A DNA stretch of 64,000 nt. It comes from Paecilomyces variotii. Taxonomy: Eukaryota. Below are positions 1 through 64,000 of this stretch, one piece after another. Each line of letters starts with the position of its first letter. The stretch's first letter is position 1. The stretch lies in NCBI GenBank assembly GCA_004022145.1, contig RCNU01000001.1. One strand, given 5' to 3'. The notes below the pieces were generated by a model. The model was not told where the DNA came from, made no database searches, and saw only the letters and a list, made by a program, of their open reading frames with translations. Position numbers and translations under genes: made by a program.

Positions 1-69
1 CGGACAGGTAACGAGCCAGCGCATTCTGCTGGCCCACGGATCCTACGACTGCTTCCTCCAGTGTCCGCA

Positions 70-573
70 TCATAGCATGTGTCTCTCTGTCTGTGCCATC
101 TTCGCGATAGCCTCTGGGCTGATTTCTGGCTCGGGTTTGGGCGCTGAATCCAGGTTGGCGTGATAGTAGGGGCTTTTATCGAACTCGGTATCCATCATTC
201 TGGGGGTCCGGGCTGGATCCCGGCCTGTTGATGCGGTTGGGAGTGGCACTGTTATCTGAGGAGGTCTCCATCCTTGCGACGAAACTGGGACCATGCGGAC
301 TGTCGGCTGCTTTTTGTCGCCGGGGCGTGCTGGGGGGTCATAATCATCATCGATCTCAATATCATAATTACGGGCCTTAACATCCTCCAGGGCATCCAGT
401 TGCTTCCTTCGTCTCGAAAGAACGACGAGCACGACAAGGGCGGTTACGACGACACTGCAACAAGAGATCAGCAGCAGCTCTTATCGCACGGTTTAGACAA
501 TATAAAGACGATCGGGGCGTATGCAGTAAGGATATACTTACAATCCCAAGATAGCCGTCGGTACGGCGTTCAT
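70..573 (-). CDS. Small single-pass membrane protein (~138 aa), hypothetical; exons 573-542 and 454-70
   Basis: ATG at 573; intron 541-455 (GTAAGT...GCTGAT...TTGCAG) joins in frame to ORF 70-432, giving MNAVPTAILGFVVVTALVVLVVLSRRRK: a hydrophobic helix followed by a basic stop-transfer cluster. Confidence 0.6.
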
Positions 574-2193
574 CAAAAGCTTACTGACCGGCTTCTCGCA
601 CTCAGGACTGTCACTGCCAGCAGAACAATCTCGTCGCAAAAGTATAGAACGAACGTCAAGGCCCATTGTGAATACTTGGGTCATAGAGCACGAAGAAGCA
701 AGTGAATAAAGAAGCAATTGGATATGGGCTCGTATCGCTGGTTATAATTGTAATATCACGCGTGTCTCGTCCCTTTTCAGGAAGTCTCAGCTTTCAGACG
801 CTGAGATGAATGCATCCGCGCTCGAGCATCACCAGGAAAAAAAGGAGGGACTGTGAGCGCGTTAAGCAAGGGTCCTGAATTGGACCCGATAACGTTGGAC
901 TCGCGATTAAGTTACTGCATCCAGAGGCGTTATTAACGAGGGAAATAGGACAAGCACGACAGGAGAGACAGGCGAACAGGCAAGTCGCATGAAGAGAGGG
1001 AAAGGGAAACAAAGGAACAAGGCACTGGCCCCGTTATTATTATTCCTATCGTCCTTGTTACTATCATCCCGCGACACGGTCCTATCTCCTAGCGGAGCTA
1101 CTGGTCGAGCCCCTGAAAGATGGAGAGTGGTTGTAACTGTGGCTTGGCCAATCTGAGACACCAGTCCTGAGAAATGACAACTCCTTCAGCGAGTTAGTTA
1201 GGCTCCTAGCGGGGATTGCGGGCTCATCATCAACAGCCCTGCGCTTTGGCGGAATCTCCAGCCACCGGTGGTATTTCTGCAAGATTGTTGTTGCGAACAA
1301 CAGGACGCCATAGGCCATGCAGAGACTCTTGCGGACGTTGTTGACACGGGCGGGATGATCCGTTCAAGATTCCACGCCAGTGTTCCAGCCTCTTCTTCAA
1401 GGGCAAAAACACAAAGAATGCAACAGCATAACAAATGCCATCGCTACAGCTAACTAACTAGTTAGCTATTATCCACTTCCCCCACACTCGGGAATTGCTT
1501 AACTGCTCCATCAGGGAAACTAAGTCGAGCAGGCGATCAACTAGGAATCTGCTTCTTACAGTACGCGCTCTTCTGATCTCTCTGCAGTACTGCAATCCGG
1601 GCTTCAACGGTAAAGATTGCCTTCTGGTTGATTGATCTTACGCCTTTTCTGTTTTGCTTCCATTCCTGCTCTCCAGGTGCTATTTATTTATTGCATTAGG
1701 TGTTCTTCGGGGACAACTAACTCACCAAAGTCTGTTGTTTTGCCGCACATACTTAACTAGTGAGCGAGTCTAGATGCGATCTAACTCACGATAAGGAATT
1801 TACGACGGGTCCTTGACTGAGACTGTATATAAACACAGACTTTCTTAGACATTTCCATCGCTCCAACAAACCGCTTTTGTCGTCGAGAAGTCTTTAATAA
1901 AGTTCAATATAGCAGCATTCTTTTTGTTCCATTTCTATTCGCTTCTAATAAGTACCCGCTGGTTTCTCTTCAGCATCAACGGAGAATTCTCGCTGTCAGC
2001 AAGATCTAGACTTCAAAACAATGTAATAGTCTTATCTCCCGAAGACGCACTTATCTTCCTGAATATAGAACGCCATTTCGTACAGCCGACTCGTACTACT
2101 ATTATTATGTCTCCGATTGGTTTTCCCCCTGTTAGCTCTGTAGCTAACGTAGCCTTCGTGAAATTACGAATACCCTGTCCACCTACGACAACA

Positions 2194-2486
2194 GCCCGAG
2201 TGGTCTAGTGGCATGATTCTTGCTTGTATGTCTAAGTTCCCAGAAGATATAACCCCTAATAATCAGGAATAAACAACTAATCTCTACCTTCACTAGTGGG
2301 ATACTGCATAACACTTAAGTTCTTGAAGAACTGATAACTAATAATGCACTTAAAAAGCATACTAATAGGGCGGGGGCTATACTAATACACCTAACACCCT
2401 TAACACCACGATCGCTTGAAGATCTTAAGATGACTTAACAGACACCTAACTGCAAGAGGTCCCGCGTTCGAATCGCGGCTCGGGCC
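2194..2486 (+). tRNA. tRNA-Pro(TGG) gene interrupted by two inferred introns (2226-2296 spliceosomal-type; 2301-2450 at canonical 37/38); exons 2194-2225, 2297-2300, 2451-2486
   Basis: Acceptor stem GCCCGAG/CTCGGGC plus discriminator C; A box TGGTCTAGTGG; anticodon stem CTTGC/GCAAG; T arm CCGCG-TTCGAAT-CGCGG; T8 run at 2499-2506. The body resembles eukaryotic tRNA-Pro and the joined exons total 72 nt. The tRNA body is seen directly; the splicing model is inference. Confidence 0.8.
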
Positions 2487-2498
2487 ATTGTCTCTTCC

Positions 2499-2506
2499 TT
2501 TTTTTT
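2499..2506 (+). terminator. RNA polymerase III terminator (T8) of the tRNA-Pro gene
   Basis: First long T run, 12 nt after the discriminator base. Confidence 0.7.
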
Positions 2507-3080
2507 CTTTCGTGGACTTGCTCTTTCCATTGGATTCTTGTTCTTTTGGATTAGTATACGGAGTATATATCATTTGTAAGATCCTAGTGTTACTCTACCG
2601 ACGAGCCAGTCACTGATGAATCTACGTCAAGGAATGGAGTGCCAGTGCTAGAGATCGCCCTCTGGTGCGATCGAATAGGATTGCATACTGTAAGGATCAT
2701 CGCTTTGGTTCGCAGGCAGATGCTGTGCGATTTCGAACATTAGGAGTCTCAGTAGAAGAGAACTAAATTGTTATTTATTGATGATGCATTGGTTCGGTTT
2801 CAAGGACTGCGTCTATACATTCCAACGTGTGGTATCCGTAATGTGCTCGTTTCCTCCGATGGTATTGAGAACAGACAGAAAGACCAAAAAAGCAAGTTGA
2901 ATTGATGAATGAAAAGAGAATCCGACTCTCTCAGCAAAGCTGATGCAAAGAAGACGAAGCGAGAAGATAATATCGCGAGAAGGTCGAAGGTCCCAGCAAA
3001 CCAGTGCTAGAACTCAGCGCCAAATAGAAGGAATTAAACACATCCGATTAAATGTACAGTTCAAAGGGTCAGTCGCAGGA

Positions 3081-4337
3081 CTAGCCTGATATTAGAACCC
3101 AGAGGAGAAAGAAAATCTACAGAAGAGGAGTCAGTGCAAGTTCTTCTGCTGCCATAACCGGAGATGTCCACTTACCATTAGTACTCCGAACATCTTGGCA
3201 ATAAGCCATCTGTTGCCCTGCACTCGGGACCAATACTTTATCAATTCACGTTGCGCACCCTGGACGTTATCGACAATGTCCTCCGTATTGGCATCAATCC
3301 GCTGGATCATCTCCGACTGTTCGCTAACCATGGTGGCTAGCTGCCCGAAGATTCCGCCAAGCTCATTAATCGTACGTTCAATAGCCTCAATGGCTTCCCC
3401 TCGAGCTTGGATATACGACGTGTTGGGCTGAGCCTCTTCCATCATGAGAAGCTGCTGATCTGACTGTGCACCTGGCCGCGAGAAAGGCGAAGATGTCGCC
3501 GGCTCTAAAGTCAGGAGATCGTTGGCACCTCCTTGGTACCCTGGCTGAGGCGTCCTACTTCTTCCGGGGGCGGTATACAACGGGGAATCTGAGCGCTGAG
3601 TGTCCAAGGCGGTCTGTGACTTCGACGACACGGACGAGACGAAATTCTCTGTGCGTGACCGGGATGCCTGGATGTTCTTTGTTCGCACTTCCAGCACCTC
3701 CTTAAAATTGGCTCCAACGTCTGCTAGCTTTCCCTGCAGCATAACCACGACCTGTGCCAGGTTAGCTGCAAATACAGACCAGCTGCTGTCCCGATCCACA
3801 TACATTGTCATTGTGCTCGCCTTCCTGATCCGCCTTATTGCGGGTCGATTTCGGGTGATGCGCCAGCGTCAGCGCCTGGAGGCCTGCGATTTGCGAGTTG
3901 AGAGAAGCCAGATCCTGTTTGATCACGTAGGTCAACTCCGAGATCTCCACGGGTCTGTCATCGAAGAGAGTCTTTCGCTTGGCCACTATGAAACCGTTAG
4001 CTGCCGCGTAAAATGATTGCACAGGTGTCATGGACAACACTCTGTTGGCATGAGCGTTCAATATCTGCGGATGCTACTTACACTCTGCCAATCTTTGCAG
4101 TTTAGCTGTGGTACCGGTAATGCCTCGTCCGATCTCCGCGGCCTTCCTCGCGAATTCAGATCGAGCTCTCCTGCTAGCTTGAGCGCCATCGGGACTTCCA
4201 TTCGCCTGCATGCGCTGGGAGTCCGACAGCAATGCCTGACGCTGTGCGCCGACCTTGGAGGAGGCCTGGCGTTTCTGAACCTGCCCCAGGATGGACCTGA
4301 ACTCATTGGTCCGGTCTTGTATCGACGGGCCGGCCAT
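3081..4337 (-). CDS. SED5: cis-Golgi t-SNARE syntaxin Sed5; exons 4337-4082, 3985-3804, 3751-3176, 3116-3081
   Basis: N-terminal QDRTNEF Sly1-binding peptide, KRKTLFDDRPVEISELTYVIKQDL, SNARE motif IERTINELGGIFGQLATMVSEQSEMIQRID, C-terminal TM; three GT-AG introns. Confidence 0.95.
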
Positions 4338-5294
4338 GATGGAATTAAAAATATTATGGAGAGTAGACGTAAATCTGGCGTAGAAACGAGTGGATGGAAT
4401 AGATCGTGCGACTGAAGGGCTAGCTGTGTAATCGATAAGGAGTCCGGCGAGACAGAGCGACTCTCCCTACAACACTGATGGCGTCAAAAGCGGACAAGAT
4501 ATGTTACCTGTCCATGCGAGGCGATAGATCCGGAGACTGGTCAATTCTGAAAGTCCCAGGACTTGACGAGCTGTGAGTTGGACCGGACAGAATTGCAATA
4601 CTCAGTCAAGACGCCTTCCAGTTGTCCTGGACAATCTGGCCGCGTTCGTTGCAATCCAAGAAGGGAATAGCGTTGATATACCCCACGTGACAACTGGCAC
4701 CGCCACGATTACTACGCCGCATCAGCCACCGCCTGCCATTCAGGTCGCGACATCGTTGTATCTTTCTCTCCTCCATATTTACTGTCTACGTCTCTATCGA
4801 TATTTCGCCTCATTCTTATCGAAACGAGGCCGTTGTGATACTCTCTTTGCACTCTTTTTGCGCTTCGTCAGGGGTCATACCCTCGGTCGAATGTGGCGTA
4901 GCGCTCACTCGTCGTCAGCCTCGTTCAGCCGCGCTCTCCCACCTTGCGACGCCGTTGACAGCTAATAATTACCCAATACTCCGTACACGCTCTCTCTTCG
5001 CTTACTTCCCCTCAATCTGTCTTTCTTTGTCTATTGTTTTCTTATAATACAACAAATATAGCCCTGCGATCGCTGGTGTATGGGATTGGAGAGCTATTGC
5101 GGTATTGCGACAGTGCTATCCTGATTCTATGGTTCCAAAGCCTCAATACACAGCCGGCTCGAGGCTCGAAAGACAACATTTGCCAGTCTGTATCGGTCAC
5201 GACTCCTGGCTTTCATATGTGCCATAGCCTAATTGTGTACGATACATGTGCATGCTGTCTGCCACATTAGTGTAGATCGCTCTATGCTTCCGTG

Positions 5295-7927
5295 ATGGCC
5301 GGTCCATTCCAGAATCCACAGCTGCCGAGCCTGCAGGAACCGTAAGTAATAATGCCCATCCTCATGACGTGCCACATCATTGACATTCTAGCGTCAGGGT
5401 CATCGCTCGTTCAGCAAGTCCGCTGTCGCCCAGTCCTATCGCCGGTCAGCCTATCTCCTTCAAGACGAATGTCAATCGAGCCAAGTCGAAGCGCTGGGTA
5501 GAAGCCAAGTCCTATTCGTATGATGGCGACGACTGGGGTTCCGATGATGAGTATGATGATGAAGAAGAAGAGCCCCCGGTCCCTCCGCTACCGAGTCAAA
5601 GGGACCGTTCGCGGAGTTCCACTAGGGACCCGGGGTCTTCTGCTCCGTCCGATGTGCCTGGGCTAGGTCAGGAGCGTACGAGATCCCCGAATCTCGATGA
5701 CAAGTCACGTTCTCTTGCTCCGGACAATGCAGCTTCCACTATAAATCCGAACCCCTCGCAGTTACAACAGCAGGTGCAATCTTCCGAGCAGTCCGAATCC
5801 CAGAGTGCAAACCCCTCACAGTCAGCAATACCTGTTGCTGCTACCGATGCTAATTCTTCCAAGCCTCTTCCCTTTATCCGTCCTGCAGACATATACAAGC
5901 AGATGCAGGAAGCGAAGGAGAGAGAAGCGCAGTCCGAAGGGTCTACTAAGCCTAGCGTGGACTCTGCAGATGTGGAGCGCTCAACTGGCGACTCTACGCT
6001 TGATTCCGCGCATGAGCAAAATTCTGAATCTGTCCCGTCGGCACCATCTGTGAAGTCCCAAGAAGCTCCAGTTGTTTCGTTGCCGGAAGTCAAACGGATG
6101 TCTAGCTACGGCAATAACTTCGTCAGCATGTCGAATCCTGACAAATCGGGCGAGCCAGATGCTCAAAACCAACCCGATACCCAAGAGCATTCTCTACACC
6201 ATAACTCTTCAATGGGATTCCGTTCAGCTGTGAACCAGGCTTTCGACGCCCCGCCGACTCCAAGCTCAACGGTTGGTAGCGTTGTAAGGTCAGGAAGTGA
6301 GAGCACATCAGTTATCAGTCCCATCTTGGGTACTCGTGGTTTGGAGGGCGAGAAGACACCGACTATCACGGAGGAACCAGGAGAGTCTTCTGATGGGAGG
6401 CGAACTCCTACGTTTCAACCTGGACATCGTCGTGACATCAGCACCCCGACTCCCGACAATAGTCCTGCCAGGAGACCAATCGTCTCGGACAATTCGACAG
6501 CAGCTGAAGCTGGTGAGGTAGCTTCAACAGCTCCTACAGACTCACCTAACCATGAAGAGGGCCACCCAGATGCATCCCCAGGTGGGGCACAAAGGGATGG
6601 AGCTCTGGACTATTCATTGGCTACAAGTATTGCTCAGGGTCTCAGGCACAATGCATCCTTGTCAACTGTCGATAGTCCTGCCTCTGCCATACGAAAAGAC
6701 GAAGACAGTGGCTATCAGCTGGGGGAACAGGCACATTACTATAAGGAACCTACGCCACTTAGAATCCGCAGTGGCCAGTACTTCACTCAGGATGGCGCAA
6801 CTGTTCCTCCACAAGTTCCTCCATCAATGAGCACTGAGACCTCGCCTCAGGACACTGAAAGTGATCGCTTGAGGAAAGAGATCATGCGGAGACTAAGCCC
6901 TGAGGGCTCGCCAGCACCCGAGCCTCGGCCGGAGCCACAGCGAGAGGGTACTCAGAGTAGCCTGATCCCGAGTGAATATGAGAGTTACTGGAACGACCAC
7001 CCGACTGCGTCGCCAATTTCTCCAGGTGGCACTCGGCAGCAGGAGGGGGCTCCAACCTCCGAGGATACAGCCGCTGCTCCGAGTGCGCGACCTAAATTGA
7101 AGAAACGATTCTCTTGGGAGTCATCCTCCTCCGAAGAGGCTGGACTTCCAGTCGCTCCTCAGACCACGGCCCGCGGACCCGACCTTGCACGATCTGAGCA
7201 ATTAGCCTGGAGCGAGTCGAACGCTGCCAAAGACGCTGTTGAACATGATGGGGAACTCCCACTGACCGATATGCGGTCTGTAGACCCTCGGCCTATAAGT
7301 CCATCTAGTCTCCCAAGCGCAAGAGAAGACCAGCAGGTGGACCCAGAAGCACAGCAAGATGCGCCTGGCGAGATCCCATCTGGTGTACAGCCTTCCCAGG
7401 GACTGCAGGAGCCGCCGACTACGCTGAAGCTAGTGTCAATTGATGAGTCCAAACTACTGGGTTTTCGTGACATACTCGGCGTTCAGTCCGCCCCCGAGCG
7501 GGTACGCCTCTTTGAGAAGACTCGACATCAATTCGCTTCCCTAGATTCCGGTCTGGATAATTGGATCCGTCGAACTGCGGATACCCTGCCCGAACATTCA
7601 GACTTGGTCAATCGAAATGGAAATTTTCCATCAGACTTTCAGCGGCCGTCTCCATCAAGAACCAAATTTTCGAAATTGCCTTCTCTTGGAGCTCTCTCGT
7701 CGCATCTGGATGCCTCCCAACAATCTGGAGCTACTGCTCATAACAGGCGCCCCTCTGGTGCGCCTCTCGGCAATATGATCAAACGACAGCATATGGAGCA
7801 ACGAGGGAAAGAATTTCTGCATAGCGCCGGGGCCATTGGCGGTAAGGCTGGTGGTGCAGCAAAGGGGCTTCTTGCTAAGGGCAAAAGTAAATTTCTGGGT
7901 GGCGCAGCCGACAAGGTAGATAATTGA
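5295..7927 (+). CDS. Large Ser/Pro-rich disordered protein (~860 aa) with an N-terminal Fyv8-like motif; exons 5295-5341 and 5392-7927
   Basis: Intron 5342-5391 (GTAAGT...CTAG) puts ATG 5295 in frame with ORF 5654-7927. Motif FKTNVNRAKSKRWVEAKSYSYDGDDWG resembles, from memory, the N-terminus of yeast Fyv8 family proteins. Confidence 0.8.
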
Positions 7928-8188
7928 TCTCGTCATCAAACACCATACGCACCGTACGCGCGTATTCCCTTTTCCTTTCGTTTTCTTAGTACGGCATTGT
8001 TTTATACCCCATTGCATTTGACCCGGACATGGAACTCTAATTTCTTTATTTTGAACTACTGATATGTAATATCGTCTATGTTTTCTGTTCTTGGGCGACC
8101 TATGTGGCGGCTGGATGAGATCAGTGTATTCGTATCTTTCATCATGGAAGTTTGATTTTTCTAGTCTAATTCGCTGTTGGTTGTGTAG

Positions 8189-11083
8189 GGTTCTCAGTCT
8201 TCGTCGTCGTTTACTCATCGCAGAAGTCTACAGCTTCCACATATGACATTTGCACCTGCTAGTGACTCGGCTGCCTCCCATGATCGCTCCTCGCAGCGCG
8301 ATTCAGTAGCACAGGGCACTATTCCGCGTCTTCCTTCATTTAGATTCCAGGAGAACCAATTCTCCCTCGTTGCTGAGGACGTTGTGAACAGAGGCTCGCC
8401 CTCTGAGATACGCCGGGGTCCAGATAGAAGCATGAGATCTCTGTCACTCGACGCTACGGGCAGCCTATGGGGCAGGCAACCTCGTCCAACAGATTCTGCG
8501 GCCAGCAGAAGGTCGGTCGACAACTTAGTCAGTACTAGGGAGAACCGCATGGATGCCAATGGAGGAAGCCACATCACAACTCCGGGTCTCCAGCAGTATG
8601 AAAGCGATACCGAAGAATCACGGCCTGAATATGTTACTTTCTCTGGTGAAGATGAATCCCCCATAGCTCTTTGGACTGCTGCGCTGGAAAATCTGCACGA
8701 ATCTGGCTCTATTTTACCGCCAGAGTCTCAGCTAGATGATAGCTCAGAGAATGGGCTTGGGCCAACGGACTCTCAAGCCCTTTCTCCTTATTCTTCGCCG
8801 GCCGGTGATAACTTTAATGTAGATCCTGACGTTAGGCTGCCAGACGGAGAAAATGAGAATCCAGCATCCGTGGGAGACGCTGGCAATGCTGATGATTCGT
8901 CTCAGGAGAACTTCGAAGGGGATATCGGCGACTCAGCTGAGAAAGACGAGGCCACGCCTCCTGAATACTCTTCCAGAGTGGAAGCGGCAGATCGCGACGT
9001 ACCCAATGAGCCCCCTCCTGCTTTCCCTGGGACTGGTTCTGGTACTGATTATCCTCCGGAGAAGCAAGGATTCAACGGGTGTGCTGGTCCATATTCTCAT
9101 ACTGATACATCAGAAGAAACCCCTCGTCCAAGACCTATCTATCGTATGGTTACAGAACACGAGTGGGGCTCAGTGGCAGGCCGCGAAGACATTCTTCGTT
9201 TCCGATCTCATGCTCGGTCGGCAGATGATTTGCTTCAGCATATCGCTCTCAACCAGCCTCATTCTCAGAGGCCATCTATCGTCTCTCCAGATACCGCCGG
9301 CGACTTGCCGAATTACCAACAGCAACAGCAACACTACCCGCCGCGTGCCCGGGAGGCTTATAGATCTCGCTCTCTCGACTTCAATTCTCTGCTGGCAACT
9401 GATCGACTATTCACTGCGTCTTCTGTGAATACCGGTTCTCCTCGATTCGCGCCCAGATATGAGCCCGCTCTGAACCAGAACGACATGCCCGAGATGCAGC
9501 CAGAGATTCCATCTGCGAACCACCGCTCGAGCCCTGTTAGTAGCGGAGTAGGACGCCTACCGGAACAGCGACGACAGTCGGGTGACATAAATCTACATGC
9601 TCCCCCTACTAGACACAGCTTTCTTAGCTCTACTAGAAACAGCATATTCAGCGCACTCAGCAAGCAGGATTCCGAAAGCCTAAGAAGCCGAAACAGTATT
9701 TCAGGAAATGCAGCTATGTCCCGTGCGGATCTATCAGGGCAGCAAACTCCTGTCAGCTTTGGACCAGAACCAAAAGCCGACAAGGGTCAATCAACCAAGG
9801 CTAAGATAAAGAAACTTGCCAAACTTCATCGGTTGTCCTTGCCGGTAACGGATACGAAACCCCCAGAAGGAGCTAAGAAAGGAACTCTTGCTAGGATCAG
9901 TGTAAGTACATTGGCCAGACTGCAATGCAAAATGCTCGTTTAATTGATACATGTATTCCAGGGCTTTTTTGGTCGTTCATCCTCCCCGGCTCAGCAAGAT
10001 GTGGACGAGCGCAAGAGAAATGGACGTCGAAAATCGCGTGAACTGTTAAACACTAGAAATCCAACTACTCTGCATCCACCTGAACAAGGCTCCCCACTAT
10101 GCAATGCATATCATATCTCAAACGGTTCACGGCAATCCATGGGCCAACCCACTATAACTAGTGGTCAGGAGCCCGCAGGATTCCTAGGGGGTCACCGACT
10201 GGCAAAGCAACGTACTTCAGAGCATAATATACTCGCAGGACAATATTATGCTCAGAATAAACCTCATACGCCTTCCCAATCTCCACATCTCTACCACCCT
10301 CGACCTCAACACCAACAGTTCGCTTCAACAAGCTCAACAAATATCTCTGCACAATCTCCGCCCCTTCGGAATACGTTTTCGCCTTCGTATCAAATGAGAG
10401 ATGCTACGGGAGAAGAGCGTGCTTGGTCTTATACTGACGAGTTACGCATACGTTCGAGGAGTCCAATATCCTATTCACCACAACCTGACACCAGTACGAT
10501 ACCGTCTATTGACTACTCTGATCCTGCGGTTAATTTGGGCATTTTCCAGTCCGTGCCCAACACTGAACGTGTTGGCGATCAAGAAACACCTTGGAATATC
10601 ACACTTCCTGGCGAAACGCAAGACAATGACAGCTCTGGTCACACTGCGCATCATAATCAGACCAGACTCCAGCGCTCCGCCGGACTGAATCCTCCCTATT
10701 CTACCGAATCAATAACATCTCGCCCTGACCAGTCCCGCCAGGGACCAGTCCAACAACATTACCATCTGACACCGATGAAACCATCGCCAACAGTTAACAA
10801 AACTAGTGCTGCAACCGCACACGACAACGAAACCGAATCCCGCAGGTTCAGCTTCGAACCAGAATCAGACGTTGCCAGACCATCAAGGGAAAACGTCAAC
10901 GCCGTCGTACCTTTCTCTACCCATCCCCACCGTGACGAGAGTGCCGTCATCAACAGGACGACAGAGCCAGTTGAGCTCCCTCTTCGCCAAGATGACTCCA
11001 GCGAAGAAATCGTCATGTCCAGTACTGCTTATCCAGGACAGGAATGGCAGCCTGCTGGATATGGCCGTTGGGAGCATCATTAA
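8189..11083 (+). CDS. Low-complexity hypothetical protein (exons 8189 or 8243 to 9901, and 9962-11083); either a separate gene or the 3' part of the upstream gene
   Basis: ORFs 8243-9943 and 9944-11083 are joined in phase 0 by intron 9902-9961 (GTAAGT...TTCCAG); the protein ends MSSTAYPGQEWQPAGYGRWEHH. The frame is open back to an acceptor at 8188. Confidence 0.7.
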
Positions 11084-11477
11084 TCCTACCTAGTGATTTT
11101 TTTAGTAGCTGACCAAAAAAAAAAATTGTGATGTGTGAGATGTGTGATGTGAGATGTGTTTAATGATAAGCCATGTGGCCCAAGAATCTGACGTTTATTG
11201 TCTTTACGCGCGCATACATTATACCCCCCCATCTCATTTGATTCTAAGATAATAATGATAATTTTTTTTATTTGGTTTTGGGTTGGCACTAGCTGTGAAT
11301 ATTGCATGCTTAATTGATTCTGCTTTTGATATATAATGAAAGTAATATAATTGAGAAGGGAGACTACTCTACCCAACTTTAGATCTTTCTATCTGTCTCT
11401 ATTATACAAAACCTCCACGACGTGTCTAGATCTCTATATATAGTTTCTTTCATCACTTAAATTTGCAGTGAGATATA

Positions 11478-13512
11478 TCACCCTTCGAATATGTTCTGCT
11501 GCAACTCCACCCCCATCTCCTTCGCCATTACCTGCATATGGGCTTCAATATCGTCTTCCATACCACCTCCCCCGCGGAAGAACTGCCTGATCTTGGTGAA
11601 ATAGAAGAAGACGTCTGTTGTGAACAGGACCATCTTGAAGACAATATGTCGGCCGAAATTGGCGATTTTCTCATTCAACGGCAAGTCTGGAGACTCGACG
11701 AGTGCACGGGATGCCCATGTTCCAGTAATTTTGATGCGGTTGACAGGCGAGCCTAGGAACTGGTTGTTGGCTTGTACGATGCGGAGATTACGGCCGACGA
11801 AGAGGAGTTCCTGTGGCCATTTCCGCTCGTCACCGATGATCTCGCGGATTCCCTTGCGGGCTGCTTGTTGGATTTCATACAAGCGTTGAGCCTTTTCGCT
11901 CTTGCTGAGACCCTCGAGACTCTTCGTTGTTGATAGGTCTCCGCCGCGGTAGGGCTTCATCAAAGTTGCGGAAGCGAAGATATCGGGATTGTTCACACCC
12001 CAGCTGCGAGTGATCTCACCAAGAGCTTTGTTGTCGAAAGTCAAGAGAGCCTTCCAGAAGCGAGCATATTGGTGTCTGAGTGTGGGGTCCATGTGGATAT
12101 AGAGTCCGTGATCGATGAGCACTAATTCTGCCTTGCCTGAAGGCTGGCGTCGGACGAAGATGTTGCCAGGATGAGGGTCGCAATGGACCCAACCCCAAAG
12201 GAATATCTGCGCGGAAAAGAGATCGACCATAGTTTGCATCACATCTTTCACAGATAGGCCCAGTCCGCCACGCTCCTTCCAGCCTTTCCAATGATTGCGC
12301 TCCGGTTTGATCATATCAAAGCCTGTTCTCCTGGCGATGGACTGGAGGGCGGGTTGGCGGCCTGGAGGATCCAGTGGCGTTCCATGACTGCCAGGACTGC
12401 CTTGTCTCCAGGATCCTTGCCATGGCTTCGTGATGGACTCTTTGTCCCACAACCGCACGCCTTCGATCCATTCCGTTGTCATGACGCGTTTAGAGCTCAG
12501 CTCTCGGTAAACCCGGGGGATGTATACCCTGTCCCGTAGACGTGATTCCCCAGCCACAAGCTCTGCCATCCTTTCTGAGTTATCCGCTTCATTCACGAAA
12601 TCTGTCTCGAGGAGCAACCGTTCACTGACGAAGGGAACTAGGTTATAGAATGGGAGATCGAACCACTTGCTGTAGATCCACGCGACCACCCTGTATAGTT
12701 GTTAGCGCTGTGATAAAACATGGAAATGGCATGCAATGGTCATACTTGAAAGCCCAAAGATCCCACTTGACTTGCTGCGCGATCTCTCGCTTCTGGATTT
12801 TAATCGCAACCTCCCGGCCATCTTCCAGTCTCGCCCAGTGTACCTGAGCCACGCTGGCACTCGCTCTAGCTTTCCGCTCCATGACGCCTTTCTTCGGGTC
12901 GCCACTGAATGAAACGCCAAATACTTCCTCGACTGGTTTCCCGAAGTCTTCCCTGATCACCTTTTCGACGTCCTTCCACTCATCCTGCGGTGCATCGTCG
13001 AACATGCGCGAAAACATCTTCTGGAATTCCGGCGGCAGAATAGCCGACTGCAGCGCGACTGCCTGTCCCATCTTCAAGTATAGCCCACCATTGTGACGCA
13101 GGAGACTTGATAGACGTTCCGCATTGCGCGCATGTACAGCCGTTATGTTTTCGGCGAATGGCGGGTTCGGGCGGAAATTGATCTTGTAATCCAAAGCGAC
13201 CACCAGACCCAGGCCAAAGGTGCGTGAGGTTCGAAGCAGGGACGACGAATAGAACTGTCTATCGACGCCGTAGATTATGCCCGCAGTCACAGTGAAGTAG
13301 AATAACCGTCGTAGCCATTTTCGTGTGCGATCGTATGTCTTTGCGGGGGTCGCTTTGCCCAAGGAGCTCGGAGCAGGAGGCGCAAAGGGCTGGAATTCAT
13401 TGGGATGGATGTATCTGCGTGTCGGAAATCGCAATGTCTGTATTTTATTTGCGCATGGTCGAGCATGCGACCATCGCAGACAGCTGGAGCGCATTGGCCT
13501 CGCAGCAGCCAT
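11478..13512 (-). CDS. Mitochondrial ABC1/UbiB (ADCK1/Mcp2-like) atypical protein kinase; exons 13512-12746 and 12690-11478
   Basis: NGGLYLKMGQ, ASASVAQVH, VAIKIQ, HCDPHPGN and LIDHGLY motifs; Arg-rich presequence; 55-nt GT-AG intron. Confidence 0.92.
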
Positions 13513-13958
13513 TGTTCTGCGGCGTAGGCTGCTGTCTTAAGCAGAAATAGGACGGGATTAAAAAGCCCATTCAAGAGCCTGGGGAAGAACGAACGTGTCC
13601 AGGATCAAGCCAGTCCATGGCGAACCTGCAGCGTTGGTGAGAGATAAAACGAAGATGGATGAAGTTCATCGTGAGATGTCGGCCTGTCGTCATCTGCCGT
13701 TCTTTCTTTCGGCGCTCGGCTTCCGTTCTCGGAGCAACAACAACAATCCCCGAGATAATATGGATGTGATGTTGATTCATGTTAAGTGTTGGATTCTTCA
13801 GCAGCGAGGATCTTGTGAGGTCTAATTATGTCCATTGATCGTTGATACGCTGAATACATCTATCTATTATTTTGCAGACGGACGCGACCTTAGTTGTCCA
13901 TGTCTTTGGGTATGGAAAGTCTATATAAGTTTTCTCGGAACGGCTCTGGTAGTTTTCT

Positions 13959-14972
13959 TCATTTCAAGGCAGAACCGTGCCGTAGTTCTTTGAGTTGGGC
14001 CTCATATCGTCCTTTGAGAAGTGCATAAAAGGTCTCGAGCCGTGGCATCTTCAGACCGTGTCTCCGTCCCAATCGAACCGCGTTCCCGATAATAGCTTCG
14101 ACTTCAAACATCCTCCCTTGTCTAATGTCCTGAAGCATGCTCATCTCTCGCCCTGTGCCCTCCTTTGCTCTCCTTTTCGCGATGCTAAATTTGCTCTCAG
14201 CGACCTCGACTGTGATCCCTGGGATACCGACCTTATCTGCTAGGGCGATGACTTCCAGCATGACTTCCCAGGCCAACTCCTCTGCAAATTCAGATGAGAG
14301 CAAGAAGTCACCGTCCGAGCACAGCGTCAATGCACAGATTGGGTTCCAGGCGGCGTTCAACAACAATTTAGACCATCTGGCAACTTGGATATCCTCTAGG
14401 ACCTTGGCATTGCCTCCACCTTTGACCATCAAGTCTGCAAAATTGAGAGCGGCTGCTTTGTGGTCTGCAGGAGCATCTGCAGGATACGTGCCGAGCTCAA
14501 GAAGGTTGAGCGTCTCGCGGTACTCAATCGTACCGGGCTCGGTCTGCACAGCAGGAAGGTATATGACTCCACTGAGTATCGGATTTTCCGGAAACGCCTG
14601 AGCCACTTCTTCCTCAATCATAATGCCATTTTGAGCAAGTACAATCGCCGTGCTCTTGTTTCGGATGACTGTCGCGAGCATTTCAGGTAGGGAAGGCTTG
14701 CTGCCCGGAAAGGACTTGGTGCAGACAAGGATAAAATCGAAGATCTCGTCTGCACATTCAGAAAGACTGCGAATAGTTCTGCTGGGACGGTATGTGACAT
14801 TTCCATATCGAACACTCAACAGTTTGAAGCCGTTTTCCTTGACATGGGCATAGTTTGAGCGACAGACGGCTGTGACTTCACATCCTGCTTGCTGCAATTG
14901 ATACAAGTAAACTGCTCCGATACTCCCCGCGCCGATGAGGAGTACTCTTGGCGGAATAGTCTGAGCTGTCAT
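13959..14972 (-). CDS. 2-dehydropantoate 2-reductase (ApbA/PanE family) oxidoreductase
   Basis: GAGSIG Rossmann motif, LVCTK, LAQNG, WSKLLLNAAWNP, SMLQD...EVEAIIG; intronless, 337 aa. Confidence 0.92.
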   Translation of the reverse strand: MTAQTIPPRVLLIGAGSIGAVYLYQLQQAGCEVTAVCRSNYAHVKENGFKLLSVRYGNVTYRPSRTIRSLSECADEIFDFILVCTKSFPGSKPSLPEMLATVIRNKSTAIVLAQNGIMIEEEVAQAFPENPILSGVIYLPAVQTEPGTIEYRETLNLLELGTYPADAPADHKAAALNFADLMVKGGGNAKVLEDIQVARWSKLLLNAAWNPICALTLCSDGDFLLSSEFAEELAWEVMLEVIALADKVGIPGITVEVAESKFSIAKRRAKEGTGREMSMLQDIRQGRMFEVEAIIGNAVRLGRRHGLKMPRLETFYALLKGRYEAQLKELRHGSALK

Positions 14973-15456
14973 GTTTGGAATATAGTTCTGGCGGTCTTTC
15001 GAGTCTGAGGTCTGGCTAAGCGATAAGCTATTCCATCATCTTAAACGTCGCAGCCTGAAGCAGCAATTTGTTATACCCCGGAAGTTGACAGCCCGTAGAC
15101 GGGCAGTAAACCGCGCTGATATGCAAAAGATGAATATTGATATTAGTGGTGTTTGGAAAGCCGAGTTACTTAAGCTCGGGCGAGAATTTGCCCCTCTTCG
15201 AATCTTCTTATCGCCAGGCTGCGGGAGCTGGCATCAAGAAATCACCATCAATGAACCGCTCTCATGACAGGGCACGATTCTTTAGAACTAGCATGGAGGA
15301 AGAGAGCACTGGTGCCGGACTGCTTGAATCCTGTCATAATATGCATATTAGCAGTGCATAGAAGGGCTGCTAGATAATGCTAAGGTTGTATTCTGTACTG
15401 TCTTCAAAGCAGCCGACTACAGCATTTGTTTTTAAGAACTCCAGACCGAGCACATA

Positions 15457-16155
15457 TTAGGTCCTTGCCTGCGGCTTTCTCCTCGTGGACGGTTCAATAA
15501 GAACGTCCTTCCATTGCCCAGCTAGACCACCCGGAGAGTCACCAAGCACTGGGTCCTTGTCTGGCTTCGCAACAGTCCATATAGCTTCAAAGTTTCCAAC
15601 ATCATGATCCCCACCGACAGCGACATCCCAATGACCGCAATTCTTGGGATATGCTCCCATCATAGTGAACCCCGTAAGTTCTATCTTCGACAACGCCTCT
15701 TTCACATCAGACGCTTCGACCCCCCGTCCCTTACCAGGCGTAAGTAAGGCAAACGAAGCAGCCGGGCTGGTATTATGTGTCTTGTGCGCCACGCCAGCTG
15801 GAATTACAAAGGCATCACCGGCCTTTGCATTGATCTCAACTCCACCATCCTCTTTGGCGCCACCCCAAGTGCTTTTATGGAGGTCAGGGTCCGTATCAGC
15901 GACCCCAAACCGAATGGTCGCCGTCCCAGTCAAGACGACCATGCACTCATGGATCCTTGAATGGTAGTGAGATTCTTGTGTTGGACCGTATCTGAATATC
16001 CATTGTGTTTTCCAATCGTTCTCGTGGAATCTCTCGTGTATATTTTCGGGATGGAGTTCAGAGTCGGATAATATTCCTTTATAATGGAGTAAGGGTTGTG
16101 GAGAGTTGGGAATGAGCTTTGTGGGTGGGAGATGGTATTTGTATATTTGCACCAT
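15457..16155 (-). CDS. Cupin-superfamily protein (YjlB-like)
   Basis: IPNS..PLLHY, HYHSRIHE and GDAFVIPAGVAH cupin motifs, MMGAYP, DPVLG. Confidence 0.85.
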   Translation of the reverse strand: MVQIYKYHLPPTKLIPNSPQPLLHYKGILSDSELHPENIHERFHENDWKTQWIFRYGPTQESHYHSRIHECMVVLTGTATIRFGVADTDPDLHKSTWGGAKEDGGVEINAKAGDAFVIPAGVAHKTHNTSPAASFALLTPGKGRGVEASDVKEALSKIELTGFTMMGAYPKNCGHWDVAVGGDHDVGNFEAIWTVAKPDKDPVLGDSPGGLAGQWKDVLIEPSTRRKPQART

Positions 16156-17313
16156 TTTGGCAGCTTGATCTTGTGAACCTGATTCAAAGGATTTATTGAT
16201 ATAGTTAGTTAGGCTTGGTGTTGAACTGATTAAACCATTGACTAATCATTGAGAAAGCATATGAGGAGTCTCTCGCTCCATGGATCGTCAAAAGGTATAC
16301 CGGTTGAATGCATCATGATAGGTCTACATCGGAGCCGACATCCGAGAGGGGTTGATAAGCATATCATTGCAGTCTTGCACGGACTTTTACGATACAGATC
16401 GAACCTATTTAGTTAATTTACGTATCCCGGGTGAAGAGGCGGACCAGAGACAATCTCACCGATGTAAGAATCAATATCGGGTATCAATAACAGGGGATGT
16501 CGATTGGTTCGGCAAACCTCATCAATATGGTATGTATTGCTTTTACGATGAAGTAATATCTCGTCAAGTCGTCTCTCTCTGGGCTACACTATATCTTGGA
16601 AATTTACCAGCGCTTTGAGGGGGGGGGAGGAGGAGGAGTACACCAAGCACTGCCAGATAGGTAATCGCACATCTCAACCGGTCTATAAGATTCCAGACTG
16701 TCGGAATTTTGGACGACGAACCATGATATGGATATTCACCTTGGTACTCGACAAGCCACAACTCAAGTGATTGCTCTGCTAGCGCCCCCGTGTTCAGTTG
16801 ACAGTTAGACATACGCATGGGCGAGGTAAGCGCTATAGACAGCTCAACCGCCTGACAGGCGCACGATTCTGAGTTCTAGACTTCTGACGTAGCTTACTTC
16901 TTCAAAGGAAACTGTAGGATGATAAGACGTTTTGTGTAGTATTATTATTGCAGACCACTGAATTGCAAGGGCAATATGAATCCACATCGTCGCCACTCAG
17001 CTTGACTGAGTTGCCCAGCACATGTCTACTGGATGGAATATGACCATTATTCACCGTCGTAATCATCGCCAAAGTCAGCTGCGCAATATCATTGCTGACA
17101 TAAATCGGGTCCGCTTGTGAAGTTATCCAGGATCGAGATCATCTGTCTCCTGTATGATCGCGCCAAAAATCGAGTTCACGGAACGCACAACCGCATCAGG
17201 AGGGGAGCGTCACTATCCTCCCGTCCGTATCAATCTCAGCTCGGCGCCAAAGGAAGAAGAGTATGTCATTCCATTTGCTTCGTGGGATATACCACAAGAA
17301 GATTTGGTATCAA

Positions 17314-17895
17314 CTACAATTCGTCCTTGGGACACGTTGCCGCATACAGTCGCATATAACCCGGCAAGATAACATGCCACAACTCATCCCTGTCGAAAAA
17401 GAGCAACTCCCTCCGACAGATCTCCGCGTTCGTAATGAAGGGTAAGAGTTTGACCCCTTTCTTGATGGCGACCGTAACGAAACGCGTCTTGAAGCACTTC
17501 CCCCAGTCTTGCAACGCTTCTGGTTCTGCGCAAAAGTGCTTCCCTTGTAGCAGCTGTCGACAGTCCCTCTTCACCATGGTCGCGACGTCGTTGCCCATCT
17601 CAAGGAACCTGTCGCGTACTGTGGACGTCATGCCTGTCTGCACGACGAGAGCCTCGACGGTGGGGAGGAAGACGTTTTCGTAGGTCCATTCATCCCAATC
17701 GGATACGGAGGGCGTACATCCTTTCGAACAGATCTCCTTCTGGTATGCGGAGAATAGCGTGTCTGTGCGGCCGTTGATCGTCGTAAGAAGCCTAATGCAG
17801 TTGGGAGAAATAATATCTAAAAGGGATGCTCCTGCTGGTTGGACTGAGAGAAGCAGAGCAGTGCTACATATCAAAAAGAAAGAGAAGAAGCGCAT
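17314..17895 (-). CDS. Small secreted Cys-containing protein, hypothetical (193 aa)
   Basis: Signal-peptide-like N-terminus (MRFFSFFLICSTALLLSVQPAGA) and about eight Cys in the mature part. Confidence 0.7.
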   Translation of the reverse strand: MRFFSFFLICSTALLLSVQPAGASLLDIISPNCIRLLTTINGRTDTLFSAYQKEICSKGCTPSVSDWDEWTYENVFLPTVEALVVQTGMTSTVRDRFLEMGNDVATMVKRDCRQLLQGKHFCAEPEALQDWGKCFKTRFVTVAIKKGVKLLPFITNAEICRRELLFFDRDELWHVILPGYMRLYAATCPKDEL

Positions 17896-18443
17896 AGCTC
17901 GTCGATCGCGTCAATCAGGGATGCTTGTTGATGTTTCGTCTCGCGAGACGTTGACAGCTTCTGTGACAGCCGCGCCACCCCTGGAAAAATGAGGAGTCAT
18001 TTCTCTCCTCAGGGGCTGTTCGCGTGAAGCGCTTTAAAGACGCACCCTGTTGGCGCCGGGTCCCCTCGATCGACAAGCGCAATTTGTTTATTATGCCGTT
18101 TTATGTGTTCGTGTAGCTTGCTTGCCGGGCGGGGTAATAAAGCCGGGGGCCGAGTCTGGGGTACATCGCGACGACCGCAAACATTTCCTGCGAGATAATT
18201 AACTTGCTCTTCAGACAGCATCCGGTCGAAGACTTGGACTAGTTATTCAATTGATGGATCGTGCCATCTCTTCTGGTGGAGATGGTTGGACTGACCGGAT
18301 GACGTCTGTATGAACATGATGTTCATTAAGAGCCATCATAATAAAATGTCGCAGGCCATTGCTCTCTTACCTACTCATCAAACGTTTTCGGTTTTGCTTC
18401 AAGCTGTGTGAGACAGGAATTCACCTCTTAGCTGTTTGCTAAT

Positions 18444-19546
18444 ATGGGTTCGATCCCCAAAACAGGGACGCGCACCCAACTGGACAAGGAAATCGAGGCT
18501 TTCCTGTCAAAGAACCCCGATCTTCATCTCGGTTCAACAGACTTCACCCACGAGCGTCAACATCACACACGCGTATTTGGCTTCCATGCCCTGCCCGAAG
18601 AGCAGCGCGCCCCGATAGGACACGTTGAGTTCGTCACCCTCCGCGGTCCTTACGGCACGATCCCGGTTCGCGTGTTCTACCCGGAATCTGGGGAGGACAG
18701 AACACGCGCTGACGATGCCGCTGCACTTGTCTATTTCCATGGAGGAGGTTATACTATTGGAACGGTAGACGAATTCGAGAATGGCTGTCGCATTCTGGCC
18801 GAAGAGGCCGGCGTGCAAGTCTACGCGGTCGAATACAGATTGTCTCCTGAATGGAGATACCCAACACAGCTGGATGAATATGACTTCGTGGTTGACTGGT
18901 TGCAAGGTCAGGGCGGAAAAGAAATGGGTGTCAGTCCAGACAGAGTGATGGGCGGCGGTGACAGTGCAGGCGGAAATATGACTGCCAGCTTATGTTTGCG
19001 ACGACTGGATCAAGGCAAAAAGCCTCTTCATGCCCAATTTCTCTTATATCCGGAGACAAGGCTACCATTTGATACGTCGGCTGCAGCAGAGAATACTGGC
19101 GGACCGTATCTAGAATGTAAGTCCCATATACTATCTCTGTCGCACTGTATCGGTACTTTTAGAAGCCGTCCTCCTTCCCGGTACTGGTTGTCAGAGGGGA
19201 ATCTAATAATCACCATGCAGGCAATGGCATTTTCGCTTTTGCAGCTCACTACCTTCCTCGTGGAGGCTCTGTCGCTCCTTCGCACCGCTACATAACGCCC
19301 GGTTCGCAGCCTTCTTCGGCACTGAAGGGACTCCCACCAGCTGCCGTCTTTACCTGTGGCTTTGACTGCCTTCGTGATGTTGGAATTGAATATGCATCGA
19401 CCCTTAAAGATGCGGGTAACCAGATTATCTGGCATCATTTCGATACCCTGTGTCATGGATTCCTGCAAATGGCGCCTTGGAGCAAGCAAGCGCTGGCGGC
19501 AACGAAGCAAGTCGCCTTGGAGATGAAGCGACTGGGGTATTCTTAA
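18444..19546 (+). CDS. Alpha/beta hydrolase, hormone-sensitive-lipase-like esterase; exons 18444-19116 and 19221-19546
   Basis: YFHGGGY oxyanion motif, GDSAGG nucleophile elbow, catalytic D (FDCLRD) and H (CHGF) in exon 2; intron 19117-19220. Confidence 0.93.
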
Positions 19547-20006
19547 TACGGCCTATGAACTCTTCCGCCGTCGAAAAGGATATCGCGTAAATTATCGACG
19601 TGTTTACATATCTTTTCTTTTAAATAGGTCTCTTTTTTCTATGTAGACAGCCGAGCCGTCACGCGGATTTGCGCGGCATGAATGAACAAGCATATGAAGT
19701 TCAAATACTACCCGTGAAATGTAAGGATTACATGTAAAAATGCCCCTGTTGATGTTATCTTTGTGTGCATCTCGACTTCGCGGGGTAATTCGTGCTTCTT
19801 ACGATTAGAAAACTTATCGTATCGGAGCCAATGATGCGCACAGATGGAGATACGTCACGCCCTTCCGGCCAACAACAAAGACCGTTACTTGTTTCCAACA
19901 TTATTCAACAGCGCGCCACAGAGTCATCCAGTCTTTTATAGTTGGACCTGATTACTATATAGAACGATCTCTGTCTGTTTTATTTGTTCTATAATACAGT
20001 GTTCTC

Positions 20007-21262
20007 ATGTCTGGGTCATTGCCTCTGGTTGAGGTCGACTCGCTCGAGGCGGTGGTCATCATCGACAATGAATTGGATCCGATGTCTCCTGTTCCGCCAG
20101 ATACTGTTCAGGTAACGGGTCTAATGCAGCATTTGGCAACAAGGTCTCCTCATAAACTACATGACCGTGGCGATGCGTCAAGGGAGATACGCATGGAAGA
20201 CATTTGTTGCTCGGCACATGGCTTGTCTATCCTAGTGGTAAGTTACGAATTATTTACAGGCGCAGATAGAAAGTACTTAACCCGTACGTCTAGACCGCTA
20301 CAAGGGGGGATGTGAAGCACTCTTTACTTTTCGACTTGGGCCCGGAGGAAGCGGCATTCGAGAGAAATGCAAAGAGATTGCGAGTAGACCTATCATCTGT
20401 CGAGGTGATCCAGTTATCACATTGGCATCGGGATCATTCAGGTCAGTACTTTTGTCTTTATCCAGAGGCCCTGTAATCTCTCAGATATTTCGGGGTCTCA
20501 TAGATCATCCTTCTCCTGACAATATCGTAGGTGGTATGCTTAAAGCCATTCAAATGATCAGAGAAGCCAAGAAAGAGAAAGAGCTTTCTGATACGAGCGT
20601 GGTTGTCGATCTTCATCCATCGCGACCAGACTATCGTGGTATAGGGATCGGCGACAATATCATCTCATTAGAGGCTGATCCCACATTTGAAGAGATCGAA
20701 AAAGCTGGGGCCACTGTTAACAAGCACAGCGAGGCCCATACCGTCCTAGATGACATGTTTTTGATCTCTGGTGAAATACCGCGGGTCACACCGTATGAGC
20801 ATGGCCTGAAGGGAGCAATGCGCTTCGACAAGGAAGATGGAGACTGGTTTTCTGATGAGATGATAGCGGATGAGAGATTCCTGATGTGTAACTTGAAAGG
20901 TATGCACAATCTGATCGTCAATTGTTGTGTACGTGTTAGGTTTTTAAGCTAATCTGCCGGTTTCGCTAGGCAAAGGAATTGTCATGTTCACTGGCTGTAG
21001 CCATGCCGGAGTAGTAAATTCTTCCAAACATGCACTCTCGCTTCTCAATGGCTCTACGCCACTACACGCTGTTGTCGGTGGGTTTCATCTAGCCACGAGC
21101 GAGGAGTCACATATGGAGAGTGCAGTGAATGATCTCAGGAAGCTCGATCCTGCTGTTCTCCTGCCTGGGCACTGCACTGGTTGGAGAGCCAAATTCATCA
21201 TTGAAACGCAGATGCCTGGTAGACTAGTCCCATGTACTGTAGGCATAAAAATCAAATTTTGA
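20007..21262 (+). CDS. Metallo-beta-lactamase-fold hydrolase (DHPS-like MBL family); 4 exons
   Basis: AHGLS, LLFDLG, LSHWHRDHSGG (across an intron), GCSHAG, GGFHL, PGHCTG motifs; introns near 20238-20293, 20442-20530 and 20900-20969. Confidence 0.88.
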
Positions 21263-22606
21263 TTTAATCTTGCGCAATACGAGATAGAGGGTATCCGCAG
21301 AGGTTTCAGATGTCCTCGGGGAGCATTAGCTTCGAAACCATCCCAGCAGTACGGAAAATATCGCACAACAATGCTAGACGGTTCCAGTCAAGAGATTTCG
21401 GAGATATTCGATTGTTTCTCGAGTCTCTTGCTCACGGGCCAATTCACTCTGCCCGTAGTATCCAAATTCTCGATATGGTCGATGTCGATCATTCCTCATG
21501 GCTTGTCATTTTTACCTGGACCATTGGGCCCAGCATGGCTAGATTTTCACGAGATGCTAGGTATATCTGTCTGGCGAACTCTCTCGAAATATTTAGAGAC
21601 TTGACCTCAAGCTAAGAGACACCAAAGAGAGCACGTCAGGTTGCCTAATGCACTCATCATGGGCCTTTGTTTACTTTTGGCCATGTATTGACTACTTTTG
21701 GTCCTTCTGAGATGAAATATCTAATGCGTTATTCATATGCCGGATTTAAAGCCAATGTTAAGACACCTTCGGTCCAACGCTTGCTCGAGGGCTTTGCAAT
21801 GGATCTTTATACCTATTTTTCTTTCTAATTTTTCTCTGTCTTTGAATTTGTAATCTTACTGTTAGAGGTCACTGGGGCCAAAAAATGAGGCTGCGCATCT
21901 TAGCATCTCACTGTGTCCGCCCGATTCGATGATTACTGGCAAAAACCGATTGGCGATCTGTCGCACTTTTTCGTCCGTAACACCGTCCGATTTATCATCA
22001 AGTAGATATGGCTATTTAATTAGAACCATTAAAGTTATTACTAATTCGGCGATTACTTGCCTATCTATTGATCTCCCTTCCAGCTGAGATGAGATACACA
22101 AAGGCATCTCAACAATCGTCCAATCACCTGCCCACATGGCTGCTGACTATCGAGAAACAGACAACCAGATACGTATGGTTCTCTAACAAGGATTCCCCTT
22201 CTTCATCGATATGTGGATCAAAAAGCAAAGTTCTTCATTCTGACTCAGAGCCGATGTCAGCCTTCTACGAGATTCGCTATCGGACGGATCCTTTGGGCAT
22301 TGCTTATATCGGGAAGATTATTTACCATTACCTTTTACTCAGCTAGCTGATGCTGGCTGGAATTAGAAATCATATGGATGACGGTTACTATCGCAGGATG
22401 GTGCGACATGTGTGCCGTGATGGAGAGACGGACGAAAGACCTAGATTTCAAGTTAAATTCCCGGATTCCCAGTGATATTTTCGAGGTTCTGATTTTGTTT
22501 TCTTCCTCATGAAGCTGTTGAGAGCTTTCTATCATTTTTCTCTTGTCTCTCTCTTCTCTTACGTTCTTGACACCTCCGGCGGACATAGTCGTTCATAGTC
22601 GCTAGC

Positions 22607-24805
22607 ATGGATACAATTCGTGAAGCTCCCTTCGCCCAACTCCTCCGTTGGCTAACAGGGAATAAAGTCTTTCTCTATCCAGAAGAGCTTCCAGGGTTCG
22701 TCGTTCCAGAAGCATACCTCAATTCGGACGCTGCTGTTCCAGTAGAGGAGGAATATCCCACGCCACCGTCTCGGCCATCGATCAGCGAAAAGCGAGAGAA
22801 CGGGCCAAATGGAGACGTCGATGGTGATATCGAGGCATCGCGAGTCAGCTCTCGCACGCAGACGGCCACCTTTTCGCAGGAACGACTGGCGCTAGACGAA
22901 GAAGCAGCCTTGGAGAAAAGAACAAGTCTGTCTGTTGCGCCGCAGAGAACAAAAGAGGGTCTAATTCTGGTGGACTGGTATACGACAGATGATCCTGCAA
23001 ATCCGCAGAATTGGTCTTCGAAGAAGAAGGCCTTTACTGCTTTGCAGATATGGTGAGGGACACTTCCTTCGCCGATGCTGGGTATTGTTGCTGATTTGAT
23101 GCAATAGTTTATATACCTTCGTGGTGTATACTGCTTCTTCTATTTATGTCCCTGCCGAACAGTAGGCATCCCGATGTGTACGAAGCAGTAAACTCTGCGA
23201 TTTTTGCTAACACCACACAGACAGATCATGCAGCGATTCGGCGTCCAGCAGACAAAGGCTTCCCTTGGTCTTGCTTTATATGTTGTTGCTTGTGAGTGTA
23301 GCCACCATCTTTGAGACAAGAAACTACTAACATACTCTAGACGGCCTAGGACCTCTGATATGGTCACCTTTGAGCGAGGTGCCTGTCTTCGGCAGAAACA
23401 TACCCTATATTACGACATTCTTCCTATTTGTAGTCCTCTCCATTCCCACCGCTCTAGTGGATAATCTAGCAGGGCTATTGGTTCTTCGTTTCCTCCAAGG
23501 ATTCTTTGGCAGTCCATGTCTAGCCGCTGGAGGTGCCTCAATGCAAGACATGGTAGGTCTAGTATCCTCGAATTCATGATCACTCACTGACTGTAGCTAG
23601 TACAACTTGCTTGTCTTGCCTATGCTACTCACAGCGTGGGTATCCTCAGCATACTGTGGACCGGCTCTTGGTCCCCTAATATCGTCGTTCGCAGTGACAG
23701 CAGAAAAGTAAGAGAATATCCTTCCCGGATGAAATATACACTTCACTAAAACCATGATAGTTGGCGCTGGGCCTTATGGGAGATCCTCTGGATGGCAGGT
23801 CCTGTTTTCGGAATCATGTTCTTCTTCCTACCAGAGACTTCCGCCAATAATATCCTCCTACGAAGAGCAAAACGACTACGAAAGCTGACTGGGAATCCTA
23901 AAATCCATTCCCAAACAGAAATTGACCGGAAGGGCATCGAGTTCAGTTCGATCCTTGCCGACGCTTTGATAAAGCCGATTGAGATCATGGTTAAAGACCC
24001 AGCAGTATTATTCACTAACGTCTACACATCTCTCATATATGGGATTTACTATTCCTTCTTCGAGGTGTTTCCTTTGGTCTATCCACCCATCTACGGTTTC
24101 AATCTCGGATTGACCAGCACGACCTTCGTGTGCATTATCGTCGCGTGCGTACTTGCTGCTGCGATTTACATTTCTTATCTTTACTTTTATCTCATTCCCG
24201 ATATCTTGAAGAACGGGCTGCGAGCACAGGAGTCACGTCTTGTACCTGCTCTGTTCGCTGTGTTTGGGCCCGTTATTGGGCTTTTCTTATTCGGTAGGTG
24301 ATGTTCTGATTCTGCACCTGACTTTTTCTCATGCCATGACAATCAACAAGAGTGGAATCAATAATATCTGACTTATGTACAGGCTGGACGGCCCGAGCCT
24401 CAGTTCACTGGATCGTCAGTATCATCGGCATCGTCATCTATGGCGCTTCGGCATTCATCGTTCTCCAGTGCATCTTCGTCTACATCCCACTATCTTATCC
24501 GCAGTATGCCGCATCGCTATTTGCTGGTAATGATTTCGCCCGGTCGGCTTTCGCATTCGGCGCGATCTTATTCTCTCGACCGATGTACATCAACCTTGGT
24601 GTGGCGAGAGGAATCAGTCTTCTAGCCGGGCTGAGTGTCTTAGGTGTCGTAAGTGCCCAAGTATTTTGCCTGTTTATCGTTGTTATGAACTGTGAAATGG
24701 CCGTGTAGGATTTATGTGACTAACAATGAGCGATTCCAGATCGGACTGTTCGTCTTATATTTCTACGGTGCGAAGCTACGAGCGAGATCTACTTTCGCTA
24801 TCTGA
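22607..24805 (+). CDS. MFS drug:H+ antiporter, DHA1 family (Flu1/Caf5-like); multi-exon
   Basis: VDWYTTDDPANPQNWS, PLSEVPVFGR, LRFLQGFFGSP, LPETS, YAASLFAGNDFARS, C-terminal YGAKLRARS; several short GT-AG introns. Confidence 0.93.
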
Positions 24806-25781
24806 AGGCAAGCTATCTCGGTCAGTGGTCATATCCAAGGCTCTATGGGATTAGACCTTTGGTTCTTGCAGACACCATGTTTAATGACGCTGGGTATTAT
24901 GCTACTTGGTTTCGTCTGCACGTTTCATGGCATAGAGATCCACAAAATTGTGCTTCTGCCATTCTATATACTCGAGTCATATATAATTTGGGTTGGGGTA
25001 TATCGCTTCTGGGTTGACATTATCGAATGTTTATATAGTCAAGTAGTCAATATTTGTAATCAACTAGTTTCTAAGTACGGAGTAAAGCTTGATCATTCTC
25101 TCCTCCAGAAGGTCCGTTCCTTCCTGAGTTCTGTCTCAGTGGTGACTCGCATAGGTTATAGATACAGCCAGGACAACCACTCCTCCTTACGCGCCGGGCC
25201 AAGTTGACCCCAGGCGCTTTGGTGCATGCAGGCGATCAACCAATGTCGAAAAAACAAAGTGCTTGTGTCACTAAATTTGTCCCCCATGCAGTGTGTTCTG
25301 TGACGAGCTAATGCGATAACAATAGGCTCTGTGATGTGGTTGGTTGCCAACGAGACTTCTAAGCGCCGTGTGTCCAAGCTAAGGTATCGGATCCCTTCTC
25401 AAAACGGAAAATATGCAGCCATCACCCTGGAGGGCGCTGTGCCGCAATTTTGAGATGGCATTATGAATGATACTGCTTGGACCATGGTGTGAGTCTCTCT
25501 CTCTCTCTCTGTCGCGCTCAGGGGGACTCGTCTCTTTTCTGTTTCTGTCTCTTCTCTTTCCCCTCCCTTCTTCCTTGTACCGCGAGGGTCGTTATGATTT
25601 ATTTAGTTTAATGATTTTGGTTTTTCGCTTGTCGATTTAACCCTATACTTTGGACATACTGCGATATTTCGAATTACATTCCCTCGAGAAGAAATACACG
25701 CAGCTAGCAATCCGCAGGCGGATAAAGGGTCCGGAACCAAAGGGCCAAAAGAACAAAAGAACGAGACGAAGAAAGGCAAAG

Positions 25782-26794
25782 ATGTATCCATCAACCCATC
25801 ACAATCATCGTCATTCCCTTTATCTACTTCTCTCATCCTTTATACTCGACATCACAACCTTCGTCTCCGCCACTCTATGCTACACTCCCGATGGCACTCT
25901 AACGTCGGATCAACCTTGCAATCTGACCGCTCCTGCGAGCGTCTGCTGCGAACAAGGGTTCTATTGTACGTCCAACGGCCTCTGTCAGCCAGCAAACTGG
26001 TGGAATGGGGTAAATGGGAATCCTCTCCAGTTTATTCGTGGGACATGCACGGATAAGACCTGGGCTTCGCCGGAGTGTGGATCGCATTGTATTATTGGTG
26101 AGTTATTATTATTGAAGACCCCAATCCCATCGTTGGAAATAATACTAGGGAAGGACTGTTATATAAGTACTAACTATGATGTCTTTTCTTAGAGAGCGTG
26201 ACAGGTGGAGAGTGGGTCATGGAATGCGGCACCCATGTAGATAAATGGTGCTGCTCAGCAGATAACTGCTGTAGCAATTCCAGCTACGAGCAATTCGCAC
26301 TGGGTCTTCCATCCGTTACTGCCACCGCTGGTGTATACGGTACATCTACAGCGTCGCCTATATCGCTGCCAACAACTATGACAAACTCTTCGATGAACGC
26401 AACAGCAACAGCAAACAGCACTAGACCCGAAGTGACTGCAAAGGCGACCAGTTCCGGGTTCATCACTCACCCTTCAGAGATTCCAAGTGCTGGATCTTCA
26501 TCATCTTCCGGTTCTAGCAAAACCACAGCGGTCGGAATAGGCGTTGGCGTCGGTGTCGGCTCCGCCGCAGTAGCAGGTATAGCTGGAGCGATCATATTCT
26601 GCCTCCGGAGGAAGAAAAGACAGGCTGTAGAGGAACAGATCCAGGATCTATCAAGACCACCATACCCCGGTTTCAATTGGAATGCCAACTATTACTCGGA
26701 GCCGAAGATGCCACCGCCGTCTGAGCTTGGTGTCTCTCAGAGAGCGCACATCCAAGAACTAGACGCCGGTTATGCGCACGGAACCCGGATATGA
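25782..26794 (+). CDS. Type I membrane protein with Cys-rich ectodomain and Ser/Thr stalk (Mid2/Wsc-like architecture); exons 25782-26097 and 26193-26794
   Basis: Signal-like segment, CYTPDG..PC...CC...C.SNGLC...RGTCTD..W...C, S/T-rich stalk, GIGVGVGVG TM helix followed by RRKKR, cytoplasmic ELG/ELD motifs. Confidence 0.85.
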
Positions 26795-27278
26795 TATGTC
26801 GTTTTCGATCGTTTGATGACATAGCAAATAATATTTCTTTCTTTCTTGCATGGTGCTGAGCGTTGTTGATATTGATGCGTGTATATAAATCTATAAGTTT
26901 TTATCTGGTCCGGAATCCGAAAATTTCTTTCTTTCTTTGCAGGCAATAATATGCTTTTCGCTACAATTTTGAAATTGCTTTCTATGGCTTTATCTCTTCG
27001 TATACTATGGAGCTATCAGTGGGTTTACTGTTTGATTCGCGATGACTTCTAGCGGGGTCTAGATATATGTGACTACGCCAGAATAAACTCCATTAATTCA
27101 AGCACTCTATTCCCAGGAGCTGGACCTTGTTTAACCTCTCTTATTTATAACCGAAAAGAACATTTCGTAATATGAATTCCCGCTATGTAAACGATTTTCC
27201 CCAATGTGCAAACATAATCAACAAAGTATACAACCGTTCCTCATAACCAACGAAAAAAGTAAGAAGGCATGGCTATAT

Positions 27279-30200
27279 CTACGCCTGCCTGTTAATAGTA
27301 AATTCGCCAATTACTTCCACGGCTTCCTTCTTATCCTCTGGGACGCCGTAGCCACCACCGCCAGGAGTCAAGATGATGATACGGTCTCCAGTATTCATCT
27401 GCATGGTCGCCCTACCACCGACGCTGATGGTTCTCTCGGTGCCATCCTCGGGATCTTTGCGAATCCACAAGTTCACACCTCGCTGGCCCTCCTCGCCGCC
27501 TGCCATTCCATAGGGCGCGTTGACTCGGCGTTCCGACAGGATACTGACCTGCATCGGCCGTCTGAGTTCGATGTCACGCACGCACCCATCACCTCCGCGA
27601 TGCTTGCCCGCACCACCACTGCCCTTGCGAATGGCAAACTCGCGCAGTATGACAGGATAGCGCTTCTCCAGGGTCTCGGGGTCAGTCATTCTGGTATTGG
27701 TGATGTGCGTGTGGACACCGCTCTGGCCATCCCAGTTTGCTCCAGCGCCTGCGCCGCCTGCAATGGTCTCATAGTATCCAAAGCCCTTGGTAACATTTCC
27801 ATTGGCATCCTTTCCACCATAACCGAACGTCAGGTTGTTGCACGTGCCCTGGCTGGCGCCACTAACTCGGAAGGCTCTGAAGATGACATCGACAACTCGC
27901 TGAGACGTCTCGACGTTGGATCCAACAGTTGCTGCCTTCATGCTGGGCGACAGGATGGAGTTTGGCGGGCAGATAACGTCGATTGGGTTCAGGCAACCCT
28001 GGTTGAGCGGGATGTCGGAGGAGATCATGGAACGCAGGCAGTACATGATTCCACTGTACATGATAGCCGGAGGGCAGTTCAAGTTGTTCAGAGCTTCCGG
28101 TCCGGAACCAGTGAAGTCGAACTTTGCAGAACCATCCTCGGGATTGATGGTAATCTTTAACGCGAGCGGGGTTCCGTCGTCCAAGTAGTCAACAGCTTCA
28201 AGCGGGCGTCCTTGGAACCGTCGGCTGAAATCCTTCAGGAGTGACCGGACAGTCTCTTCGGCGTTCTTCTGGACGGCATCCATGTACAATTGCACGACCG
28301 GCCAGCTGTACTCTCTGACCAAACCTTGGATGAGATGGATTCCCCGGTGGTTAGCCGCAATACCAGCCTTGAGGTCGGATATATTGTCATTCCAGGTACG
28401 AGTTCCGCTGCAACCGGGGTAGCTGGCAGGCTTGTCGATAAGGTGGTATCTGAGACCCTCTTCGTCGAAGTGTCCTTCCTTGACCAGCTTGAATGATTCG
28501 ATGGCAGCGCCCTCCTGCCACAACTCCGTGGAATTCGGCGGCATCGATCCGGGAATGATACCTCCAATGTCAGCATGGTGACCTCTGTTCGCGACAAAGA
28601 ACAGGATACGAGTAGGGTCCTGCTCGTCAAACACGGGAGTAGTAACAGTCAGATCGGGAAGGTGTGTGCCTCCAGCAATAGGATGGTTAGACAGGATAAC
28701 GTCGCCGGGCTTCAGTCCATCCTTGCCGTATTTCTTTGCTTGGTAGGCGATGGCATAACTCATCGAACCCAGATGGGCAGGGATATGAGGAGCGTTAGCG
28801 ACGAGTCTTCCCTCCTGCGAAAAGACGGCGCAACTATAGTCCAGACGTTCTTTGATGTTTGTGGAAATAGACGTCTTTCTGAGCGTCTCACCCATCTGCT
28901 CAGCAACGCTCATGAAGCGATGTCCGAAAACAGAAAGCTGAACTGGGTCAACTTCCTCTGCGGAAACCTTCTTGACCTCAGCATCCAGGAGCTGGACGAG
29001 GATGTGCTCCTGGAGAACGGTCGCTTCACTTGCCGGGTCAACGACGATAGTCTGGGTTTCGTCAATGATCATGGCCGGGCCGAGGATAATGCTGCCCTTG
29101 GGGACGTCCTTGAGGTGGAAAATCTTGGAATCGACCCATCCTTCCTTCTCGAAGTAGACCTTTCGGATGTGAGCCGGCTCCAGGTTCGCGGCCGCGGACC
29201 GCTCAATCTCTCGAAGCTGCTTGAAGGGACTGGTAACCTTCACCTCCTTGCTCTTGCCCACGGATCGAATTCGGATATCGTCAACAAGGATCTGTCTTGG
29301 CTGGGTGAAGCCAAATTCACGCTTATGCCGGGCGACGAAGGATTCGGCGAAGTCTCCAGAGCCCTCTGAAGCGGCAATCATGAGGGAAGTGTCACTGCCC
29401 TTGTAACGCATGTTCAGGAAGGTCTCGTGCTCAATACGCTCCTCAGTGAAGCCTTCGGAGACGAGCTGCTGAGCAGCACGCTGCTTCATCTGAGTAGCTC
29501 GCTTGGCAATACGTTCAGCGGCGTTTTCATCGTAAGTCGTAGCCTCGGGTTCCTGTGTCTCAACAACCACATCGGCCAATGCCATACCGTAAGCGGAGAG
29601 GATACTCGAGAAGCGGTGGATCAAGACACGCTTGATACCGAGATCGCGAGCAATGGCTGTTGCGTGCTGTCCACCAGCTCCTCCGAAGCAGACGAGGTTG
29701 TGCGAAGCAGTCTCAAAACCTCTGCCTTCACTTATCGTTCTGATCGGTCGAGTCATGGCAGCATTGGCGACCATCAGGAAACCCATTGCCACCTCCTCAG
29801 GGGTCAATTTCTCGGTGCCCTTCTTCTCGGCATTCACCACTTCCGTCAACTGCAGGAACTTCTCACGGACGACGTCAAAATCCAACTTCCGCGCGAAGTA
29901 ATCCGGCAGAATACGGCCAAGGAAGAAGTTGGCATCAGTGATGGTCAATGGACCGCCTTTGCCGTAGCAGGCGGGACCTGGATAGGCTCCGGCCGACTCG
30001 GGTCCAACCACAAAGAGGCCATTTCTCCAGAACAGTCTGGAACCGCCTCCGGCCGCGACGGTGTGTACATCGAGCTGGGGACTCTGGATGGCAACCTGGG
30101 AGACTGTCGTCTCAAAGACGTGGTCTAGAGAACCGCTATAGCGCGAGACATCAGTGCTAGTACCGCCCATGTCGAAACCAAGGACGGGTGTTCCGTCTTC

Positions 30201-31273
30201 ATCGTCGTAGCAGGTTCTGGCGCATCCGATCACACCTCCAGCAGGTCCAGAGAGGATGGCACGCAGACCGGTGAATCTGGAGAAGGAAGTGAGACCACCG
30301 TCCGACTGACAGAGGAGTAGCTTCTTCGCGTTTTCGTCTTCCAGGTTACCCTTGAAGCCTTTGCGGAAGCCCTCGAGATATTCAGTGATAACGGGCGAAA
30401 GGTAGGCATCTGCAGTGGTGGACTGGGCTCTAGACACCAACTTGATCATCGGTTGGAGCTCTGCAGAGGCGGAGACATTGAATCCCATCTCTCGTGCAAT
30501 GGACGCCACTGCGGCCTCGTGCTCCGGGAAAGAGAATGAGTGCATGAAGGCAATGGCCAGCGTACGGAAGCCTTCATCCCACAGGGACTGGAGGTCCTTC
30601 TTGACCTGGTCTAGATCTGGCTTCTTGAGGATCCGAATGGCCTCACCTGTGAGACCTTCGACGAGATCGGGGTCGGACTTGATATCAATCGGTTTGGGCT
30701 CGGGGTCTTCGGCAAAGCCTTCCACCGTGACGCGCTCATCCACCTCGACCACCTTCTCATACAGCCGGTCCAGCTTAGAGACAGACAGGTCGAAGATGCT
30801 GGGTCGGGCTTGGTTTCCAATGATGAGCAAGTCACGGAAGCCCTTGGTGATCACGAGCGCCACGCGCTCTCCTTTTCTCTCGAGCAGTGCACTGAAAAGG
30901 GTCAGCAGGGTCAGACTGGAGAAGATTCATGCCAGCTTACTTGGTCGCAACTGTCGTTCCCATGCGGATAGACTCCACGGGAGTGATATCGATAGGTGTT
31001 CCTCTGGGGATTTCCTTCCCTGTGGCCTTCTCCAGGATCTGGCGGATTCCTTCGATGGGAGCATCGTCATACTCCCCAGGGGAGTTTGACAGCAGCTTGA
31101 AGATCAAGGCATCTTCACGGCCGGGGATGCTCGCCCAGCTACAACATCACTTGTCAGCATGAGTCGCTTTCGCGATAATAGCACTGGAAGAAGAAAATGG
31201 GTGCATACAAATCACAAAAAGTGCCTCCTCTATCGATAGCGATTCTGATGCCCGGGTTCGTTGTACTCGACAT
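27279..31273 (-). CDS. OXP1: ATP-dependent 5-oxoprolinase (hydantoinase A+B fusion); exons 31273-31209, 31138-30941, 30891-27279
   Basis: [80 protein letters not shown]. Could be a paralogue rather than the main orthologue. Confidence 0.95.
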
Positions 31274-32187
31274 GATGAATGTGATCTGGAACACCAACAG
31301 GCACCGCGACTATCTCTCTCTCTCTCGTCTTCAGATTGCTTCCCCTCTTGAGCAATATATACCCCTCCATTGCGATACTGAACAACCCACTGTCGGCCGA
31401 ACATCCGTCCCGCTATCGGCGGCTGGCGGCAGAAGCCGAGCGTTGTGCTCTTTATCGACCGGCACGGCCATCACGCAGCCGAAGCGACATGCCGAGCTTA
31501 TCTCGGCCAGCGAGTGTTGGCGCCGGTGATATTAGATTAATTAGTGATCCGACATTGATTTTTTACAGTGATGACTGTGGTATAGATATCCATTGTTCTG
31601 CCTCAGTATGAGAGTCGGGAAGAAGCATCCTGAAAGCCCCGAAATGGATCTCTGGGCTTTCGGAGACAACCGGTTATTGCTCCTGCAATTCAATCCGGAT
31701 CAGCCTGAATATCAACCTTTCCAGTTACTCGATTCTTGCGCTCGTAAGGACATCGGGTGAACCCGGCTGATTTATTCAACTCTCTAGAAAAACACATTAA
31801 GACCGTCTTCCCAGATATAATATATTATATACTATTTACTTACTCGCGTGGTAGAAATTTCCACCCCCGTCAGGGAGCAAAGAGTTCACCCGCCAAAACG
31901 CATGGTAAAACGTCGTACGTTTGGGGGGTTTTCTGTTTCCGATGACCTGATATTACTTAAGGCAGATGCGATGCGAATAGTTAGTTATAGGCTGCCATGC
32001 GAAATCCGGAGTCGAGACACCACGGTCCTCGCTTTGCCAACACCGCTCATTCTCTTGGTTGTTCGCTTCGTACTTTCTTTAAAAAAAACGCACTTGGTTC
32101 GATGAAGATATTCGGTCTACATTTCTCGTGGATTCCGAATTCATTAATCAATGACAGTCAATAATCGTCGCCGGTTTTATTGATCGC

Positions 32188-32225
32188 ATATCATATCATA
32201 TCATATCATATCATATCACATCATA
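32188..32225 (+). repeat. (ATATC)n pentanucleotide microsatellite
   Basis: Run of catatcatatcatatc... seen directly. Confidence 0.85.
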
Positions 32226-32279
32226 CTCTTTATTATTATCTACTCCCAAGAGCGATACCGATCTTTCGGAACCTTCCGA

Positions 32280-32603
32280 ATGGCACACTGGTCCCGCCAT
32301 CGTCTGCCAGGAGACGCTCCTCCAGTCGTCTTTCCGAGCTCTCAGTACAACGACATCCGGCCTCTAACGCAGAGGCAAGCTTATCGAACTACCCGAGCCA
32401 GACTGTCCATGATTCTGCCGGCGATCCTCTTCTTTGGCCTCATTTACATGGCCGTCTTACTCTGGATGGACCTTTCGTCGAGCAGTCCACTTTCTCAGAT
32501 CGATTCTTCCCATCAGGCACCGATCGATGATTTACCTTGGACTGGTGGAGACGAAAAGGAATCAAGCCCGCGCCCGGCGCAGGCATACCTTGCGGCTCAA
32601 TAG
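32280..32603 (+). CDS. Possible small single-pass membrane protein (107 aa)
   Basis: ATG-initiated ORF with a basic stretch followed by one hydrophobic helix (MILPAILFFGLIYMAVLLWM); no recognisable family. Confidence 0.35.
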   Translation: MAHWSRHRLPGDAPPVVFPSSQYNDIRPLTQRQAYRTTRARLSMILPAILFFGLIYMAVLLWMDLSSSSPLSQIDSSHQAPIDDLPWTGGDEKESSPRPAQAYLAAQ

Positions 32604-33489
32604 GGCGACTGTGGACATTTTGAACTCTCGTACATATCTGGCTTGAGAGAACTGATATATACGCTTTCCGCAGAAGCGGCGCTTTTGATTGCGAATGCGA
32701 CATCCATGCATACCCCCTATATGCATACAAGATGGTAAGTATTATGGTTCTCTTGTTCCCTCTCATAGTTCAAATCGAAGCATCACCCTCGATTCCAAGA
32801 CAAGGAAAGCTAATAGCGGATACAAGCGTGGAACAATCAGGCTTTGGTCGGATTTATCTACAGTCAACAGTTTCCAGATTTGGTTCCATTGTGGTTGGTC
32901 ACTGTCGAACACGACTTGAAATAAGCAGGTTCAGATATACCAGGCCATCTGAATAATACCAGAACCACTATGGTCCCCACAGATGGGTGCACGAAGCGCC
33001 CCGACGATGAAGAACCCATCAGCCCGACTACAGGGGGCATAGTGGTATTCTAGTGTTCTACCAGGCTTTCCGCGACAGGCAGATGTCGCTTATATCCATG
33101 GGATGTGATGCTTGATCAGAAGCTCGTGCCAGCAACCCACAACAGAACACAGGCGACAAGATTGAATTCACATCCACATATTCTCGATGATAGTGAAGAT
33201 CTAGTTCGAGACGAACTACATCCTAAGAGTCCCGGACACGCTCTCGCAAGAAGGGTGAAGTTCATCAACACCCTATGAATTCCGGAGCCGTTGGGAAAGC
33301 AAGAGAAGTTGATACTTTTGATATCACTGCTACATTTTTTTTTTCCTTTTTGATTTTCGACCTTGATGTAAAAGATTCATCAGAGGCGACACTGAGAAGG
33401 AAGGAGGACGAGCGAACCGCTCGATGATACTCATCAAAAACTCCCAATTATCCGATTAGTTATGTACATATTCCAATTAATCACTTAGT

Positions 33490-33670
33490 TACCTACCTAC
33501 CTACCTGCCTATCGTATCTATCTATCTATCTATATATCTATCTACCTAGCAACCCAATAAATAACCCCCTCGTATCCCGTATCCATCCCGAATACGAAGA
33601 ATACAGAGCACCACGAACTATAAATAAATCACTCACTCACTCACTCACTCTCCTCTCCGCACACGCACAC
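33490..33670 (+). repeat. Compound microsatellite patch (TACC)n, (TATC)n, (CACT)n downstream of PMA1
   Basis: Adjacent tetranucleotide runs seen directly. Confidence 0.75.
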
Positions 33671-34693
33671 GCATGCAAGCATGATGTGTACATATCCATG
33701 TAACTACCTAGTTATGTATGCATGACTTAATTCATCCCCGCGCGAAAAAACAAGCAAGAAGAAACCCAAAACCTTCCTCCAGAAACAAAATCCCCATCCT
33801 ATCGTATCGGTCTAACGGATCAATCATATGGTATTCACCTGATGGTATGCGTCTATCCACATATCAATAACTAATCCCTCTAGAGCGAATAAACGAATAA
33901 ACGAATGAATGAATAATCCATATCTTTTCTTCCATCCATGCGGATCCGAATTACCGTTTAAATCATATCGTCTTTTCATCCATTCGCTCATTCATTCCCT
34001 ACTCTACTCGTTCTGGGCCTGTCGCATCGCACTGACCTCCCTGGCTCTCATCGATCCCGGTTTTCATACTTACAAGTTGAGCCGACAGATTCAGAATCGA
34101 CGTCAACCACTACAACTAATTTAGGGTAGACTTGCAGATTGGTTGGCTGAATGCAGGCGTCGATGACATTCCATTCTATTCCCATGCCATAGAGATGCTT
34201 CCTTCCAGTACCGGCTACAGCCACCGCAGGATGATAGAGTTCGTAGGACATGTCATACTTGGTCGATGCGCATCGATGGTCGGAAAGCAATGGAATCCGG
34301 AACGGGTAAAGCCGTCTGTCTGTCTATCCGATTCCTGGGGTCAACCTCCGGGCGCAGCCGAGAGAACCAGCGGCCACACAAAGACTTTGACCCAGAGACT
34401 GGCAGACCAAGGTTGGCTACGAAATTATGTCTAAAAAAAAAAAAATAAACTACGAATGTTATACGAGGAAAAAGAAAAAAAGTAATTAGAACGAGCTTGA
34501 ATTCTGATCCTTGGAGACTAAATTTACCAATATTAGTTGACATACATACATGTAAAGTAAGTTCAAGCTTTATGACCAAGGTCGGATATATAATAAAAAG
34601 TCTATAATATGTGAATCGGGAAACAGCTTAAGCTGGATGCGCCTGGAATACCAGAGCAGATTAACGGGTAAAAGAGCGTAGCCCGTCTTAGGA

Positions 34694-37600
34694 TTACTCG
34701 TCATCCTCCTCCTCGGGAGCGCGGGCGGCAAGAGTGTATCTCGAGACACCGTTCTTGTCAGTCTCGTGCTCAACGGCGAGCTTGGACAGACGACCAATGA
34801 TGTTCTCAAGGTGGGTGTCGGCTCTGGAGCGGTCCTTACGGCCGAGGTTGTCGAGCGCGGGGATGTTGGTGAGGATGTAGTAGACGACGGCAATGATGAC
34901 GGTGACACCAATGGAGTAAGCCCAGATGACAACGACAGTGACAATGTCGACATCACCGTGAATAGAGAAGACAGCACGGTCAGCAGGGTCGGTCTGCTCG
35001 AAGTCGCCAGAGATCCATCCGAACACACAGAAGAGGGTGGACAGGACATCGACGACGAAGATGGCACCAACCAGCTGCCACGAGGGCCAGGTCTTACCAC
35101 CACGGGTAACGAAGATCAGCCAGTTCTCAGTCAGAGAGATCTCGAGGAAGAGGATTTCCTGGGGAGAACCGAAGTTCTGGATGATACCACCGTTGGGCAG
35201 GAAGAGAGTACCACGGACAACCCAGGTAGCAGCAGCGAGGAGAGCACCAAGGATAACGGAGATGACCCAGATCTTAGGCAACTGCCACTCGACGGGACGG
35301 GCCTCGAAGTGAGCGTTATCGTAAGCAACGGCAATGGTGGCGACGTCAGCGAACAGGGCAATGAAGACAATCAGCTCAGAGCGGACGGTCTCGTTGATGA
35401 TGATCATGGAGGTGACCAGGTAGATCTCCAGGTGCAGACACAGAGCGATACGGTACTGGATGTAGGCCTTCATACGCTGGAAGATCTGACGGGCGAGCTT
35501 GATGGCATCGACGATGGTGGACAGACCGGGGGCAAGGAAGACGATATCGGCGGCAGCCTGGGCAGCCTCAGTAGCACCCTCGACGGCGATACCACAGTCG
35601 GACTTCTTGAGGGAAGGAGCGTCGTTGACACCGTCACCAGTCATGGCAGTCAAGTGACCACGCTGCTGGAGCATCTCGACGACCTGGTACTTGTGCTCGG
35701 GGAAGACCTCAGCGAAACCGTCAGCCTTCTCGACGAGGTCGTGCTGGGCGGAACCGGCGAGACCACCGTGGATCAGACGCTCAGAGTTGTAGACCTTGGT
35801 ACCAAGAGCAAGCATCTTGCAAGTCTCCTTAGCGATAGCGATAGCGTCACCAGTAAGCATCTTGACGGACAGACCGAGAGCCTGGGCCTCAGTGATGGTC
35901 TGGGCAGTGTCGTCACGGGGAGGGTCGAACATGGGGTACATGCCCAGCAACTGCCAGGGCTCACCCTCCTTCTGGACGGCGACACCGAGGGAACGGAAAC
36001 CACGGCGAGCGAACTCGGCAGCCTTGTCACGGTAGAGCTTGGCCTCCTGCTCGGAGCACTCAGACAGGTTCAGGATAGCCTTGGGGGCACCCTTGGCGCA
36101 AGTGTAGCGGACACCATCGCAGGTAGCAACAGTGGTGATACGCTTGGAGACGGGGTCGAAGGGAGTGTACTTCTCGGTAACCCAGTTGCGGGAGAGGATC
36201 TCACGGGCCTTGGGGTAGCGGCGGAGGGTCAGGACGGTAACCTTGTCGATGGGGTCGAGGTTCTTGATGTTGTGGGAGGAGGCGATGGCGGCAACAGCGA
36301 ACATCCAGTTGACGTCGACACCCTCAGCAACGTAGGGCTCACGGATGGAGAGCTGGTTGGCAGTGAGAGTACCAGTCTTGTCAGAGCAGAGAACGTCAAC
36401 ACCAGCGAGGGACTCAATGGCAGTGAGCTTCTGGACGATAGCCTTCTGCTCGGCCAGGTAGGCGGCACCGACAGCGAGAGTGGTGGTGGTAACGACGGGC
36501 AGACCGACAGGGACACCGATGATGAGCAGGATCAGAGCGTAGTGGAGCAGGTTGACGGAGCTGTGCTCGGGGGTAGCGATCTTCAGGTGGTGGAAGAAAC
36601 CGCCAATCCAGGCAGCGAGAATCCAGAACATGACCAGAACCAGGAGGGTGGAACCAATGTTGTCCATGATCTGCTTGAAGTGACCGGCCTCGTTGGCACC
36701 CTGGACCAGAGCAGCGGTTCTACCGACGAAGGAGTGCTTGGCAGTAGCAGTGACGATAGCGTAGGCCTTGCCACGCTTGCAACCAGTGGTGTAGTAGCAA
36801 GTGTCGCCCATATACTTGTCGACAGCGAGAGATTCACCAGTGATGGCGGACTGGTCAACAGCGACGATGGAGCTACCAGTGTGGTGCTCACGGTCGCCCT
36901 CGTCCTCATCCTCATCCTTCTCCTTGAGAGTGTCATCGTTGGCCTGGGTCAGGAACTCCTTGTAGGCCTCGAACATCTCCGGCTTGTCGTAGTCACAGAT
37001 CAGGCGCACATCAGCAGGGACGACTTGACCTTCCTCGAGAATAACCTAGAAGAGATGTCGTTAGCACGATGGCCTATAGTAGTAGTAGCAGAAAAGGAAA
37101 AGAGCTTACAATGTCACCGGGAACGAGCTCACGAGCGCGGATCTCCTCCTCGTGGCCGTCACGGACAACCCAAGCCTTCATAGCAATATCACCCTTGAGC
37201 GAAGCGACGACATCGGCGGCCTGCTTCTCCTGGTACCAACCGACGACAGCGTTCAGACACAGAATACCGATAATGACACCGAAATCGATCCAGTCACGCA
37301 GACCAGCAGCCAAACAGACAGCCAATTCCATAACTGCGGGCCTTGTCAGCAGACAATTCCCATTGGCCCCAGTGGGACGGTAGGTATTGTAAGTTACTCA
37401 CCATAGAGAATAGGACCACGGAAGTACCCGATGAACTGAAGGATGGGGTTCTCCTTCTCAGTCGCGAGCTCGTTCCAGCCAGACTTCTTGCGGCGAGGCT
37501 CAACGGCCGAGGAGGGGATACCCTGGCGGATGTCGGTGTCGAGCCATTCCTCGGGGCAGACGAATCCCTCGGAGGTGTCCTTGTCCTTCTGCCAGAAGGC

Positions 37601-37804
37601 GTACCAAGGCTTCTTCTTCTCTTTGCCGTCGTCGAGACCACCGGCCTCAGAGGTCGAGCCACGACGCTTGTCGCGGGCGGTCGAGATGTACCGGTTCAGG
37701 GCCGTGTACTCATCGAGGTTTCCGCCGTCATTGAGATCAGGAGCAGTGCGAGTGTTATCACCGTTCTCCACGTCGGGAGCGTAGGAGATCCTCCGCTCCG
37801 CCAT
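34694..37804 (-). CDS. PMA1: Plasma membrane H+-ATPase (P3A); exons 37804-37402, 37333-37110, 37045-34694
   Basis: DQSAITGES, CSDKTGTLT phosphorylation site, KGAP, DPPR, MLTGD, MTGDGVNDAPSLKK; strong high-expression codon bias; two GT-AG introns. Confidence 0.98.
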
Positions 37805-40800
37805 TGTTGCTTCGGCTCACACAGCCTTCGGAACCCAACGATATGAGCAGTTGCAAAGATGACACGAATGGCAGGGTCGGAAATCCTGAGGGGGAGAGGA
37901 AAGCAAAGAAGAGCAAGCTGGAGGGGGGGAGGGGAGGGTTCTATTTAATATCGAGCGGACTGCAGCTGTCTGCACTTGGCAGCAATTGGGGGGACTAAGC
38001 CGCATCAGGTCCGTCGCCCCGTTGCGCCCGTGAACAGCCAGTGACAAGTCCGTCACATTTTTCTTGCTCTTTTTTTTTTTTTTTTACCTTTCCCTTTTTT
38101 TTCCCTTCATCGCTGCTCTGGACTGCCTGCTGCTTCTGGGGCGGGAATGCATGGGCTCACACTAGCTTACTGTCCAAGCTGGGCCGGCATCGCGGTGCCG
38201 AGTTGCGCCGCTCCCCGTCCGGGGGTTGTGGGTTGTGTGTGTGTGTGTGGACTGTGGGTGGACTAGTTCGTACTGGACTGTTGTTTGTCTGTCTGTCTGT
38301 GTCTTCAATAATACACAACTTCTGTTCCTGGACCCGCCTTGGATGCGCGATTTTTCTTTTCTCCGAGCGATTGGCGGGTCATCGCTAGAATCCTCCAGAG
38401 TAACCCAATCCGGCCGCTGCGACGCCCAGAAGCCAATTTCCCTGATGTCCTCCCGCCGTCCTAGCCGGGTCAGCTTCACCATCATCTTCACTGTTACCAG
38501 CACGAGCAGAATCCACGCAAGGGGGGAATTGGCAATAATGGCAGCAACTCTGTTCCCGGCCAGCAACCCGTCATTCTCTCTCTTCCCCCCATAACAACCA
38601 ATTCCTGCCATCACATCATAACAAACAACAATAATAATAACAACAATAACAAACCACCATCCCCAATGCAGTTCTCTCCCATCTATCTCCCTCGTCCAGA
38701 ATCAGATCGCCCTACTCTACCTCCATCTGCGACGATCCCTACGGGCCCTCTCCCCACGGGACGTCATCGAATGGCCTGCACGCAGCAAGCAGCATCCCGG
38801 CTTCGGTCAGCGTCGGCAAATCAGCATCCACACCCACTTCGCCTCCCCCCGCCAATAATCAGGGAGCAGCCGCCTATACCAGCCTGTGAGAAGGCCTGTT
38901 GCGGCATTTTACTCCATCGTCGCTCTTCTTACTTGTTCTGATCGTTCGATCCGCCTCGCCTAGCTGGATTTAGCCTGGATTGTCCCATCCTATCCGATGG
39001 ATAATAATAATATGATGGTGCTATGGTACTATGGTACTACTCCCTCCGTAGCGTACTAACTGACTGCGTATACTTCATACTCTTTCTCTTACCTACTCCT
39101 GATTTATTATGATTATGATTATTATTACTAGCAGTAGATACACATAAATTACCTACTCTACTCTACTCTACAGGAAGAAGAAACAGTTAATCATGACATA
39201 TGATCTGTCTGACTCTGCACGGATAACTACTACTATCTCCCTAAATCTCTCGTAGCATGAAACTGTCGCCCTGGCCGCGTCTATCCTCGCCCCTCCCTTT
39301 TTCGCCATTGCAACCCGCAACGACGGTGGTTTCTTTTCCCTTCTTTTCTTTCCATAATAATAATCATAAGCAGCAGACAGGGGAAAAAGGAACATCCGTC
39401 ATAGTGACTCGACCATTGATTTGCACTGCTGCGGTTATTATAACTTATTACGGTATCTTACTACTCCTGCTGATCGAAGAGCGATGATGACCTACGTTCT
39501 ACGATAGATATCTAGTTACAAGTCACAATCGATTCGATTCTCTCCATCCTGGGGTAAGGTAAGACACGGCCAGCCCTTGCAGCGTTGCGCACCAGCCATC
39601 GCGGGGAAAGAGAGGAAAGAGAAATCATAATAATGCAAACCATCATAAACAAGCACAGTCAAACTGACTCAAGCACCATCGATCGTAATAATAATTACTC
39701 TAGACTCTAGATAGAGTAAACGCAATCCCCCACGATTCACTTGTTTCGCTTCACTTTTCTGCTGCTCACGCGGGGGACTCCATATAACTAATTGCGGAGT
39801 GCCATATTACCCAAGAAGAGCATCCGACATTCCGACTCGAGAGTATTAGTAGTATACCTACTTGATACTGATGGACTATAATATTAAATAATACGGAGTA
39901 TACACACACCGCAAGGCCTTCTAGGCATGGTCAACTCTCTTGATCTTTCCCACCTCGACTGACTTGCCCTCAAATAATAATGAACGCGGCCTCTATCGGC
40001 CCAGCCGGTTCCATCCAGGCCCCGGCTTTGCTGTTTTCGGCCGTGGCGCGCTCCACCGGCCGATCACCGCGCACGGCGACTGGCTCGCCCAGTCAACGCC
40101 CTGCCGTTTCGAAACCTCCACGGCGGATCCGCGGTGTTCGGCCTCCCGACAATAATAGATAGTAATTTATTATCTAACGCGAGCCGTGCACGGCATGGCC
40201 ATACCATACCCTGGTCGTTTCTGTCAATCGAGTTGTTAGGTAGGTTAGTAGTTATCATCAAAGTGACAAGTGGGTGATGATACGAGTAATTCCGGGGATT
40301 CTCGTTGTCTTCTTCTTACTCGTATTATTATTATGATTATTTGCTAGCGTCGGCCAAGACAAAACACCAGTACGTATTACTTACCCATACCTCCTCCTCC
40401 TCCTCTCGCTCCTGGTATCTTTGATTCCCGAGTTGTTCCCTAAAATAGACTCGAGGACACAAGCCGTTGACGTTTTCACTGTTTCGGCCTTTGTTCCTTT
40501 CTCTCTCTCTCCTCCTTTCATTTTTTTTCCCTCTCTCTTTCCTTGATCCGTCCGGATACACTCTGTGGTTCGGGAAATAATCATATGTTCGTGTCTGAAA
40601 CTTGAATGAAAAAAAAAACTGGCTCTCTCTCTCTCCACCGGGAAGAAGAGCCATGGGAAGGTCGACTGGATTGGGAACAGTGGCCGCGGATAGCAATTGA
40701 GTCCCAATAGCACGGTTCTCATTGGTCTGTCGGGGGATGTCCGATAGGAGCTCCGTCGAGCTCCAATTAGTTGAAGGATTAATTCATTAATTTGTCTTTA

Positions 40801-41045
40801 ATTACCTAGGTATTTAGTTAGTAGAGTATGGCTGCTCTCTGTGATCTGTAACTTAAGTTACTCCGTGATCGCGTGCTTTTATCTAGACTAGAACTAGCTC
40901 CTGTATAATCATCGTTGATACTCTTCTTGTACGACGTGAATCTCCAGCACAGGCACCACGGTAGGCAGTTTCTGGGAATTCCTCACGTGGCACGGCTAGC
41001 ACCGTCGGTTACCCCCTGGTGGATTCGCCTTCACCACCGGCAGCC

Positions 41046-41063
41046 ACACACACACACACACAC
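41046..41063 (+). repeat. (CA)9 microsatellite
   Basis: Seen directly. Confidence 0.85.
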
Positions 41064-43848
41064 GAGTAATTAATATCATAAATATCATAAATTAATCAAA
41101 TTATGTCGATATATATATATCAAAATCATCCCCCCCGTCGAAAAGATACGTGATCGGTTGCCACTTGGCGCGCGCTGCACACCCGGTGGTGGCAAGTGGG
41201 CTCCCAGTCCGAGCCGGATCCTCGTCCGGCTGGTCATCGTGCGTGCTGACGACCCAATTCTGGCGGTGAGCTTTTCCACTCCAGAGCGTTAATCGCTCAG
41301 CCCTACTTCTGGCCGGTTGTTCGCTCGGCCTTCCAGAAGCTCTGGGGATTTCGGATTCGTTTTTCTCCTCCAACGGCTTCCCCGGGGAGGGGTTTTCCAA
41401 ATTCCCTCTGACGAGAACGAGAACGAGAACTGTACCATACGTATATTATGCATTACGTTCAGTCAAGTTACTACATACTACTACTACTACTCGACATCTG
41501 CTGCTCTGACAGCTATCTAGTCTAGCCTAGTCCAGTAATCTACCCGGAGTACCATAGCAGTGCTGAAGTCTGGAGTCGGCCTGAAGATTATTATTTTGCC
41601 ATCGCGTCCCCCCGCTCTCTCTCTGTCTTCATCGTTATCATCTTACTACTACATAGGAATAGCTGCGTTACGTCTGGGGAGGCGTCTTGCCGATCCCCAT
41701 CGCGTTGCCGCTATCAAAGCGACGCCTCAAGTGTGATGCAGATGCTCAGACGTGTCACTACGACCCTGCGCCATCCAACGGGGATCGTGCCCATCTCAGC
41801 GCTGTATGACCGTGCCTTCGTGCAGTTAGTTAGTTAGTTGGTTAGTTAAACTGCGCGACTTTTTTTTTTTTTTTTTCTTCTTTTCTGCTTGGTTCGTCTT
41901 CTCTCGTCAGTAGTAGTAGTAGTAGTCCATGCCACCATCACTACTACTACTACGGGGGAAAAGAAAAGAGACCCCTCCAGATCTACACTTGCGAGGCGGT
42001 TAGCCTCAAGTAGTACAGTATACTACTAAGTAGTCACTACTCTCCCACTTTCGCCCATCTCCACAGGAACCAACACATTGCGCATCCATCGAACGTCCAT
42101 CGAAGCCCCGAACGGGCTTTAGTCTGTGTTCATGCCCGTCGACGGTCGGGTTGTGGGCGCAAATCCACGGTCGGTCTCCATCGGTTCCTGTCGCGATCTT
42201 GGTCTGGCTCTTCGCCCTGGTAATAATACTAATCATCTAGCGAGTCGCGACCGGCAGACGCCGCACGGCTGCTGCTGCCGGGGACGATCCCCTTCTGCTG
42301 GACCGCGGACCGAGCCCGACGACGGGCGACGGGGACCTGGATTGCATCTAACTATGGTACGGCCTGTGAAAAATTCCTTTTCGTTTTCTCATCTATGTAC
42401 TACTATTATTATTATTATTATGATTATTTTTTTTTTCTCTTTTTTTTTTTTTCTTCGTGGCGACCACGGTTGCCAAGACCACGTTTCTCCCGAAAATTGC
42501 CTATGAGGAGGAATGGGAATTCCCGAATAATATTATGAATGCCGGCAAAATGAAACTGGTCCAGGATATCTAGGGTAAGGTAGATAAGCTAATGCAATAA
42601 TAATTCCCCGTTGATGAAGCGTGACATAGCTCCCGATCCCGTTAACCTGTCAGTATTACTATTACTATTATCGCTGTTGTGTTGTGCGTCCATAGGGCAA
42701 GCAGCGAACCCGGCCGTTACCATAGAGCACATAGTTACTATACTATACTATCTACTACAGTTTTATTATTATTATTATTACATGCTGTCACCATTAGTTA
42801 ACGTCGAGGCAATTTTTCTCCTCGGACGCCTCCTGCATGGATCTAGAATAATATTAATTAATTACCTGCTCTATCATACCCCGTCCATCGGCAGTTTCGG
42901 GACCGATCACGACCATGTTTCTCGAAAAGAGTCGAATCGCCATACTCGCAGCCCATGCCGAACGTTCCGGGCAGAGTGCGGCAAGTGGGATGGGGAATGC
43001 CTCAAGGCTCAAGCGGACCAGACAAGAAAGCCAGAACACAAAAAGAAGGCGAGCGAAACGACCTCAAAACGTGCCCCACCAACAAACCGGGTAGCGATAG
43101 CGAGTAATATTATGGGTAACATATTCGCATATTCCCGCGGCTCGGGATGGATCATTGATTTAAGAGAAAAAATAATCAATGCGCGATAGTTAACTGGTTT
43201 ACGTTTTTTTCCCTATCTATCGACCTATCTGATTGATTCCCTTTAAGGCCAATTCGGTAATTACCTAACGGGCAGGGCGATTGCGGCGACATCGGCCTCG
43301 GTCGCCGATCACCAATCAATCAATCGATCGATCAAGTTTCGTTCTTGCTTGGTTGCTTGGTTGCTTGGTTGCTTTCATTTTTGCCTGAAAAAGAAAAAAG
43401 AGGTGTTTTGTTCTGTTCTTCTTTTTCCGGGAGTAATTTCCGAAGGAAAGCAGAGCGCGCATATACGGTAAATAACTACCTGCAGAATTGCGATTAATCT
43501 CTCTCGCAGAAACCCCTCTAGAAGAAAGCAAGAAATAAAGAAAGAAAGAGAAAGAACCAGACATGCGCCTAAATCATACAGTAGTAGAACTCTGATCTGA
43601 GACATCCTCGATAACTAACGTAAACCTCACTCGGGAGGGGGGAGGCTCCATAGTACTCTAATGCTAAATTTCCATTATTCCCCAGACTTGCCCACCCACT
43701 CTGCTGCTGTCTGTCTGGGAGATCTCACTCCGAGACGGACCCCCATCTCACTCTAGGAGAAAGGTCTACGGCAAACAAAGCTGGAAACGTCCCGTAGATA
43801 GATAGAGTAGATACTAGACCGGGTCCAGAAATTGGGGAAACCCACGTC

Positions 43849-46761
43849 CTTGGCGTGAAATGATCATCAGATCTACATCTTGGGAGCATACGTTCATATC
43901 ACTCTAGTTTCGCTGAGCCTCCCTGCCCGACGTGTTCGTGTTGCGCCGAGAAACTGGCATGGCCATCAGACTGAGGTAGTTACTCATGGCCGTGTGACTG
44001 ACTTGCAGCAATAATAATAATACTCCATAGTGCATATGCCCAGAAGTTAGAAGTCAGATCATCTTCTTGGCTGTTTCTTGGCCGTGTCGATTATTTATTT
44101 CTTATTGCATGAATTACGGAGTAATGCGCCGCAGATCATCGTTTCCTTGGCATTTCTGTTACTATTGATATCTTCCTCTTGCATGTGGTATATGGTACCG
44201 TATGATCATTCACGATGGTACTCCGTATGTTAGTTGGTTAGTCAATAATTTAGGAGGATGTATCCTAATCTGGAACCCTGTGGCCAGCTACTGCATTGAA
44301 ATTGATATTATTATTCTGCTTCAAACGTGCCAAGTTTCCTTTCTCCACAAGAATGAATTGTCTACCGCAACAAATATATACCACACACACATATACCCCC
44401 CACCCCCCTTACTGCTTATTACTAGATATATGCATGCATACTCCGTACACATGCGGAAATTAAAATCTATGTTTCTGAGGTTCCTGTTTGTTTTGATTTA
44501 TATATTTCCGGCTACATGTAGGAAATAGAGTTGATTCAGAACCATGGTACGGTGTGTCAATAGTTAGCTAGATAGATAGATAGAAAGTAGTTACAGACCC
44601 TCGGGGTTTACCAATCTAGTGGTTATTGGAATTGGCATTCGAATCGGCCTTGCGTGACAATATGACATATGTCTATTATTCATACGTTTAGTTAACTATT
44701 AGTTATCACAGGTATCTGCTGATTATTATGATCCACATAAATCTGGATCTTGGCCCTCTTAAGTGCTAAGAGAAACGCCCAGATCGGTAGATAGCTAGAT
44801 AGATTGGAAGATCATTACTGCCGAGACTGGACTCCGACCATCTGGCATTTCTCTCTTCCCCGGACTGGACTGGACTGGACTGGACTAGTCAGCTGGCTGG
44901 TTGGTTGGCTAACTAAGTTAGTGATTAGTTTAGCGAATCCCCGCCCCCTTTTTTCAATCTGACGCTGTTGCCTTCTTTTTGCTTTTTTCTGGCTACGTAA
45001 TAATGGACTCGGGTAGGAATAACTAACTAGATGGTGATTAATGGATTTCTTTTTTTTGAGTGTGCGTGTTTATCTTTTTCCTACTTTGTTCGCTTGTTCG
45101 ACTTCGTTTCTCCGCGTTTATGACATCAGATTATTAGTTGGAGGTGCTGCTGTCTTGTGATTCTCGGCGCATAAAAGGGGAATGAATGAATGTGTTGTCG
45201 GAATGGATGCCAAGCTGTACATCACACACTCTCTGCCCAAGAATTGGTATACCACCCCTTTTCTTGTCGTCTCGAGGATGATGTTCTCAAACTTGAAGGA
45301 AACTGCTTGGCTGCTTGGCAGGTATTATCCTTATGGACTTGGATGCTATGCCAATCCATTATTATTGCGGCATAATTAATCGTCATGGGACGTGAAACCA
45401 AAGCGTCAGTGGTTGTTGGCTTGAGCTTAACTACTAAGTAACAAACTAGAGTAAACTATCTACATCTGACGTGAAGAGCTGGGGTAGATAGATAGCTCTC
45501 TGACTATCTAACTATTATTACTCAGACCGTAGACGCCATGGATAATGAAACGTGAACTACTCCGTAATAACGAATCCCTCGATTGTGTTTCGACAACGTT
45601 CAAACTTCAGGGTGATTGCGATACGATCATATCGGCCCGCGTCAAAGATGGCTCGTTTCATCTGAAGATGGATACCTTATCCGGAGATAATAACCTTAAC
45701 TGGGTAGACGATCCAAGCATTCTTAACAACCCTGCCATTATCTAACTATCGTCAATGTTGCATAAGAGGTAATTCTCTACGAGAATGGCCGGTTTCAAGT
45801 CGTCTAGTATTATTGTTGTTGTTATTGGGGGTCCTTGCGATCTCTGTCAAAATCTTGGATCTCGATTGATCGCCCTGACAGAGCGCTTAGGTGGTTTCAT
45901 GGCTTCGAATATTATTATCGTCGCACTGAACCTGATGACTTCCGATATGGCCGTGATCACGCCTTCGACTGGACTATCTTGGTTAACGGCTCCGCTGGAC
46001 ATGGACGTGTCAATTGATTGCGTGGTTAGACTCTTTTTTTCCTCTGCCCTTCCTGCGTTATCTTCGGATCTTCTACCTCGCATTCTGATTCCGGGCAAAG
46101 TTGGACGCGACGCGACGTAAAAGGAGCAAGCGCACTCTAGCGCATTAATTAAATCAGTTCATCCAGGCCCCATCGTCGCCTATTACCTAGTTAGTTAGTG
46201 TTGTTGACTAACTAGCGTTGATTACCTTAGTACCATAAACCTGTACTGTACCTGCAGAGCTAGCCTGCGCGCGCGGATTTAGTCTTGTCCACCCAGTGGC
46301 AAACAAACGCGGTACCTGCGTCTGTCCCATAATAGACTATATAGAATAAGGATTAACCTGACATAGCTCAACCGCGCACCCAGCCCAACGATTGGCGATG
46401 TATCTTTTTTTCAGCCAAGAACTTAGTTAGTCTATGGTAGAGTCCTGCATATCGGAGGGGTCCCTCCCCACAACAGCAGCAGAACTTCTCTCTCTCTCAT
46501 CGGACGACTCTCAAAAAGGGTTACTTCATCAAATAGTTCCTGGGCTAGCGTCCATCGTTACCGAGTTGGCCAAGGGATTTGCGTACCTGACTAGACCTGC
46601 GGGAGGATTAGTCTATCGTACTAGAGACTTGGTGTTGCTGGCTAGCTACCTTAGTGACGTCCACTAGTCGGTTAGCTCAGCGATGGGCACGATCCACGGT
46701 ATCTCCTCCAGGCACTTTTTTTTCGCAACGGTCTAGTCGGGAATGCCAGTGCTGGCTTGGC
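43849..46761. promoter_or_regulatory. Cluster of 12 PacC/Rim101-type GCCAAG sites in the long region upstream of PMA1
   Basis: GCCAAG/CTTGGC at 43849, 44066, 44077, 44146, 44329, 44749, 45209, 45306, 45314, 46414, 46569, 46756; GCCARG is the established PacC consensus. Confidence 0.5.
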
Positions 46762-49700
46762 GGTGCATTAAGCAAGAAAGCAGCAAGCAGCATTGAAGGG
46801 ATGCTCGACGCGATATGCTTGGACTGGAATCGTCGTTATGCGGCGGCGGTGGTTATCGTTGTTGTTTTGAGCTTGCGTACATTGAGCTGGGGATGTGGTT
46901 TTCGGAAAGCGATGGAACAGCAGAGCGGGATTGACGTACTTGCTGGGCCTTCAGGGGGGACTGAACGTAACCCTCGTGCCGTGCGTGGTGTGATTGGGCG
47001 TTTCGTTGGATGTACTGGATGGGTGGTAAACAAAGGTAGTGGGAGGTATGAATTGGGTATGAGTATTGTAGATAGCGATGGTTTAATTATTCGGGATCGA
47101 AAAAAGCCATGGCAGTTTTCCTGGTTCAGGATGATTTATTGTTGTCGCTGTTATGTTCGTTTTGTGATTGTAGGTGGTGGTGGTGAGTTGCAACTATATA
47201 AATGCGCATTGGATATGTAGATATATATTGTTGTCGAGCATAGTCCATATGACCTTCAATATGACATCCGGACGCACTGAAATACACTTAAAAGGTACGA
47301 CCGATATGCCAAATGAAACCAAAGACGAAGGTTAGAATACAGCATCATGCTTTGATGTCTAACAGGCTGTTCGTTGTATGTACAAATTCGAAACCGAAAG
47401 GTAAACAAACGCCCTACATCGCAACTTTCCATGGAGACACTATCCAATAAGGCGGCAAAATAAATCAAGGAATTCAAGTTCATATACTTCGATGTATTGT
47501 CTCTGTTCTTATTTCTATATTCATGTCGTGAACATTCGTTACTGATTGCAATTCGTCTGCGAACTTGATGCTGTCGCTACGCCTTAAACACGTCGAATTT
47601 CTTCCTCCAGCGGGCCAGCATACAATGAAATGCGAGACCAGCTCAGAAACCTATGCCAGCGTCAGACCAAACCCCTACAAACTGCGCTCTACAATTCCAC
47701 AAAGCAAAAGGATCTCGACTGTACCAGCTTGGATGTCGCGTCTAAATCTATAACGACAAGATATGCCCCTCGCCTTATCTCTCTATCGTCTATCGTCCAT
47801 CCACTTCGCCGTGGCCAGCATCGGCGGCCGATAAGTTGCCTCCCCTCATTCATCCATTAGTTAAGCTTTCTATCGCGATGAATACTACTTACGGTTCTGC
47901 AAAGTTAAACCTCTCTTTCTCGGGAGGCTCCAACTATACTCTGCCGTAAAGACACTAGATATTTTCCTCTCTCTTCACGACTCTCTCTTTCACTGAGGGG
48001 AAGGGCGCTTGGGTCCTCGCGATAACGAGGTTGCCCCTCAGCCGGACTTCTCCAAGTCAGGCGAGATGGCTCGAAATCAAGATCACCGCGATACAGCATG
48101 CTAACTTTGCTAGATCTGGGGCGACGTGCTTGCTAAAGCTATCGACGCAGGAACGGAGCACGCAGCTACGCTACGCTTGCTACCGCGAACCCGATCTGCC
48201 GCGTCTGAGATCATTATCCTGTTTTCGCTGGACTGCTGCTGCTTGACGACGCATGACTCTGTGCCGTCTCGCTCACAGCGCGTGGTGATCGAATATCTAT
48301 CTAATTAATTATTGATCGCGTTCGCGTTCGCACCTGCAGGACAAGCTTCCCTCGCCTGCTCCAATGACTGCACGCCACACCGTCTAGTCAGGAACACAAC
48401 CAGTGTTGAGCTCTCAAGTCGATCTCCTCAGTCTTCTAGCAGGTGGGACGACGGACTACTCGCCCCGAACGCGTATTATTTATCCAGAGCAGTTTTCTCT
48501 TGATCGAAAAGACCTTCCTCTACGGGTTGGGAACCGGCCTCGGGGCGTCGAGAATTGAGTTTGGTACCTGCGACCCTCTCATCAGTCGTTAATAATTGGT
48601 CTCCGGTGATTCCGCGTAGTAGCGGCTCACGAACCTATCCTCTGCTAAATGCCGCCTTTTTTCCTTTAGCCTGAGTCTCATTGACGCCAGCATAGTGAGG
48701 CCGCCTATCTTCTAAGTTCTGCTGCTCCGTTTGCGTGTCCTCATAATTCTGTTGAGTTCTGGACCGCGGGACGTCGGCTTGTGTCTGCGCCAGGTGACGT
48801 TATTTCTCGCTCTCTGTGCCACGCAGGCCTCATTAATTAAGATTATTATTCTATTATTATTATCATTGTTTACTTATTGCCGTTATTGTCGTGTCTGATG
48901 TTGATTGTACCGGGGACCATACGGTGGGATAACGTTTCAGCCGTGGATGGAATTAACTTACTCTCGGGTAGTTTCGAGACTTCGTCCACGATAATCTTAC
49001 AGCTCGCACGGATCCGATTTCTCAATGTGCTGTCACGAGGGCCAACTCAGACGTTCAGGCCGCGCGCCGTCGTATTCAAGCCATAGCTACGGTGTCGAGC
49101 TGGCCGCTCGAGAAAGCAGACAACACTCGGGCCTCTGTCGTAACTCGAAAACGACGAATAACCGTCCAACTGCTGCAATGAACGACTGAATCGCCTTCGT
49201 ATACGTCCTGCAAAATGTCTCGTCGGCTCCGTGCCTGCCATATACCTGTGTAATGCAATCGGGACTGGTAACCATGCCAAATCCGTGGTGCTATCGCGCT
49301 GGTAGACCGTAGAGCTAGCTAGGCTTCTAATGTGCATCCAAATCTCTTACTATACGAAGCCGATGACATCTATACGATATTCCGTAAAAATAGCCAAGAA
49401 ATCCAATCTTTTAAGGGCATCCGGGTGTCTAGTAAAGCTCAATCCTGCCGTGCTTCTGTGATTGGCCTGGTTATAATTCTACGTATATGCCTATATCGCA
49501 CTCGAGACTGCAGCCGCATACAGAAATGCAGCCTGTCAGTTGACACTCATCAATAACCAATTCCTGTACAACGCATTTCCTCCATTGGACTACAAAGCTC
49601 CCATCTTGAAATCCACAACTCTCAGCTTCTGGGCTTGGCTGACAGACAGAGCTGCACACAACGTCGTACCTCCACCATACCACACCAGGCAACCAACCTG

Positions 49701-50020
49701 CAGAGTACATTCTCCCCCAGGGAAAGACGAATAAGTGGCACAATTTACGTCTGCCCAGAAAACAGAAACATTCAAACCTTGTACAGTACATACACTTCTC
49801 CAGTCTTGGCTTGGGGAGGCAGGAATGGAAGAAACGGTCCTGGTAACACAAAGCAAAAGCTAATTGATCGGTAGCAATTACTCCAACCTTACCCTTGTTC
49901 CATGCCTGTGGAAAGCTAGAATACATACCACGAAATATGGCAGCCCAGCCCTGGAGGCCAAGAAACTCAAGTAGATCATGAGATCAGAAAGGAGGGGAAA
50001 ACGCCGAGTGTCGCATCACG

Positions 50021-50045
50021 CATACATACATACATACATACATAC
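50021..50045 (+). repeat. (CATA)6 microsatellite
   Basis: Seen directly. Confidence 0.85.
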
Positions 50046-51060
50046 GTAGTGCACGTTTGCGTAGTAGTGTATGGTATATGTAGCACAACAAAATACCTTC
50101 CCAAGGTATGATTTCCTCGCCAAGTCTCCCACAAATGTCATGCGGTATGTTATTGTTAACGAATATAGCTTTTCTTGCCGTTCGTCCAGTCAAGGTAATA
50201 AGTTCAGTTTATAAATAGGGTAATACTTACTAACCTAACACAGTTTCATCCCACACAAGGAAAGAAAGGGTGAAATGCGGCATGCTGTCGCTCAAAAGAC
50301 CGACATTCCAGAATCTACATACAATGATGGGACAATCGATAACCTAATCATGGACATAAAAGAAAGATTGAGCCGAAGCCAGGCGTCAGTCACATCACTA
50401 TCGAGCACGTGCGGAGAACTGTTCCGGATATCTCTCTACTTGAAATATGCGGGTGTTCTGTAGCGAGGAATGTAGGAGTTTCCAAGACGACGGAGAAAGC
50501 ATGGTGTTGAGGAATCTTACGGTTGGCTGATTGATTGCTTCCCTGAATGGATGTGGAGGTGATAGTCTGATCTGGAAGAAAAAGGATGGGTTCGAGGATG
50601 TTTCCTTTTTCTACCCCAGATATCTGTTTTAGCTTTTCGTCCCGATGGACTGGAATTTGTTATCATGACGACACCTATAGTTATACTATGCGTAGTGTGT
50701 AGTTGATGTATGTTAGTTATCTGAGTATGGTGACCAAGGCGCTTTTCTTTCTAATTTAACTGCCAAATATGGAATTGGACGGCTGGTAGCATCTATTCCT
50801 GACATCGTGTTCCTTTATATAAATACAACAAAAGCCAGATGTCAGAGAACTCATGATCAGTAGTAAAAGATACTGTACTGCAATTGTAAAGCAACATATG
50901 CAAGCTACGTCTTGAGATAAACTTCTCATAGATGAATGTTACGTTTATTTTCAAGTTGAATCAACCCTTGTGTCGGCGTACAAAGCGAACGCCAGGTGAT
51001 CTGTCAATAATCCGTTTGCGGCAGATTCTTTGAATCCTGTTTATAGGATAGAACCCACTG

Positions 51061-51091
51061 GATTACTACTAGATTACTAGATTACTAGGAT
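51061..51091 (+). repeat. (GATTACTA)n short tandem repeat
   Basis: gattactactagattactagattactag seen directly. Confidence 0.7.
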
Positions 51092-51896
51092 CTAGATTAT
51101 TTGTATGCTAAAGATAAATAGGAGATTAAATCCCCTAGACCTAGAGGCAAGCAAGCAAGCAATTCAAGTCGTTCAGGTCAGACTTTGCTTCCGTGCTAAA
51201 GGGTTCGACACTTTGTCTGCTACCGCAGGAGACAGTATACCGTTGAAATAGATCAGATGCGGATGAGTCTCATTTCTCACTATTTGCAATACAATATATA
51301 AAACCCAGAGTCGATCCTCGTTGCAGCTTCTAAGTAACCGCTCAGTGTCTGTAGACGTGCATAGAAAGAATATAAATCCATTGGGACATTGCATCTTCTG
51401 AGAAGGGGCGCGTGTTTCAAGAACTCTATATCAGCTTCAGGGAGATTCGATAGTTATATTCTTGTCTTCCGGAACTGAAAGGATACTATGAAACTCGCCT
51501 ACCTAGTAAGCACCGATTTAGTCTGCTAAGATAATGGATCAATGCTATAGCTACCTAGATAGTACCAGTAACGGATGCAAATACACCCGGACAAGCAGTA
51601 CTGCTATAAACCCTGAAAACGAATATCCAGTGTCATTTCCCACATGAATTTATTCATGTCTTCGTGATAAGATCTGGTGATGGTGCGACCTCGGCGCGCC
51701 TCCGGCCGGCCCGGCATCTCACCAACCGAGCCGAGCAAGCGTCCCCAGATCTTATCAGGCCGAGATGCCCTCATCGCTCTGAGATCGCAAGCAGCCGAGA
51801 GTATACTTGCCCTAGCATAGGCTACGACACGTTATGATATTATTCATTTGAAGTTGTGAATGTGGGGTTTCACGATTATATTGTGCCGTAACAGAA

Positions 51897-54258
51897 ATGT
51901 CTGATCGATCCAGCCGTCTGGATTCTCCTCTCGATGACACAGGAGAGAGACCGACGAAGAAGCCAAAGCGGAGCTTCGTTGCGTAAGGAATACTCGCTTC
52001 TTTTACATTAGCCACGGTGTCTGAACATCTAACTCGTGATACTGACTGGGGTCACCCAGTTGTCGACGATGTCATTCTCACAAAATCAAGTGCTCCGGAG
52101 AGCAACCATGCCATAATTGTCGACAACAGCCCGAAGGCACTGTTGACTGCGTCTATCCGGCTCGTGACCGAAAGGTGTTGGTGCAAGAAAGGTTTGTGCT
52201 TCTGTGAATTGTCTGTCAGAGACTTAAGTGGACTAAGTTCCTTCGACCAGTTACCTGAGGAAGCTTGAGGAAGAGAGTCAACTGTGGAAGGCATCGGCCT
52301 CTCCTGGGAGTACCAATCTACCTTCAGGGAGTAAATCTGTCCCAGAAGATCAGCGACGGCAGCATGGCCGTTCAAACCATCCCGGCAGTAACGAAGCTGG
52401 CGAAGGTGGCCCTTCTAATCCGGATGGAGACATCCGAAACCCATTGATCGAGGACCGTGCCTGGTTTGTACGCGACCAGGTATCGACACAACCGGTTTAT
52501 ATCGGCGAGGCTGCATGCAATGCGTTTGGTACGCGATTACGGCAATTCTTGAGCGGAGACGAGCCCATGGCACCTCTTCCACAATCGAACTATGTCAAAC
52601 ATAAGGCGCTTCTGCGGATGTCTGACCCGTCATTCCGCCTGCCAAATCGCACTTATGCCCATCTTCTGATCAAAGTCGCACTTCGGTTCCTTGGAAATGA
52701 CTACCACCTCATGCTGAGGAAGGCCACGTTGGAGAAGCTGGATGCCCTGTATCGAGGTCAATGTTTCGACGACCCAATCCTCCTGTGTAGGCTGTTCGCC
52801 ATTTTTGCCATTGGGGAGCTGTATACAAACAGGAAAGCAACCTCAAAGATGTCGGAAGTTCCGGGCACAGGGTTTTTCATGCAGGCGATGAGTTTGTTCC
52901 AGGACCTTCACGAGGAAGCCACAGTCTCTTACATAGAGATACTGGTCCTTCTGGTGAGTCAATTCTTTAAAGTGAAAAGGACATGCAGCTGACGTCTATA
53001 GTCTCTCTTCTGCCTACCCCTGAACCGCACAAAGTCCGCGTATACATTCGCAGGGATCGCGCTCAGACTGAGTCTGACGTTGGGACTCCATCACAATGTC
53101 CCAGAAGGATATATGATATCGCCAGTCGAGCGAGAACACAGGTTGCGCGTCTGGTGGTCTGTATACACGATGGATCGCATATCGAGTTCAAAATTAGGCC
53201 ACCCAGTTTTGGTCAGAGATGAAGACATCGACGCCGACTTACCATCGATGGAGGGTCTCTCTCCCAGCGAGCGAGAGGAATTCTCCCCCCCAGAGCATCT
53301 TATCGCTCACCTCAAGCTAGCTCGTATCACGGGAGACATCATTAGTGATATCTATGGCCGACCCAGGCGGAGCAAGACCTTCGTACAAAGTGTGCATATG
53401 ATCTTGAAGGATCTTCGGTCGTGGGCAGAGACGTTGCCAGAAAATATCAAGCTGATCCAGACAAGGCCGGTGAGATATGCGTCGAGGAACGTTGCCTCGC
53501 TGCATCTGTGTTTTAACCAGGTAAATGGCCCAGGCCCCATGCTCCCAACTAATCCCAATTCAAAAATGGTTCTGACAGTTCTAACTTAAACCCGTCAGTG
53601 TGTGATCCTGACTACTCGTCCAATTCTCTTCCACGTCTTCAGATCCCGCTTCCAGCCTCCAACAGACGGCAATCCCTCGTCACGCATCCCATCACCGATG
53701 ACATCTGCCCTCGCAGAAGCTTGCATTCACGCCGCACGTAGCTCTAATAGCCTCCTCACGCAGCTCTGGGTCGATGGCGGCATCGCCACCTTTGGTTATT
53801 TCGACTCGCAGTACCTTTTCTCCTCCACCATAATCCTCATGATGGCCCTTGTCCTGCGAAACAGCGAAAGCGACCGCGACGCTATCGAGACTGCTTCTGA
53901 TATCCTGCAGTCTATGGTCGAAGACGGAAACCTGCCCGCTGCGGCCTTTTACCAGCATCTACTGGAGATCCGCAAGTGTTTTGATTTTAGCCAGGAGCAC
54001 GGGAAGCAATTCCACGGTCGTTTGGACCAGACGACGACGGGTGACAATAATAATGGCAATAGCAATGGGGATGGAGCTGGCGCTGCCACAGAGTCTCTGC
54101 CGCAGAATGAGGCCACAGAGCTATTGGCTCTTCACACAGCCTTGGACGACCCTTCCATTCAGAGCTTCTTAACGCAGCCGGATATCCATTGGGGAATCCC
54201 CGGAGTTATGGAATCCAATGGCGATCTTGCAGCCATGTCCAGATGGATATTCGAATGA
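51897..54258 (+). CDS. Zn(II)2Cys6 transcription factor with fungal-specific middle homology domain (Put3/PrnA-like); exons about 51897-51982, 52060-52191, 52251-52953, 53002-53520, 53599-54258
   Basis: Spliced N-terminus KRSFVA-CRRCHSHKIKCSGEQPCHNC...CVYP; LGLHH...EREHRLRVWWSVYTMDR..SSKLGHP middle domain. Confidence 0.92.
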
Positions 54259-54817
54259 TGGAGGCAGTCTTAGTTTCCCATCTGCTTTGCGGGAATGTTG
54301 TACATGCCGTATGAGGGCGTTTTAGTATTGTGTGAAGTCCCTGTCGCTTCTACTCCCACTTTGTGTTTTACTATTTTACCTATGATACCCATCAATTCAT
54401 GTCTTTAGAACCATCATTTCCAAACATAGCAAAGGCATATAGGATATCCATAGGTTCTATATATACCGTTGAATGGTAATGTAGCTGATGCTGCGGAGCG
54501 GACATCTAGATTAATACACATCCCACACATTTGTTTCCGGAAAGACACCGCATGTGAATACGACGAAAGAAATGATGGTCCATACACTTCGTGGGCTACT
54601 CGAGATCGAGAGACCTTCGCTAGAGTTGCAAAGTTGAAGTAGATATATATGAAGTTGAATCGTCTCACGAATCTATACTGACTCTGGTAGAAATAATATT
54701 CCAGGACAACTTCAAACGAAGAAGATAAAGAACCATCACCCCATTGGAAAAAAAAAAAAAAAAAAAAACAGAGAGAGAGAGAACCATGTCAAGAAGTAAC
54801 AAAAAAGGAAATGCTGA

Positions 54818-54888
54818 TGCATCATCCGTGAATCGAACACGGGCCTCGTCGATGGCAACGACGAATTCTACCACTAGACCAATGATGC
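54818..54888 (-). tRNA. tRNA-Gly(GCC), intronless
   Basis: Minus strand reads GCATCATTGGTCTAGTGGTAGAATTCGTCGTTGCCATCGACGAGGCCCGTGTTCGATTCACGGATGATGCA: full cloverleaf, anticodon GCC, T6 terminator downstream (A run at 54801-54806). Confidence 0.97.
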
Positions 54889-55643
54889 AGGCGGATAAGC
54901 TGAGAAGCGAATGTGATTCGCTGCTTGCTGTGATGGCACTATCCGAATTGTAATTCAAGAACCTCTGGGAAAATATCGACTATTGAATGCAATTTATGAC
55001 ACAGTGTGTTCATTGTTGATTCACGCGCTCTTCATATGGATAATGCGATATGGGAAATCCTTGGAAAACAAGAGTCTGATTTTGCCATTTTCTAGCTAGA
55101 TTGGTTCTTGAATGGTGATGATGCAAAATGAAGCTGAAAGAGTCAGAGAGAATGTCGAAGCAGGGGCGAGTTATAAAAATAATGATGTCTCGCATAGAAC
55201 GAAGCCGACAGAGTGTACGAAGATGGAACCAATCTCAGGTCTGAAGTCCAAGGAAACGACGGAGGAGGATTTGATGTCTTCTCACCGGTGAGATGGAAAC
55301 TAATTAATCAGCCTTGATCCATACAGATAGTATCTCGAAGGAGATGATACAGAGATGGGATATCGTTGAATGGTAGCGTAGAATTCGCCCTTCAGCAATT
55401 TCCAGAGAAAGTGGACGTTATGGACGTTACGGTCACATATCAGAGCCGGAGACTGCTTGTAGAATTGGAGAATATAAAACCGTAGTGCCGCAATGAAAGT
55501 TTGCGACAGACTGATGAATAAAAATATACAACTCGAGATAGCGGAGACCATTTACCCCCAATAATCACGAACACTAGTTAACTCGACTCCAACAACTCCT
55601 TCACCAATCCATGAAACGTGAGAACACTCAATCAAGTGTCCTC

Positions 55644-56213
55644 TTATCCACAACTACCATACACATTCATTCCGGAACCCAACTTATCCCCCGCTGCCTT
55701 CGCCTTCGCATTCCCATTAGGATCTTTCTGTCCCTCCAACAACCTCAACTCCTTTTTACTAGCGAGATATGCAGCTCCAGTGTCTGCCCAAACCCGATAT
55801 TCCTGGACTTTATACCCGCCCTTACCATCCTGGGAGATATCCTCCGCCAGCCCCAACCGGTAGCAGAATGTCTCGTTCCAGCCCTCGCCCGTAGCCCTCC
55901 AGATGAAGCGGGCCCGGCCCTTCAGACAGACAGCCAGTGTCTCTGAATCAACGACCCATTCATCTTCAGGGTCGAATCGCATGTTCTCAAATGTAAGATG
56001 CTCGTTTAGCAGCTCGAAGTACTTCGTGATCCCCTGCTGGCCTGTGAAGGTTCGTCCAAGGAACGGGGCTAGGGATGGATGGCCGTGTTCGTGCGCAATG
56101 GGCATTGGGTCAGATGTGAAGCATCTCACGAGCTCAGATACGGGGCTAGCGGATGCAAATGCATTACAGAGAGTCCTTGCGGGCTCGAGGAGCGTTGTAC
56201 GGGGGATGACCAT
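55644..56213 (-). CDS. Hypothetical protein, probable NTF2/SnoaL-like fold (~189 aa)
   Basis: EHGHPSLAPFLGRTFTGQQGITKYF...KGRARFIW...W.E.F.YRL...YRVWADTGA pattern; ATG at 56213. Confidence 0.7.
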   Translation of the reverse strand: MVIPRTTLLEPARTLCNAFASASPVSELVRCFTSDPMPIAHEHGHPSLAPFLGRTFTGQQGITKYFELLNEHLTFENMRFDPEDEWVVDSETLAVCLKGRARFIWRATGEGWNETFCYRLGLAEDISQDGKGGYKVQEYRVWADTGAAYLASKKELRLLEGQKDPNGNAKAKAAGDKLGSGMNVYGSCG

Positions 56214-57563
56214 GGTGGACAATTCTGTAGGTGACCAGCTTATCTGCAAGTCAGTTTCTGCTCGATGCGTTAGCTTTATGAATTCGATAATGCGAATCTG
56301 ACGAGTATCTGTAAGACATGTGTGGCATAGGCACTTACTCTATGTTAAAAGTATGAGGGGAGAACTGCCCTTATTGAACTACCCAGCAGGAAGAACTAAG
56401 TAGCTCGTGATACTCTAGAGCGCAGACGATAGCCAATAATTCTTGGGCCTCCAATTCAAAGCTGACAGTAGTCCTTTAATCGCTAGTTGGATTTTCCTTA
56501 TCGTCACGAGATCTTTTGGATTGATACCAAAATCTTTCCTGGTTGACTAGGCGTTCAAGATAGAACATTCCATGTATGCTGCTGAGAAGAGAATGATGTC
56601 ATACCAGGCCCAGGACTGCCTATATTGGGAGTTCATAGGGCTTAGGGCTAGGGCCAGAACCGCGCAGCTATCATCACCATAGAAATGAGAGAGTCACTGC
56701 TCAATAGTGTCATATGGGAATTGGTAAAGCTGTAGAATGTCAATAGATACTCTACTTATCACTGGAAAGGTGGTTTAATGTTTGCCTCTAAAGATACGGG
56801 TGCATTAAAGATTGCCACTCATTGATTTGCACCCCACCTCACCTCAACAAGGCACATCTAGGTATGTGAGTGAGCAGGACTAGCATTAGCTAAGGTGTCC
56901 CTAAATATGCAGAGAAGAGTTGAAGAGAATGCCAGCCAAGGCAGGAAATACCACGTCTTCTCAGAAACATATAGTAAAGAAATTAAAGGCGACAAGTTTT
57001 GCAAACCCAGCGTCATTATGCAGGGCAAGTCTTCCTCCACATGGACTCACAATAACATAGGAGAGCGTGCCCTAGTACTTTCTGGTGTTTTATGGATTGC
57101 TAACTGCGCGTTAGCTCTCAGATCGGACTATCAGCTGCGCAGCCGCATCAAGAGCCGAGTAGCTATCCAGGAGCTAAACGACCTAAGTGCTGGACACCTA
57201 CTGGATTCACACTTCTCTCGTCAGGAGAAGTTTTCAAAACTGCTTTGCCTACGTCACAAGGACTATCCGCGGAATTAGAAACCCCATTACCAACGCCATG
57301 GAGATAGAGACGCTTTTGAGCGGCCGAGATTAGGTCGTAAGCCTGGTATGATTATTACCCCCTTCCTGTCTGAGCCTCCCCCAGTCGCCGTCGCAGATTC
57401 ATACAATACAGCCAAGAATGACCGCATAAAACAAACACAATTTCGTGGAAAATAAAACCCAAGAACTCCATCATATCCGAGATGGCAGTAGTCTCGAAAG
57501 CTTAAAGCTGGAATAATGGAATCGAAAGGGAAAGCAACAAAGTAACGAGATGACGAAGAGTCT

Positions 57564-58475
57564 CTACTGCTTCCATGACTTTCCGCAGTTCATACAAGTA
57601 CAGAACAACGTCATCGGTTCATCCGCACTTCTTGTCTGCGCCTCTGTGTAGGTGACCTTGCGCTGTCCACATTTGCCGCACTGAAGACTCGTACTAATGC
57701 TGCGCTCCGCCTGCGCAACCATGGCCTTGTCCATGTTCTCCTTCTGGATCCTGCGTTCCTGTTCGCGTTGTTCCGCCGACTTAAGCTCATCGTGGCTCAG
57801 ACGGACAAATTCATCGGGCGTTACTTCGTTCGTGAGGACACGCACCCGCAGAGTGGGGTTCGACTTGTTCTTCAGATTCTGATAGAGACTGCGAATCTTG
57901 GTCCGGTACTGCTCTTTGGTCTCAGGGCCGAGATAGGTGTATGTCGCAGCCTCGACCGCCACCGCTTTTTGAAGGACTGCACGCGGTGTCTCAGTCGAGT
58001 GAAGACAGAGCCCATCATACATCAGGCCAATACAGCTATCGCGGACCTTATTCGAGGTATGATTGATGTCGACACCGTCCGCTTTCCAGGTTCTCTTATC
58101 GGGAGGCACAGAAAGCTTCGAGGTTTTGTCACTCGGCGTAGCAGCAGCAGGTGACGCTGCGCCGTTGGTAGCCGGCCGGGGAGATCCGCTCGCTCGCTGA
58201 CTAGCTGCCGGTGATCCACTGGCTTTCTGCTTGTTGACTTCGTTCCTCCATTTGGAGACGATTTCACTGGAGAGGCGCGCGACATCTGGTGACTTGTGCT
58301 GCTTCAACTTATTGACGATAATACCGACGCGAGTGGATCGCAACAGATCCTCTGTCGGGCGAACACCCTTTTGTAGGTCCTTCAGAAGAGCGATGATGTT
58401 GGCTGAAGGTTCATTTGACGTAGCAGCCTTTGTAAGGGCTTTGGACTTCAACTCAATCTCTTTGACATCCATCAT
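57564..58475 (-). CDS. DST1: Transcription elongation factor TFIIS
   Basis: N-terminal domain I, KIRSLYQNLKNKSNP domain II, Zn ribbon CGKC...QTRSADEPMT.FCTCMNC. Confidence 0.97.
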   Translation of the reverse strand: MMDVKEIELKSKALTKAATSNEPSANIIALLKDLQKGVRPTEDLLRSTRVGIIVNKLKQHKSPDVARLSSEIVSKWRNEVNKQKASGSPAASQRASGSPRPATNGAASPAAATPSDKTSKLSVPPDKRTWKADGVDINHTSNKVRDSCIGLMYDGLCLHSTETPRAVLQKAVAVEAATYTYLGPETKEQYRTKIRSLYQNLKNKSNPTLRVRVLTNEVTPDEFVRLSHDELKSAEQREQERRIQKENMDKAMVAQAERSISTSLQCGKCGQRKVTYTEAQTRSADEPMTLFCTCMNCGKSWKQ

Positions 58476-60101
58476 GCGTATTGAGATTTTACACGGACCA
58501 GATGATCGTAATCAGGGCGTGCGTGACCGTGTGAGAAGACCGACGGGAGCTGGTGGGCAATGATCTGTATACGAGTCAAGAATCAGCAAGCTGCGATTAC
58601 TCTATCGACATTGAATGAGAAGCCATGTCCATCGCGCGGTAGGGTCTCAGATTTTATGATATGGATCAAGCGGCTCGACGGGGTTTTTGATATTGGCGCG
58701 AGCAGATATTGATCGCAATGTGAGCTCCGCGCAAATCGGTCGACACCCTCGCGCACGTGTCCATTCCATAAACCTCGGGAATAGAACATGAAGACAGGTG
58801 GGTCCGCCGTATTGAAGAGTGACGGAGAAGGATCAGGCGCGCATACAAATCTTCAGAGTCACCTATGCAAGGATGATGTTGACCAGACGAAGAGTCGAGG
58901 GTGGCAGATTCCCAGACCGCGGAGTCAACGTGATACCGGCTGTGGATAGAATGGAGTCGTCGTAGCACGAGAAAGAGGCGCGAACAGCAAATATGGGGGA
59001 AGAACAAAGGAACAAGGAGGTAAATACCGATCACAGGATAGCGAGATGGAAAGGAAGGTAGTGTTGATGGCGAAAGATGATACCCCGTAGAGAAGTTGAA
59101 CTTGGAGGGACTTTGCGAGATGCGCCGCTCGTGCCAAGCCCGCAGTCTCCCGTTCGGGAAGGCGTCGTCTCTGCGCGCACGTGCCGGCTGTCACCCTAAA
59201 CAGAGCAAGTGAAGAAAACAGAAGATCATGAATGTACCAACAGATAATCTCTATCAGACCTTGGAAAAAGTTTTCAATGTGGTCAATATATCCTGTCCGC
59301 CAGAACCCTTGACTTGCTTGAACGGTTTATCGAGGGTCTATGGCAATGGAGCTCCCTTGGGAACATGCTCGAAGGAAACTTGAAAGAAGAAAAGAGGTTG
59401 ACGTTCATGATATCAACAAAGCTATTACTCATTAATGGCTTCTATGATGCTACTTTACACGTATGGGACTCTGCTACGTCTATATTAGCACTGAACCCGC
59501 TCATACACCAGTCTCTCGAGCGGGAGTTGCTTTCTGCTCGAGAAATATGGCTCATACTGTGGTACCAGCTTTTTGATAAAAGGACTAAATGTGTTTGGCT
59601 ATATATCTAGTCACAGATGTCTTTTGCAGACGAATCTCGAGGGTTCTGTTCAAGTCGTGGGGAACCGTCTCAGGCATGATATCGAGTCAAATCGACTGAC
59701 TCTATGTACGCATGCAGATCGCGACGGGGGAATGTGGGCAGAAATCAGGTTCACGCTGGCTTTATGTATGGTTTCCAACATCTCGGGGCATCAGAATATT
59801 CGGGTCCTCAGGCTTCACAACATCACCAGCACGGCAACAGATAAGAGATGTCCCTCGAAGGAGCCTCTCAAACTGCTCAGAAGTCGAGGAAAATAGATTT
59901 TTGCTCTCTTAAGCTTTTCAGGAAACGACAGAGAGAACACCGTCTTGGACAAGCCGACGGGCCGGGTGCATGTGTCAGGGACTCGCGAAGATCATTCCAT
60001 ATCGCAATAGTCGATTTTGCGAGAATGGCAGTCGCAGACGTCCTTGTCTGGGTGAGCACGGGTCAAGTGTGCATATAGTAAATTGCCACTGGACCGTAAG
60101 T

Positions 60102-61364
60102 CTACAGGCCGGTCTTTCCAAGCGTCTCCGCGAGCTTGTCAACCTCCTTGTCATCTTCTTGGGGAACATCCTCGTCTTCAGACTGGACGGTCTCTTTGAG
60201 CGTCTTAGCGGCCTTGTGCTCTTCGAGTTCTTTGTCCTCGTCTTCCTCCACTTCCTCCTCACTGTCCTCCTCCAGCTCATCCAGTTCGTCAATACCCCAC
60301 ATGTCCTCAGGATCGTCGTCTTTACCGTGCTTCTCCTTACGTCCCTCCAAAAGCTCACGCAGCTCCTCGATGTTTCCATCATCCTCGAAGAACTTGTTTC
60401 CGTTCAGCTCAATGCGCTTTAGCACCGGGAGTGCTGTCTTCGTGGCATGTAGGAACTGCTTGACACCTTCAGCAGTGATGTCGTTATACTGGAGGCGGAG
60501 CGTTTCAATCTTGTCATTCTTGCCTGTGGCCAAGGCTTGTGCAACCTTGATACCTCCTCGCGCAGAGAGCAAACAGTCACCAACACCAAGCTCACGCAGA
60601 GCAGGCCAGCCAGTCACAACCTCTGCAAGTGCACTGGATCCGGTAGCAGTGAAGGTATTGTCCTGCAGATCCAAAACCTCGATGGCTTTGGTGTGGCGCA
60701 GACCATCCTTGAGTAGCAAGGAGATACCCTCCTGTCTGATTCCGTTCTGGGTCATCTTCACTGAACGGATACCCTTTGCGTGAGCTTCATAGGCACGCGC
60801 CCATGCGGCCATTGAGCCATTCTCGAGTCGGTTGCGTCCACAGACAATAGTCTCGAGCAGCGGAATCTCGGTTCCTTCCTTAGCTTCCTTGCGCGCGGCC
60901 TCCTTGCGCTCTGCGAGCTTTGTCAGCGCGTCGGCGATCAATGTTCCAGCAGCAGGGCCCAGTCCATTGTTGTTCAGAATGAGATGGCGCAGAGGAACGT
61001 GGCGTGAGAGGAAGTCCACAAGGGGCGCTTGGGTGTTGAGGCCGAACGCATTGTCGGAAAGGTTGACAGTGTGAAGGGTCTTGATTTCGAGAAGAGCGTT
61101 CAGAAGAGAGGTCAGAGCAGGTGGGATCTCGGACAGGAGGCGCGAAGTGAAAATGTCGGCGAGGTCGGCGACTTCGAGATTCTTCTGCGCAGACAAGGCA
61201 GGCGCCAAACGCTCGCAGGCCGGGGCACCGAAAGTGTTGCCGCCAAGGCGAACTTCGGTGAAGTCGTTGCTTTCGAGAAGAGGCTTGATATGCGCCTCAA
61301 TATCCTCAGCAGTATCGAGCTTGAGTCCTTTGCCCTCGAGGGAGAAGACCTTTGGAGGGGCCAT
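60102..61364 (-). CDS. RNA1: Ran GTPase-activating protein (leucine-rich repeats, acidic tail)
   Basis: LADIFTSRL, LSDNAFG, CGRNRLENG, LDLQDNTF, LRLQYN, Asp/Glu-rich C-terminus. Confidence 0.96.
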   Translation of the reverse strand: MAPPKVFSLEGKGLKLDTAEDIEAHIKPLLESNDFTEVRLGGNTFGAPACERLAPALSAQKNLEVADLADIFTSRLLSEIPPALTSLLNALLEIKTLHTVNLSDNAFGLNTQAPLVDFLSRHVPLRHLILNNNGLGPAAGTLIADALTKLAERKEAARKEAKEGTEIPLLETIVCGRNRLENGSMAAWARAYEAHAKGIRSVKMTQNGIRQEGISLLLKDGLRHTKAIEVLDLQDNTFTATGSSALAEVVTGWPALRELGVGDCLLSARGGIKVAQALATGKNDKIETLRLQYNDITAEGVKQFLHATKTALPVLKRIELNGNKFFEDDGNIEELRELLEGRKEKHGKDDDPEDMWGIDELDELEEDSEEEVEEDEDKELEEHKAAKTLKETVQSEDEDVPQEDDKEVDKLAETLGKTGL

Positions 61365-61797
61365 GGCGGGGTAGTGGGGGTATCTGTGTGCGAAGATAAT
61401 CCTTTTCGACTTGAAAATACGGCTAAAAGATTCCTTTGAAGGAGAAACAACCGTGAAGAGACCAAGAAGGAATCTCTAGAAGAGCGGGGTGGGAGCCAGT
61501 GGCTTTGAAGACAGCCGAAAGAAGCCTTGTTTTGTTGTGACTAGACTCTCTTTCGCCCCTGAAAAGAAAATAACAATAATGTATTAAGTCACTCCGCGCG
61601 ATCTCCGCTCCGGCGAACCACAGCGACCTTGAGCGCACCTTCGGCGCTCATCTGCCGCCGAAGTCACCGGATGTCGCCATACCATAAGTAATTAATCAGC
61701 CAGAGGAATATTTCCATTCCCTAAACAACCACCGTCGTCTAAACCTTCGTTATTTCCCCAATTCTTGCGTTCAGCGTCCATCTATAAGCGCTTCAAG

Positions 61798-62315
61798 ATG
61801 TCGTGGCTCTTCGGTTCTTCAAACGGTAAGGATTCTTTCTCAAAACTTCTCAATTCCTGCATGGCTCCGCAAACCTCCGAATGCGTCTGAGCTAGACAGA
61901 TCTTCATGCAGTCCCTCCACTCAGGAAAGAGCCAATCCAGATCAGCTTTCTTCCATTTGGAAATCTATTATAACCATCAATATCAAATGATCTGACAACT
62001 TCTCGCTAACATATCTACCTCGAATAGCTCCTGCAGTGTCTGCTCCTGCTCCCGTTAATGCGGTGAACATCCAAGCCTCAGAACCAGCCAGCAAGCCCAA
62101 GGTAAGCCAGTTCAGTTACCGGAACTCTCTATTCTCGAATTTCATACTAATGTATTTCTTCTGTGCTTTAGCCCTGCTGTGTCTGCAAGGAAGAGAAGTC
62201 TTCCCGAGACGACTGCATGCTGTTCTCGAAATCCGACGATCCGGCCAACAACGACTGCAAGCCCCTGGTTGAGCAGTACAAGAGCTGTATGGCTGGTTAT
62301 GGATTTAAGATCTAA
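61798..62315 (+). CDS. COX17: Cytochrome c oxidase copper chaperone Cox17; exons 61798-61825, 62028-62101, 62172-62315
   Basis: Spliced product MSWLFGSSN...KPKPCCVCKEEKSSRDDCMLF...CKPLVEQYKSCMAGYGFKI with the CCxC copper site and twin CX9C; not recovered intact by the ORF track. Confidence 0.93.
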
Positions 62316-62847
62316 GATCTGATATTTAAGATTGGTTTTCACACTGGGCGTTGGACTTCGTCTTGCATTGGGAGGGGGGGAGCAATTGGCATTAAATAAA
62401 TATGTACACTACACTACTCGCACCGCGCCATTATGCCTTTCGACATGCTGGCTGGATTGGTCATATCCTTTATTTAGACTATTGATGACGGGCTGCATGT
62501 TGAGTGTGGTCATGTCGCATGTATAATGAAACTCATCTCTTAAATATTTGGTCTTTTTTATTTTTATTCTGTTTTTGATTGTTGCTGATAGGTCTATATG
62601 ATGGCAAGATATTCGTGATCACTGCAGCGATGTAGAAATACTGGATAGGATCATGACATCAGACGGAATGAGTAGGACAATGAAGTATTGATTACATGGA
62701 TGGAATAAAATGGTAATAATAAAATGTGTTCAAGCTGAAATACAGGGAAAAAAGGGTATCTGTACAAGAAGTGAAAGAGTTTTGAGTTGTGAGGACGCCC
62801 GAAAAAAAAGGAAAGTTAAGGCTTCCACAAAGAGAACTTAACGGCGT

Positions 62848-64000
62848 CTATTGTCTCTTCTTCTTGATCTCTTCGTCCGATGCTTTTGGGCTTAGTTTCG
62901 AGCTCTGTGCAATCAGTTTCCACGTGCACCAGAGGTAGGCAATACCGAAACCACTGGCACCGATCAAAACATTCAGCACCACCCACAAGTCAGGCTTTTC
63001 GGGCGGAGGTGTGACAAAGGCTTCAAGGATATGCCAAGCAATCATGGCAGAGTAGAAGGAGAAGTGTAGGAGTTTTGTGATGATATGGAGGTTGGCACGG
63101 GGCGTTGCAGCGTTGGTTTGAGGGTGGTTGCGGAAGATATCTAGCGAAGTGGGTGGCAGACCCAGCAGATATGCCCAGAGGAGAGTGATGACAAAGTACG
63201 GGATGCGCAATTGTTCCCGCTTAAGTAGAGGGAACATAGTCCACGCCCCAAGACAGTTCGCCCAGCCAACCCAGGCCCGAGTCTCCTTGCTGAGACCACC
63301 TTCACCTCCAAGCAACAAGGTCATCGGGAGAAGCGGTAGCAGCACGCTCTTCTCGTGCACTTGGAAGGAGAATAGGAAGAAACCCCACGCACAGCTGGAA
63401 AGCGCTGGAAGGAGAAGCGAGGGTCGAGGATGGCGCAGAATAATAACACAAGGGATGAAGATGGAGGCTGACGTGGCACCGAGAGAGACCTTCTGGAGGA
63501 CTGTGGTAGGGAAGCGGTTGAGTTTGTAAAAGGTGTGGACTGCACACCAGGCGTTGGCGACTTTGTCTTCAAAGAGACCTCGAGCGAAGGGAAAGATGCG
63601 ATGAACTGCTTGAGCAAGCTGGAAAAGCGGAGGATAGATCCACGAATCCTCGTCCAGTGACTGCAAAAACGAGGGCACAGGTGCGGCAATTGGGATTCCA
63701 CGATGCTTATCATAAAGGGCACCAGCGATTAGCGGCGCGAATATGATGAGAAAAGTAGCCAGAGTGACCACCGCAATAGAGATGAGCCGCACGATCCTGA
63801 TCCGGGGGAATATGCAGGATCCCAACAAAAAGCAAAACATGATTGGCGCATAGTAGAGTGCCATCTGTTTAAAAGTAAGTGCGCCTACAAAGAAAATGCA
63901 TGCCCACAGAGAGCGTCCGGCAAGGATACTTGACAGACTGGCAACCACCAGTCCCAACATGACGGTGTTATATTGGAAATGACCGTGGTCAATCAGAATG
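62848..64000 (-). CDS. ALG6: Dol-P-Glc:Man9GlcNAc2-PP-Dol alpha-1,3-glucosyltransferase (5' end beyond window)
   Basis: LIDHGHFQYN, FKQMALYYA, RIFPFARGLFEDKVAN, FSFQVHEKS motifs; basic C-terminus. Confidence 0.93.
   Translation of the reverse strand, partial: ILIDHGHFQYNTVMLGLVVASLSSILAGRSLWACIFFVGALTFKQMALYYAPIMFCFLLGSCIFPRIRIVRLISIAVVTLATFLIIFAPLIAGALYDKHRGIPIAAPVPSFLQSLDEDSWIYPPLFQLAQAVHRIFPFARGLFEDKVANAWCAVHTFYKLNRFPTTVLQKVSLGATSASIFIPCVIILRHPRPSLLLPALSSCAWGFFLFSFQVHEKSVLLPLLPMTLLLGGEGGLSKETRAWVGWANCLGAWTMFPLLKREQLRIPYFVITLLWAYLLGLPPTSLDIFRNHPQTNAATPRANLHIITKLLHFSFYSAMIAWHILEAFVTPPPEKPDLWVVLNVLIGASGFGIAYLWCTWKLIAQSSKLSPKASDEEIKKKRQ

Follow-up and report, generated by a model that had tools for sequence, protein, structure and literature searches.

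Spliceosomal introns occur in the rRNA genes of ascomycetes, and the introns of U6 genes, which RNA polymerase III (Pol III) transcribes, reportedly contain a match to the B box, as the title of Frendewey et al. 1990 has it. The canonical intron-bearing genes among the nuclear tRNA genes include those of yeast tRNA-Pro(UGG). In S. pombe, the U6 snRNA gene carries an mRNA-type intron taken out by the spliceosome, according to a passage that refers to Tani and Ohshima 1989 (cited in PMC5855946). The disrupted tRNA genes of archaea and of Cyanidioschyzon merolae comprise genes with multiple or ectopic bulge-helix-bulge introns as well as permuted genes, as outlined in one part of PMC3978253. Circular forms of tRNA introns are also on record: tRNA intronic circular RNAs are described in PMC4536317, fungal genomes are stated to lack RtcB and to yield tRNA introns that are normally linear in a section of PMC6614914, and an excerpt of a recent preprint presents the S. 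cerevisiae tRNA-Trp intron as partly circular, the circle being Trl1-dependent (bioRxiv 10.1101/2025.11.19.689297). Passages from two reviews (PMC12530127, PMC10275265) treat spliceosomal and tRNA introns as unrelated classes residing in different kinds of RNA. A literature search, with most subscription journals outside the searched set, returned no report of a spliceosomal intron in any tRNA gene, in line with a preliminary description of the present locus, which knew of no mRNA-type intron in a tRNA anticodon loop.

The subject of this report is a tRNA-Pro(UGG) gene of Paecilomyces variotii, located in a stretch of 64,000 nucleotides (hereafter the window) of contig RCNU01000001.1. Each type of intron is familiar by itself, whereas a tRNA that combines the two, with an anticodon micro-exon of 3-4 nt, is not. 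Like the U6 intron of S. pombe, the first insert is a short GT..AG intron within the gene of a small structured non-coding RNA; the host is here a tRNA, however, and a second intron of the other kind lies 3-4 nt away, so that two machineries would have to act on one 72-nt RNA. The ascomycete rRNA genes likewise harbor mRNA-type introns in a gene that is not transcribed by RNA polymerase II (Pol II), but they involve another polymerase and another host RNA, without a second splicing system. The second insert shares with the canonical intron-bearing tRNA genes its position at 37/38, the pairing between anticodon and intron, and unpaired cut sites. It differs from them by its length of 150 nt and by a canonical geometry that emerges only after another anticodon-loop intron has been removed. 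The genes of archaea and C. merolae are comparable in having more than one intron per tRNA, introns outside 37/38, and a structure invisible to standard finders, whereas their introns are all cut by the endonuclease at a bulge-helix-bulge and the first insert described here has GT..AG ends without such a motif. As in the tRNA intronic circular RNAs, the second insert is joined head to tail after excision and accumulates; in fungi, by contrast, the section of PMC6614914 mentioned above has tRNA introns as normally linear, one yeast intron having so far been reported as partly circular.

Gene organization and performance of tRNA finders

The gene escapes automatic annotation. With default settings, ARAGORN missed the tRNA-Pro gene and made a sole call in the window, a tRNA-Gly located elsewhere; the same single tRNA-Gly was reported by Rfam at gathering score (RF00005), the tRNA-Pro gene remaining unmatched. 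When introns were allowed, ARAGORN miscalled the locus as a tRNA-Thr(tgt) with a 223-nt intron. After scripted deletion of 2226-2296, the call became tRNA-Pro(tgg), the intron of 150 nt being placed at position 37 and noted i(37,150) and the anticodon of the micro-exon being read as tgg. Removal of both inserts gave a clean 72-nt tRNA-Pro(tgg) with a 7-nt anticodon loop and a purine at 37, and it is only in this doubly edited form that the tRNA-Pro(UGG) cloverleaf is recognized. The resulting gene structure is detailed in Table 1. The preliminary description, made from the DNA letters, had already located the tRNA halves, GTATGT, ACTAAT, TAG, TGGG and the 150-nt remainder, and each element was found at its announced place; its 72-nt tRNA-Pro made of the joined exons corresponds to what ARAGORN calls on the scripted join. 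It had also anticipated the failure of the finders, and the gene was indeed missed or miscalled, although ARAGORN answered "not found" or Thr(tgt) and not the Tyr(GTA) that had been expected.

Table 1. Features of the window gene, whose segments follow one another as 32/71/4/150/36 nt (exon/intron/exon/intron/exon), and inserts of the related loci L001 and L002
Feature	Position	Strand	Basis
tRNA-Pro(UGG) gene, three exons of 32, 4 and 36 nt, two inserts	2194-2486	+	
Exon 1, 32 nt, 3' end CTTGCTT: acceptor 5' strand, D arm, anticodon-stem 5' strand, U32, U33	2194-2225	+	sequence reading; in scripted ARAGORN join
Intron 1, 71 nt, mRNA-type GT..AG, between U33 and U34	2226-2296	+	X4 contig joint
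5' splice site GTATGT	2226-2231	+	sequence reading
Branch-site-like ACTAAT; A2280 is 16 nt ahead of the 3' cut	2276-2281	+	sequence reading
3' splice site TAG	2294-2296	+	sequence; X4 joint ends at 2296
Micro-exon TGGG, anticodon UGG (34-36) and G37	2297-2300	+	left edge X4 joint, right edge X17 head-to-tail joint
Intron 2, 150 nt, canonical 37/38 tRNA intron	2301-2450	+	X17 back-joints, folds
Exon 3, 36 nt: U38, anticodon-stem 3' strand, variable loop, T arm, acceptor 3' strand, discriminator C	2451-2486	+	sequence; scripted ARAGORN join
Run of 8 T, Pol III-terminator-like, 13 nt past the gene	2499-2506	+	sequence reading
X4 contig without intron 1, with intron 2 (pieces 1882-2225 and 2297-2563)	1882-2563	+ (inferred from GT..AG ends)	record 24
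L001/L002 insert a, 51-nt GTAAGT..CTAAC..CAG	between T34 and G35 (anticodon loop)		
L001/L002 insert b, 25-nt canonical intron	37/38		
L001/L002 insert c, 51-nt GTAAGT..ACTAAT..CAG	between T54 and T55 (T loop)		

GTATGT, ACTAAT (branch-site consensus RCTRAY) and TAG fit the consensus forms of a U2-type GT-AG spliceosomal intron. Taken alone, such splice motifs carry little weight: a strict GT..branch..YAG pattern has 8 matches on the plus strand of the 64 kb and 9 on the minus strand, to be compared with 10.4 +/- 3.3 on the plus strand of shuffled sequence. These counts set the chance of such a unit starting at one given base at about 1 to 2 in 10,000. It is the register of the unit, which starts directly after U33 and stops directly before UGG and a purine and so leaves a textbook 37/38 intron behind, that raises the case above chance, and the X4 and X17 contigs described below add to this. 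Motif units are no commoner than in shuffles, so that the likeness of this 71-nt unit to local mRNA introns, proposed in the preliminary description, rests on the three plausible introns of the neighboring SNARE gene (4081-3986, 3803-3752 and 3175-3117, minus strand). A Pfam search on the eight ORFs between 70 and 2208 gave no match, and no gene was assigned to the long X4 transcript.

Excision of both introns in RNA-derived contigs

Four data sets, X4, X15, X16 and X17, all consisting of Logan contigs, were compared with the window. X4 is labelled organism A and its RNA type is the guess of a tool; X15, X16 and X17 are labelled RNA, and X17 is a metatranscriptome cDNA. Contigs of this kind cannot show the ends of single RNAs, and their depth is a rough measure of abundance.

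The excision of intron 1 is visible in one X4 contig (record 24, 612 nt, depth 42.1; side 255, both 0), in which 2225 is joined to 2297, the 71 nt skipped having GT..AG ends. This contig shows 0 other letters relative to the window, no letters are common to both sides of the joint, and intron 2 (2301-2450) is retained. The removal of intron 1 is documented by this one contig, from a run whose RNA label is guessed. The depths of neighboring X4 contigs (14.4, 42.1 and 875.5) cover a 60-fold spread, which fits RNA and not the DNA of a single genome. Moreover, three other runs labelled organism A contain 1.00, 1.00 and 0.98 of the words sampled from 1200-4200, so the DNA of this organism has the 71 nt. 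Intron 1 is retained in contigs of the three RNA-labelled runs, namely X15 record 3, X16 record 10 and X17 record 16 (depth 249.7), and DNA may be present in these three data sets.

The excision of intron 2 left a different trace. In X17, three contigs have the end of the 150-nt segment joined back to its start (2450->2301), in the forms 2447->2301 with 3 letters between, 2450->2303 with 2 letters between, and one contig in which 2450 runs straight into 2301-2318. X16 record 10 is colinear over 2120-2483, without duplication, and has in common with the X17 contigs the variants at 2229, 2284, 2307, 2335, 2378 and 2380; the back-joint of X17 thus arises at the RNA level and not from a duplication in the DNA. 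This head-to-tail joint delimits the micro-exon as 2297-2300 and shows that the second intron lies at 37/38, and the three contigs support exact cutting at both ends of this intron in vivo. The excised 150 nt accumulates as a circle or as tandem copies, two forms that look alike in contigs. The summed contig depth amounts to 9,222-21,579 over 2311-2451, and single X17 contigs in 2327-2437 reach a depth of 4,703-4,872, against 80.8 for the contig of the neighboring gene, depth being a poor measure of abundance.

The predicted folds are in keeping with this second cut. Once intron 1 has been deleted, the folded precursor keeps the anticodon stem, pairs UGGG (2297-2300) with 2445-2448 and leaves 2301-2303 and 2450-2451, that is both cut sites, unpaired, which in the model is the usual geometry for the tRNA splicing endonuclease. 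Intron 2 on its own folds with -23.6 kcal/mol (z = -2.45) and contains five CTAAY motifs in its 150 nt, compared with 1.44 in dinucleotide shuffles (P = 0.006). All four boundaries predicted by the initial two-step reading appear in RNA-derived contigs of X4 and X17, and the two-intron architecture, with excision at the RNA level at the predicted bases, can be considered highly probable. The fully joined tRNA was found in no contig of X4, X15, X16 or X17, standard RNA-seq contigs rarely containing mature tRNA.

The same contigs document strain variation. In a related strain seen in X16 and X17, a T2229C change turns the 5' splice site into GTACGT; none of the contigs compared has a strain variant at ACTAAT (2276-2281). 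In the related X15 haplotype, the D stem has the change T2204G and the T arm lacks 2 nt at 2466, which could reflect gene decay in that relative or an assembly routed through a paralog. A tRNA-Pro(UGG) paralog without introns does exist, corresponding to the loose ends observed before 2455 in X4, X15 and X16. The gene is consequently not needed to supply the UGG anticodon, and the argument of the preliminary description that an only copy must be functional fails on this point.

Related genes in a second lineage

Two loci, L001 and L002, came out of a metagenome scan in which a tRNA-Pro D arm had to precede TT and GTNNGT. The tRNA-Pro + GT pattern had 0 matches in contigs of prokaryote genomes, an expected and uninformative result. 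Both loci are tRNA-Pro(UGG) genes with three inserts each (Table 1). Their raw DNA yields no call by ARAGORN and none by Rfam at E up to 1, and when both GT..AG units are removed from L002 by a script, ARAGORN reports a tRNA-Pro(tgg) with a 25-nt canonical intron. Among the neighbors of L002 are a C1-like peptidase and Thg1, which we take to be a eukaryotic enzyme and whose presence suggests a eukaryotic source.

The comparison of the two loci opposes exons that are identical at 66/66 positions to introns that differ at 21/130 columns (Fisher p = 1.3e-4), with GT, branch motifs and CAG all conserved. When the joined exons of the window gene are compared with those of L002, 14/72 positions differ; six compensatory stem pairs account for 12 of these differences, the other 2 being situated in loops. 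Identical exons together with compensatory stem changes are the signature of a cloverleaf kept in working order by selection. The B box of L001 and L002 is split by the T-loop intron, yet at both loci this intron itself contains GGTTCGA, a situation recalling the B-box match that the U6 intron is said to contain. If the model proposed below holds, these three-intron relatives indicate that such a design is more than a single case.

Intron 1 of the window gene has marginal homology or none to the introns of L002 (P = 0.048 and 0.45), and inserts a and c of L002 resemble each other at P = 0.039, largely owing to the splice signals. Common descent of the introns, or intron sliding between 33/34 and 34/35, is not supported by these values.

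Proposed maturation pathway

Several observations bear on the agent that removes intron 1. The GT..AG units considered here measure 51-71 nt, versus hundreds of nt for group I and group II introns, and intron 1 folds without special structure (z = +0.46). Group I and group II introns were also considered as candidates, and no Rfam match to them was obtained at gathering score in the window, nor at E up to 1 for L001 and L002. No branch-spanning (lariat) contig was reported among the contigs of X4, X15, X16 and X17. The spliceosome is quite probably the agent responsible.

The polymerase is indicated by signals of both kinds. A run of T serves as a termination site for Pol III, and T8, a putative site of this kind, is present at 2499-2506; the A- and B-box regions are intact and fit the consensus, there is complementarity between the 5' leader (2187-2193) and the 3' trailer (pair I2), and the 225-nt insert contains no run of at least 3 T (shuffle P = 0.047). 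The spliced X4 contig, on the other hand, continues for 312 nt on the 5' side of the gene and for 57 nt after the T run. It overshoots both ends and is thus not a plain Pol III pre-tRNA, so that the sole spliced contig points to a longer transcript, which is probably of Pol II. In X4 there is no cover over 2226-2296 except for the joined contig and none over 2593-2780; in X17 there is none before 2170 nor over 2452-2498, and the first listed piece starts at 2188, 6 nt 5' of the gene. A short Pol III leader and an RNA origin would be compatible with such gaps, but the ends of single RNAs are invisible in contigs and exon 3 has words in common with paralogs. Between the two routes, transcription by Pol III is somewhat more likely.

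In the proposed model, Pol III would make the productive precursor, as it does for the intron-bearing U6 of S. pombe. Intron 1 would go first, taken out by the spliceosome, and its loss would produce a normal anticodon loop with a canonical 37/38 intron behind it. Intron 2 would then be cut by the tRNA splicing endonuclease at 2300/2301 and 2450/2451, a ligase would join the tRNA halves, the freed 150-nt intron would be closed into a stable circle, and the ligated product would be a working tRNA. That a working tRNA is made from this gene is reasonably likely. The model taken as a whole, namely a nuclear three-exon tRNA-Pro(UGG) maturing via two unrelated splicing systems with Pol III included, falls just on the probable side.

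Alternative explanations

One rival explanation concerns transcription: the only molecule devoid of intron 1 spans 1882-2563, far past the gene and its T run, while the deeply covered X17 record 16 retains this intron. A long plus-strand Pol II transcript might accordingly be the spliceosome's only substrate, the tRNA being freed by RNase P and RNase Z and then processed by the endonuclease, with Pol III transcripts keeping intron 1 as dead ends. Such a release is conceivable since tRNAs embedded in Pol II transcripts can be liberated by RNase P and Z. Nevertheless, the intact A box, B box and T8 and the avoidance of long T runs in the insert speak against this scheme, a B-box core placed within the very intron that splits the B box in L001 and L002 only makes sense for Pol III, and the contig, 682 nt in span, may merge several overlapping molecules; this route is rather unlikely. 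The gene could also be dead or dying, killed by its insert, intron 1 being spliced incidentally from a non-coding Pol II transcript and the endonuclease freeing a circle without any functional tRNA. The intronless Pro(UGG) paralog, the D-stem change and 2-nt T-arm deletion of X15, and a mature form seen in no contig all speak for decay. Yet two independent cuts leave exactly UGG and G37 in a 7-nt loop with every stem intact, and the contrast in L001 and L002 between 66/66 identical exon positions and 21 intron changes, along with stem differences between the lineages that are compensatory in 6/6 cases, is difficult to reconcile with a dead gene, which makes this explanation improbable.

The circular 150-nt RNA might instead be the main product, the tRNA gene acting as a Pol III and endonuclease scaffold and the circle possibly binding branch-point factors. 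Its depth in X17 (a poor measure, as stated), the back-joints, the excess of CTAAY and the stable fold are all compatible with such a role; but the motif excess derives at least partly from an internal duplication, resistance to exonucleases alone lets circles accumulate, and the intron found at 37/38 in L001 and L002 has only 25 nt, so a main role for the circle is decidedly improbable. Regarding the first cut, intron 1 sits in the anticodon loop beside a true endonuclease site and could be a non-canonical tRNA intron of the kind found in archaea and Cyanidioschyzon, with a bulge-helix-bulge as the place where the tRNA endonuclease cuts. The preliminary description had named this motif beforehand as the refuting route, and neither end of intron 1 shows one when 2194-2486 is folded at minimum energy, a single predicted structure in which both junctions lie within helices and no two 3-nt bulges surround a 4-bp helix. 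On that fold the endonuclease is unlikely as the agent for intron 1, and the presence of GTATGT, ACTAAT and TAG, together with the same signal set in the four units of L001 and L002, T-loop position included, leaves the bulge-helix-bulge reading with very little probability. The X4 joint itself could in principle be a DNA deletion allele or an artefact of assembly or reverse transcription, as its RNA label is guessed and it occurs in one contig only. Against this, its GT..AG ends are exact and without shared letters, unlike those of template switching, the contig otherwise equals the window, and the three other organism A runs contain nearly all of the sampled words; an origin of this sort is highly improbable. 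The preferred reading remains the splicing of a tRNA precursor by two systems.

Implications for fungal tRNA genes

A wider and more tentative proposal, to which we give slightly less than an even chance, is that some fungi carry a hidden class of working, spliceosome-dependent tRNA genes. These would have up to three introns of two kinds per 72-nt tRNA (as in L001 and L002), anticodon micro-exons of 3-4 nt and a B box moved into an mRNA-type intron; they would be made by Pol III, spliced like S. pombe U6 and missed by the finders, and would tie tRNA supply to spliceosome activity, the window gene releasing in addition an abundant circle studded with branch-site motifs. As standard finders miss such genes, fungal tRNA gene sets would be under-counted. 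The interest of the locus is that a single tRNA contains both intron classes, no more than four bases apart. If the model is true, this would be the first case of a tRNA anticodon loop put together by the spliceosome, and the second natural case, after U6, in which the handling of a Pol III transcript by this machinery can be studied. With its interrupted loop, the gene would lend itself to studying how cut sites are measured by the endonuclease, its abundant circle would be a clear fungal case of tRNA-intron circularisation, and the present tRNA annotation tools would be blind to such genes.

Origin of the inserts

The two introns of the window gene resemble each other in sequence. Positions 2233-2281 of intron 1 align with 2316-2366 of intron 2 above the level of dinucleotide shuffles (P = 0.0035), the ACTAAT at 2276 matching the ACTAAT at 2361, and the alignment may reach 2205/2293 (P = 0.0005). 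It is therefore likely that a tandem duplication took place inside a long ancestral intron, the period being about 83-88 nt. No further copy of either intron is present within the window. This internal duplication would account, at least in part, for the CTAAY excess of intron 2. As a separate observation, one X17 contig has the reverse complement of 2430-2447 joined to 2314 onward, which may correspond to a snap-back at the inverted repeat 2314-2328 / 2415-2429.

Excised intron and its internal motifs

The 150-nt intron at the canonical 37/38 position of the tRNA-Pro(UGG) gene (intron 2, window 2301-2450) was found in excised form, with its ends joined head to tail, in assembled contigs of a metatranscriptome run from a food fermentation (X17), where contig depths are in the thousands. 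For fungi, tRNA introns are as a rule reported to be linear (PMC6614914). In one contig of the same run, the reverse complement of 2430-2447 is fused to 2314 onward; the inverted repeat 2314-2328 / 2415-2429 may have produced this arrangement by snap-back.

This intron contains five branch-site-like CTAAY motifs (window 2338, 2362, 2382, 2391 and 2446), against 1.44 in dinucleotide shuffles (P = 0.006), and three of the five read ACTAAT. A strain variant, T2335C, converts ACTGAT to ACTGAC. The early part of intron 2 (2316-2366) is also similar to 2233-2281, within the GT..AG intron preceding the anticodon (shuffle P = 0.0035), and the match is possibly longer, running from 2205 and 2293 onward (shuffle P = 0.0005). 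This likeness points to duplication in tandem, the period being about 83-88 nt.

Related copies of the gene

In run X15, a related haplotype shows the D-stem change T2204G and has lost 2 nt from the T arm (window 2466-2467). Either the gene copy is decaying in that relative, or the assembly has followed a path through a paralog. The loose contig ends that precede window 2455 in X4, X15 and X16 correspond to one or more paralogs, intronless tRNA-Pro(UGG) genes that have the T arm and the 3' strand of the acceptor in common with the window gene but differ from it in the anticodon stem. The 5' leader of the window gene (2187-2193) is complementary to its 3' trailer (2486-2492; 86% over 14 nt, inverted repeat I2), and their pairing would extend the acceptor stem.

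Two metagenome loci (L001 and L002) bear genes of the same specificity, each at the end of its contig. Both possess a 25-nt canonical intron at 37/38 and two 51-nt GT..AG units, one at 34/35 and the other at 54/55, in the T loop. The latter interrupts the B box, and GGTTCGA is present within this same unit.

Neighboring genes

The preliminary description had placed the locus next to SED5; the neighboring gene does encode a SNARE domain, so that the label fits loosely. This gene contains three intron-like units of 52-96 nt.

Genes located in the window and in the metagenome loci
Feature	Location	Strand	Basis
Neighboring gene with SNARE domain	window 3117-4306	-	Pfam E = 2.7e-09
tRNA-Gly(GCC), ordinary, intronless	window 54816-54889	-	ARAGORN and Rfam, both
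tRNA-Pro(UGG), three inserts	L002:28-226	+	metagenome locus
tRNA-Pro(UGG), three inserts	L001:1-199	-	metagenome locus
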